Position numbers and translations under genes: made by a program. This document shows, piece after piece, positions 1-64,000 of a stretch of 64,000 nucleotides of DNA; positions within the stretch are counted from its first letter, which is position 1, and each line of letters begins with the position of its first letter. The stretch lies in assembly GCA_002633005.1 (NCBI GenBank), contig NMRA01000009.1, forward strand, positions 35,484 through 99,483. Direction: 5' to 3'. The notes beneath the pieces were generated by a model that saw nothing but the letters and a program-made list of their open reading frames with translations, had not been told where the DNA came from and made no database searches. Source of the DNA: Phoronis australis. Taxonomy: Eukaryota; Animalia; Phoronida.

Positions 1-342
1 AACTTATTGTTAAATCCAGAACTAATAACCCCTCGTACTGGCTAGAGGTCGGAGCTTTTAAGCTTAAAAAGATCTTTGAGAACATAGGTAATGGGCTTTT
101 GCACCGATGGAACATGATGGGGTTGTTGCTAACCAATGAGCTAAATATCTCATTGCGCTAACCGAGTCATTAGTTTTCATTATAAGGCCAAAAAGCGTCG
201 AGTATAGCTGTAGGTGAATACAGTTTTCGTAAAACAGAATAATGAAGACTTTGAATGAACAATTTACTTTATTTTTAGCGAGACGTCGTCTGTTACGAAT
301 ATCCCATCATGCGTTGAATATTTACTTTTAAATTATTTGTAG

Positions 343-438
343 GGAGACGTCGTATGTTGCGGATACCTCAGCATGCGTTCAATATTAAAGTAAACATTAG
401 GTCCAGAAAACATAAGGACATGGCCGGAAATGTGATCC
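343..438 (+). CDS. ADAMTS/ADAMTS-like protein, spacer-domain exon A (gene begins upstream of window)
   Basis: ttgtag acceptor, C|GTAAGT donor; encodes RRRMLRIPQHAFNIKVNIRSRKHKDMAGNVI, resembling the ADAMTS spacer IPxGAxNIxV...N motif; ends phase 1, matching next exon. Confidence 0.7.
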
Positions 439-480
439 GTAAGTAAAACTTACTGTATTTTTTTACTTAATATTGAATCA

Positions 481-705
481 TTCGCACCCAGCCTTTAATA
501 TGGGGGGTCTCGAATCTCTGACAATGTGGACGTTTTGCTAACAAAAAAGCGGGAGGGCTAAAAAATTAAAACAGGACGCCACCTTCAGGTCTGTGAACTG
601 TGCGTCTGCGCCTTTTTAGTGGACTTTTGTCGGACTTTTTTCTCTGGGGCGGACCTTTTTACTCACTTCGCCAAACCCCCTAGCCCCCCCGGGTGCGCGC
701 ATGTG
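481..705. mobile_element. Short non-autonomous DNA-element fragment (module shared with 23905-24015, 37630-37775, 63925-64000)
   Basis: cgcacccagcc...gggggtctcgaa...gtggac module recurs several times in the window. Confidence 0.5.
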
Positions 706-1638
706 AATACAAGAAATAATTTTACTGAAAACCAATAGGAATAGAAAGGCATTCGAGTACTGGAATGGAATTCAGTGCGTAAAATTGTATTAAGTAAATA
801 TATATAATTATACAGATCATAAATACTTTAACAATATAAAGGATGTGTTTATATACTTACCGTGTCTCACCAGAGTCCAGGGTTTATTTTTTGTACTAGA
901 AATCGAATTAAATATTTTGACATTTCCCTTCTACATTAGCATGAAGGTATATTGTTGTGTGTTCCAGTGTATTATACTTTACAAAAATGAGTGTCAATAG
1001 TCCAAGTTGCACTTGATAAACTCTTCATTTGAGCTATAATCTCGCTCGAGTGAAAACTCGACGTCTGATGTTCAGACTTCAATTGATGGCTTCAACGCTG
1101 GGGTCATAAACGATAATGTAGTTTAGCAGAGGACGATAGAGTGGTATCTTGAGTCCCCACAGGCAGCAGTAGAACAATAATTCCAGATATACGAAGATTA
1201 GACCCCGGACTTGCAAGAAGAAAATTGTGTCACTTCTCCAACAGTTAAGGCATTGAAAATACAACAAATTATATTGCCGTGGGAAACATTCGCCTACAAC
1301 GGGTTATTACTATTAGGCCTGGGTCCACAGAGCGAGTCTAGTTTCTCATTCTCTGGATTGGATATGTTAATATTAAGATTAAAACTGTAAATATTGTTTC
1401 GCTGTATTTTGTTTATAGTTGTTCAGCTACAGTGTAGGATCGTGTAGGTTTATTTGTTTATTCCGGCTTAAGGCAATCAGTTGACTGAATGGACTGTCCT
1501 CTGAAAAATTCATATCGTCAACGGAAAAATAAGGATTTGCACTAACAACCTATGTTTAGAATTTCCAGTCTAGGTGTTTTTGTTTGTAACTGTTCGTAAC
1601 GATCAAACAGTTTGGTCAACTTTATTGTTTTTTTTCAG

Positions 1639-1742
1639 ATCTGAGAACAATTTCTGGCTGGTATTTAACCGACATCCGCAGCTACTCAGATACACGTGTC
1701 ATTGCTTACGCTGGCAGCTCATGGGAATACATTTATGACAAG
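1639..1742 (+). CDS. ADAMTS-like spacer-domain exon B
   Basis: long polypyrimidine tract + cag, AAG|GT donor; (H)LRTISGWYLTDIRSYSDTRVIAYAGSSWEYIYDK resembles spacer LxxxxGxYL...AGxxxxY. Confidence 0.7.
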
Positions 1743-2064
1743 GTATTCTTTTTCAGTGTTCAGTGAAAACCGCGTGTTTTATCCAATGTAATTATGGGAG
1801 ACATAGGAAACCCTTTGCGGTGAGAAGTTTTCGCTTATGGAACGATTTTACTTGCTTACTCCCATTATTTGAACATTCAAGTCTCGCCGAACCAATCATT
1901 TTATAGCAGCAGCCAGTTTGCAAGTGTGTGTTGATAAGAACCCATTCGGGTTATTGGGCTCGCTTTGCACTTACGCGATTTTACGCAATTTTGCGCGATC
2001 TCATTTTTCTTGCAAGAGAATTACTTTACAGAACGCAACACTGATTGACGTTGTACGATTTCAG

Positions 2065-2130
2065 TTCGGTGGATGGTTACCTCACTTACTGCGAACCAAG
2101 GGGCCAATCACGAAGGACGTGGATATATAC
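2065..2130 (+). CDS. ADAMTS-like spacer-domain exon C
   Basis: tttcag acceptor, GTAGGT donor, 66 nt phase 0/0; FGGWLPHLLRTKGPITKDVDIY resembles spacer GPxxxxLxI. Confidence 0.68.
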
Positions 2131-2683
2131 GTAGGTTTTAAAGGAATATTCATTGACATGATGATCGTGGTGAAGCGGTTCACTTTCAAAGCTATAACAC
2201 AGTTGTGCGTTAGATACATTACTGCACTCTACTCAGATTTAAACTTCGCTAGTGCATGCTGGAAATTGCAAGTCCTCCTATCAGCAACGCTTAATTTTTA
2301 CTCTTAGTGGAGAATTAGCAATTAGATACCCACCATCTTTGGAAAGAATCACTGTAATCAAATGTCTTAAGTGTTGCGCATTATTAATAAAGTTCCCAAT
2401 GTCAATTAATGGAAAAGTAAGCTGTCCTATCAAGATTCCAACCAACGTTGCATGAAGATAAATTCGACAGAAGTCATTTTAAAGACGATCATAGTTGTTG
2501 GTCTTTTCAACTGCAAAATTTATAGATTGACTGAGGTCTGACCTTGTAAACATGCTGCCAAATGTCTTGGTTTGGATTCAATTTAATTTATTTTACTTGC
2601 CTGCTGTCTATCGTAGAATTTTTTTGAAATTCTTACAACACGTAATTCGAATTTAATTATTTCAAATGCACCATTTTTTTCAG

Positions 2684-2776
2684 CTTCACAGAACGTGGCA
2701 CGCCAAACCAAACCTGGGCATTGAATATACGTACACGCTTTTAAATGTACATCGCCGTCATCGCATTGCTTCCTGA
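2684..2776 (+). CDS. ADAMTS-like spacer-domain terminal exon
   Basis: tttttttcag acceptor; LHRTWHAKPNLGIEYTYTLLNVHRRHRIAS* contains the spacer-end NxGIxYxY motif, then TGA. Confidence 0.68.
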   Translation, partial: LHRTWHAKPNLGIEYTYTLLNVHRRHRIAS

Positions 2777-3051
2777 AGAACAAAGTTTGCCGAGTTCCTT
2801 CCTAGCATACTATACGTGTAATAATATATTTGTAAGACATACTATACGTGTAATACTATATTTGTATGACATACTATACGTGGAATACTATATTTGTAAG
2901 ACAATTACAAAAGTTATTGTTGTAGCTTGACTTTGTACAAGCAATGGTGAAGTGTTGTTATCGCTACTTTTGTTAATAATGCATTTCGCTCTCTTTAGCT
3001 GACTAGAAATTGAAAATGGAATTAGGCCGTTTACTGTCATGAAAACGACTG

Positions 3052-4088
3052 ATAAATATAGATTATTGCATGGCGAAGTCGTTTTCCCCCGTTATCTAGA
3101 CCCCGAGTGGATTTTGGATAATTATCGCCCGAGGGGCGTTAGTCCCGAGGGTGATAATTCTACACAATCCACGAGGGCTCTAGATAAGGGGGATAACGAC
3201 TGAGAACATGTAATAATCTATTTATACTACATACTGAACGAGAAACATTGCAATGAATCGATCTACCTTTCTCGACTCGCCTCGGCTTTGTGACTACTTT
3301 CTATGTCAGAGGCCCGGGGTCGGAGGTCGTGACCTTTTAAGAAAAGCCGAGTTATTTTTGTCAAATAATGCTTTAACTCAAAACCAATTGAAAAACAAAC
3401 TAGAAATAAAGTGAATCTATAAATTAAGGTTTAGCAACTATTATAGCTTACTACACATTTTATCATGCTAAGCTTCTACCGGGAAAATATCGTCTGCTAA
3501 ATTGGTTACCACTGGTAACTGAGTATAATGCTAAAGTCAAAGGATCCCGACGACACGATGCCCGCATTCAAATTGGAGATCGGTGATTTTACAAGTGAGA
3601 GAACACGAGAAAAAAAATTCACTTGATTAAAATATCGTTTTTATGGAAATTATACGTCTTATTTTTCATAGCGTATAAATGTCGGTACAATGCCCTTTGC
3701 TAAACATACGATTGTTGCGCGTGCTCATTTAAGTATTCTATTTTCACGTTTGATGACGTCAGCCGCTGAGTGGTGTAGTGGTAAAGTCGGCGACTCGAAA
3801 CTCTTGAGGCTCGGCTTCGAAACCGGCCTCGGTTTCCCGCCACTAGTGAGATTTGTATCTGCCATTCGACGCTAATATCGTGGTATAATATTCCTTATAC
3901 CACAATATTAGCGTATAAATAGATTATTACATGTTCTCAGTCGTTATCCCTCTTATCTAGAGCCCTCGTGGATTTTGTAGAGTTATCACCCTTGGGGCTA
4001 ACGCCCCTCGGGCGATAATTCTCCAAAATCCACTCGGGCGCTAGATAACGGGGAATAACGACTTCACCATGTAATAATCTAAATTTAT
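3052..4088. mobile_element. Inner fold-back element with ~175-bp TIRs, each itself a hairpin
   Basis: 3052-3228 is the reverse complement of 3913-4088; each arm is internally palindromic. Confidence 0.8.
3765..3834 (+). pseudogene. tRNA-derived sequence inside fold-back element
   Basis: A-box TGGTGTAGTGG, B-box-like GCTTCGAAACC, acceptor-like gctgag/ctcggt pairing; anticodon arm degenerate. Confidence 0.5.
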
Positions 4089-5213
4089 TGTAACAGGATT
4101 CCGTATCAGTTACCAACTCCAGTTACCGACCGCGTGCATGCGCCATTTCCAAATTCGCTAGCCAACCTCCGCTAAACTCTGAAGAGTTTTCTAGAGTAGA
4201 AGATGGTTTCGATGTTCTAGTTGGTAACGGAAATAGAAACATATCACATTGATTTTATGACAGTAAAAGGCCTAGTTTGATTTTAGATTTTAGCCAGCTG
4301 AATAGGGCAAAATGTGGCTTTAATCAATGTTACACTTCAGAAACATAAACTGCGCTGGCTCGCAACATTTTCAAATAAATAATGATTTTAATTTCAATAA
4401 ATACAAACGTGCGATCCGTTTTATTTTTTTCTTCCGTTGGGAAGTACGCATAAAATGTGAGTCAAATGAATGGGAAAGGGGAAGGACGGGGATTGTGAAA
4501 GTAGCACCCATTAATTGATTTATTAACAAGCGAAACTTGCAGCCTTCAAGGTACACACGGGTACGAGCAATACCACAGTATTGCATCAAGTGACAATCAA
4601 ACCATGTATTGTCAGCAGCTTAATTTATATTCACGTGAATTTTAATTTTTAGTTTCTTGTACGGGTGTACATCTTCAGTACTGAGCATAGTCTTTCCGAC
4701 TTGACTCCTCCGGGACATGCGATACTACTTTGCCCGACCATAAGCACACGACAGTCACCCCCCCCCACTACCCCCACTACCCCACTCTCGCTACAATTGC
4801 CACCACATACACCCCACCTCCAGTGCCACCACATACCAATCCTCGCCGCATGAACACCATAGTTTGGTGTCTGTCTAATAGTATTTCTTTACAACATTCC
4901 ACCCTTTATCATTGGATGCTGCATTGTCGGACTTTTTGCTTGACCTTTCCGTAATTTTTGTCTGAATATCCGATACTGTGATGACAAGGTGGAGAAAATT
5001 TGAGCATTTGACATGCGACACGACATTGGCATCAGCGTAACCCAACCTGAGAACACAAAAATGAAAAAGGGCCCGTCCTTCCCATTACAACCTAGTCTTC
5101 TTCCCATTTCTTGTCCTTCCTTCTTAATTTGGTGTCCGTCCTTCTCATACGAAGGCCTGTACTTCTCATTTCTCGCCCGTCCTTTCAATTTTGGTGTCTC
5201 ATCGACGATCAGA

Positions 5214-5395
5214 AGTTTTCATTGGATCCAGTCGTCAAGTCGTCTTGTACGTAGTTTTCATTGGATTCAGTCGTCAAGTCGTCTTGTACGTAGTTTTCAT
5301 TGGATTCAGTCGTCAAGTCGTCTTGTACGTAGTTTTCATTGGATTCAGTCGTCAAGTCGTCTTGGACGTAGTTTCAGTGGTCAAGTCGTCTTGGT
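5214..5395. repeat. 39-bp minisatellite, ~4.5 copies
   Basis: unit gttttcattggattcagtcgtcaagtcgtcttgtacgta. Confidence 0.95.
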
Positions 5396-6243
5396 GACGT
5401 GAGTGTCTACGTATGATGCACATTTAACTCCAAAACTTTTGAATATCGCCATTTTGGTAATAAAATCAAAAGTCGAACCGTCCAGTAATTCCAAAACCTA
5501 CAAAGACTGGAATTAGGACAGTCTTGACAATAACTTTTCAGTCACGAATATTCGAGCATTGTCCATGTAATTTAATGTTAATTCTATTTCTAAAAAGTCA
5601 CTCGTTTGCTATTTACATAATAAACACAGCGGTTTTAAATCATATTTATGTTACCACGTTGGTATAAAATGTAAAAAAAAAATGTCGAGAGGCATACAGC
5701 TGCCTAACAACTTCGTTTCTAATAAAAATATTATGTCTCGGTAAAGGCAATAAAAGGTATAATGTATGTTCGCACATATTTACTGCCGTCCATATAAACA
5801 CGCATTCCTCATGTGACCTTGTGTATTTGGGTTAGGCTTAATTTGTTGAATGGTTTCCTTTAAAAACACAATTCACTGTTTTTCCGTGGCTCTGTAATAG
5901 TTGTTGTAGCGAGTACCACAAGGCGTCCAGCTCACTGATTGTATACCGATCAATGCCTGATTGTGTTGGCCGTCAAAAGCGTTACATTAATATTTCAATG
6001 CGTGATTACCGTCTTGATCACTGTGCCAGAAATTGTGTTGAATACGTATGAATGTAGTCGTCCGTATACCTCGGCTTAACGACGTTGGGGGTTTTACGGT
6101 TGGTAACTGTTAGTTCCAAGGTGACCAAAGGAAGGTATACGGGTACAAGCGAACACATATACATATTGCACTTGACTGATACCAGTCTTTTAACTTGTCA
6201 TTTAATCAGTGCACGGAGATATATTCGTTGTTTCTGAAATCAG

Positions 6244-6335
6244 GCTTATTGGGCGAATGTAGAAGGCTTTCTGAAGACGTATTTCTCAACTAGGACTGGC
6301 CACACCTCAACCGTAATTGGAAGCAACAGTCTCAG
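6244..6335 (+). other. Candidate exon (probably 5' part/UTR of the gene at 10.5 kb)
   Basis: cag acceptor and strong CAG|GTAAGA donor; open in one frame but no recognisable domain. Confidence 0.3.
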
Positions 6336-6527
6336 GTAAGACAACTTTTACGCGCAATTCAAACTCAACTAGATATCTTGCATATATAAAGTGAGTAAAG
6401 TAGGCCAAGAAAATGGGAAACAGTGAATAATTGACGTGCAGAGATAATTAAAATAAAACTAAAAAGCTTTTAGGGCCGCCAGATACGATCAGCGTATCAA
6501 AAGAGCACAAGCGTATAGGAACGTGTT

Positions 6528-6692
6528 CAATGGCGGATTTAAGGGGGGGGGCAAGGAAGCCATGCCCCCTCTAAAATTTTTCCCAGATTCCATTTGGCAG
6601 TTCGGGGGTGCGAATGTCGATCTGACGGGAAAAATCCTGGCAAATACTCTGCCCTGCCCCCCCCCCAACTCAAAATCCTGGATCCGCCCCTG
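6528..6692. mobile_element. MITE with CA(G/A)(T/G)GGCGGAT TIRs, ~5-bp TSD
   Basis: caatggcggat ... atccgcccctg; flanks gtgtt/gtgtg; same family as 37560-37869 in opposite orientation. Confidence 0.8.
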
Positions 6693-8835
6693 GTGTGAAC
6701 TTGTAATTAGTAAAACGATGAGAAGCAACCACTGCACGTGATACGTTCAGCTGATCAAAGTGAAAAACACGTGCTGTAGGAGAAATCTGAAGCGTCACAT
6801 TCGAATCACTGCGTCCGGAAAACATGTAAACCGAAATTAATTGTCTCGTGTTGTAGAATGAGTTGTGCATACATACACACATACATACATACGTACGTAC
6901 GTACATGTTTACGTAAGTGCACGCATACACACGCACACGCATAGGTATATCATCACAAGGAATAATTCTCAGAGAGGAACAAACTGTGTGATTAACCTGC
7001 AGTTTCATGAATCCTTTAATGTCATGTAGGACCTTATCGACAAATCTGCTTATTTAGCCATCACTTTTTGCTAATCTCCTACTAATTGGATCACGTGACC
7101 ACTGTTAGTAATAGTTAGAAAAGTGCATTCATGGCAAAACAACGTTATGAATAACTGCACCAAATTTTGTTTGGTTCTAAAAAAACGCTGTAATATTTTT
7201 ATGAATCATTATTTCATTTTAGTTTTATGCAACTAAAAGTTGTATTTTTAGCCCCTCATTACAATTTCTACCAGTGTTTTGGAGAAGAAAGCATAATATT
7301 ATTCTAAAGCTTTTTGTGAATCCGATCAGCCATTCTTGACAGTGATTTTCCAAAATCAGACAGTTTTGGAAATTTTTCTAGGTACCTACGTAACCTTAAG
7401 TCTGCTCATTAGGCAAAATTATATAAAATGCAAGAAATATTGTTTCAGTACTGGAGCACTAGACTGGGTTTGACGGCCTGTAAGTTGAGGCTAATACAAC
7501 CCAAGTCACTTGTTGTAGGACGAGAGTAAGATACTCCAATACAGGCCGTGACTACCCACCATTTTAAAAACTCAGCCGGATCCGAGCTTGTTTCTTTGCT
7601 TTCTTATTTGTTTTTTTTTTCTTACTGAATGCTTACCAGGACGATAATGGGAAAGGCGATTGAACAGAGGAAGAAAGCTATGATACAACACACGAGGGTC
7701 GTTTCTGAAAAAAAAAATTACTTCAAATATTTTGCGACGGACAGACATAATTGAATTAGATGAGTAACGCTTCTTGTCGAAAAATTGTAATTCATTTAAA
7801 GTTTGGGCTTTTCGATTCATTTAGGCTCTAGTGACTGGCAAACCACTCAAATCCTCATGTAGAGCGTTTGAGTGTGTTCAAGTCAGTATCATTGCACTGT
7901 ATTAAACATACTTTGGCAAGATGATCCATTGCCGGGGTTGTTATTTGCCCGTTATTACCGAATGTTTTCATAAATACAGTTCGATATAGTAGGCAAGCTA
8001 TTTAAAGACAACTGGCACCCAAGTCCTCAATGAAGTCCTCAGGATCGATGCTTAGTAGGGACCACGCAGGGGATACCGAGTGTAACGAGGCGTAACATGT
8101 TTAATTGAATCCTGGTGTACTAAAACAATCGCTATTGATTGCCCAACATCACTGGCATTGTGTGTAACCAAGTCAGCTATTTTTGCAAAACCAGAGACGA
8201 TAGATCACTATTCCAATCGACAACACATAGTTTGATCTTTTGCGTATTGCCGTCCTTGTATTTGTCACGCACAGTCCAAGTATCATTAGAAGTGAACTGT
8301 ACAAACGCTGATCATTTTTCATATTCCTCTTTAAAATATGAAAAGTGTTCACTATTATGTTTCCGTTTTCGGATAGACTTGACATATTTTGCGCCTTCTG
8401 GTGGCCATTTTTATGATACAAATAGACATCGCGAGAAGCATGCCATGTGCGGTGCCCAATTGCTTCGAAATTTCTCCTGTGATATTTTTTGTAGAATGCT
8501 ATTATCGAGTGCTGCGTAACAAAAAGTCGTTATCAAAATGGCGTCTATGATGCATTTTCGTCATTTTTTAATAGTGCTGGGGTGCCACAACAGGAATAGG
8601 AAATAATATGAATTTTTTCATGTGAAGTCTCACTTCCGGTGGTGCAGCCTATATTTTTATGCTAGACCTCGATCATGGGCTGCCTTCCGGCGGGAACCCT
8701 ATATTATTATTGGGGACCCCGATGCTATTATAGGGGGCCTCGCTGAAAGGCGATCGAAAAGCGGGCCATTTTATGTTAATACAGAGGGCCTCGCCGAAAG
8801 GCGGTCGAAGAGCGGGGCCCCCTATATTAATATAG

Positions 8836-9835
8836 NNNNNNNNNNNNNNNNNNNNNNNNNNNNNNNNNNNNNNNNNNNNNNNNNNNNNNNNNNNNNNNNN
8901 NNNNNNNNNNNNNNNNNNNNNNNNNNNNNNNNNNNNNNNNNNNNNNNNNNNNNNNNNNNNNNNNNNNNNNNNNNNNNNNNNNNNNNNNNNNNNNNNNNNN
9001 NNNNNNNNNNNNNNNNNNNNNNNNNNNNNNNNNNNNNNNNNNNNNNNNNNNNNNNNNNNNNNNNNNNNNNNNNNNNNNNNNNNNNNNNNNNNNNNNNNNN
9101 NNNNNNNNNNNNNNNNNNNNNNNNNNNNNNNNNNNNNNNNNNNNNNNNNNNNNNNNNNNNNNNNNNNNNNNNNNNNNNNNNNNNNNNNNNNNNNNNNNNN
9201 NNNNNNNNNNNNNNNNNNNNNNNNNNNNNNNNNNNNNNNNNNNNNNNNNNNNNNNNNNNNNNNNNNNNNNNNNNNNNNNNNNNNNNNNNNNNNNNNNNNN
9301 NNNNNNNNNNNNNNNNNNNNNNNNNNNNNNNNNNNNNNNNNNNNNNNNNNNNNNNNNNNNNNNNNNNNNNNNNNNNNNNNNNNNNNNNNNNNNNNNNNNN
9401 NNNNNNNNNNNNNNNNNNNNNNNNNNNNNNNNNNNNNNNNNNNNNNNNNNNNNNNNNNNNNNNNNNNNNNNNNNNNNNNNNNNNNNNNNNNNNNNNNNNN
9501 NNNNNNNNNNNNNNNNNNNNNNNNNNNNNNNNNNNNNNNNNNNNNNNNNNNNNNNNNNNNNNNNNNNNNNNNNNNNNNNNNNNNNNNNNNNNNNNNNNNN
9601 NNNNNNNNNNNNNNNNNNNNNNNNNNNNNNNNNNNNNNNNNNNNNNNNNNNNNNNNNNNNNNNNNNNNNNNNNNNNNNNNNNNNNNNNNNNNNNNNNNNN
9701 NNNNNNNNNNNNNNNNNNNNNNNNNNNNNNNNNNNNNNNNNNNNNNNNNNNNNNNNNNNNNNNNNNNNNNNNNNNNNNNNNNNNNNNNNNNNNNNNNNNN
9801 NNNNNNNNNNNNNNNNNNNNNNNNNNNNNNNNNNN
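8836..9835. other. Assembly gap (1000 N)
   Basis: run of N; flanked by a GC-rich hairpin repeat (8730-8835) and an 18-bp tandem repeat. Confidence 0.99.
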
Positions 9836-9941
9836 TTGAATGTAACGTGAATGTTGAATGTAACGTGAATGTTGAATGTAACGTGAATGTTGAATGTAAC
9901 GTGAATGTTGAATGTAAGGTGAATGTTGCATGTAACGTGAA
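9836..9941. repeat. 18-bp tandem repeat abutting gap
   Basis: unit tgaatgtaacgtgaatgt. Confidence 0.95.
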
Positions 9942-10363
9942 ATTCTGAATTGAGATAAGTGCGCTGAAGTTTAACAATAGTCACGTTTCTTTAGTAGTCA
10001 AGTTTCTTTGAAAATGTTGTTTGAATGTAGCGCTTTGGCTTACTTTTACACTGTAAAAAGTTACCAGTAAGTAACCTAACTTGTGTGAATTGTCTCTGAA
10101 CCAAAACCAATATGGACACTAGGCCTACAGTTCATACAAACAAGGGTTATTTAAGTAGTTGTGACGTATATGTTATTCGAGGTTCTTTAAAGCGAGTTCA
10201 GAGATGAGGTCAATTTTTTTAAAATCAATTTCATTGTTCCCCAAAAATGGAAATGAAGAATCAAATCCCAAGACGACAGAGTAGGCAGAATTTTACAATG
10301 TGAAAAATCCAAAATTCAATGTTACTGCCCTTCGCCAATTGTGATTTCAACTTCTTTTACCAG

Positions 10364-10431
10364 ACGTCCTTCGATCCTCAGTGGATGAACGCTACTTTCT
10401 AATTATGACAGCCGGCACTTTCATTAAATTG
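10364..10431 (+). other. Candidate small upstream exon of uncharacterised gene
   Basis: cttcttttaccag acceptor, TTG|GTAATA donor; ATG at ~10405 (MTAGTFIKL) splices in frame to 10506. Confidence 0.45.
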
Positions 10432-10505
10432 GTAATAGTGTACATGTTTATTAAAAAAAAACTGTTCGTTTTATTGTTGACTGGTTCAACTTGATTATTT
10501 TACAG

Positions 10506-11276
10506 GTACAATGTGGACGTAAAATGTCCGGGAAAAACGCACGGACACTGCACTGCGCCGGGGATAATTCGACGAAAACGTTGACTGCGAAAGAGTACAA
10601 CTGTTTAAAGCACGCACTACCAAAAAGTAAAATCCCCCGCGTGTTACTTCATGACAACGTTACACACACAAAGACTCTGTCAAGGTACCTGGGCATACTA
10701 CAGTCGAGGAAGAATAAATCAAGGAATGACCAGGAACAGAACATCCGCACCTTTGTAGCATGTCAAAAGAAGAAGCAGGCAAAATGGAGAAGGGAAGATG
10801 AGTTTGGTATAGCTGGAATTAATCTGCCGCTCGTGACGGATTTACCAAAAGAAAGACCAACAAGCATGTGTAAACTATATACGACTCCCACGTACGACAT
10901 CGCCGAAAAGCCAAAAGTATGTGTGCCGTTACTACCGGTTATGTCTATGAATCGCTCCAAAACGGAGATAGTGTCACACCGTGACCAAACCATTTGTGCC
11001 AAACTTCCCTTAGTGGTAGAACTCGACAATAACCTCATGCGGCGTTATGACCAATACCGTGGAAAGTTACTTCTGGTTCCGGGAGGCAACGCTGTGACTG
11101 ATCGTAGATTTTACAATCTTACTTCGTCCTTGTCGGCGACGAAATTGGAGCCAGACGGGGACTTTACGTTTCGACCAGCTACCATGCCCCTACCCGTAAC
11201 TACAAAGACACGAACTCTCAACAGCGAAATGGTAACCTCCAGATTTTTCAAGAGAAAAACTCATTCGACCAAATAA
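10506..11276 (+). CDS. Uncharacterised basic protein (~250 aa from ATG 10524), terminal exon
   Basis: ttattttacag acceptor at 10505; longest non-repetitive, gap-free ORF in the window; no domain recognised. Confidence 0.7.
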   Translation, partial: VQCGRKMSGKNARTLHCAGDNSTKTLTAKEYNCLKHALPKSKIPRVLLHDNVTHTKTLSRYLGILQSRKNKSRNDQEQNIRTFVACQKKKQAKWRREDEFGIAGINLPLVTDLPKERPTSMCKLYTTPTYDIAEKPKVCVPLLPVMSMNRSKTEIVSHRDQTICAKLPLVVELDNNLMRRYDQYRGKLLLVPGGNAVTDRRFYNLTSSLSATKLEPDGDFTFRPATMPLPVTTKTRTLNSEMVTSRFFKRKTHSTK

Positions 11277-11789
11277 TTTTCTGGTCCAACTGCAAATCGC
11301 CACCAACACTGTGATACGACGAAAAAGCGCCAGATTAGTGTAATAGACAGATCTTAGACGTGCCTTTAGGTTTTGAAATCAAAACGCACAATTTATAAGG
11401 GAATGGCTGTCTTAGACATGATGTTTCCAGTATTTTCTTAAAGAGCAAGTGTCCAAAACATTAAAGCAAGACCCAATATTTGTAATCAGTATATTTAGGC
11501 TTCATTTCTATTCAACAAAAATTGAAACCCCCAGTTTCAAGAATACTATGTATATGTGAGAAACAGGTTGTATGACGTCAGGGATCTGTTGCCAAAAGTT
11601 GACTTTTTGTCTTTTGATTTTAGTATGCTCCCCAGCTGGCTACAGAGTTGTCTTGCCTTCGACTTGAAGACAGAATTCATGACTTTTAACATTGAAAGCC
11701 TACAACAAGCTGAGCCATCCATAGACTCGTTTTAGCCACAAGTCAAGACTCAGTGAAGGCAGTAATGTTGTTACTTAAGTTTATATCTG

Positions 11790-12038
11790 GTGAAACACTC
11801 TGGTCTAAAGGTCAGACAACACACAGGCTAGTTTATAGAAAGTGTGTTTCACCAGATATAAACACTCTGGTGTAAAGGTAGACAACACACAGGCTAGTTT
11901 ATAGAAAGTGTGTTTCACCAGATATAAACACTATGGTGTAAAGGTAGACAACACACAGGCTAGTTTATAGAAAGTTTGTTTCACCAGATATAAACACTCT
12001 GGTGTAAAGGTAGACAACACACAGGCTAGTTTATAGAA
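11790..12038. repeat. ~60-bp minisatellite, ~4 copies, between convergent gene 3' ends
   Basis: unit aaacactctggtgtaaaggtagacaacacacaggctagtttatagaaagtgtgtttcaccagatat. Confidence 0.95.
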
Positions 12039-12127
12039 ATGAAACATCTTCAGTCCCTTACAAATACTTTACCAAAATGTGTCACTTTGACTTAAATATT
12101 TGTCAATAGTTCATAACAGATAAAACC

Positions 12128-12133
12128 TTTATT
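12128..12133 (-). promoter_or_regulatory. Candidate polyadenylation signal of pyrophosphatase gene (another at 12189-12194)
   Basis: AATAAA on - strand ~550 nt after stop. Confidence 0.4.
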
Positions 12134-12682
12134 ATTTGTTTTATGCATTGTTTTCTACTGCACATTTGACAGCATGTGGCTTTGAAAATTTATTAAATAT
12201 TAAATCAAGACATTTTAGTAAATTAGATTCTGTATTGACATCAAATGAAATCATAACATTGAATCAACTGCGAACAACAGAATCTAATAGAAACACTAAA
12301 ATCTTCATGATTCACAGAAACCAAGATTACCAGTTATGACAACGTTTAAAGGCAGATTAGAACATGAAAAGATTAGCACTGAGTCATGAATATGACGTAA
12401 CAGAACCATCTATCAATACAAATTTCACAGCATGCTTACACCCAACTTCAACTATGGTATTTCAAAAGACCATCCACAAACATAAGAATTACTGACAGTT
12501 ACCGACATTATTGACACTTTACACCATCCTATTGCATTTTAAATTGAAAAATTACCACTAATTATTAGTTGATATAATCAGGTACCATTTGTCATATTGT
12601 AGAGATGGAGTCAAGGTTGTCTTCAGTAAGATTGTTGTGTGAGGACCAGTTATAGTTTACACATACTGTCATCTTTTAAAGG

Positions 12683-12720
12683 TCATGCTGAGGAGGCAGA
12701 TACATAGTACCACTTGTCAA
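12683..12720 (-). CDS. PPA1: Inorganic pyrophosphatase exon 10 (terminal)
   Basis: tttcag acceptor; (V)DKWYYVSASSA* has the conserved C-terminal VDKW. Confidence 0.9.
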
Positions 12721-13611
12721 CTGAAATATAAGAATTGACACCTGTCAGCATGTGTTTTAAAAATTCAAAACGAACACAAATATGTCACTACACAATGCTG
12801 TGAAGTGAAATGTCAACACAAAGTGTGGAATGGACTCAAATAAAGTTTTTCAAAATGTAAAACAAAACTCCCAACAGAATTTACCTTCATCTAGGGATGA
12901 AAAATAATCACCTGAAAATGAGAGGCAATTTATCATTATTAAAGCACCCCAGGGCGGTAATTAGTCCAGGTGAAAATTGTCAACTTCAAACTGTAATAAA
13001 GCAATGTACATCTCACTGAAGCAATTCATCAATTCCACCCAGTCTTTGGTGTTATCATGTGTAATTATCAACCCCCCAAATAATGAGACTCCACCTAGAG
13101 TTCAAACACGGAACCAGGCCATACTGCTTACATGAAAGTTGTCACCTTCCTTCGACACCATGGTTTTCTGTGTTAAAGGAAAACCATTGGAATTCATGGA
13201 ATCAACTTCTTTCAAAAAATTTTTTGTTTCAAATGGAAATTACAAACTTCAGTAGTAGATATGACAATTCTAATGTACCTTAGTTGTTAATTACCAAAAA
13301 TTAACAATGCAATACATCAAACTTGTTGCCAAAGACTAATCCCAGCCACAACTGGAACAGTCACTTTGAAGCAGATATAATCAAATTGTTGAACTTTCAT
13401 TTTGGAGGTGGCACTATTTTTGTTACAATTTAAAGAAACAGTAGAATGGAAAGAGTAAGCAAATCCCTAAAGCATTTTTATAAATTGGAAATAGTAAAAT
13501 GAAATAATTTTGACAATTTACAAAACAGATTGTTGGGCTTGCTACAACAGATTTCCTTGTTTTTAAAATGACAAAAAACAGTGTACCCAATTTCTTGTCA
13601 AACTTTTTGAG

Positions 13612-13791
13612 TTCAGTACAGAATAACAATGTAATGTTCAGCACAGAATAACAATGTAATGTTCAGCACAGAATAACAATGTAATGTTCAGCACAGAATA
13701 ACAATGTAATGTTCAGCACAGAATAACAATGTAATGCTCAGTACAGAATAACAATGTAATGTTCAGCACAGAATAACAATGTAATGTTCAG
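13612..13791. repeat. 25-bp minisatellite, ~7 copies
   Basis: unit gttcagcacagaataacaatgtaat. Confidence 0.95.
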
Positions 13792-14066
13792 TTATCCCTG
13801 AGTGCACTAATCACACTTGACATTTACAAATAAGCTGGGATTAAGTGGCAATTTTATCAAAAAGTTGTATTTTTTCAACACAAAACCATAACAAAGGGTA
13901 TTTCGTGGATTAAAGAAATTTTGAAAATGTATTTCATAGGCCAGCTGAATTATACAGTTTAGACTGTTAGGATCCCACAAGATGTCAGCACCTGAATATG
14001 AGCTCTCATACTTCTACAAGTAACCAGTGGCAGCATGCTATCTAACTACAAACAGAAGATACATAC

Positions 14067-14106
14067 CCTCAGAGGAGATGGCCGCTGCTGGTCCTGCAGC
14101 CGATGA
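14067..14106 (-). CDS. PPA1: Inorganic pyrophosphatase exon 9
   Basis: tttttcag / G|GTATGT; SSAAGPAAAISSE; phase 0 to 1 fits neighbours. Confidence 0.82.
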
Positions 14107-17100
14107 CTGAAAAATAGAGAAAGGCAATACTTAGTGTAACATAGCTGGCCAAGCTTGTTGATGTGCGAAATGTTTACTGTTTACATACATACTTGAAATA
14201 AACTAAAGTGTCACTGAAGTGTAACAGTTACACTGTAACCTGGACTGGGTGATATTGACCAAGCTTGTCTCCAATCTTGAACTATGTGCGAGACTAAATA
14301 GAGTAGAGTTTCTTTCAATTCGTACACAATATGGTGAAACAGTTAAAGTTTATTTTATCAGAGTTTTCAACAAGAGTAAACAAGAAGAGAATTTTACTTG
14401 AAAATTGTAAAAAGTATGGCTGTCATCAACAAATGCAAGATGGAATTATGAAAATTTTTGTCAATATGGAGAGAGTCTGAAAAATGAAAACTTTGGCCGT
14501 TAATGTTAAGTACAAATTTAGGAACTTTACTGCACACACCAAAAATACCAACTTAGTAAAACCTCTTTGAGATGGTGATGCTGTAACTTTATTTTCAAAA
14601 TCTGTTGGTCTATGCAAGTGTAAATATCACAATACATTTAAGAAACGATGACAAAAATATTGGACAAAATTCTGTTTCCCTATCCTGACTCGGCTATATT
14701 GTTTACAGTGAATTATTTTAAAATCAGCTGCCATAGCAGACATTCCATCAACAATGAGTCATTGTTATGCAATGTAATAGCTGAAAGTAACAGTGACAAT
14801 ACGTGCCAAAAATATTCAGAAAGAAAGACCCAAAATTCCTCGTCATGATGGCCTGGTCATGATGGCCAGGCAGACGGTGACTTCATCATAAGAATAGTCT
14901 TCAATGATGGCAGAGAATGAAGGGAAATTAAAGGAAAATTAGAAATGTGCCTAAGTTATTGTGTAATCAAAATTTTACCGCTACAATTTCCATTACCAGT
15001 CATTTCTGCTATTAACATAATCAGCCCTCATGACAGGGAAACAGAACTATGTCTGAATACTATAGTCCTGTACTGTATTCAAGTTAATTCATTGAATGTA
15101 TCAGCAGTTCACCCATGTTATCGTGAAATAGAAAACCCCAAATGACAAAATAGTAAGGTGAAGGTAAAACAAGGTTAAGAAAGTAGGGACAACCGTGAAC
15201 TAGGTTCAGAATCTAATCTTCAAACTCAGACTAGACTCTGACTCGAAAATTAACACATCACATCGGATTTGAGTACACAGTTTTAAACTTACCACATGTC
15301 GTGTGTCATGCCAACAGGCAATTTTCGAGTCTAATTTCTAGTACACAGATTAGACCATAGAGGGCAGGACCTGGACTTTGAGGAAACTAACTGCCCAATC
15401 ACATCTGAGAACCCATGAGCAAAAGTAGCCATTTAATGTACATTTAGCAAAAAAAACAAATGTATTCTCATTGAATTAACTCTAATGAATTTCACTGGAT
15501 CAATGGGTCTAACATAAAACTGGAATCATATAAAACTGGAATCATATAAAACTGGAATCATATAAAACTGGAATCTCATCAGTGCTTTCAGATTTGAATA
15601 TATTTTTGTCAAAATTGAAGGACAAGGGAAGATAAATGTTAGTGTATGTTTAGGCATCAGACATCAGTAACTGTAAAACTGAAAAAATAATATTTATTTT
15701 ACAAATATAAATAGTTCAAGGATTTCACTAAAAGATGAGGCACCATGGTACTTTTACGCTGAAATATTTTTGAGTTGCAAATGGTTCCCACCAGGCCCCT
15801 CCCACCTTGCACGTTCACCTCTGTATGTCGATATGAATGGGTTTCAACTGATTACGCATACATAAAGATTTAAAATAAAACATTACAATGCAAAGATGAG
15901 GCTTAAGCAGTACATCGTCTCGCCCAGTTGCTCTTTGACTAGTTAAACTCATGCTATCTAATTGGTAAAACTTTAAGGAATTTGTTGGTCCTGACTAAGC
16001 TGCCACATGACTCTGTGATCACTTCATGTCTACAGGGACAAGTGTGTGAGACTGCGAGGTGTAAGATTATCATGGCGCATTGCATAGTTAGTCTAAGCAC
16101 TGAACCTCCACGGATTACATGGACAACAACAACTATATACACAGTAATGAACGTCACATTTGGAAAACTCAGAAACAGTATACAGNTACAAACGAGAGAG
16201 AGGACTTGCTTGGTATTATAAAGCAAAAAATGAAACATGGTTTTTAGTTTGCAAATCACTCCAAATGCACACACTATCCAGCCTGCTCAAGACATGCCTG
16301 ACCACAAGCTATCCCATGAGCCTTCGCGAAGGAAGTAACTCGCACATGCGCAATGCGTAGTTCGTCTGCGCTGCAAATCCGCTATTGGTAAACTTTAAGG
16401 AATTTGTTGGTCCTGACTAAGCTGCCACATGACTCTGTGATCACTTCATGTCTACAGGGACAAGTGTGTGAGATTGCGAGGTGTAAGATTATCATGGCGC
16501 ATTGCATAGAGTTAGTCTAAGCACTGAACCTCCACGGATTACATGGACAACAACAACTATATACACAGTAATGAACGTCACATTTGGAAAACTCAGAAAC
16601 AGTATACAGAATGTCACTATTTCATGTTTTGCAGCTAAATTAAATGTCCTCCATACATAAAAACTTACATTAGTATGTAACAAATCATCAATGTTTTGTA
16701 TAAATTTTGAGTAACTAATAACCATTCAACAGAATTTCATTTTTGCCTCACTTGCTGCCAGATTTCCATGAAATTGAAAATAACAGAAGACAAGGACCTG
16801 TCACAAGAGTAAGAAATGCGAGGCAAGGCGTCAGTCAAATACAAAGTTACAAAAACTTTCACACCCGGTATTCTATAGAAATATAATTTTCACGCTCAGT
16901 TGACCAGAAATGGAATTTTAGTGAAATGAAAATGCGATGACTTTACAGAGAAATTACAAGCTATACAACTGCCGGAGACAACTAGCTGCCTGGTTATTTG
17001 GATATGTGCTTGCATACAATTCAACAGCAAAGAAGGGGAAATCAGAGATATAAGATCAATGTCTCGGTATTATTGTAATGATCTAATTACTTTGCAATGA

Positions 17101-17167
17101 ATTTGGTGAATGTCTTTCTTACTTCAATATGAGAACATTTTAGACAAAAAACCATTTTATCTATAAT

Positions 17168-18780
17168 ATACAAGAGCAACACAGAGCGTTGAAATATGCC
17201 CACGAATGCACCACAAACGGTGTGCTTCTAGGGGCAATTATTTGGAATATAAAAATGGCCACTAATTGGCGCAAAATATGTCAAATCCATCCAAAAACTT
17301 GTATGTGTCATCAAAACTATTTAGCAAATTTCATAAAAATCTGTCAATGAACTTCTAAAAAACTGAGGAAAATGAAAAAAATGAAAATGCCACTAGGAGG
17401 TTATAGGCGCAAAAAACATAACTGCCACTAAGAAGTGACACAGCACATGAAGTCGTCGCAAAATCATCGTCAGACTTCCTCTTAACATCAGGAACATACA
17501 TGTCAATTTCCACAATCATCCTTAGAGTGGTTTGGTTGATAGAGGGGGAGACACCAAATAACAAGACTCGAAAACAGTAAAAAATGGCCACCAAGGCGTG
17601 CAAAATACCAGGAATCAAAACGAAAACCAGAGGATAGAGTCAACTCACAAATAGATGCCTATCTATCAAATTTTATGAAAATCCGTTGAGGACCTTTGAA
17701 AGGGAGTAAAATTAAAAACTTCTAGGGGGCACACCGGAAGTCCGATCCATCCGAAAGTCGTCATCGTTTGTTGTCAAGTTCATATAAATACACTTGCTAA
17801 ATTTAATAAAGATCCTGCAGAGGGTTTTAGGAGATGCAGCCATGGGCGTGAAAATGCGGCCACTAGGAAGCATCACAGTTGTCGAGGCTGTCGGAAAATC
17901 ATCGTCAGTTCTCCTCTTCACATTAGGAACATACATACCAATTTCCACAATCATCCTTAGAGTGGTTTGGTTCACAGAGGGGCAGATGCCAAAAAACAGA
18001 ATCGAAAACAGTATAAATGGCCACTAGGTAGCGCAAAATGTCTCAAGTTTAACCGAAAACCAGATGATAGCGTCAACCCACTAATAGATGCCGATCTGTC
18101 AAATTTTATGACAATCCATTGACTACCTTTGAAGAAACAGATGTGAACGTAAAAAACTAATATTGCCACTAGGAGGCACCATGGTAGTACGATCCTTCCG
18201 ACAGTCGTCGTCCTTTGATGTCAACTTCATATAAATACACCAGCAAAATTCAATAAAGATCCTGTAAAACGTTTAGGAGATACAGCCATAGGCGCAAAAA
18301 AAAAAAAAAAACGCCACTGGTAGGTGTCACAGTAGTCGAAGTCGCCCTCTTCACAATAACAACATACAGCTCAGCATGTGCCAATTTTCAAAATCATTCC
18401 TTTAGAGCGGTTTGAGTGATAGAAGGGCAGACACCGAAAACAGTAAAAAAGACCACTAGGTGGCGCAAAATACCTCGAATCAGTTTGAAAACGAGAGGAT
18501 GGCATCATCTTGCTAATAGATGTCTAATTGCACAATTTTATGAAAATCTGTTGAGGACCTCCAAAGATACAGAAGCATAAAAAAACTAAGATTGCCACTA
18601 GGGGGCACACCGGTAGTCAAAGAGGTCCGAAATTTGTCGTCATTCGTCGCCAGCTTCATAGCGGCACATTTACCACATCTCAAGATCCTGTGAAAGGTTT
18701 AGGAGATACAGCTGCGGACGCCGGACACCCAGACAGAGATGATGGCAATATGCGACCACCAATATGTGGGTGCACAAAAA
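17168..18780. mobile_element. Helentron/HINE-like non-autonomous element with internal ~145-bp tandem units
   Basis: starts acaagagc, repeated ccactagg / aaattttatgaaaatc units, GGAC/GACA-like tract and short hairpin before an A-run at the end. Confidence 0.7.
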
Positions 18781-19087
18781 TTAAACATCGAAATATAATT
18801 TCTGACCAGTTCATTTGGTACAGGAACTTTGTTTTCAGCTCGCGACTGGAATGTAAACGGTCCTTAATGCAATTCAAGTCTTGTTTCTCAAAGAAATTAA
18901 TATTCAAAAATCTATATCAAGAATGGCCTGTACCTTCAAAGTTAAACATCTCTCCCTCGAGATTGGATCATTTTTCAGGAAGTTACTTCAATAGACACTA
19001 ACTAGAGCAGAGAGCAGGACAGGGGTGTGGATCTCATAAGACTTGATTCCCCATTCACAACACGGTACGTGAATAAGTGCAACTTAC

Positions 19088-19157
19088 TTGTTGCGCTATG
19101 CCATCTGCTTCACTCTGGTCCACCTTGTATGGACTACTGGACACTGTCACATTTTTA
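19088..19157 (-). CDS. PPA1: Inorganic pyrophosphatase exon 8
   Basis: tgcag / GTAAGT; (C)KNVTVSSSPYKVDQSEADGIAQQ. Confidence 0.88.
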
Positions 19158-19765
19158 CTGCAAGTATACATACAATATTAACAAGAAGTGCTACAAAGTA
19201 AATAACTTTAAACAACACAGTAGCTGCCATTTTCTGTTATAGTGCGAACATAGTAAGATCTGCCCAATCACGGGATGACAAGAGCATACTTGGAGGATGA
19301 CGTTTGGCGCCACCTGCAGTTCAGTCTGATTTGGATGGATATTTCAGGCAGTGGGATTTCACAGCCTTTTTATACATTCTTTACAATCATCATGCTCTCA
19401 TAATGTATGTTACATGTTTGGCATAGAAACTTATATAATAATCTCTAAACTTAAAGTACTTATGAATACTTTCCTTAACTGCATAAAGCATTAAGAGAAC
19501 CAAGTTTCACTTAAGCACCACAAACATAAATGTAATGCACACAAATGTCCCGTAACTGTGATAGGCTATTCAAGTCCATCTGCCATAACGGAACCATTTT
19601 GAAATAATAATTTAACCGCAGCTAATTAACATATTGTCCGACTGTGACTACAGGTGGCATGATATATCAATAGTATGTTGTTTTTAATCACAAAACAAAC
19701 AACAGTTTTTGAAGACATGAAAATAGAGATCATATGGCCCCTGCTAACTAATTGTCCCTAGTTAC

Positions 19766-19854
19766 CAGTCCATGCCATGCGTGTCATCCACTTTTTTGTC
19801 CACTAAAGCCTTCCACTGTTTGTTGGTTTCATCAACGATATCTTCAGCAAATTC
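19766..19854 (-). CDS. PPA1: Inorganic pyrophosphatase exon 7
   Basis: tgcag / GTAACT; EFAEDIVDETNKQWKALVDKKVDDTHGMD. Confidence 0.93.
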
Positions 19855-20280
19855 CTGCAATACGACACCACATCATTCAAACGTTTGAAAAATATTCAAT
19901 ACATTTAATTTTGGGAGGACAGTACCCTTAACCTGTCTGTACGCCTACAGGAGAACAAAAGGACTGTCAACACTGTACAGCTAACTCAATGACAGTTTGT
20001 AATCTGTCAGTAGTTAATCTATGTCAGTAGTGTTCACTTATTGCCACACACATACACAAAAATTAGTCCTTCCTATTTGAAAAACAAAACATTACGAAAC
20101 ATAATATGATCCATGAAATCACATGTAGGACTAGAGCACGTTCACCAAAACACGTCTTTCTACAACAGTGCTTAATACAAACATGACCACAAAAGGACTT
20201 TTAATGACGAGGTAACACTACTTAATGACAAGGTAACACTACTTAAGTGAGCTATCAGCACACACACCCTCCAGCCTTAC

Positions 20281-20367
20281 CCTGCCCTTGGCTTGTCCAT
20301 TGAAAGCAAACTTGTTAGCTGGTTTGCCATCAGGTATTTTGTAAATTGTAAACCACTCCACTGTTGC
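20281..20367 (-). CDS. PPA1: Inorganic pyrophosphatase exon 6
   Basis: [29 protein letters not shown] with YKxPDGKP motif; tag / GTAAGG. Confidence 0.96.
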
Positions 20368-20775
20368 CTACAAAACAAAATGTCATTGCAACATTCAGTT
20401 ATTGTGGGCCTACTGAAGAGCAATTTATAGACTCAACTGAATATTACACTATGGTTAAGAGTGACTGCACGAAAACATCAGGAAAAAGTGGGAACATGAC
20501 AAGTGACAGATTGATGGAAGAATTAGTAACTGAAATGTTTTTAGTTTCTAGCATGAATCTGACTACCCTAGGTTAGTACAGAATACGCAAAACATTACTC
20601 AAAATTTCATTGCACGTCCCTCATTTCAAACAGCTTTTCTCCTTGGCTCTAAACGCTGTCACACTGAGAATGTAGCTACATTCAAGTACATGTGTACTGA
20701 GTTGGCAACATTCCACAGAAAAAAGACATACCACATCTGAAAGAGGGTACCTTGATGATTTATCAGTTCATGTAA

Positions 20776-20903
20776 GGATTTCCATGGATGGTAACCTGTG
20801 CACTCGGTGGCCATCTACAAGGATTTCCATGGATGGTAACCTGTGCACTCGGTGGCCATCTACAAGGATTTCCATGGATGGTAACCTGTGCACTCGGTGG
20901 CCA
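20776..20903. repeat. 45-bp minisatellite, ~3 copies
   Basis: unit aggatttccatggatggtaacctgtgcactcggtggccatctaca. Confidence 0.95.
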
Positions 20904-21764
20904 TAGACTAAACATTACCACTGTTACCCAATGTCCTCTGGACTATGCGTCAACCGGAATTCTCACAGTGCAATAACTAAAATTGATTATCAGATGGTAA
21001 ACAAACTTGAACAGGATAAATCCTGTGGATGTTAACCTTGTGCTGGAAGCAAACCATTATTAGTGAGAAATTCAACATTTGGGAGCTTTTGAAAAAACGC
21101 AGTGCCACTTGATGTTGGATTTCATTTTCTCAAATCACACACTATTTCCATGTACATTTATCAAATACACCACAACTGTTGGCAATTTTTTAACTTTAAA
21201 ATTAGCATGACATTGGATGATAGGAATAGCGTCTACAGACCAAGACTAGGCTAGGCGAGGTGCTTTACCCCATACGGTCTCTAATGACACCTCAAAGGAA
21301 TCCTAGGGGGCAACTTAGCTTATTGATAAGGGGATTTCAACTGTCACTGTGAGAAATTAGTTGGCCTACAATTACTTCCACCAGATAGGTTTAATACATT
21401 GGAAACACAAAAGGTGTCACAACGGTAATGTGCCGTCTGCAGGTGATGGGGGGTGAGTGGGCTGTTATTTGAAAACAGAACATATAAGTCACGGTTTATG
21501 CGCCTCTTTTTGGCATTATTTATCTCTTCATGATATTTTGGATTTGCTGGATCTACACAAATGACAGTGGGCTTGAAATTTCAAAAGCTGTTGATATCTA
21601 GACATATCTGATTTTGTTCAATTGGATGTTACCCAAGATTTTGATGAGGCCTCTAAATTGAGCTACATCCACTTGGGCTCATAATTGGTGGAAGTGGTCA
21701 ATGAAAACAAAACATGGGTAATTTAATTACTTGATATGTGATTTACGTTAACTTTCTGTGGTGA

Positions 21765-21889
21765 ATTAAGATGCATCAATATTAAGATGCATCAATATTA
21801 AGACGCATCAATATTAAGATGCATCAATATTAAGATGCATCAATATTAAGACGCATCAATATTAAAATGCATCAATATTAAGATGCATC
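21765..21889. repeat. ~16-bp tandem repeat
   Basis: unit attaagatgcatcaat. Confidence 0.9.
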
Positions 21890-21974
21890 AGAAATAATGT
21901 AAAATGACATATATTGTCAAAATATACCATCGAATCATCTGTAAAGTATGACACAAGAGATATCATTTGACTAC

Positions 21975-22142
21975 CTTGAGCAAACCAGGCATATTTTTTT
22001 CTATGTCAGCCAAGTCATTAAGCTGATCAGCCAGAGGATCAGTGACATCTATTGCAAGGATCTTCCAATCTGTTTCCCCCTCATCAATGAGTGCAACTGT
22101 GCACAGGGCTTTCACCTGGACTACATCACCCTGCGAGTGCAC
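21975..22142 (-). CDS. PPA1: Inorganic pyrophosphatase exon 5
   Basis: [56 protein letters not shown] with catalytic DEGETDWK. Confidence 0.97.
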
Positions 22143-22678
22143 CTACATCATGGAAAGAAGGCACATTAAAGGTCAAAAGAGAAATTACATTTGTTACACT
22201 CATATTTTAGACATTTATTTTTAATTCCTTATGACTGCTGACCACAATCTGGCCGCAAGGGAGAAATCCATATGTGTCCAACATGTGCCTTACATGGTGA
22301 TTGAAATAACACATAAACTACTTGTTCGTAGAGTTAAAATGATTTTTCAGTGGGGAACATCATACTAATTCATTTGTAGAGTAAAATTTATGTTGACTGC
22401 TGATGACAGTCATTAAAATCCACTACATCATTAACTATGACTGAGGTGTGTTCAGGTAACCAATTAGATCAACTTGAAATTCCACCATCTTGTGCAGGAT
22501 TAGGCGAGCATCGAGACAACATATCTACAAGTTGTGACAAGGAGCAAGTTGTCAAGTTGTCACACAATGCATGTTCTACAGATGGCTCACAACCGTTTAG
22601 TTGATAATCACTTCCTAACTGACACTGATGCTGCCCTCATGTGCTTGAACAAGTTGAAGTACCACAGGAGGGGGGGGG

Positions 22679-22851
22679 GAGTTAACAGTCCAGCTGGACT
22701 CGGGAGTCAATAGTGCAGCTGAACTCAGGACTCAACAGTCCAGCTAGAAACGGGAGTCAACAGTCCAGCTGGACTCGGGAGTCAACAGTCCAGCTGGAAT
22801 CGGGAGTCAACAGTCAAGCTGGAATCGGGAGTTAACAGTCCAACTGGACTC
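22679..22851. repeat. ~25-bp minisatellite
   Basis: unit gagtcaacagtccagctggactcgg. Confidence 0.9.
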
Positions 22852-23039
22852 AATTTGTGACATCATCAGTAATATCTTTTCATGTAAGCAAATATTGAGA
22901 GTAGCAATGCATAGTTTTCAACAATATTTGGAGATTACAATTTTTGAAAAAGAATTCCTGACATTACCTTAAATAAATTCTGAAATTCCATGCACGCCAA
23001 CCTTCAAACTCTACTAAAGTACAGCTGAGTATAACTCAC

Positions 23040-23126
23040 CTTTTGTCCAATTTCACACACATCAATAGGATCTCCATCCCCTTTACAACCAGTGTGACTG
23101 TCAATCAACGAAGGATTCTCCCACGT
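23040..23126 (-). CDS. PPA1: Inorganic pyrophosphatase exon 4
   Basis: [29 protein letters not shown] with family-I DxDPxD signature; cag / GTGAGT. Confidence 0.97.
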
Positions 23127-23393
23127 CTGGCAAAACACCAGAATATAGCAATAGAGATATGAAACAAATACGCATGAAATAGTATGTACTCCCTGCCTTA
23201 TTGATCATGTCAAAAATGAATAATTCTAACTATTGTTTAGACTGGTTTATAGAATTGGTCAATTGGGGCCAAGTGGAATATGCAAACCTGCAGAGGTGTT
23301 TTTGCTTGCCAACATGTTACTTGGCAACAGCAATTTTATACAACAGCATTAACCTGGGAAACCAAAATAACAAAAGTTATTCATGCTTTCTGG

Positions 23394-23532
23394 CACACCT
23401 CAACCCATGTGCATTGGATTGATACGCACCTCAACCCATGTGCATTGGATTGATATGCACCTCAACCCATGTGCATTGGATTGATATGCACCCCCATGTG
23501 CATTGGATTGACATGCACCCACCATGAGCATT
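23394..23532. repeat. ~31-bp minisatellite
   Basis: unit cacctcaacccatgtgcattggattgatatg. Confidence 0.9.
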
Positions 23533-23840
23533 GCAAATCGCAAAGGGTGTTCATTTTTACAAACATTTCTGTACACTAGAGTGAGAAATCCTATTGAAAT
23601 TAAAATTGAGTGAACAGGTTGCAGTGCTAGTCATCCAGTCATTGACAAATGAAATTAAGGAGATCAATGAAACGAAAACTAAAATTACCACTAGGAGGTG
23701 CTGCAGCAGTCAGTGTTATAAAATAATCAGTTGTGCTCACCTTTATAGCAACTTATCTGTCATGATTATTTTTCAAATGGTTGAGCTGATAGAGAGGCTG
23801 ATACCATAAGTGAATACTAAACTAACAAAGTTGCCACTAG

Positions 23841-24353
23841 CAGGGCTTGGAATGACCCATGACAAAAAAGCGGAAATTTTTACGTTTTACAGCCCTAAAC
23901 ATACACGCACCCAGCCTTGAAAATGGGGGGCTCGAAATTTTGTTGATGTGGACCTTTTGCCAATAAAACATCAGGACTAAAAAAAAGGGACCACCACCAG
24001 AAGCGTGCATCTACGTCTGTTTAGCTTGTCCGTCCACTCCCACCTCCACACATTTTTGGCTGCAGAGTCGTAATATTTCTCACTGCGGTTTACAATCTCA
24101 CGAGACGCCATTGAAGAAAACCACGCTATCCCAGGTGCCCCAGCAATGATGACAATTTACATTCCTCCGAAACATAAAGAGCAACTTCCGCTTTTTGAGG
24201 TGAAAGTGGTAGCAACGCTGCAGTAAGAAAGAAATTTGCCACGGAAATTTTATATCAAATCCGATTTTTTAACGTGGAAATATAATAAAATACGTGGACA
24301 GAACATTTGAAAAAGGCGTAAATCCGCGTTTCCGCGGAAAATTCCAACCCCTA
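23841..24353. mobile_element. MITE with CAGGGCTTGGAAT/ATTCCAACCCCTA TIRs and 6-bp TSD cactag, nested in HINE-like repeat
   Basis: cactag at 23835-23840 and 24354-24359; related left end at 63874-64000. Confidence 0.8.
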
Positions 24354-24723
24354 CACTAGGAGACACAGCACAATACCGAACTGTCCAAAAACAAAAAAAA
24401 GCTGTTCTCTCTTGGATCAAGAGTTTTCTTCCAAATTTTATGAAGATCCTTCCTCACACTTGTCAGATTTTGACACAAATGCTAAACCCAAAACTACCAG
24501 TAGGTGACATGACAGCACTCAAAACTGCCCAAAATATTCAATGTCAGCTACGTTTTGACCTACGGAAGCCCATTTGCCAAATTGCATAACAAAAGATAGC
24601 AATCTAATTTCACAAGCATCCTTCACGAAACATTGTAAATTTGAGGCACGCACAAAAAATAAAACTGCCACTAGGGAGCAAAGCAGTATTAGGATACATC
24701 CGAAAATCAGTCAGTTATGCTTA

Positions 24724-26059
24724 TCGTATTCGCCCTAATAAGTGCCCATGCCCCTATAAGCGCCCCCCACGCGTTTCCATACTTTGCTAAAATAAGCGCC
24801 CAGTCCATGAACGTCGTGTACATGCGAAAAATGACTTACCTACAGTTCTTAAATTCTACAGTAACGTCTTTAATTTATCAATAAGAACAGACAGTCCTGA
24901 AAAAATCATTGTGCGCGGAATTTATAGACCACGAGCCTCACCCCTATGTCGGTATTTAGCCATGACTAGACACTTCAAACTTCCGCCGTGCTTCAAAAAG
25001 AATGCAAGCGCGAATCAAATACTAAATAAAACTTGACCTTTGTTCAGTTAAAAGTACGTGGCCAGGAAGCGTGCGCTACAAGTACCTGTCATTGAAGATT
25101 AGTCTTCGGGATCTACTCATGAAACGGGTAGCATAGCATCGGCAAGAAATAAATACTGGCACTTATTTCCGAAAGTTTTTAATACTGTAAAAAACGTTTG
25201 CGTTATTTTTAAGGGGGAATTAGTAAATTAGTCCTAATTAGTGTTTTTAAAGCTAAAATGACCTACTATAGCTAACACTTCTGCACCCATACACCCCCCG
25301 AATCTCCCGAAAAATAACTGTTAGACTGTCCCACATCCAGTCACCTATCGACTCAATGACATCGGCCTTACCGAGACAATTTTCGAACGTTTTTAGCAGA
25401 TGAGATTGACAAGTGCTAAATAAAACACGTTCTGCTTGTGTTAATTTCTTTAGTTATGAACACCTAGATCATTACATCGCATTTACTCTGGCAAATGAAC
25501 TCTCATTGGATGACACGCATGCACTCGCTCACTCACACAATACGCAGAAGAACTTCAAAACAAACATCACATGACAACAACATGTGTGTTCGTTAAGAGA
25601 TTTTTCTCGTGTTCCGGAGTATGATCTACAGCAGATTTGGACTTGACATGCTGTTCATCAAGACTCCACAGGAACATAAAAATCTTAGGGACGCTATTTT
25701 GAAAACTTAAGGACTTCAGGAAATTTGTTGAATCAAAACTATATTTTTACTCAAGAATTCAAGTTGACCTATCGGCTATCGCGAGGCAGTGATGCGTCAG
25801 TTGGCGAGTTTTCGCACTTTGATTTTCTGAAAAATGCTCGTAATTTAACAACAAAGTTTGATAGCAATGCACTGCAATTTTGTAGAAACTCTGTCAAAGG
25901 TTACAGATCAGTCACAGAGTGTAAATTTGATGAATTCTAGCTTACGATTTCTCCTGTTACGGAGACTGGGTTTTAACCACTTTTGGTGGTCTATAATAAG
26001 TGACCCCTTTCCTGAAGTGAATTTTTAAGCGCCAAGGGCGCCTATTAGGGCGAATACGG
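24724..26059. mobile_element. Non-autonomous Tc1/mariner (pogo-like) element, TA TSD
   Basis: ta|tcgtattcgccctaataagtgccc ... gggcgcctattagggcgaatacgg|ta. Confidence 0.85.
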
Positions 26060-26810
26060 TACCAATGGGCACTGTCCCTTAATTTCATGATAGCCCATTT
26101 GGAATACAGAGAGGAGGACACAAAAGACACAAGCATATCAAAATTGCCACTAGGGGATGCACAACACAAGGAAGCAGTCCAAAAATTGTCGCTCCGTGAT
26201 ATAGAGCCATCGGAACCTTTAGCAGATATAAAAGCAAAGAAAAACCTGAGAATAGGTGAGACAGCATCAACTAAATTTTTCGGAGTTGACGTCAACCGTC
26301 ACTACGTTCACTGCAACACCTGCGAAATGTCACAAAGATCCTGCAAGAGGTTTAGGAGACGCAGCTGCAGACAACAACACAGCTGCAGACACCAACACAG
26401 AACGCCAGACTGGAGCGACAGCTATTTGTACCTACATATGAATGCAACAAAGTAACGTAATGCTTAGGAGACTTATCATGAAGAAACTAGTCCCTGTTTG
26501 TAACTAACCTGAAGCTTCGGCCACTTATTATGAAGAAACTAGTCTCTACTTGTAACTTGTTCAACTAAGATTGTTAAAGAGAGAAACAGTCAGTTCATTA
26601 TTGCTGGAGATCCCTACAGTTTATTTCATGCCCCGAGCACAGTTTCAAGTCATAACTAGCAGTCAGTTTTCCCCCATGCCCAGGAATCGCATCTGTTCTA
26701 CATAAATAATTTGAAGCCAATTTTGTGAGTGTAGGTAATTCAAAGAAAAAAAAATTAGAAGAAAGCCTGTTTCTAGCACATTTAACATGCGTTCTTGTCC
26801 AAGCACAAAC

Positions 26811-26930
26811 CTGTGGCAAGAAGCCATAGTTCCAGATGTAACCATGATGTGGGAAGCAGTTCTTCACGTATCGAAGTTTACCCTTTTTCACATCTTGTTT
26901 GATTGGGCTCATAGGTTCTTTAGTAGCGAT
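26811..26930 (-). CDS. PPA1: Inorganic pyrophosphatase exon 3
   Basis: [40 protein letters not shown]; tttcag / GTTTGT; 120 nt. Confidence 0.97.
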
Positions 26931-29420
26931 CTGAAAATGTGAAAGTAGTCTCATTCACCAAAGTCGCAGAAGCATCTCATCTGACAATGATAGAGAAGAG
27001 GCCACTTGACATTAGAAGGCGATACATGACAAAGATTGTAGAGTAACATGCACATCTACTTTGTGTCTAAAGGGCCTTTCATACCTGCATTGATGTTTTG
27101 GCCAACGATGATTTTATTGGGTCAGTATTATTCCGCAAGTTACTTCACAGTAAACAGATAGACTGAAAAGAAGGTTAACAATTCAAAAGATTAACTTTAT
27201 TGGCATAGGAGTTATTGGCAAGTGTCAGTATGAAAACCAACATCTGTTGAGGTATTTTTTAGATATTTTATTACAATATTCACCATTCTACCACTCTAAA
27301 TATTTACCATTCTACCACAATAAACACTTTCAAACATAAAAGAAGATACTTCATACTAAAAAATTTACACCTGCAATAATTTTCGTGGCTGACTATGGAA
27401 GCATAAACTGAAGCCAGTCTAAATGGTTAAACTAAGTTTGGAGTTTACATAGACACAACCCTAGTCCTGGAGTTAAGCGTAATATGAAAAGGACCAAACA
27501 GCCAGTTGTGCAGTCTTCAAACATGTATAACAACACATACACAAGTCTGTTTACCTTATAGCTGTATGACATTCTTTTGTTGCACGACTACACACAATGC
27601 ATATTTGAACTAAGTAAATGGTTGTTCCCACCTTTTTCTATCTCTACTTCTCTCAAACAACAAACCAAGTACCACTGCACCTCAAGAACAAGGTCAGTGC
27701 ACAAGGACAAACAGAGTTAACTCAATCTGGCTCAGTGTTACACAAGTCAGAACACCGCTACTCCAGAACAGTTAAACTTTTACTATTTTAGCCTCATTTA
27801 TGTTTTTGTGCACATTCAAATTGAAATCTTATTTTCTTGTGTTTTAATTGAATGTTAATATTTCCAAATCATTCCACCATCTAGATTTGTGGTTTAAACT
27901 GCAGATGCTATACATACAACAAAATTAAAGTTAAATAAAACTGTTTGCATTGTAGTTCACTTTGAATGCTAAATAACTTGTCTCAAGTTGAATTATTTTG
28001 GCTTTCCCACCTATTCATGAATACAGAGCTCACAGAAAGATCTTTCACATTTTTATCAGTTCTTCCACACTCGGCTGAGAGCTCTCCTTAGTATTCTTAC
28101 AAACAATCAAACCTTGAATCCCCAAAACATCACAGATTCAACTCAAAATTTTAAAAGATTACCATGACATCAAACCACAAAGATCATAGCCTACTTGTCA
28201 ATATTCCTATTACAAAACTATCATGCCAATACATTGCTACTGTATATTCAGATCAGGATTAAACACATTTCATTTAAGAGAATGGTTTGTTGAATTTCCA
28301 GTAAATCAAAGCTTGTCTACAAACAGGAAAAGGTCGAAAATCATCACCGAAATATATCAAGTTAAAAACCAATATACAGGTAATTTATTCACCCAGCAGC
28401 CATTAGGACACTGTGGTGTCCAGTCTTATTTCAACTTTTCCAGATGAGCAACTTTTGAATAATAATAGTACTATGCTCCAGTGAGTGAAACATGAGGTGG
28501 TTTTATATTCATGTGGAAAACTACAAACAGTATACACTTAACTGTTTACTTATTGTCTGTGTGTGGTTCAGTTGCATCTTGGTCTATTTTTCATACACGA
28601 TATCAAAATTACTCTGGAAAATAGTACATCAAAATTGATTTTCAGGAATGCATATTTAGCCATTGACAACTCAGAGATGAAAATGGGTTGAAACTTGGAA
28701 ATAATTCAATCTTGCATTCACTCATAGAAAGAGAAATTTTACCCAGTTCTACAGTTACTGTTCTTCACAGCTGAAAATTTAACTTGATTCAGAACTGGAA
28801 TTAACCCACTCACACATGTTTAAAAGTCTGTGTCATACTGAGAAGGGCGATTGTACATGAAGCCTCCAGATCCCTACCTTGAACCGTATCACATTCTAAT
28901 AAATGTCCTTGTATGGCTCACATTTGTCTTTCACTGATAAATTCGAGCTAACTGCATTGTTTTTAATCTTGTCTCGGGGCAAAATCCAAACTGGTTAACT
29001 TGGTGAGTCAATACAGAAGACTGGCTTATGCCACATACGGGCCATGGTATACTCCTACATATTTCATGGTATACTCCTACATATTTCATGGTATACTCCT
29101 ACATATTTCATGGTAACTAGATGGTCGTAACCTGTGTGTCCACGTCCTGCTTTAACCTGTTGCCCCAACCTGTTCGACAGTACTTGCAACACATCTGACA
29201 CGTACAAGTTTCTATGGTCTTCCGAGACACCTTTAGATTTTCAGTTGTGAACTCTAGGCGCTGCTAATAGATTGAAAATGTGACCAGTTTATAGGTTGTC
29301 ATCGGTTGGCCACAGTTTACATGGGGCAACAAGACATGTAAATTACTACAGCTCTAGGTACATTTGCACTATATACATGGAATGTGTTACACTGTGCATA
29401 AACAATAGTTATGTTTCTAT

Positions 29421-29830
29421 GAGAAAGAATACAGGAAGAAGGCCATTGGTATTGTAAGTGAGCAAGCGGAGAGGGCGTCACAGTGGATATGGAAGAAGAG
29501 GAATGAACAGTGGTGCAAGAAGTCTGGAGGAAGTGGGAAGGCTTGTGATGCTGCCTCACTGAAGTTATAGGAGAGATGATATGAGCCATACAGTCCTGGA
29601 CCGGTAGAGAGACGATACCAGGCACATAGTCCTGGGCCGGTAGGTGAGACGATACGAGCCATATAGTCCTGGACCGAGCCTGATCAACTCGGTTGGCGTA
29701 CCTCCAGAGGTCGTGGTGGACAGGGCTGAGGACGGAGACTATCCACCTGAAGACAGGACTGGTGCCAAAGACATCAGAGCATTTAAAGGTAATAGAATAC
29801 AATATACTAGCTCCTTCAACCTCTTTAAGA
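29421..29830 (+). mobile_element. 5'-truncated RLE-type (HERO/NeSL-like) non-LTR retrotransposon 3' end
   Basis: EKEYRKKAIGIVSEQAERASQWIWKKRNEQW resembles the C-terminal AExASxWxWxKR of this group; followed by a GC-richer UTR with ~36-bp repeats. Confidence 0.6.
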
Positions 29831-30584
29831 ACTACTCCAATCAATGAACTGCTGTCTCATAACAAAATCAGGAACACCTTACCAAGTAGAACTATTGATT
29901 AATGCACATATATACTAAATGTACATAATTAGCTGCATTCATATTTGGATACCTGTAATTGTAAACTGAATTTATCGACTTTACTTGCTGCATGATAAAT
30001 ATGAGAGGTTTATAGAGTGGCTCACAAAACTGTTATCAGCAAAACACCATGATAACAACACCCCTGTTGAAAAAAACGAAGATTAATTTAAAACCAATCC
30101 ATGGTTGGACTTTTATCACCTTACCAGCGATAAAAACCAATCAAATATTAGTCCAATCAACATCAAAAAGACAAAGTTTATAAAAATGCTTTCCTCACTT
30201 AATTTCATGAAAGCATAAGCTAAGTGACAACTACATGTAATGACTTGAAAAGAAGTGATGGTAAACCATCTATTCTCCCACACCCTATGCCAGATAACAA
30301 AATGTCCGCCTACTCAGTTGAGGTAAAATAGCTAATTAACTGTACATTAAAGACAGCAGATGCTGACCAGGTGAGACAGAGAGCCTGCACACCTGGAAGC
30401 AGACACCCTCATTATCTGGTGGGGTACAAACCCTCATGACCAGGTGAGACAGGCCTAATCACTACACTATTCATACACACATACATGTATACAAACACCC
30501 TGCATGCAGCCTACACCAACACTTGCAAAGATAATCAAAGAATTTTTTAGTAACTAGGTCAAGTATACATAGTTGCAACTGTAC

Positions 30585-30703
30585 CTCCATCTTTGCATTC
30601 GTCCAGCGCGGCACTTCTACTACCATGTTATACACTTTCTTGTCGTCATTCTGGGCCAACAGTGGGATATCATGGAAGGGTGATACTACTGAACCATTAC
30701 GAG
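30585..30703 (-). CDS. PPA1: Inorganic pyrophosphatase exon 2
   Basis: (T)[39 protein letters not shown]; ccag / GTACAG. Confidence 0.97.
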
Positions 30704-30871
30704 CTGGAATACAGCAGAGATACACAATCACTTTCACAAACACGTGTGAATTACAATCAAATATATAGCTAAAGTACAGCATTCTCGGTATCAAGAAACT
30801 TTCTTCATAAAGCAACATTATCCTTTGTTTGATGTCATTGTTCAACTGCATCATGAGACAAATATCGACCT

Positions 30872-31285
30872 AAAACATGCAGCGACATCACGGAAAGCAT
30901 GCAGCGACATCACGGAAAGCATGCAGCGACATCACAGGAAACATGCAGCCACATCACAGAAAACATGCAGCGACATCACAGAAAACATGCAGCGACATCA
31001 CAGGAAACATGCAGCGACATCACAGNNNNNNNNNNNNNNNNNNNNNNNNNNNNNNNNNNNNNNNNNNNNNNNNNNNNNNNNNNNNNNNNNNNNNNNNNNN
31101 NNNNNNNNNNNNNNNNNNNNNNNNNNNNNNNNNNNNGCGACATCACAGAAAACATGAAGCGACATCACAGAAAACATGCAGCGACATCACAGAAAACATG
31201 AAGCGACATCACAGAAAACATGAAGCGACATCACAGAAAGCATGCAGTGACATCACAGAAAATATGCAGCGAAATCACAGAAAAC
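30872..31285. repeat. 22-bp minisatellite containing an assembly gap (31026-31136)
   Basis: unit aaacatgcagcgacatcacaga. Confidence 0.95.
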
Positions 31286-33010
31286 TTGATTGTCACCATC
31301 ATATTAGAAAGTAGGGGTCCGCTACAACAAGCTTTTTAGTGAGAATATGACTAAATGAAGTGAGCCACAAATGCATATAAACAGCAAATATTTTGGGACA
31401 GATTCCCCATGCTAAGTTAAATTTCACCACCTAAAACACTACAAGTAGACATGCATTTTGTCACGAATTCTCATGAAGTTAATTAAGTGCAAATTTCATC
31501 ATTTCCTATGACGTACAACTATCCCAACAAAACAGTTTATGTTATATAACAATTTCGGACATCTTGTGTTGTTGTTTACTATTTCGATGACCATTGCCCA
31601 CTCATATTGAAACCCTATATGCCAAACAGCTGTCCAGACTCCATTCATGTTTATGAGTTGGATGAAATCACGGGAACTCTCAATATTGTTGTTTTGCACT
31701 CACAACCCACACATATTTCTCTTCACTATATATATTGTAGCCAGAGTTAATAAACTTTGTGTGTCAGTAGAAACTCAACGACTGTGTTAGATTTTATGCT
31801 GCTCTCCATCGACTTGCTGTTGCTACCTTGTTAGCCAACTATCTACCGTTCAACCAAGAACCGGGTAACCCCCCAACTATACTACCACGACCATCCCCAC
31901 ACTAGTGGAATCTGTGTCTCCACATTGCCGATATTTCCATCACATTTCAGAGACATGAGAAACGCAAGATTACCATGACTTTGCAAGATATTGTCATGCA
32001 TTACTAGCAGAGCATGTTCACCCTGATTTATACACAAGTTTTCAGTAATGTTAGCACATGTTTACAAGCCGACAATTGTCCCAATATGCACTTGAAAAAC
32101 AACCGTCATTGTCGCTAATGATAAAGCTGATTTTACAAAATCTTCCAATTGAAAATAGCTATGCATCAAAATCCCTGACATCACGTGATACCCATAATGC
32201 TTCAGCCGGTGAAACGCACACTTTAACTTGTACTGTACTAATTCTTCAAGGAACCAACTTTCACTTTTTTCACAAGCATAAAAATCAAATTCAAGTAAAA
32301 AACGAGAACATTTAATGATTTGGATAGTTGTGTTTTGCAAACTTAGATTACTATAATATGGCAAGAGTACATAATATGTGTAGATATATACCGGTTTGAC
32401 AGAGCCTGTCAGAACTACATCACTACTTTACACTTTGGCCACTTGGGATACAATAGGTCGTACAATATCTATCTGGACAAGAGCATTTGGTAGATTAACA
32501 TCTACCTTGCAAAGGTCAATCACATGCAGGTTGGTAGGAGGATGAAATTTGCAGCTATGTTCAAACTCAGTATCACCCCAAAATTGCAACCACCCTCGCC
32601 TCCAAGCCATCGCTTGGGACTCAGTCATTTGGGGACACATTCCCTTATCTCCCATACAGCCTTGAGATATAACACAATAACAGCATGACCTACGCAGTAT
32701 CAAATACCATTTGTCATGTGCTTTCTGAAACAATGCTCAAACAGAAGGGTACAATGATGGACCCAATGAGGTTCAAGTCCCACATCAAGCTTGTCAGTTG
32801 AGAGAAGAGAGATACAAAAGTAATACCTATAGATTACTTTTAAGTGACTAATTGTCACTGAGTAGAAGTGCCAAACAGTGATGGTTTGACACAGTTTGAT
32901 CTTATTTTCAAAAACCAACACATAACATAAATTTGTAATGGTTATTCATTAAACCCATTAAACAGAACATATTCACCTATAAATAAAAATAATCTTAGAT
33001 GCTGCAATTT

Positions 33011-33148
33011 TTACAGTCAAATACATGCCTTACAGTCGAGTGATATTATTCACAATTACAGTCAAATACATGCCTTACAGTCGAGTGATATTATTCACAA
33101 TTACAGTCAAATACATGCCTTACAGTCGAGTGATATTATTCACAATTA
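33011..33148. repeat. 45-bp minisatellite, 3 copies
   Basis: unit ttacagtcaaatacatgccttacagtcgagtgatattattcacaa. Confidence 0.95.
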
Positions 33149-33684
33149 AAATAGTGGCACAAACAAGTATTTAAAACAATAGAGTATGTAGGGTCACTGA
33201 AGGAAATAGGCATAAAGCACATAAACAGTGGGTGGGATATTGATGACCAGCCAGTTCAATGGATATTTAAACAGGTTAACAAAGTGCACACTGAGAAATG
33301 TCAGGTCATAATGAAAAACAAATTATTTGTAGAACGTTTTAAGTGTGACAAGTTCAAGAAAAAGGCAGTACTTTATCAAAGCGTTCTCATTAACAACATT
33401 TGGCAAAATCGAATAAAAATTTAAAGGTGAGGTCGACAACAAAACCAAAAACATGAGCAAGCACAACTCAACGACTGTTACAACAGAATGAATAATTGAC
33501 CTGTCTGTCATTTCACCTCAAGAGATACACAGGCCCTCCACTGGGTCAAGTAGAGTTCTAGACAAGTAGGCTTATACATTGTGTTTAGATGAGAGACCCA
33601 GGTTTACTGTGGCCTTACTGATTACTATGTGTCTATTTTGTGAATACTGAAACATCCTACATCAGCTGGCATACAAAAACACTT

Positions 33685-34600
33685 CTAACCAGCTATGGAA
33701 CAATCATGGGAAAGTTGCGCATACTTAAGCCTTTTTCTCTCATTGGACTCTACTATTCGGGATTCCCATGGTACTGTAAGTTCTACAGTGATGACCGTCT
33801 TTGTACCATTTGACCATAACACCAGGACAGGCCAGAGTGTCGTCATCACTATGTGGCTTGGGAATACAGCCAATGGCCCTACATCCACAATCATCTTCCA
33901 ATCACAAGCTGCAGTCAATAGACCTCGATCTTTCCTCTTCCAGATGCACCTTCTGTGCAAACCAATATCAGCGGGATGTCAGTGTTGCTAATTGACTTCC
34001 TTCTTTCTTGGTCCAAAATATGAGCAATCTCCTTGAGTATCTTATCATGTCTCCACTTGTATTTGCCTTCTTCCAAAGCCGACTTACAGGATGACAAAAC
34101 GTGCTGTAAAGTGCAGCGCTCCCAACCACTGCCGCAAGAATCGTCTTCAATCTTTCCCCACAACTTTAGGTTTGTCGAACTAGTGGGTACATCATATGCC
34201 GAATGCAGGAGAAAACTTAATCAGTACTGATCACTGTTGGCTGTAATGCGCGTACTGTGAACTCCTTCCCACACCATCCTGATGCCTTGCTTTCTCAAGC
34301 TCACAGCTCGAGAGAAGAGCGTCTCCTTTTCCTGGTGATGCAATTTGTCTAACACCATATAACGACAATCTTTCCCTCTAGTTGCTTTCCGCCTCTTAAA
34401 CGGTCTCATGCCAAGGCCTTCACACCCTCGGGAAACTGCCCCTACCAAATCTGATATCTTCATTTTTAGAGTCCCACAAAGTCAGTAAAGTCCTGCACTT
34501 AACGACTTTAAACTCTTCCACAATAGATCGTGTTGGTAGGTTTACTGCTGAAGACTTCATGTACAGGCCCAATGAGTTTTAGTTTGGGGGGCTCAGACCC
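33685..34600 (-). mobile_element. Degenerate RLE-type (HERO/NeSL-like) non-LTR retrotransposon fragment
   Basis: frameshifted pieces: zinc-knuckle-like TLQHVLSSCKSALEEGKYKWRHDKIL and endonuclease VLWSNGTKTVITVELTVPWE...ERKRLKY. Confidence 0.85.
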
Positions 34601-35394
34601 GATTTCAAGCGTATGGTTCAGACAACCGGTGCAATCGTAACAGTAACTATGGCTAAGTAATATCGCTCCCACTCGATATGCACGTGATATCCCAAGTGGC
34701 TGGCAGTAGTGCTGCGCACTACCACTCTGTTACTGTCACCTGCTCCACTGTGCCATAAAGAAAAGTGAAGTAACGGAAGCTGAGTGACGATGAAGAAACA
34801 GTAACTACTAGTAAGAGGTAAATTTTAATCGAAGCCTTCATGAATTACTCACATTAAAATTAAGACGATTTGCAAAGCAAGCGCATGGTTAATGCCAACA
34901 CCAAAAATGAATTTGGTCTTTTGGGTAACTTAAGACCGTTTTAAACACAGCAACTTTTGCTACAAACTGGTTGCACAAGCGTGTAATAAACACCATGGAA
35001 AGAAGCAGGTTCGTGCGCAAACGCTGTGGACCATAAACAAGTGCCGGTATGACTCTTAGCATTGGATTTTAGTTGGAAGCGTGGTGGCGCAATGGAAGAG
35101 AATGTGCGCTATGACTACTAGGTTGTGAGTTAAGAGTCCTCACAATTTTAATAATTTTCCATTTTTACACATATTCTCAGTGTTCTTTTTTTATTACACT
35201 GTAGAAATTACGGAAAATGCTTGTTTTTAGAGCCAAAAACAAAATTTTCCCCTGGAAATACTTGCCTCCCAAAACGTCACTTCCGGAGTAGACGACGAGT
35301 AATTAATTAAAGTACGAAAAGCAGTAAATAAGTGAAAAATATGTCTGGGATAATCAAAGAACCTTATTTTTGCTAAAAATGACATGAGAAAAGG

Positions 35395-35595
35395 TTGCCT
35401 TCGCCTTTAAGGTCCTTGACTCATGGTCTAGGCTCACCATCAAGCGTGCTGTCTCAGGTCTGAGGGTCCGTGAAGTGCTTCATCGGTATATCATCCTTTT
35501 GCCGACTACCCCAATTGTCGAAATAGCCGAGTTTGCCCGACCTCGGGAATCGAACCAGCGACCCCGATATAACTGGCGAGCGTGCTAACCATTCA
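35395..35595 (-). mobile_element. tRNA-derived SINE-like element (head repeated at 36437-36495)
   Basis: minus strand tggttagcacgctcgcc...GGTTCGATTCC B-box followed by non-tRNA body. Confidence 0.6.
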
Positions 35596-35755
35596 TATAA
35601 TACTGATAATTAATAGGCAATTGAACGTTAGCATGTAATATAATTCAACAGAAGCATGTCTACAACACTATGTCTGCAACACTACGTCTACAACACAACA
35701 TAACACTACGTTTAAGTTTACCGCTTAATGAACTCTACTATGTAAAACAGCATNT

Positions 35756-36154
35756 AACAGTCACATCTGTAACGCACGTGGTTTTTTTAAATTGCTCATA
35801 ATTATACAAAGACTTGATTTTAGTTCAAAAACCTTTTCTTCATGTTATAGCCAAATAAATAGTTAAATTATCTATAGGGAAACTAGTTCCATAATATGAA
35901 AGACAGAACAGAGTTTTTAGACAAACCACCATTAGCATATTAACCATGGCATTTTCGGTCACATCTGTAACACTAATTAAAAGTAAATTTTAGTACACTT
36001 ATAATGTGCAGAATTAAAAACTTTTGATACCTGAAGTGCTTCCATCAAGTGTGTAATGTGTACTTAAAATTTCATACTACTGTGATGTTTCACTAATTTT
36101 ATATTGGAATTTAAAGTGTCTGAATGTCACATCTGTAACAAAACGAATACTGTG
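35756..36154. mobile_element. End of a DNA transposon with subterminal repeats
   Basis: gtcacatctgtaac repeated three times (35760, 35958, 36126), terminus ...actgtg (CACAGT on - strand). Confidence 0.4.
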
Positions 36155-36916
36155 GAATACACCTACAACAGAATGAATAATTGACTTGTCTGTCATTTCA
36201 CCTCAAGAGATACACAGGCCCTCCACTGGGTCAAGTAGAGTTCTAGACAAGTAGGCTTATACATTGTGTTTAGATGAGAGACCCAGGTTTACTGTGGCCT
36301 TACTGATTACTATGTGTCTATTTTGTGAATATTGAAACATCCTACATCAGCATAAAAACACACTTCTAACCAGCTACGGAACAATCATGGGAAAGTTGCG
36401 CATACTTAAGCCTTTTTCTCTCATTGGACTCTACTACGACCTCGGGAATCGAACCAGCGACCCCGATATAACTGGCGAGCGTGCTAACCATTCATATAAT
36501 ACTGATAATAGGCAATTGAACGTTAGCATGTAATATAATTCAACAGAAGCATGTCTACAACACTATGTCTGCAACACTACGTCTACAACACAACATAACA
36601 CTACGTTTAAGTTTACCGCTTGATGAACTCTACTATGTAAAACAGCATATAATAAGTAGGCCTAATGGTCTGAACTCCTGTTAACAGTGGTTAATTATTA
36701 TAGTGAAATTTGAACTAGTTTAGGTTGTTTATTTATTTCAAAGTATAGAGGCTACTCATTTAAATCGCGGTTACTGACTGCTTTTGACACATTTTCGAAT
36801 AAACAGAAAACATCACGCATAAAAGGGTTCAACAGCCTTCTTTCACTGGGAGTGGGAATTGTGGCTTGGGCTTTGCGTCGTGCGATGTTAACGCCCGATA
36901 CAATTCGAATACTTAC

Positions 36917-37070
36917 TGAAATAGACACGATAATCCAATGTATTTTCAGAGCCACGCTGAATTACCCCGTAAGACATTGTTCTGACAAAACTTGGGGGAA
37001 AGGTTCTTGCTCTCAACAAGCCTCCAGTACAGGCAACGACACTTTTCGCTCTGCCCACTACACGTTGCAT
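36917..37070 (-). CDS. PPA1: Inorganic pyrophosphatase exon 1 with mitochondrial-type presequence and second in-frame ATG (36977); single invertebrate PPA1/PPA2/Nurf-38-type gene
   Basis: MQRVVGRAKSVVACTGGLLRARTFPPSFVRT-MSYGVIQRGSENTLDYRVYF, A|GTAAGT donor, phase 1 fits exon 2; ten exons total 972 nt = 323 aa + stop. Confidence 0.92.
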
Positions 37071-37160
37071 TGATTGTGAAGAAATCGCGGGTAACCATGC
37101 GCAGCTTCCGGACACCAACCTTACATAAGCGACATCTATTGTATGAATGAAAATGCAATA
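37071..37160 (-). promoter_or_regulatory. Probable core promoter/5' UTR of pyrophosphatase gene
   Basis: CpG-containing stretch with ETS-like CCGGAAG (~37105-37111) just upstream of first ATG. Confidence 0.35.
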
Positions 37161-37559
37161 GATGTCGCCAACTGTTAATGTTGTAAAATCATAAACCAAA
37201 GGAGTTCAGACTGAGGTCACTTACCATTATAAAACGGGCCTTGTCTTGTGCCTTACTTAACTAATAACCAATATCTGGGTTTGTGTACAACTGACAGTTG
37301 GTTATTTTTTAGACTAAGCTAAAAATCAGCCCCAAAACACACCTATTTTGACTAATGAACAAGTTGAGACCAATTTCACAAGCCTGAGCGCAAGTAGCCT
37401 AAATCAAAATTCAGTTCGTCGTTGGATCAATGCAATATTCCCTTTCTCCGTGGCCTGTAAGCAACTCTGGCTAACAAATATGAATTATGACATAACACTT
37501 AGTCAATTTGTTTAGATACGTAAGAAACGGGGAACATCCATATAATTTGTAGGCGTGAG

Positions 37560-37869
37560 CAGGGGCGGATCCAGGATTTTGATTTAGGGGGGGCAGGGCA
37601 CAGGAATAACCAGGATTGCGCCACATGAGCGCGCCCAGCCTAAAATGTAGGGATGCAAGGGTCTCGAAATTTTGGGTCTGCGGACCTTATTACTAAAAAA
37701 AACAGTAAACGGGGTTTGTTCAAGGCCTATGCATTGCGCATTCGACTCCCGAACCCCCTGGGTACACGCAGATGCTACTCAGCAATTCGCAACCCAAACT
37801 CACAAATGGTATCTGGGAGAATTTTAGGGGGAGGGCATGGCCCCCTTGGCCCCCCTAAATCCGCCACTG
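37560..37869. mobile_element. MITE with CAG(G/T)GGCGGAT TIRs and 5-bp TSD gtgag
   Basis: gtgag|caggggcggat ... atccgccactg|gtgag. Confidence 0.85.
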
Positions 37870-38957
37870 GTGAGGGAAAAATTTTATTAACGACCAGCAT
37901 GCGTAGACGTAGGGACGGGAGCAAGTGTAGTCGAGAAAAGAATGGTCAAAGAATCGTCACGGCGAAACATAGTGAAGAGGGGAAATGTTGCAAAATTTAA
38001 CTGGGAAGCCGTGACACGTGACACACTGCACCACTGGATTAAACGTTAACAGTAGAAAATTCTGAATATTTCTTGGGGGAGGATACCAAAGCCCGGCCCC
38101 GATGGATGTCCTGTCTCCCGTGTTCCTCCGATTGTCCACAGATATCTGCATCAGTTCGGTAATTTTAAAATACATATGGTGAATTATGAAAAAGTTCTCG
38201 CTCGCAACTTAACATCAACTGTTACAAACCCGACCTCCGCCACAAAACTAATTCTTGAATAAGATCACTTTTAAGTGATCTTATTCAAGAATTAAAAGTC
38301 ATCCTGGAAAATTGGTCTCAAATGTTTCCTAGTTAAAATAAGGGTGATGTCTGGGCTCATAATGCAACGGCTCGATATTCATAGTTGACTTGTTCATGGC
38401 GTGTTTGTCAGATTTTATTCGCCNAAGAATGGTCAAAGAATCGTCACGGCGAAACATAGTGAAGAGGGGAAATGTTGGAAAATTTAACTGGGAAGCCGTG
38501 ACACGTGACACACTGCACCACTGGATTAAACGTTAACAGTAGAAAATTCTGAATATTTCTTGGGGGAGGATACCAAAGCCCGGCCCCGATGGATGTCCTG
38601 TCTCCCGTGTTCCTCCGATTGTCCACAGACTATCTGCATCAGTTCGGTAATTTTAAAATACATATGGTGAATTATGAAAAAGTTCTCGCTCGCAACTTAA
38701 CATCAACTGTTACAAACCCGACCTCTGCCACAAAACTAATTCTTGAATAAGATCACTTAAGTCATCCTGGAAAATTGGTCTCAAATGTTTCTTGGTTAAA
38801 ATAAGGGTGATCTCTGGGCTCATAAAGCAACGGCTTGATATTCATAGTTGACTTGTTCATGGCGTGTTTGTCAGATTTTATTCGCCGAGTATAAGATTGT
38901 CTCGAGAATTAACCAACTGCAAAACCAAAAATCACTTTTAATCTGTGAAAGGAACAA

Positions 38958-39568
38958 GATCCGTGTGCAAGTTTCCAGTTTAATTTTCATTTTGAAAGTG
39001 AATGTTAAAAGTTGGAATATTATTTATTCTAAGTTTGAAAATTCAATACGAAATAGAAAAATGAAATTTTCATAAATATTTCATGGTTCAATTAAAATTA
39101 AATCATGAAAATTAATCAAATGACCGATGTTTCAATGTTTCATTTCCCAACCTGAATTGAAACTAGAAATCCTGAAGCTTTAGTTAATACTTATCTCCAT
39201 TTCACGACAACTAGATCCCAGCACTAAATGCGTAAAAAATTATTGACGAAACTGGCCATAGTTATAATGGGGAGCAACAGATCGACAGTCTATGCAAATG
39301 CGGGCCCTGAGATGGGTAAAAACGTTATTTAGCAGAATAAACTCAATAACCCATGAACCCGAATGATGTATAACCTTTTAACCTCTCAAAATATTCTTAG
39401 AATCACAGCGTTTTAAAGGTTGTAAGGCTGTTTAGACGCAAGATCGCAAAACTAGTGACGAATATTAATTTTAGAATGAACATTGATTTTTTTTAAGTTG
39501 ATTCAACATTTGAGGTTTCAATATTCAATTTTAAAATGAAAATTGAAATGGACAGTTGCACACGAATC
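38958..39568. mobile_element. MITE with long imperfect AT-rich TIRs
   Basis: gatccgtgtgcaa...ttttcattttgaaa inverted against ttttaaaatgaaaa...ttgcacacgaatc. Confidence 0.6.
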
Positions 39569-40199
39569 GGATCAGATCGTAATGCGGGTTAACCGTTTTA
39601 ACAACTGACAATAACTCAAAATGCACGACGGCTGTGTGTGCCTTTAGGCTACTTTTTGTATTGTGTTGCTATGTGATGGCCCACATGTCACCTTTAATAT
39701 TCTGGTTTACATGTTTACGTAGGCTTATCTACGTAAGTCGCTTCACTCTGAGATGATAAGCTATGCGTACAGTCTTGTAAGAAATATACTCACTTAGTGA
39801 ATTTCGGTCGCTGAAATTCGCCAGAAAACCTCTATCATCTACTCCATAAAATCTCTATCATCTTCATCTTACTCCAAACATGGGAAATAACCCTTTAAAA
39901 AATTGTGTTTTCGTACATGTTGACGTCAGAGAGTAATGAAATTCAGGCAGTTGAATATCATTTGCCCGCCCCCGTTCGGTAGCCACTAGAAACTCACGTA
40001 GTGGCCTATTCCAACAAAACATTTTGAAACAGCCCCTTAGGGGCCCCACAACAACACCTTTTCAAGGTACGGTATCCTTCAAAGGGTGATCATAATAATG
40101 TGAAACTTTCCCAAACCGGACCCTAAAAAGTGAATTATCTTGACCTGCGGCCTCAGTTGAGCTCGACTTGGAAATGGATGACGAAATAAAACCGAATCT

Positions 40200-40433
40200 C
40201 TGACATGTCTTCCTACCCCTTGGCGGCGGCCCTCTAGACGTGACCAAAACGATTACCCGCAAACAACGTTCCGGCCGCAGAGAACTGTTTGGCATCAACT
40301 TGTGACAACCGGCATCAGACAATGGATACAGCAGCCCAATAGCAATCTTTGCCAATAGTGGAAATTGCTGTTTGAGAGAACAGTGAGATCGATTTAACCG
40401 AATTTCAGTTTGTGTCAAAATTCGGTGAAACAA
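40200..40433 (-). pseudogene. Possible decayed hAT-transposase C-terminal (dimerisation) fragment
   Basis: QQFPLLAKIAIGLLYPLSDAGC loosely resembles FPxLxxxAxxxLxxPxSxAxCER; weak. Confidence 0.25.
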
Positions 40434-43404
40434 GAACTGTTCAAAATAAGGACGTGGTAAAGTGAATCCTTGTTCATTCCACGGTCACGTGATAACCCGT
40501 TACAATTTTGTAGCATATCAAAAACAACAACGAAGAAACCCTGGTTTACTACCGTTAGAACGTTGAGCTAGGCATGGAAATTCGCAGATATCCTCAAACA
40601 ATTACGTCTGTCAGTCTAATATCCAATGCTGATGTTTCACGATAACTCCACGTTTCATGAACCGGGTTTTTGTAATAACGATCTTCACAAAATGAGCTAT
40701 TGTTAGGATGACTTATACCAAGACAGTTATATTGTCATTATTATGCAACTACCAAGACTGCTCACCTAACAGTGCTGTTCCAGCTTGCAGGTTCCCACTT
40801 TACGGTCCATGTCTTTGCGTGGGTTTTATTTCTCACATTCGTGGTTGTTTGTGCTGGACGTACTTCTTAATACTTTGATACCTTTATTCCGGAACATTTG
40901 GACTTAAGATGACAGCAGTACATCTTGCGTAATTGCCCCGAAAAGATTACTAGTTTAGCCATTGTTTTCTTGCCACCAATCCATCGCCACTTCAGTAACT
41001 GATCAACCTCAGACAATAGGACTTTAGATCAGAGCCCCTGATAAACGAACCTCTTGACGACAGCAGGAATTACACAAAACTGTTGACGAAGTAGAGGTGG
41101 CGGGAATCGGGCAGTCTTTGTAATGAAAAAAAGATATTATTTTACGAATTTACCCTCTCCCAGATCAAGACTATAATTTGATTAACGGGCACCAAGTTGA
41201 GCAACCCATATTTGTAAGAAAATAAAACACAACTGAACTTGACATTATACACACCTCAGCTCTGGCCAAACCTTATAACTTCACTATCCCATCCAAAATA
41301 AGCACAAACACGAGTCTGTCAAGTCATCAAACGTTTATGTCTCTTAAATACTACTAGTTCATTCTCATTTGTAATATACAACAAAAAAATCCCAGTGGGA
41401 GTGTAGGTTTGAATGACTGGATTCCCTTTTGTTCACCTGTGAACATGAGCCAATAATTTTGTTCTTGAGTCAATAAACATGTTGTTATTTAAGTTCCAGC
41501 ACATTTTTGGAACATTCTGTATGTTATCATAAGATATATTTCATTAAACAAACAACAGTTCTTTGCCTTTGTAAGTTTATTTTTTAATAGTGAGAATCAA
41601 GAAGAGATTCAACATGAATTTTGTGCCCGAGCGACAAGTGCCTGTTGTGCGCCCCAGAGACAAGTGCCTGTTGCAAAATTGTTCACAACAAAATTGTGCC
41701 ATTGTCGCAAAATGCACTAAAGTATGAAAAACACAACAGCTAAGATGAAATGTTTCTATTCAGAAAAACACGATGATTACACATGGAACTGAGTTTTATA
41801 AAAGTTGGTTGCAAACAATTGTCAATTTCATTTGATGCAAGCAACAAAACTACATAAAATATACAGAATACTTCTGGACAGGCACTTGCCAATCATCCAT
41901 TAACTATTACCTTTGGACAAAGACACAAAATATAAAATGTATTTATGACACTAACAATTCAAAAACAACTCTGAATCAAAAGATGCATGAAGTAAATCCA
42001 TGTTTTAAACTTGTATAAAAAGTGACCTCAAAGTTTGGTGTTTTCCATATTCTAATGCTTTAACACAAATTAGATTTTGTTAAAAACTTAAACCATCATT
42101 TCTTAACATTCATTGTTGGGCTACCAATGTCCATGTGATTACACATTTATGACACAAATGAGATTTAAAGTTTGGACATGATAGAAAATGCTATGTTCAA
42201 AAGCTAAAATTTGCATACTTTATTTACAAATATAGACTATATATGTAACTCTGTTTCGTTCATAAAACTGTACATCATTTAAAATGCTTACATACCTATC
42301 AAAACTATACAAAAGGTAGACAGACATCATGAACAAGTTAATCCCAGTTTGCTAAGCAGATAGCCATAAGGAGATATCCCAGTTTGTAAGATTGCCGTGG
42401 AAAAACACCTCCGATAGAAATGCAACCACACCTCTGATAGAAATGTAACCATACCTCAGATAGAAATGTAACCATACCTCACCAAACAAAGCTACAATTC
42501 CTTATTTTGGCATTACAAAAGATATCATAATTGAATGCAAATTGGGGAAAAACAATATTTTTCAGCATCAAAACATCCAAATAAGCACCTCCAATTTTCC
42601 AGCATATACCTATGTACAAAGGTGCGATATACAACACTGGTTATCACATCCTCACCACTCAACAGTTCTGGCAGGCACTTGAAAGGTTTAACTTGTTACT
42701 TAGTATTTTGCAATATTGTACCTCTATCACAAGACAAATTTCAGTGGTTATAAGCCCATCAACTGAAAGAGGTGTGCACACATGTTTATGACAATTCCTG
42801 TGAAATCACAAGATTTATTACTAACTTGCTAGGTTTGTGAATTAATTGTACTTCAATCGAAAACACTTCACACAATATGACAGAAGAAACATAAAGCAGA
42901 GATTTGGCAAACCAGACGATTAATAATATTTAAACCCTTTTGTATTACTAGAGAGAATGAGGATGATCATGTTTGACACTATAGTAGCCCACAACAACAG
43001 ACTCGGCATACAAGACCGATGACATTCAACACTGCTATTACAATATTACAATTACCTATACATATTAAAACATTGCTAACAACTAAAAGAAGTATAAATT
43101 ATTTGACTTGATTAAAACAAAATATAAATTATAACTTATCTCTCACAATCTGTACTACAGAGACTACTGCTACAGGTCAGACCACTGCCATCATTGTACA
43201 AAACCAGTTGAGAAATTCCCACATATTTGACCAGATAATAAAGTAAACAACACAATGCATTTTTGCTTCTCACAGCACGCCACCACAGATGTTGCCCCTG
43301 TTACCGACACGGAAATCGCCATGCAAAGGACACGTCACTCAGGTAGTCACTGCTATAATACATCTTCTCCATCTCCACACCCATGACACAATGACACGTC
43401 ACTT

Positions 43405-43672
43405 CTATGTAGTCACTGATATTGTATTACTGTCCCTACTTGTTGACGGCAAGTTAAGTGTAACAGGTGATGGGAGTGATGTGGCTAGTTCCTGATTACT
43501 GTCCTCGTGCTCTCCCCGATGGTCAACAGAGTCGCCACTCCCTGAATGTAGACCCCCCTCTGAGTCACTCGGCTCCCATTTCATCGACGGCTCCATGGGA
43601 TCATCATCACTCAAGTCATCTTCATCCTCGTCTCCATCACCACCTAAAAATCGGATGCATCTTTTCTTGCGC
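43405..43672 (-). CDS. TCF7L2: TCF/LEF (pangolin) terminal exon: end of C-clamp plus acidic tail
   Basis: ttttctag acceptor; (R)RKKRCIRFLGGDGDEDEDDLS...ISVTT*. Confidence 0.93.
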
Positions 43673-43995
43673 CTAGAAAAAAAGTTTGCTGAGAGTTAAC
43701 AAGGCATTTAGGGAATGCGATAATGAACAAATTTTCTTGTTTCTCAACCTTAGTAAACGCACTTATCTTGACAGAAATGATTTGTCAGCTGAAATAGTTT
43801 ACATAAGCTTATACAATAAAACAGGTGTACATTAGCTGTATCATCCATCACTCTGGCACACAATGATGAGGGTCCAGTATAATAAACCTAGGTGAGGGAC
43901 CTCGCGTCAGATGAACAAATAGACTGAAGTCATTATTAAATACACTTAAATGCTTTATACTGGTGTTTAAACTGGGTCATTTGTTAATTTGACGC

Positions 43996-44086
43996 ATTCA
44001 TCATGTCTGTGTATCATGACTTCACAATCATCATGTCTGTGTATCATGACTTCACATTCATCATGTCTGTGTATCATGACTTCACA
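43996..44086. repeat. 30-bp minisatellite, 3 copies
   Basis: unit attcatcatgtctgtgtatcatgacttcac. Confidence 0.95.
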
Positions 44087-45065
44087 AAAAGGAATGCAAA
44101 GACAATGATTCAATTCATTTTTCACCTACTGAAGTGTGTTTCACTAAAATGTTGGAACTTTATGACTAGTTTTCAACATAAAAAAAGATTTAAAACCAGC
44201 TGCATGTTTCAGTTAGTCTAAAAAACGCCGTAAGGTTAAGACATATTAGGGAAACGGGCCTCAGTTGAAGCCTAAGATAGCACTATGTATTCACATACAA
44301 TGTGGCAATATGCGGATAGTGGAATAATTAATGATTTGGGCACAGACGATTTATTTCGACTAAAATCTAAAATCAAGTGACATTCATACAAGCATGCTGG
44401 ACAAATGAGGGAGAACAGTTTTTCAAAATTATGTTTTAATGCAGAGAAAAAAATGCAAGATGATGGTCAATCAGTTACATAGTTATGTGGTGAAATTGAT
44501 ACAAATATGAAAGCAGGCTCTTCCCACATTGTATATGGCTACAAATGTAATCAACTGACCATTAATACGCTCATTACAACAGTTTTGGGAAGAGAGTGGC
44601 CTAAAATATAGAAATACTTATACTGAGCACTACTACGTCAAGTCAAAAACTGAAAATAAGACAAAATAAGAATGAATTGATTTATTACGCCAAAAGTAAC
44701 AGCAATGAAGTCCATTCTGAACACCGGTTACAGAAGGCAAGGATGGCTCACTTTTTGTGACCATTGGAAAATTAAATGAAAACATTTGACACTCACCATT
44801 TCGTAAAATGCAATGTCCTAAGGTGATAGTCATATTACCAGCGCTTAATATTCTTAATATACCTTTAAAAATCAATTTCATTTTAAGGAATATGCACAAA
44901 TCTTCAGAATGCTCCTTTTAACATTTTAAGAACCATAGCAACAAGACAAGAACATGCGCTAGAGAAAACCGTGACTACCAACAGGAAGGAAATAATAGTA
45001 GGCTAGTCATGCCTCATGCCAACAACCAGCACATGCTACATTGACATGCACGTGCTCTGCAGTAC

Positions 45066-45136
45066 CTGATTGGCTGGCATTGGTTGAATCTAAGACGGGC
45101 GAGGAACGCTCATCAGACTCATGCAGTAAATGAGAT
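45066..45136 (-). CDS. TCF7L2: Candidate alternative TCF cassette exon interrupting the C-clamp
   Basis: ttatctcctttcag acceptor, CAG|GTACTG donor; open after the C-clamp exon (SHLLHESDERSSPVLDSTNASQS), 71 nt. Confidence 0.4.
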
Positions 45137-45349
45137 CTGAAAGGAGATAAGGCCATTGCAGAAAAGTTTTAAAAACACCACATGGCAAAGTGCGCATTGC
45201 TTTTATTTTTCGAACTCCAACACCAACAAGGTTGTGTGCGAGAATAACGACAGAATGTAAATGTGACGGCTAGAGAATTGAACATGACTTTTCTGCATGG
45301 ACACTTTTCTGCATTAGCCCTATGGAGCTAACATGCAGATTCAACATAC

Positions 45350-45422
45350 CTGCATGGTTTACACCACTGACTTTGTTGGTCGAGACCAAAACGTGCCCGA
45401 CATTTTTTAGGATTCTGACAAT
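45350..45422 (-). CDS. TCF7L2: TCF C-clamp exon (CRARF)
   Basis: 73 nt, (D)[23 protein letters not shown](R); tgcag / GTATGT. Confidence 0.97.
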
Positions 45423-46133
45423 CTGCAAAGAAAGAGAAACTATTCACTACAGGCTAAAATAAAGAGTCCAACTGAAGCCCACAAGAGATCAAACATGACA
45501 AGAGTCAGAAATTGTCGTAATCATGTTTCGGTGGGAACAGGAAGTGGGTCGTATGACTAGACAGTTAATAGCAGAACAAGCCCATGCAACCAACAACAGA
45601 CAATTCTGTAATACGAAGTGAAGTGAAGCCAACACATGCCCAGCATGCACGATCCAGCATCTGTTCACAACAACAACATAGAAGTTGATTTACCTTGCGA
45701 GCTGCACTCTTCTGGACTCACAAGTCTGGCTCCATACACACCATCTGAATGTTAGAAACATGTTAAGAAACATTAGCACTCTTTTGGTAGGTATGACTGA
45801 CTTGATGAACAGATGCTGGAATAAAAATGAATATCGATTGAAGACTACGAGTACTTTAACTAGGAAGCATATTTTACAAGTAAGCAGCAACAGTACCATA
45901 AGTGTCGGATTTAGACACCAGTCACTGATCTAGACTTAAAAATACAACATGGTTGCAAAAGTGAGTTCTGTAAATGAGTTCCCGTCATATGAGTGAATGA
46001 CAATTGACCACTATAACAATGAGCAGCCTTGTTGCATTTGAAAACTTTTGTAAAAAGCACTTCACAAGACTTTTCACAGTGTACTTTTATTCTTATTTAG
46101 TAACTCTGAAAACAAATGTGTAGAAAAATCTAA

Positions 46134-47856
46134 GGGCTGTTCCAGTAAAAAACGTATGGGAGGGGGAAGGCACTTTCATTTTTTACCCACCCCCCATATT
46201 TTTCTTTTATATTTCCAACTCATAATTTTTAATTAGGTTGAAATATAAAACGCAACCACCCATAATAGTTTCAAATTATGCGTGAATTATACATGGTATG
46301 TAAATTTTACGTTTTATTCTCTAAGATATTTTTGGTCTTTAGTGTTTCTTTAGCCAACAACGGTTCAGCAAACACATCAGTTCCCTCCCAGGCAAGGAAT
46401 AAAAATTCACACATGCTTTCCAGTCAATAACAATTAATGAACAATAACGTTGATATGTGCCCTTCATATGCATTGCAAATGGCAGATACCAGAGAAGATC
46501 ATTACTACAAAAGGGACCAACGCTTGTAAACACATTGGCTCAAACACACACATCATGATCTGGTAAGTACTAAGATAATCAACAGACAAAAACTAGCTGT
46601 CTTGTCGTGTCGAAAACTAGAGGTCAAGAGGGCGGTGGAATCAAAATGAAAATCAGCTGCTGTCAGCGCATCCATCACTACCATACATCTTTGGGTCAAA
46701 GGTCATCTAGTTGTGACTACCGGTTTTTGAGATAATCAACCTGTCTTGTCAAAAACTAAAATGGCCAACAGGAGGTGCCAAATGTCATCATGATCCATTA
46801 AGCAGTTTCAAGATAATTGACGGACAAAGAATGACTTGAGCAGTCCAAAACTAACAGGGGGCGCTACAGTAGTTGTGTCCATACAAAAATCCACTGGTGC
46901 CTGCACATTCTCGCCGTATACCTCTGAATTGAATTTCATTGTGATCCGTCAAGCAGTTTTTGAGATAATCGACGCACAAAGAATAGCTTGTCGAAAACTG
47001 AAACGGGACACACTGGGTAACATGGTAGCCAAATCCGTCAGAAAATCAACTGGTGCTGGTGCATTCCCGCCAAGTACCTCTACACCAAATTTCATCATGA
47101 TCCGCCGAGCGCTACTTGACATATATGGACAAAAAACAATAACAACAAACGGGCCGGCTGACTGACAGATAGACGAACGAGATGCTGACTATATGCAAAA
47201 ACAAGTTTTTGTGGGGACAGAAAAATTCCATGTGATAACGCAACTCATTCCAGTTACAAGAAACATGCTTTTCAAAGCCACCAGGTTTCTTTGTCTGTAA
47301 TTTCAATAAGATTTTTTCAATTTCATGAATCTACGAATCTCAAAATGTCTCCACGAATGCTTTTAGGTTGCTATGCCAAGTGAATATTGGAGCTTGTCTA
47401 TCTGACTCCTCATACTTTTTCTTAGATGTGTTAACACCAGTTTAGTGTTAAAGTAATTTTCATTCTAATATGGCTGTACAAAATGTGCCTAAAATCAAGT
47501 TGCCCATTTCTTAAGTAATGGCATAGTGTACATATTGCACTGTACACTAGCAACACGGACTTGTCTTGTTTTTGGATGTTTTTATGGGAATCTGTCAAAT
47601 GAAATTTTGGCGAGTTTTTGAAGTTTTTCAGAGGGTATTGAGGACGGTATTTGGCTGACAATATCCACCTGTCAACATTTAGGGGACACGACCCACTTTT
47701 AATGATATACTTCTTTCATGAAGGATCACCCATAATTTAAACTTTCTTCTAATGACCACCACCCATAATTTGAATATATTTCAGAAGACAAACCACCCAT
47801 TAACTTTTATTTCAACTGCCGTCCCCCCTCCCATACGAATTTTGCTGGAACAGCCT
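46134..47856. mobile_element. Non-autonomous PIF/Harbinger-like element, TAA TSD, with nested HINE-like copy (~46570-47225)
   Basis: taa|gggctgttccagtaaaaaacgtatgggagggg ... cccctcccatacgaattttgctggaacagcct|taa. Confidence 0.8.
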
Positions 47857-47993
47857 TAAGTTACCATTTGATTAAAAAGACAATTACAGAACAGTTTTAA
47901 ATGTTTCCTGTCAAAATCCGACACTGGCAGTACTGTGCCGTGTGACTGTGACACAAGCAGACACAGCAGCGTAGGTATAGAGCAGACGATCAC

Positions 47994-48156
47994 CTTTACT
48001 CTCTCCTAGACACTCCTTCTTTCTCTTCTTCTTCTTGGTGTGTATAGCGTAGTTGTCTCGTGCACTCCAGCCAGGGTATAGCTGCAGGTGTAGCTCCTTT
48101 TCTTTCCGTGCCATCTCATAGTACTTGGCCTGTTCTGATCTGTCAAGGGCATGCCA
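47994..48156 (-). CDS. TCF7L2: TCF HMG-box exon 2 + basic tail/NLS
   Basis: [54 protein letters not shown]; ends phase 1. Confidence 0.97.
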
Positions 48157-49183
48157 CTGTAAACACAACCAATAAGAATGAGTTATGCAACTAGATTAAA
48201 CTTGTCAAAAGCAGTGTGATTGGTCGAAGGCTCGCTACTGAAACAGTGCCAATACTAGTGAGTGTTGCACCCAGATTAAACTTGTCAAAAACAGTGTGAA
48301 TGGCCAAGGGTGCGACGCTGTAACAGAACCAATGATGAGTGTCGCAACCAAGTTCAAAACGGAGTTCAACTGGTCGAGGGCATGTAAGTTTAACAGCCAG
48401 TTATGAAGAGACTGACTGACCACAGATTTGATACTTAAGAAGCTTTTGCACAACTATAGCAGCCCTCCATGGGACAACTGCCAGTTCACAAAGTGACCTT
48501 TTTACTGCCAGAGATTTGTGGGACATCTCATCAGCAATGCATTGTGGGACGTTAACCTTGCAAGCAGAATGATATCAGAGAACGTACACCAACATTTTCC
48601 AGACAAAAGTCCAGTAAAAAAGAAAATAGATATTTTACAAGCCCCAAACCGTAAACACGACTGAGCTCGTTTTCACTACAGGTAACTTGCTTGGACACCT
48701 ATGAAAGCATAGTTTCCCTGCACAATGACAGGCACTTATATACATTAGGTCACTTGATGTGATCAAAAAGATGGCGGATTGAACGGGATAAACTACTTGC
48801 AACATATTCCATGCCTCACTGAAAAAGATGATATTTACAGGCACACTCTGGTTACCGTGGTTCAACAGGGACTATTTATAGGACACTACCAAGAAGAACA
48901 CAAACAGTACAACATTGTGAATGGTGTTTACATAATTAATTAGGGCTAGGCAGAGTCATCAAAGTATGTCTGGGATAATTAGCAATTTGAACATTTTATA
49001 AAGCTAATACCAAATTTGAAACGGTACTATACAACCTCACACACAAAGTCATGGTCTTATAGGCAAAATGCATGTTTGGAAACATCTAAAAATGAATGAT
49101 CCTGAATGTAAGGGCACAGCCTTGTAAGGAAATAACATTTGTTCAGGTAAAAGGCAAGGCATTATTGTTTTGTGTTTCCTGAT

Positions 49184-49429
49184 AATCTGTCTTGACTACA
49201 ATGACAAATACAATCCACAGTAATACACTATTGACTGTCTTGACTACAATGACAAATACAATCCACAGTAATACACTATTGACTGTACTGACTACAATGA
49301 CAAATACAATCCACAGTAATACACTACTGACTGTCTTGACTACAATGACAAATACAATCCACAGTAATACACTATTGACTGTCTTGACTACAATGACAAA
49401 TACAATCCACAGTAATACACTACTGACTG
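49184..49429. repeat. 51-bp minisatellite, ~4.7 copies
   Basis: unit ctgtcttgactacaatgacaaatacaatccacagtaatacactattga. Confidence 0.95.
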
Positions 49430-50114
49430 GCTAAAACAATTCCAAAGCATTATTGACTTTATAACAAAATCAAACAACATACGTGAAGTTTAAAATGCCG
49501 ATAATGGATTGTTTTAGTCAGAATTACGTTTCTTTAGAAAATTCAACATTCCAATGGTCGCCAGACAAAGAGCATGGTCACATATTGCAATAAAGGGACA
49601 AAATCCAATATAATGCTACATCCTTATAAACATATGTACTATCAAGAGATTCTCCATTGCAAGCCAATTTATACAACAAAGCATAGTATCCTCAACTGCA
49701 TGGGAAGCAATGTTGAAGAGTGTCTAAAGACAAGCATCACATCATCTTTAACAACTTGTTTCTTTAAGTTGCAGATGTGAAAGTGTGAGCCAGATCAAAT
49801 CTTTTAATATTTCACACTTCAATTTGTTTCTTATTAAAAGTAGCAGATGTAAAAATTTTAGCGAGATCAAATCTTTTAATATTTCACATTTTAATAAAAG
49901 CCCTAAATTTAATAAAACAATCTCATTTTCACACTGTCATTTTTTATTTGTACCAGACATGTGCAATTCGTCTAAGAACTAATAAAATCAAGTAATCCGT
50001 CATGTTTCTGCCAGTCAAGTGATCGAGTAAACTTGTTTCTATGACAACGATAGGCACATATTAAACATTATTTTGCAATCAACTTGGGCCCAAGTAACTA
50101 GAGCCCAAACTTAC

Positions 50115-50298
50115 CCGCCTTCCTAAGATTTGATTGATTGCTGCCGATTCCTTTAATGTACACTCAGCCACTACCTTGGCCCTATTCTCTTTCATAAATA
50201 ACATGAATGCATTGAGCGGCTTCTTTATATGAGGTTTTTTCTTCTCTGGAGGAGGCTCACTATTCTGACCCATTCCACTACGTTCATGTAATAATTGC
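50115..50298 (-). CDS. TCF7L2: TCF HMG-box exon 1
   Basis: [40 protein letters not shown], diagnostic TCF/LEF HMG box; tttcag / GTAAGT. Confidence 0.98.
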
Positions 50299-52540
50299 CT
50301 GAAAACATACAACCAGATATATACCAGTTGACATCGCAACTGCAGCGTGGAACATAACACCTGAGATTTACCATAGAGCGCCCCTGCCACAATGTCAGGA
50401 ACGGGCTCCTTCCGCATAACTCCCTGGTAAAACTGACAAGTTAAATACAGGGCCGCCATTAAAAAACATTTGAAATACGTCAATAATTTTTTTAGGTTTT
50501 ATGATGGTTTAGGTTAACGAATGTTTTACAGTAACAATATGGATGGAGTTAGTAGCCTTACTTAATCTAACTGAAAGATGGCTAATTTTTACCTTGATTA
50601 TGATGTTGTATGTGGTTTCAGTAAGGAACAACCTTCATTCATTTTCTGTAACTAGCAATGCCCATTTGTGTTCTTTGCCAAATAATAAAATGTCAAAAAG
50701 CAAAAAATGTTTTAACCCTGTCGGGGTGTTTAGTTCCAACAATGTTTGAAATATTCTGATCCTAGTTTACATCTGAAAGTGATACAGATCCTGGTTTACA
50801 TCTGAAAGTGATACAGTTGGTCTGCATGAATATACAAGACTGTTAGAAATGTTGCTAAATGTACGTCATTGTTTTAACCTATTTGTGGAGTGTGACTGAC
50901 ACACATGTCTGCCAAAATTCAAGAATTTGATGCTGAAATCTAGAATGATTGCATTGCAGAGATTACAGAACATTACAGTCAAGGATGAATTCTGTTTTAC
51001 CATGTTAACGTGGTTTGACGCATTTTGCCAAAAAACACTTAAACACTTGTTTTATGACATTGCATAAAACATTTGTAATTGATTTTGTTTTTCAAATAAC
51101 TGATTAAAAAAGAGGCGCCATCAAATTTCACAATGACGTCATACTAAACAAAAGGAACACACAAGTGTATGCATTAGGTATGATAAACTTATCTTAGATT
51201 GTTCACATTAACTAAGAACGCATTTACGCTCACGGTGATGTCAATACGTTTTCAAGGACAACATGACTGTCATTCAGGAATCGTTGCTGAACTGATGCAC
51301 AAGAACTCAGGTCACGGAAATAGATGGGAATAGTCGATGATATTCTGACCTCGGCCGAGGTACAAAATTGTGCTCAAAAGGGCTTTTAGTTTGATAACAG
51401 AAAGGATGTGAACATTATGGCATATTGCATATTACTAAATTTGGTATGTATTTTTAAGTTTTTGAACTAGATTACCCTTTGATGGTAAAAGCCCTGAAAA
51501 TATATCCTAATAGGGCAATAATTTTAGAAGTACTCAATTCAATTACTTGTTGAATTTAATACTGAACTAAATACTTAGTTTGTGTTCTTATTCTAATGAA
51601 GGTAATATTAAACATCACAAAGATAACGTTTGAACCGATAAGTTGTGAAAACATAAGCAACCAGTCAACAGGTAAAAAAATGCCACAACAGTCATTAAGA
51701 CAGTAAAGCCATGCGTGATCTAAACAAGACACCTTTGAGTAGTGAAGCATAAAATTTGAGTCGTCTGTAATTTCATGCTGAATGCCACTACACAATGAAC
51801 TATAACACGCCTTTGGGCGGAAGATGGCTTTCAAATGGGCAAGTCTTCAAGCAGTTTTTGGTTTGAAATTGTTAAGGGCGAAATTCTAACCTTTTCTCCG
51901 AGTCTCATTCACATCAATCAGAATCAAATTAAAATCAAATATAAACTAAAACATCAAAGAATTCAACTTGGCCAGAGTAAGGGGCACCGGCATGTGTCAC
52001 ACAACAATAAACTCTAGTTAACAATAGTAAACACAAGGATTTTTGAATTTTCTGGCTATTTAATAGTCTCAATATAGCTCACCCAAGGACAATGAACGGA
52101 ATACTTTTGATTAGCCGACCAGAACAGCCCAAGGCGCGATACCTTAAGGTCATCAAGTACAATGTAGACAGGAGATGAAGCCAGGAAGCACTAAGCTATG
52201 TTTATAGTAACATGGTGCATCTCAACCCAGAGGAATCAGACAACTTTATTTGACAAGATAGATCAACATCTTTTGTTAATACCATTGGAAACACATGTGA
52301 CATTTTATTTAGAATACAGGGTCTTGACTTTCTAGCCTGTGTTACCCAACAGGTTTTTCAAATAATTCTGGTATGTAATGCATTAGCACCAGTTCCTGAG
52401 ACTGCTAAGCTAGGAAAACTTAATAACATAAAGATTTGGACAGTAATAGAAAACAGCACTGGCTTGAATTAAAAGTGGCAACACATGAAAGGAATTGGAG
52501 ACTATAAACTGTTCTGCATAATCATACAGCTCCGCCCTCA

Positions 52541-52550
52541 CCTTTGATCT
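52541..52550 (+). promoter_or_regulatory. Consensus TCF binding site in TCF intron with adjacent Helper-like GC motif
   Basis: CCTTTGATCT preceded by tccgccc (52531-52537). Confidence 0.35.
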
Positions 52551-52806
52551 TGGGACTTAATCAAGCCAGTCACAGATTGCTTGACCTCTAAGTGTACTAG
52601 GAAACATTCTATCATTTTTTATCTCTGGTTAGACTGGAGAATTAATTCATTTCCACTTTGAGCAAACAGCCAAAAATTTCCCAGAAATTCATGATGTAAA
52701 ATATTTTATCAAGTCTCAAACTATGCCATCACATTCATGAACAAAATAAAACAAAAAAATTAGGATACAACACATCAATACTATAAACAACCATCCTTCT
52801 GCTTAC

Positions 52807-53019
52807 CTATGAGTTTCGTGTGAATTTAGAGATACAGGAATTTCTTGCTTTGGTCCCGGCGTAATGATCGCAGGTGGTGATATGCCCGGCGGTGTAAGAC
52901 CCGTATGTGGAAAGACACCTGGTGGCGAGAACCTAGCTAACGTAGAGTTTGGAACTAAACCCGTGGCATACGGTGACCTGAAGGCTGCCGTGGTGATTGG
53001 ATAGCCTGGAGTACCTTGC
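52807..53019 (-). CDS. TCF7L2: TCF context-dependent regulatory domain exon
   Basis: (W)QGTPGYPITTAAFRSPYATGLVPNSTLARFSPP...PAIITPGPKQE; phase 2/2. Confidence 0.95.
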
Positions 53020-54187
53020 CTGAAATGGAAACTATCCATGTCATGTCTGGTAAAAATTCTTCAATTTGGCAGAAAATATATTTCCGCAAAATCCTGTTTT
53101 CCTATTTTTCAAGGGTTACTACATTGCAACAAATGTTCAAAATTTCACCAAGTGTTCAAAATATCACCAAATGTTCTTTTTAAAAAGAAAGACCGTGCAA
53201 ACCATGTTAATAATGAAATAAAATTTCTGATCATTTATTTGTGTTAAATTTTTTTTTGACTATTTAACACCTCTTCCCCGCCATTTTGTCTTAAATTGAA
53301 GAATATTTTACTGCAACACAACTCCACAATGATATACAGTGATGTAAACAATATTCAGAGACAACAACTCATGAACACACAAATGCATCAAGCCTGTTTA
53401 AGACATATGAGCAACACAGCAACCCATATCAAAATTGCGTGTGAATGACTTCGCAACATGTCGTGGTCTGTGTTGCAGGCGTCGCCTGACAAGTTGCGGA
53501 ATAATCCAGCAACTGCAACTTCTTGGGTGACATTGTTAGCCGGTATGACACTTGTGTGATGTCACGTTACTTTTCAACACACCTGTTACAAAACTTTTTG
53601 GCTGACAATCTCATTCATCCGCCACAAGACACAGTGTATGTTTCTCACTTTTACAAAATGAACTTAACTCCAGATGTGCCACAAGGTAACTCATTTGAGT
53701 CGAGAGTTTTTACACTTCTCTCCATAACTGCCAAATAATAAGAGACAACCCGGGAAATCCTTTTGTTGAATTTTTGGTCAGACTGAGTTAACTAATAGTC
53801 ACAAAATCAAATGTAAGAGAAGACTAACACTAACCCACAAGAGCCAGTATGTGACTGAAGGTCAAAAAGACTGGAAATAACAAAACGTAAAAATAGGATA
53901 TAGCAACCTCAGAATTTGAACGACACAGGTTAAGTACACGACATCGGAAGTTCTAGGATGACACAAGGGGGCTGTAATTGCAAATCTAGGGTAAACTTCT
54001 GACAACGACACGCTAGCAATGTTTTTTCAGATCTTAATACCCTGCGAGTTGGAATCGGACGTTACCTGGATTCTCGAAATGTGAAATGCATCCAGTGGAA
54101 AAATCACTATTCTGACAATAAGTTTCGTGCAAAATAATGAAGAATTACTATTAACTCTAAACTGACATAGATTAAGATTCTTTACTA

Positions 54188-54360
54188 CAAGATAACTCGT
54201 TCGCATACAACATGAAGTGACTTACCATTGCAAGATAACTCGTTCACATACAACATGAAGTGACTTACCATTGCAAGATAACTCGTTCGCATACAACATG
54301 AAGTGACTTACCATTGCAAGATAACTCGTTCACATACAACATGAAGTGACTTACCATTGC
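54188..54360. repeat. 43-bp tandem repeat (4 copies) containing a TCF 5' splice site
   Basis: unit caagataactcgttc(a/g)catacaacatgaagtgacttaccattg. Confidence 0.95.
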
Positions 54361-54445
54361 ACTTGTGAGAATTCTGGACTGTATAAAGGATGAGGAAACT
54401 GAGCTGGAGCAGGACCAAAGGGTAACATGGACGCACGGGGTAAAC
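54355..54445 (-). CDS. TCF7L2: TCF exon
   Basis: (G)LPRASMLPFGPAPAQFPHPLYSPEFSQVQ(W); phase 1 to 2 joins DPKTG exon to WQG exon. Confidence 0.92.
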
Positions 54446-57400
54446 CTGCAAACAGTCACCAAACACTTTAGGTAAGGATTAGCAATCAGCAATGGTTCAT
54501 TGGAAGTAAGGCAAAAGCATACCAGTTTCCTAATACAGATAGTTGATGCTTTATCTGGAGTGTAATTAGAAATCTGCATCACTTGTGTGGGTACAAGAAT
54601 GTGCCAAGTTAAATTCTCAAACCAGAGACAAACTAATACTGCCAGTCACATGGCAGATTCCAAAGAACAACATTGTCTATACCAGAACATCACCACTGGT
54701 TAGTTTTGACATGAGTTAAAAGGGGTCACCATAATTAAGTTCAAAAGGCAACCCACAGAAAGACTGTTATGCAAATTTGAAGCTTATGATGTAATCATGT
54801 TACAGCGAGCTTAATGAGAATGTGATATTTAATCGGTACAAAAAAGTTCGACTGCCGTCCAGTAGACATGTGACTTGAATAATGTGACAGCAGATATTAC
54901 AGTTAACAAATTGGAACAGAAATGATATCTTTTCCATCAATTTCAAATCAACACTAGAACACGATACTACAGAACGATACAGTAAACTGAAACAAACTAC
55001 AACAAACTACAACAAACTACGACAAACTACACACAACTTGTTCATGTAGCATCAGTGTCACATAACACAATGTAATAATTTGGAAACTCTTTAAAATATT
55101 AATTAGACAATTCCATTTCTCTTATAATCACCACAATTGGGATTACCATAAAAAGCTTTCAATTATTCTGAAAGGTTATTTCAGACAAGTGAAAGCAAAA
55201 AAGTAAAAAACTACATCGGTATTACACTGATAACATGAAATAAAAATACAACAAAATAAATAGTAGGGTATGTTCAAAACAAGGTTAAATCTTAAACAGG
55301 TGGCTAGTTAATAGCACAGTTTACATTATCCATCAGAGAGGACAAATAAATTAAGTTAATGACTATGAAGAACTTGCTGGACCACAGACTAAGTAGGGCT
55401 AATAAATACAAAGGTGTAAAACTACCTCAACAAGAGTGTTTATCAGACTACACCAACAAGAGTGTTTATCAGACCCCACTGCAGTAAAGCTGTGACCACC
55501 ATGTATTCAGACAACTGTAAAATCTCACTTTTGAACATAAAAATGCTAAAACTGGTCTTTTTCATTATTCAAATGTTTCTTTGCAAAAACCAGAAATACC
55601 AAATAATTGAACAAGGAACAATTTGAGACGAATTTCATAACAGCAAACAGTCAAAATCAAAAGTTGTTGTTTGTGATGTAAGACGGGTTTATAGCTGCTT
55701 CAAACAAAGAATTGTTTTAAATGAGATTGTAATTCTGTGATATCTGACCTTTCTGTGTCAAAGAAAAATAGCACAGAGTTTCCAACTTAACAGTGTCTCA
55801 TAAATTGTATGTTGTTTAACTGAGCAAATCCACTCTATGTTTGTATGGAATAGAGATGACTAATACTCTGGCATTGTTCTAAAAAGGCATAACTACTTCT
55901 TTTCTATCCAGACAAAACTGTTTATTCATCCATTTAAGTTTAGGGTCAAGATGATCTTAAAATTGCCCTCAATTATGCTGCAGAACAAGGGTGCAGAAAA
56001 CAAAAGAGTGAGATGTGTGGCAGACTAACAAGGCCAGTGGCCAAGTGGCAAGACACAGCAGACTGGGATTATGGAGACCCTTTGAAGAAACTATGTCAAA
56101 TCTGACACTTAGGCCAACCATTGAATAGAGGTCAGGTGAAATCAAGTCCTGTGACACAAACCAATGACGAACATTAATTTCACACTAACAATATAAATAC
56201 AGCATGTCCCTCATAATTATTGAAGTTAATTTTCAGCTTGCTGGACAATTTTCATGATTTTGGTGCACAACTGTATGCCTGTGGTTAGTGTGGGTATGTT
56301 GACTTGATTCAAGAGCTGTCAATCACATTGATAGCATTGTACTCCTGTGTTCTCCCTAGTACACAGTAGGACAGAGGATAAAAGCAAACAGGCTTTATCA
56401 GGCTCTTTCACAGTCAGTCAGCAGCAGGATACCTGCTTTTGTTAGAGCCACAGAGACTGGTCATTAATAACTGGTTGCCACTTTTAATCACTAAAAGCTA
56501 CCCAGCAATACCCCCATTCACCAGCTCAACCAACTACAAAAAAGACCAAGTAAGATATTGATCAAAGAAAAATCAAAGCCAACTTGCAAGAAGTTTTAAA
56601 TTTCAACAAAACGCTCTTTCCTTAAAACAATCCCAAAACACTGAACTATGAATTGTGATCATTAGAGAATGGGTGAAGAAATAACAGTGCAATCTAAAAA
56701 TGAAAAACACCCACATGAAGAAAAAGAGGCATTATTCAACATATCATATTTTAATATTTTAAAATATGTTCTCAGTTAACAAGTACAACTGCAAAGCAGC
56801 TGCTGTCCCTAGACCAAAATGTTTGCAGATTTTTTATTAAAAAATACGCCTGTACAGAGTTGTAGGCTTCATGGCCATTTGACCTAATGGTAACATGCTA
56901 TTTCACCACAAGTTTATCTAACCCCACTACAGGGCAGTATTTTTGTAAGCACATCTTAAGTATTTGAAATCCTCTTGGGAAATGGGCTAAGTAGCTATCC
57001 CCAACATTCCGCTATGTTATTTCAACGTCTCAGATTTGTCACATTTTTATTTATACACGACATAATAAATCTGTCTCCGAGATCAATACATAACTGTTAT
57101 GACTGTGTGTTAAAATGTACACAACTCCAGTTGCTGTTGATTACCCCAAGGGGACAAAGTGCCACATGCAATCCATGAACAAATATTTATTAATTTACTG
57201 CACTAATACAACTCAGGCACACCATTGCAATATTAAACTAATCATCTTCACGCACACTCCTCTAACATAATTTGTCACTGCACAATCATTTTTGTTTGAC
57301 GCAGAGTTAAGAAGGTTGAACAGGAAACAAGTCCACCTTGTGTTAGTAAAAAGACAGCAACACACCATCACATAACTAACAGGTTAAAGTGGATATCAAA

Positions 57401-57558
57401 AAAGAGACAACAATATGCGCCATCACAGATGTTTCAAAATGCATGCTTTCTTAAATCACATTTTTGTATAAAATAGCCAACGCGTAATAGAAAAATCAAT
57501 ATACTGTAACTTCAATATCAGTAAAACAATATGTTGGAAGTACGAAGATGGGCTTTGT

Positions 57559-57820
57559 TTCAATGTCCAGTTAAAGATAAATAGCCAGACCAAAGAGCAG
57601 CAGTTCTACTGACTGACAAGTCATTCAATGTCCTGTTAAAGATAAATAGCCAGACTAGAGAGCAGCAGTTCTACTGACTGACAAGTCATTCAATGTCCAG
57701 TTAAAGACAAATAGCCAGACCAGAGAGCAGCAGTTCTACTGACTGACAAGTCATTCAATGTCCTGTTAAAGATAAATAGCCAGACCAAAGAGCAGCAGTT
57801 CTACTGACTGACAAGTCATT
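57559..57820. repeat. ~65-bp minisatellite, 4 copies, followed by a 44-bp repeat array split by the solo LTR
   Basis: unit ttcaatgtccagttaaagataaatagccagaccaaagagcagcagttctactgactgacaagtca. Confidence 0.93.
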
Positions 57821-57950
57821 TACACCACTTACATAGCAGTGTTTCTGTATTGTAAAGCTGTATTCACATCACTTTTGGTAGCAGTGTTTCTGTATGGTAA
57901 AGTTGTATTCACACCACTTTTGATAGCAGTGTTTCTGTATGGTAAAGTTG

Positions 57951-58593
57951 TGTAACGGGGGCGGTATCTACGACCAAGGCGCCCCGATTTTACGAGCCCG
58001 GTGCGGACTGAGGGTGATGTTGAAAACTAAAAGTTGGTGAATAATACATAGGTTTATTGTAAGAATATATAACTACAATTCCACACTTACAAGCAATTCA
58101 GTTGTTCCATAACTTAGTATCGCAGCGTTGTGATTTATACAGTTCTGATACACGGGCAAGCCAGTCGCTGATTAATAGTTGTGTGTGCAAGAACGGGGCA
58201 ATTTGGTTATTCAGATCCGAAAGGTGAGATGCAATCAAGCTCGGGAGGAGCCCGAGAATTGCATGGGGCTAAACTATTGGCAACCAAGTTCGGGAGGAGC
58301 CCGAAAGCTGCACAAACAGTCGCAATTTGGTGTGAGTGAAAGTGTACATGTTTGCTTCTTGAACTCTGCGACTGGACTCCTCGTGTCTGACAGAGACAAA
58401 GCTTAAGTACACAATTTCAACCAATCAGACACGATCTGACGGGCAAGGCCCATAGCTCCTAGCTTCTGACCATATTTGGCCATGTTCAAAGGACTCAACA
58501 TCATAGGAAAATTCCATACGTAATACACAGCTTGACCACTAGAGGGCGCATATATCTTACTTACATAATCATGTCCAGGGCACTCCTGTTACA
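57951..58593 (-). mobile_element. Solo LTR (Gypsy-like), 643 bp, 4-bp TSD gttg
   Basis: TGTAAC...GTTACA ends, gttg at 57947-57950 and 58594-58597, AATAAA on - strand at 58053-58058. Confidence 0.88.
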
Positions 58594-59078
58594 GTTGTAT
58601 TCACACCACTTACATAGCAGTGTTCCTGTATTGTAAAACTGTGTACATACCAACTACACCTGGTTGTAACTCATTCTCTAGTTGTACCTGTTATGTAACC
58701 ATTACAGTTACAACCATTGTAACCTTGTCAGTGCTTTCACTTTCCAATTCACTCCAGTTAGTCCTTCTGTGCACCATTGTTTCCAATGAGATTTGACAGC
58801 ATGGCTGCCTAGTCATGTGTTCACACTGAGACCATACAATGTCTTACTAAACCACCATTACAGAGGCTTATAAACAAGCTACAGATACAATTTTAAAACT
58901 GGTTTTAAGGTTTTCAGACAGAGAGGTATAATAAGCTGGAAATTGGATCTAATCGTTATAGCTACTTAGGTGTGAACAGGGTACAAGTCCAAAATCATTA
59001 GTAATTATCAGGCGGAACAATGGCAGTGATGTTCCTTTGTTGTTAACCACCATAGTAACTATTTAGTGAACTGAGGAA

Positions 59079-59401
59079 CAAACTGAAGAACAATATAAGG
59101 GATATCAAAGTGAAGAACAATATAAGGGATATCAAAGTGAAGAACAATATAAGGGATATCAAACTGAAGAACAATATAAGGGATATCAAACTGAAGACCA
59201 ATATAAGGGATATCAAACTGAAGAACAATATAAGGGATATCAAACTGAAGACCAATATAAGGGATATCAAACTGAACAATATAAAGGATATCAAACTGAA
59301 GACCAATATAAGGGATATCAAACAGAAGACCAATATAAGGGATATCAAACTGAAGACCAATATAAGGGATATCAAACTGAAGACCAATATAAGGGATATC
59401 A
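59079..59401. repeat. 27-bp minisatellite, ~12 copies
   Basis: unit caaactgaagaccaatataagggatat. Confidence 0.97.
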
Positions 59402-60049
59402 CCAAATAAAGCAAAATTTCATTAATTTGGGGCACAGATCATTGCCAAAATTGAACATTTTTTCAATAACTTCTAACTTAAATTTCCTTAATGTTTCAAA
59501 TATTGTTTAAATTTTGTTTAAATTTTATATATTGACGAGAATTTGCGAATAGTAAAGAATTCATTTGATGACACTTATCCTTTATCAGCAAAATTAGAAA
59601 ATAAACATTTCTAAATTTGTGAGATTTGACCCTGATGAATTGTACCACTCCAAGTTCAAAAGCCATGAATGGCAACAAAACAAGACTAAGAGTACTACTG
59701 TAGGTAGAGAATGGTCAAGACTGATCAGTGTTGGTGTTGATCTTGTAGTTGGATGTACCATACCTTTGATGGTATACAGCACACATGGTTAACTTGTGTT
59801 CTCATGGATTTCAATTAAAGTAATGTAATGAGCCATAATTAGTGAGATCTATGTCATCAAAATTAAGGTTTGTGTGTGAGAGAATTCCTGGAGCTATTTA
59901 CAAGGAAAGCTTCAATTATTATGAAAATAACCCCTTCTTAATGAACCTGTTGGTGTGGTGGGTCACCCCTAAGGCAACTGCAAGTTCATATATGCAACAA
60001 AACAGTTGAAAAGTCTAAACTACAAGAGTAAACTTGTATAACTTATCAT

Positions 60050-60310
60050 CCTTAACCAGATAAAAATAACGATCATATTCAATAAAAAACTAGCTCTTAT
60101 TGTCGTCAAACGTCCACTTCATAGTAAGAACATACATGCCAATTTTCACAATCATCCTTTGAGCAGTTTGGTTGATAGAGGGGTGGACGCAAAAAACAAA
60201 CTCGAAAACAGTAAAAACAGCCACTAGGTGGCGCAAACTACGTCGAATCCATCCAAAAACCGAAGGATAGCGTCATCTCACAAATAGGTGCCTACATACC
60301 AAATTTCATG
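60050..60310. mobile_element. HINE-like repeat fragment (same family as 17168-18780)
   Basis: acatacatgccaattttcacaatcatcctt...ccactaggtggcgca matches 17930-18100. Confidence 0.7.
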
Positions 60311-60984
60311 CTTACTGCGCATGGACCTGCATTTTTAACTTCTACCTACGAACAAATTCCCATTGACCAAGTCTCCCCAAAATGCCGACGTTACAGGGAA
60401 AGGGTCAAAGGCTCATTATCATTCCACTAATTATATATTATGTGCAAGAAGTCTAATCCCAAACTGGTTTGTCACAGAAACTGAATAAAAGTGAATTTTG
60501 GTATTCATTATCAAGCACTGAAGGAACATTGCCACATTTTAATCATGCATAAAGTCTGACGCCAGACAATTTCTAATATTTTATGAAAATGTTTTCTGAT
60601 GAGATAATCGCGCTGTCAGGCACAAAAGACCATCCAATTTGACTGAATAAATGAATTGTACATGCTAAGAACTACTCTGTCCTTTTGATTATCTAACAAC
60701 TCATTCATCAGTGCAAGTTCTTTAAAAGCAACTTGAGACTTATTCAATACAAAGCACTCCTGGACAACACCAAAACTTCGAAAACAAAACAATCAAGAGT
60801 TGGAGTACCTTTCTGTTTTGGCCAAATAGAAATGCAAAAAAGGAAACAAGGTGAAATTCATTAGAGATAACAATGGTATAAAGAGGAGGCCTACCAGACT
60901 AAGATGACCATGCAGCTAGGGCATGTAGGAAAATGATGGACAGTTCAGCAGATCTCACTAGCCTGTTTCACACTGCCTGAACAA

Positions 60985-61260
60985 AGGACCACTTCCTGTC
61001 TCAACGCAGCACTGGACACACTTCCTGTCTCAAAGCAGGACTAGACCCACTTCCAGTCTCAATGTAGGACTGGTCCCATTTCCTGTTTCAATGCTGAACT
61101 GGTCCCACTTCCTGTCTCAATGCTGGTCTGGTCCCACTTTTTGCCTCAATGTAGGACCGGCCCCATGTCCTGTCTCAATGCTGAACTGGTCCTACTTCCT
61201 GTCTCAACGCAGGACGTCCTACTTCCTGTCTCAACGTAGGACTGGACCCACTTCCTGTCT
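60985..61260. repeat. Degenerate ~29-bp minisatellite
   Basis: unit cacttcctgtctcaatg(c/t)aggactggtcc. Confidence 0.85.
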
Positions 61261-62124
61261 TTTCAACATTATGGTTTCTTCTACTGAACACAATTTTGCA
61301 GAAAAATGGAATTGTATTTTGTTGTAATTCTCAACAAAAAGCAAAAAGAAAGTTCTACTTTGAAAGGCCTTACACTGTGTAGATCATCATAACGGGTACA
61401 TTTTTATGATTTGTGACATGTTTTCTTAAACATTACATTCCATTTCCAATATTAACAACTTCAATGGACAGCAGCCATGACTATGTGAGCTCTGAACTTT
61501 GAAGAACAGAAAAAATGACCCAATTTTTAGCGAAATTAAAGAAACTTCCCATGGGGTAATGGGCAGGCTCAAAGACAATACTCATCAACACCTTTCACTG
61601 AAAAACAATGTTTGCTAACCAAGCATGGATGGTGATTACAACTACTAATACTGGGTCCTCAAAGAAAACGTTGTAACACTATCAGCTTCACCTCATCACT
61701 TGCGCACAAATGGAGCTAAAAAATCAAACAAGAGGACCCGAGCAGCTTTCAGCAAATTAAAATTCTTGTAGAAAAACAAGACCTTGCAAAATCACACAAC
61801 TGAAATGTAAGAATACAAATACATTGCAGCAAATGGCTGCCACTGAATGACTGATGTGATTGATTGGAGAGGTAGGAATGTTGACTGCTTATGGGATAGA
61901 ATCAAACAACACGGGATGAAATTCACTGTCTCCATTTCATAAGTGAATATTTTTAGCCGCAAGTTCAAGTTAAGGTGTTGGGGTCTACAGAACACAGCCC
62001 AGAGCTCGAAGTAGGAGAATACCAGAGAATGCCCTGCAGGACGCCTCAATAGGCACGAGGCAAGTAACTCCTACTATAGGTAAAGACCTGCTGCCAACCC
62101 GTATATTGCCAGGTAACTAAGCAC

Positions 62125-62600
62125 TCCATCCACACACCNNNNNNNNNNNNNNNNNNNNNNNNNNNNNNNNNNNNNNNNNNNNNNNNNNNNNNNNNNNNNN
62201 NNNNNNNNNNNNNNNNNNNNNNNNNNNNNNNNNNNNNNNNNNNNNNNNNNNNNNNNNNNNNNNNNNNNNNNNNNNNNNNNNNNNNNNNNNNNNNNNNNNN
62301 NNNNNNNNNNNNNNNNNNNNNNNNNNNNNNNNNNNNNNNNNNNNNNNNNNNNNNNNNNNNNNNNNNNNNNNNNNNNNNNNNNNNNNNNNNNNNNNNNNNN
62401 NNNNNNNNNNNNNNNNNNNNNNNNNNNNNNNNNNNNNNNNNNNNNNNNNNNNNNNNNNNNNNNNNNNNNNNNNNNNNNNNNNNNNNNNNNNNNNNNNCCA
62501 TACACACACCCCATCCACACACCCCATCCACACACCCCATCCACACACCCCATCCACACACTCCATCCATAAACCGCATCCATACACCACATCCATACAG
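62125..62600. repeat. ccatccacacacc short tandem repeat spanning assembly gap (62139-62497)
   Basis: same unit on both sides of N run. Confidence 0.9.
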
Positions 62601-63268
62601 AGATCAAAGCAAGCTTAGATTCAAAAACATCAAAGTGATCGCCAGACCAAATCACAAGTTTTTGATGGAAACTTTATCTGCTGACATTCACGCACAAGTC
62701 ATCCTTGGCCATACCAGAAACACACAGGCTAGAATACCTAAATCAATCGCACGAGTCAAGGAACATTAGAAACACCACAACACCAGTTTATGAATTCAAT
62801 AGTGTCATCTTGCCTGACCAATAGGGATTTCAGGCTGAGATAAATACCACTGATACTGAAATGAGTACACTTCACTTGTACGGTTATAAATACGATGAAC
62901 TACATTGACCAAAAAACGTAGATGCATGACTAGGCGAGATGTGGTGAGAATTCTATAGTATCCGAGACACAACATACATTCTGTAGTATTCGAGACACAA
63001 CATACATTCTGTAGTATCCGAGACACAACATACAGAATTTCAACAATGTGCTCAAATTTCATTGTTAAAAATTCATAAATTACACAAACTAGACAGAAGT
63101 ATTGCAGTAAACAATAATTTATCAAAAAATCACTTTGTTAGTGAACTTTCAAAGGTTAGAGAAAGAAAAAAAGTGATTAGACAGACAGAGCAACCCAATG
63201 TCACAGTGACCTTTTCTAGCAAGATCAAACTCTCTCCCAGAAAATCACCATGACACTGCTCATGGTGG

Positions 63269-63507
63269 GCTCACAACACTCATCATGAATGTGTGCTCAC
63301 AAGACCGATCATGAATGTGTGCTCACAACACTCATCATGAATGTGTGCTCACAACACTCATCATGAATGTGTGCTCACAACACTCATCATGAATGTGTGC
63401 TCACAACACCAATCATGAATGTGTGCTCACAACACCGATCATGAATGTGTGCTCACAAGACCGATCATGAATGTGTGCTCACAACACCGATCATGAATGT
63501 GTGCTCC
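63269..63507. repeat. 26-bp minisatellite, ~9 copies
   Basis: unit tcatgaatgtgtgctcacaacac(t/c)(c/g)a. Confidence 0.97.
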
Positions 63508-63672
63508 AACAACTGTCAGAAGTGAACTATTTCAAGCGACCGTTTTAAAGACCCATATCAGTAGTATAATATATGCAATCAACTTTTTCTCAAAAAGTAC
63601 ATTTTAAATTCCTAACTGAAAATGAGCCCTGATGCTGTGATGGATTGAGTTTGTGCACTTAAACTGACTTAC

Positions 63673-63802
63673 CTGTTTTGGGATCTATATGTACAGGAGG
63701 TATACCCATGTGTGCAGGAGGTGGTGATGAGAAGTGGTCATTATTGTACATGACCAGACCAAGTCCAGGATGAGAGGGAGACATCATGCCCATCTTACCA
63801 CC
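63673..63802 (-). CDS. TCF7L2: TCF exon with Groucho-binding-region motif (gene continues beyond window end)
   Basis: GGKMGMMSPSHPGLGLVMYNNDHFSSPPPAHMGIPPVHIDPKT(G); tgcag / GTAAGT. Confidence 0.95.
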
Positions 63803-63873
63803 CTGCAAGTAAACAAGCATGAGTCTTCACATGGCGCACCAAAAAGGAAAACATTGAAGCAACATCTTTATTT

Positions 63874-64000
63874 CAGGGCTTGGAATGACCAATGACAAAA
63901 AACGCGGAAACTTTTACGGCCCAAATCATGCCTTGAAATGGTCAATGTGAATGTGAACCTTTCCTCGACAAAAATCGGGAGGTCTAAAAAAAAAAAAACG
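63874..64000. mobile_element. Left end of MITE of the 23841-24353 family
   Basis: cagggcttggaatgacc(a/c)atgacaaaaaa near-identical start. Confidence 0.75.

Follow-up and report, generated by a model that had tools for sequence, protein, structure and literature searches.

We found a short in-frame tail ending in C-K-L, a peroxisomal targeting signal of type 1 (PTS1), behind the UGA stop codon of a soluble inorganic pyrophosphatase gene of Phoronis australis, and a low-abundance peroxisomal isoform of this enzyme is probably made by stop-codon readthrough, judging by analogy with known cases. The gene lies within the 64,000-nucleotide stretch of contig NMRA01000009.1 that was analysed here (the window). 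The same enzyme and mechanism were already described in 2014 in nematodes and vertebrates, and the phoronid gene would add a member to them. Positions 12685..12650 of the minus strand translate as stop-P-L-K-D-D-S-M-C-K-L-stop, which reproduces, in coordinates, strand and codons, the TGA, tail and TAA described by the first-pass annotation:

12683..12685, minus strand: regular UGA stop of the pyrophosphatase, followed by CCT at +4 to +6 (a UGA-C context), seen in the sequence and in RNA reads
12653..12682, minus strand: ten-codon in-frame extension P-L-K-D-D-S-M-C-K-L, with a spliced mRNA read depth of about 120-140
12653..12661, minus strand: C-K-L tripeptide, PTS1 consensus, fitting the pattern in the methods of PMC4207609
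12650..12652, minus strand: second stop, TAA, seen in the sequence

Two features of a readthrough PTS1 are found here. The extension runs in frame to the second stop and has a PTS1 tripeptide as its end, and RNA reads place the UGA at the true end of the reading frame in the mRNA, with the tail inside the mature mRNA. The regular end of the protein, ASSA, carries no PTS1-like signal.

The gene has ten exons from 37070 to 12683 on the minus strand, with GT-AG at all introns and a 324-codon frame free of internal stops:

36917..37070, minus strand: exon 1, with a first ATG at 37070 and a second ATG at 36977
30585..30703, minus strand: exon 2, by frame and GT-AG
26811..26930, minus strand: exon 3, Pfam PF00719, E 2.8e-06
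23040..23126, minus strand: exon 4, containing D-x-D-P-x-D
21975..22142, minus strand: exon 5, Pfam PF00719, E 1.2e-11
20281..20367, minus strand: exon 6, by frame and GT-AG
19766..19854, minus strand: exon 7, by frame and GT-AG
19088..19157, minus strand: exon 8, with which loose read ends at 14106 agree
14067..14106, minus strand: exon 9, by frame and RNA joint
12683..12720, minus strand: coding part of exon 10, the last exon, with the conserved DKWYY motif and the RNA joint 14067/12720

The sequence identifies the product as a family I soluble inorganic pyrophosphatase (PF00719). A pyrophosphatase was already named in the first-pass annotation, and the intact frame and the Pfam matches in exon 3 (27.7 bits) and exon 5 (45.1 bits; cut-off 23.5) bear this out. 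Exon 2 alone gave no Pfam match, and exon 5 matches pyrophosphatases in the PDB (E 5e-18). Residues 148-153 read D-x-D-P-x-D, which we take to be the pyrophosphatase active-site motif. The conserved core starts at the second ATG, and the 31 codons ahead of it form a leader (36978-37070, minus strand) with six R/K and no D/E residues. This predicted leader is likely a mitochondrial presequence, and mitochondrial and cytosolic forms are likely produced from one gene via the two exon 1 ATGs. Exon 1, used as the query of a protein search, turned up no relative, a result of little weight.

Four of nine RNA runs were compared with positions 11900-14300 of the window; runs X7 and X8 were sampled at 18 and 19 in 100 reads, and results are reported from 3 reads and 2 in 100 upwards. 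Between exons 9 and 10, the joint (14067/12720) is crossed by 114 reads in X7 and 110 in X8, oriented as a transcript of the minus strand would be, and is also present in a contig of run X6, while run X5 yielded only one intronic contig of 301 nt. Depth at 12680 is 146 and 129 reads in X7 and X8. In these two runs no alternative letter appears at the TGA or the TAA above 3 reads and 2 in 100, indicating that the UGA is unedited in the mRNA down to the 2-in-100 threshold. Two sites differ in the X6 contig, 12605 in the UTR and 12680, where the first codon of the tail is changed synonymously and the context becomes UGA-CCC. This single synonymous site is compatible with constraint, weakly and as no proof of it. 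Two further features lie near the 3' end of the gene:

12885..12911, minus strand: minor in-frame cassette exon of 27 nt (3'-side joint 7 and 5 reads, 5'-side joint 5 and 4 reads)
12672..12674, minus strand: candidate alternative acceptor, AG at 12674-12673, by which exon 9 would continue in frame into the tail's last seven codons; no joint to it in X7 or X8 at the threshold of 3 reads

The cassette exon occurs in about 4-6 in 100 junction reads and adds nine residues just before DKWYY, keeping frame and stop. Neither its inclusion nor intron read-in yields a PTS1 end. RNA depth drops near 12300-12220, and two AATAAA hexamers lie farther on, at 12194 and 12133.

How often such a tail arises by chance was estimated from the window itself. 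A strict [SAC][KRH][LM] end follows 19 of the 7,237 stop triplets on both strands (0.26%), and 0.30% is expected in a first-order simulation from the pyrophosphatase 3' UTR. Only two of the 626 TGA-C sites in the window have a strict end behind them, one of the two being the pyrophosphatase stop. The wider pattern of Stiebler et al. 2014 is matched after 56 of the 7,237 triplets (0.77%). A wide survey would gather such chance tails, and thus the weight of the observation rests on the gene family having been named beforehand. If a few percent of pyrophosphatase genes are assumed to carry a real tag, compared with 0.3-0.8% by chance, a real tag becomes the likelier origin of the tail. We lowered the estimate because the stop context is weak, conservation was assessed on distant relatives and a specific rival exists, namely that the tail is a relic of a -VKL end.

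We fetched 226 related proteins, of which the 30 best-scoring are animal or unnamed proteins with 57-64% identity; in a quick tree of 47 proteins, the phoronid gene falls in no supported clade. A strict PTS1 end is found in 4 of the 226 proteins, and 43 fit the Stiebler pattern. A C-terminal motif is recognisable in 197 of them; 33 of these have a VKL end and 84 an L-K-type end. The VKL enders include Lingula, Saccoglossus, Glandiceps, Capitella and Magallana, and many lophotrochozoan and hemichordate pyrophosphatases end this way (P0127, P0130, P0131, P0141, P0152 and others). VKL has been validated as a non-canonical PTS1 in plants (PMC9542071, PMC3427985), and the VKL ending is possibly a weak overt peroxisomal signal. 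In insects, a PTS1-like end sets the two members of isoform pairs apart (SKL in P0030, and HKL in P0058 and P0115 versus HLK in P0060 and P0110), and two coral pyrophosphatases end in PKL.

The DNA behind the stop was inspected in 80 metagenome loci of distant eukaryotes, of which 67 were kept after dropping ten that were incomplete or had no second stop and three duplicates. A strict tag stands behind the stop in two of the 67 (L052 and L059), against none of 123 off-frame tails (Fisher p 0.12); set against the window rate, the same count gives a binomial p of 0.013-0.03. The wide pattern is found in two of the 67 (L030 and L059) versus 1 of 123 off-frame, and at the regular end in 6 of the 67. 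Only one of these loci has a UGA-C stop. These sequences suggest that hidden tails in pyrophosphatase loci are uncommon and perhaps enriched. The L030 and L008 proteins are 81% identical, and both have a UAG-C stop followed by a basic tail, which ends R-R-G-K-L-stop in L030 and meets the contig end in L008. This pair is a possible second case of a readthrough PTS1 among pyrophosphatases. L059 and L074 have similar unusual C-termini; the former carries a five-residue tail behind UGA that ends A-R-L, and the latter a UGA-CUAG context with a tail that meets the contig end.

As a proxy for the leakiness of the stop, we used the reporter values that Cridge et al. 2018 obtained for 192 contexts in COS-7 cells, which are mammalian and not the host's own (PMC5829715). 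In that series, UGA-CCU gives 0.67% readthrough, third lowest of the 16 UGA-C contexts, compared with 2.85% for UGA-CUA, 1.01% for UGA-CCC and a UGA median of 0.19%. The first-pass annotation had relied on UGA-C being a leaky context: UGA-C is present, but CCU is among its weakest forms. In the same mammalian table, UGA-CCU exceeds the contexts of the mouse pyrophosphatase (UGA-AGA, 0.13%) and of human PPA2 (UGA-UUG, 0.31%). The stop does not belong to the programmed UGA-CU(AG) class (LDHB, MDH1, AQP4 and pyp-1), since C-C directly follows the UGA, and we did not class it there. A 2026 preprint (10.64898/2026.07.14.738498) describes C-U after UGA as common to all readthrough variants of three human genes and as essential, a result that speaks against the phoronid site. 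We found no paper pairing UGA CCU with readthrough. Structure-stimulated readthrough was rejected, as no stable RNA structure is found over the 123 nt downstream of the stop (z +0.59; 141 of 200 shuffles fold as well). Stiebler et al. 2014 argued that about 1% readthrough is enough, because peroxisomes make up 1-2% of the cell volume (PMC4207609).

The closest known system is C. elegans pyp-1, for which Stiebler et al. 2014 described a readthrough PTS1 behind UGA-CUA (PMC4207609). The phoronid gene is like pyp-1 in enzyme family, UGA stop and a short in-frame tail with a consensus PTS1. However, the pyp-1 stop context is UGA-CUA and its tail is basic, with the end SKL (predictor score 13.7, Table S2), whereas the phoronid gene has UGA-CCU and an acidic tail ending in CKL, and the two tails share no sequence. 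Readthrough tails have also been predicted for mouse (UGA-AGA, SKL), chicken (UGA-GGG, HHL) and human PPA2 (UGA-UUG, SHL; PMC4207609, Table S2), and these resemble the phoronid tail in hiding a PTS1 behind a UGA that C-U does not follow. Mammals have two genes, one cytosolic and one mitochondrial, whereas a single phoronid gene seems to carry both the predicted mitochondrial leader and the tail. Peroxisomal copies of the same enzyme arise by alternative splicing in Drosophila (the PTS1 isoform of Nurf-38) and through an N-terminal PTS2, not by readthrough, in Ustilago (Ipp1; PMC4207609). Hence, of the pyrophosphatase precedents invoked in the first-pass annotation, the nematode one holds and the fungal one does not. 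Its reading as a whole keeps the gene, the tag and a precedent, and loses the fungal example and the strong stop context. A 2022 review repeats these cases and stresses the patchy distribution of hidden tails (PMC9549241). Our literature search, mostly outside subscription papers, found no survey of hidden pyrophosphatase tags in other invertebrates.

The readthrough-derived peroxisomal isoforms of LDHB and MDH1, also cited in the first-pass annotation, are documented as LDHBx and MDH1x (PMC4207609, PMC5133446), and MDH1x is instructive about the quality of the tag. CKL lies within the Stiebler screening pattern (PMC4207609) and among the validated plant PTS1 tripeptides (PMC9542071, PMC3427985), in agreement with its earlier assignment to the PTS1 consensus. 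The tail has aspartates at -7 and -6 and no basic residue at -4 to -6, and plant PTS1s that are weak become weaker still with acidic residues at -6 to -4 (PMC9542071, PMC3427985). Human MDH1x likewise has a cysteine-type PTS1 (C-R-L), two acidic residues at -7/-6 and a serine at -5; it has glutamates at -7/-6 and a lysine at -4, where the phoronid tail has aspartates and a methionine. The last ten residues of MDH1x are imported into peroxisomes, though less well than S-R-L (PMC5133446). The earlier worry about acidic residues is thus real, as the plant data indicate, but not fatal. By analogy, the C-K-L tail is expected to act as a predicted moderate signal. MDH1x and LDHBx differ from the phoronid case in having UGA-CUA(G), a measured readthrough of 1-4% and shown conservation, whereas the phoronid stop context is UGA-CCU and its readthrough a predicted one.

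On the readthrough reading, the UGA would likely be decoded by a near-cognate tRNA in a small share of rounds, a fraction of a percent; with the mammalian reporter as a guide, this would be roughly 0.5-1%, and the product would be an enzyme 11 residues longer. PEX5 would recognise C-K-L despite the aspartates at -7/-6 and import the long form, which may clear pyrophosphate from fatty-acid activation inside the peroxisome, as Stiebler et al. 2014 proposed (PMC4207609). With the predicted leader, the second ATG and the tail, a single gene would supply the enzyme to cytosol, mitochondria and peroxisomes.

A tail without function, which we consider possible though rather unlikely, would be either a chance match or the relic of a W-H-Y-V-K-L-stop end, displaced by a short insertion that carried a new UGA. 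Exactly 14 codons separate Y-V from K-L-stop in the phoronid gene, and VKL is the end of 33 of the 197 relatives. The match is perhaps partly inherited, so that the chance figure of 0.26% would be too generous. The weak UGA-CCU context and the missing RNA structure also fit a tail without function, and events of 0.3% turn up in surveys of many windows. Yet a relic would need to be recent to last without selection, and it would still have to lie in the correct frame and have a small residue at -3. Moreover, the gene family was implicated independently, and a UGA-C stop is seen in just 1 of the 67 orthologue loci.

Rare splicing could expose the same tag if exon 9 were joined to the acceptor at 12674-12673, skipping DKWYY and the UGA and giving the end D-D-S-M-C-K-L. 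The stretch from 12800 to 12600 contains nine AG sites, of which this one places the tail in frame, and the spliced Nurf-38 isoform (PMC4207609) and the insect isoform pairs are alike in kind. We nevertheless hold this to be very improbable: by chance one AG in three would be in frame, the candidate is an AAG whereas each of the ten acceptors in use is a CAG or a TAG, and no such joint occurs in X7 or X8 beside the 114 and 110 normal ones (threshold 3 reads), limiting it to at most about 2 in 100. That the UGA stands for selenocysteine, or is edited into a codon for tryptophan, the long form being the regular one, is scarcely credible; the stop being UGA is the one point in its favour. Both were rejected, as 11800-12800 gave no Rfam match up to E 5, hence no SECIS match, although a divergent SECIS could escape such a search, and the UGA is unaltered in the reads at the 2-in-100 threshold.

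Readthrough and the -VKL end might also be parts of one history, an idea that we put forward as doubtful. Here -VKL would itself act as a weak peroxisomal signal; after losing it, lineages would have rebuilt one, by splicing in insects and by readthrough in nematodes and vertebrates. In the phoronid, an insertion would have hidden K-L-stop behind a leaky UGA, the end then being sharpened to C-K-L, with one gene serving three compartments. If this were true, the locus would show an overt targeting signal turning cryptic. The probable readthrough isoform, if real, would itself mean that an invertebrate lineage beyond nematodes and insects sends its pyrophosphatase to peroxisomes. It would also lend weight to the view that peroxisomes in general have to remove pyrophosphate by themselves, and imply that a UGA-CC context can suffice. 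Specialists would find such an isoform expected more than surprising, because gene and mechanism have been on record since 2014.

The neighbourhood of the gene contains two other coding candidates. A 273-codon open frame (10455-11276, plus strand) converges on the 3' end of the pyrophosphatase gene; it shows a weak similarity to DUF5528 (E 0.0011) and no Pfam match above the cut-off. Upstream of the pyrophosphatase gene and on the same strand, an HMG-box exon is found at about 50079-50498 (minus strand; Pfam PF00505, E 1.1e-09). By its sequence features, this exon presumably belongs to a TCF/LEF gene. We take human PPA2 and LEF1 both to lie on 4q24-25, which would make the neighbourhood of pyrophosphatase and HMG-box an old linkage.
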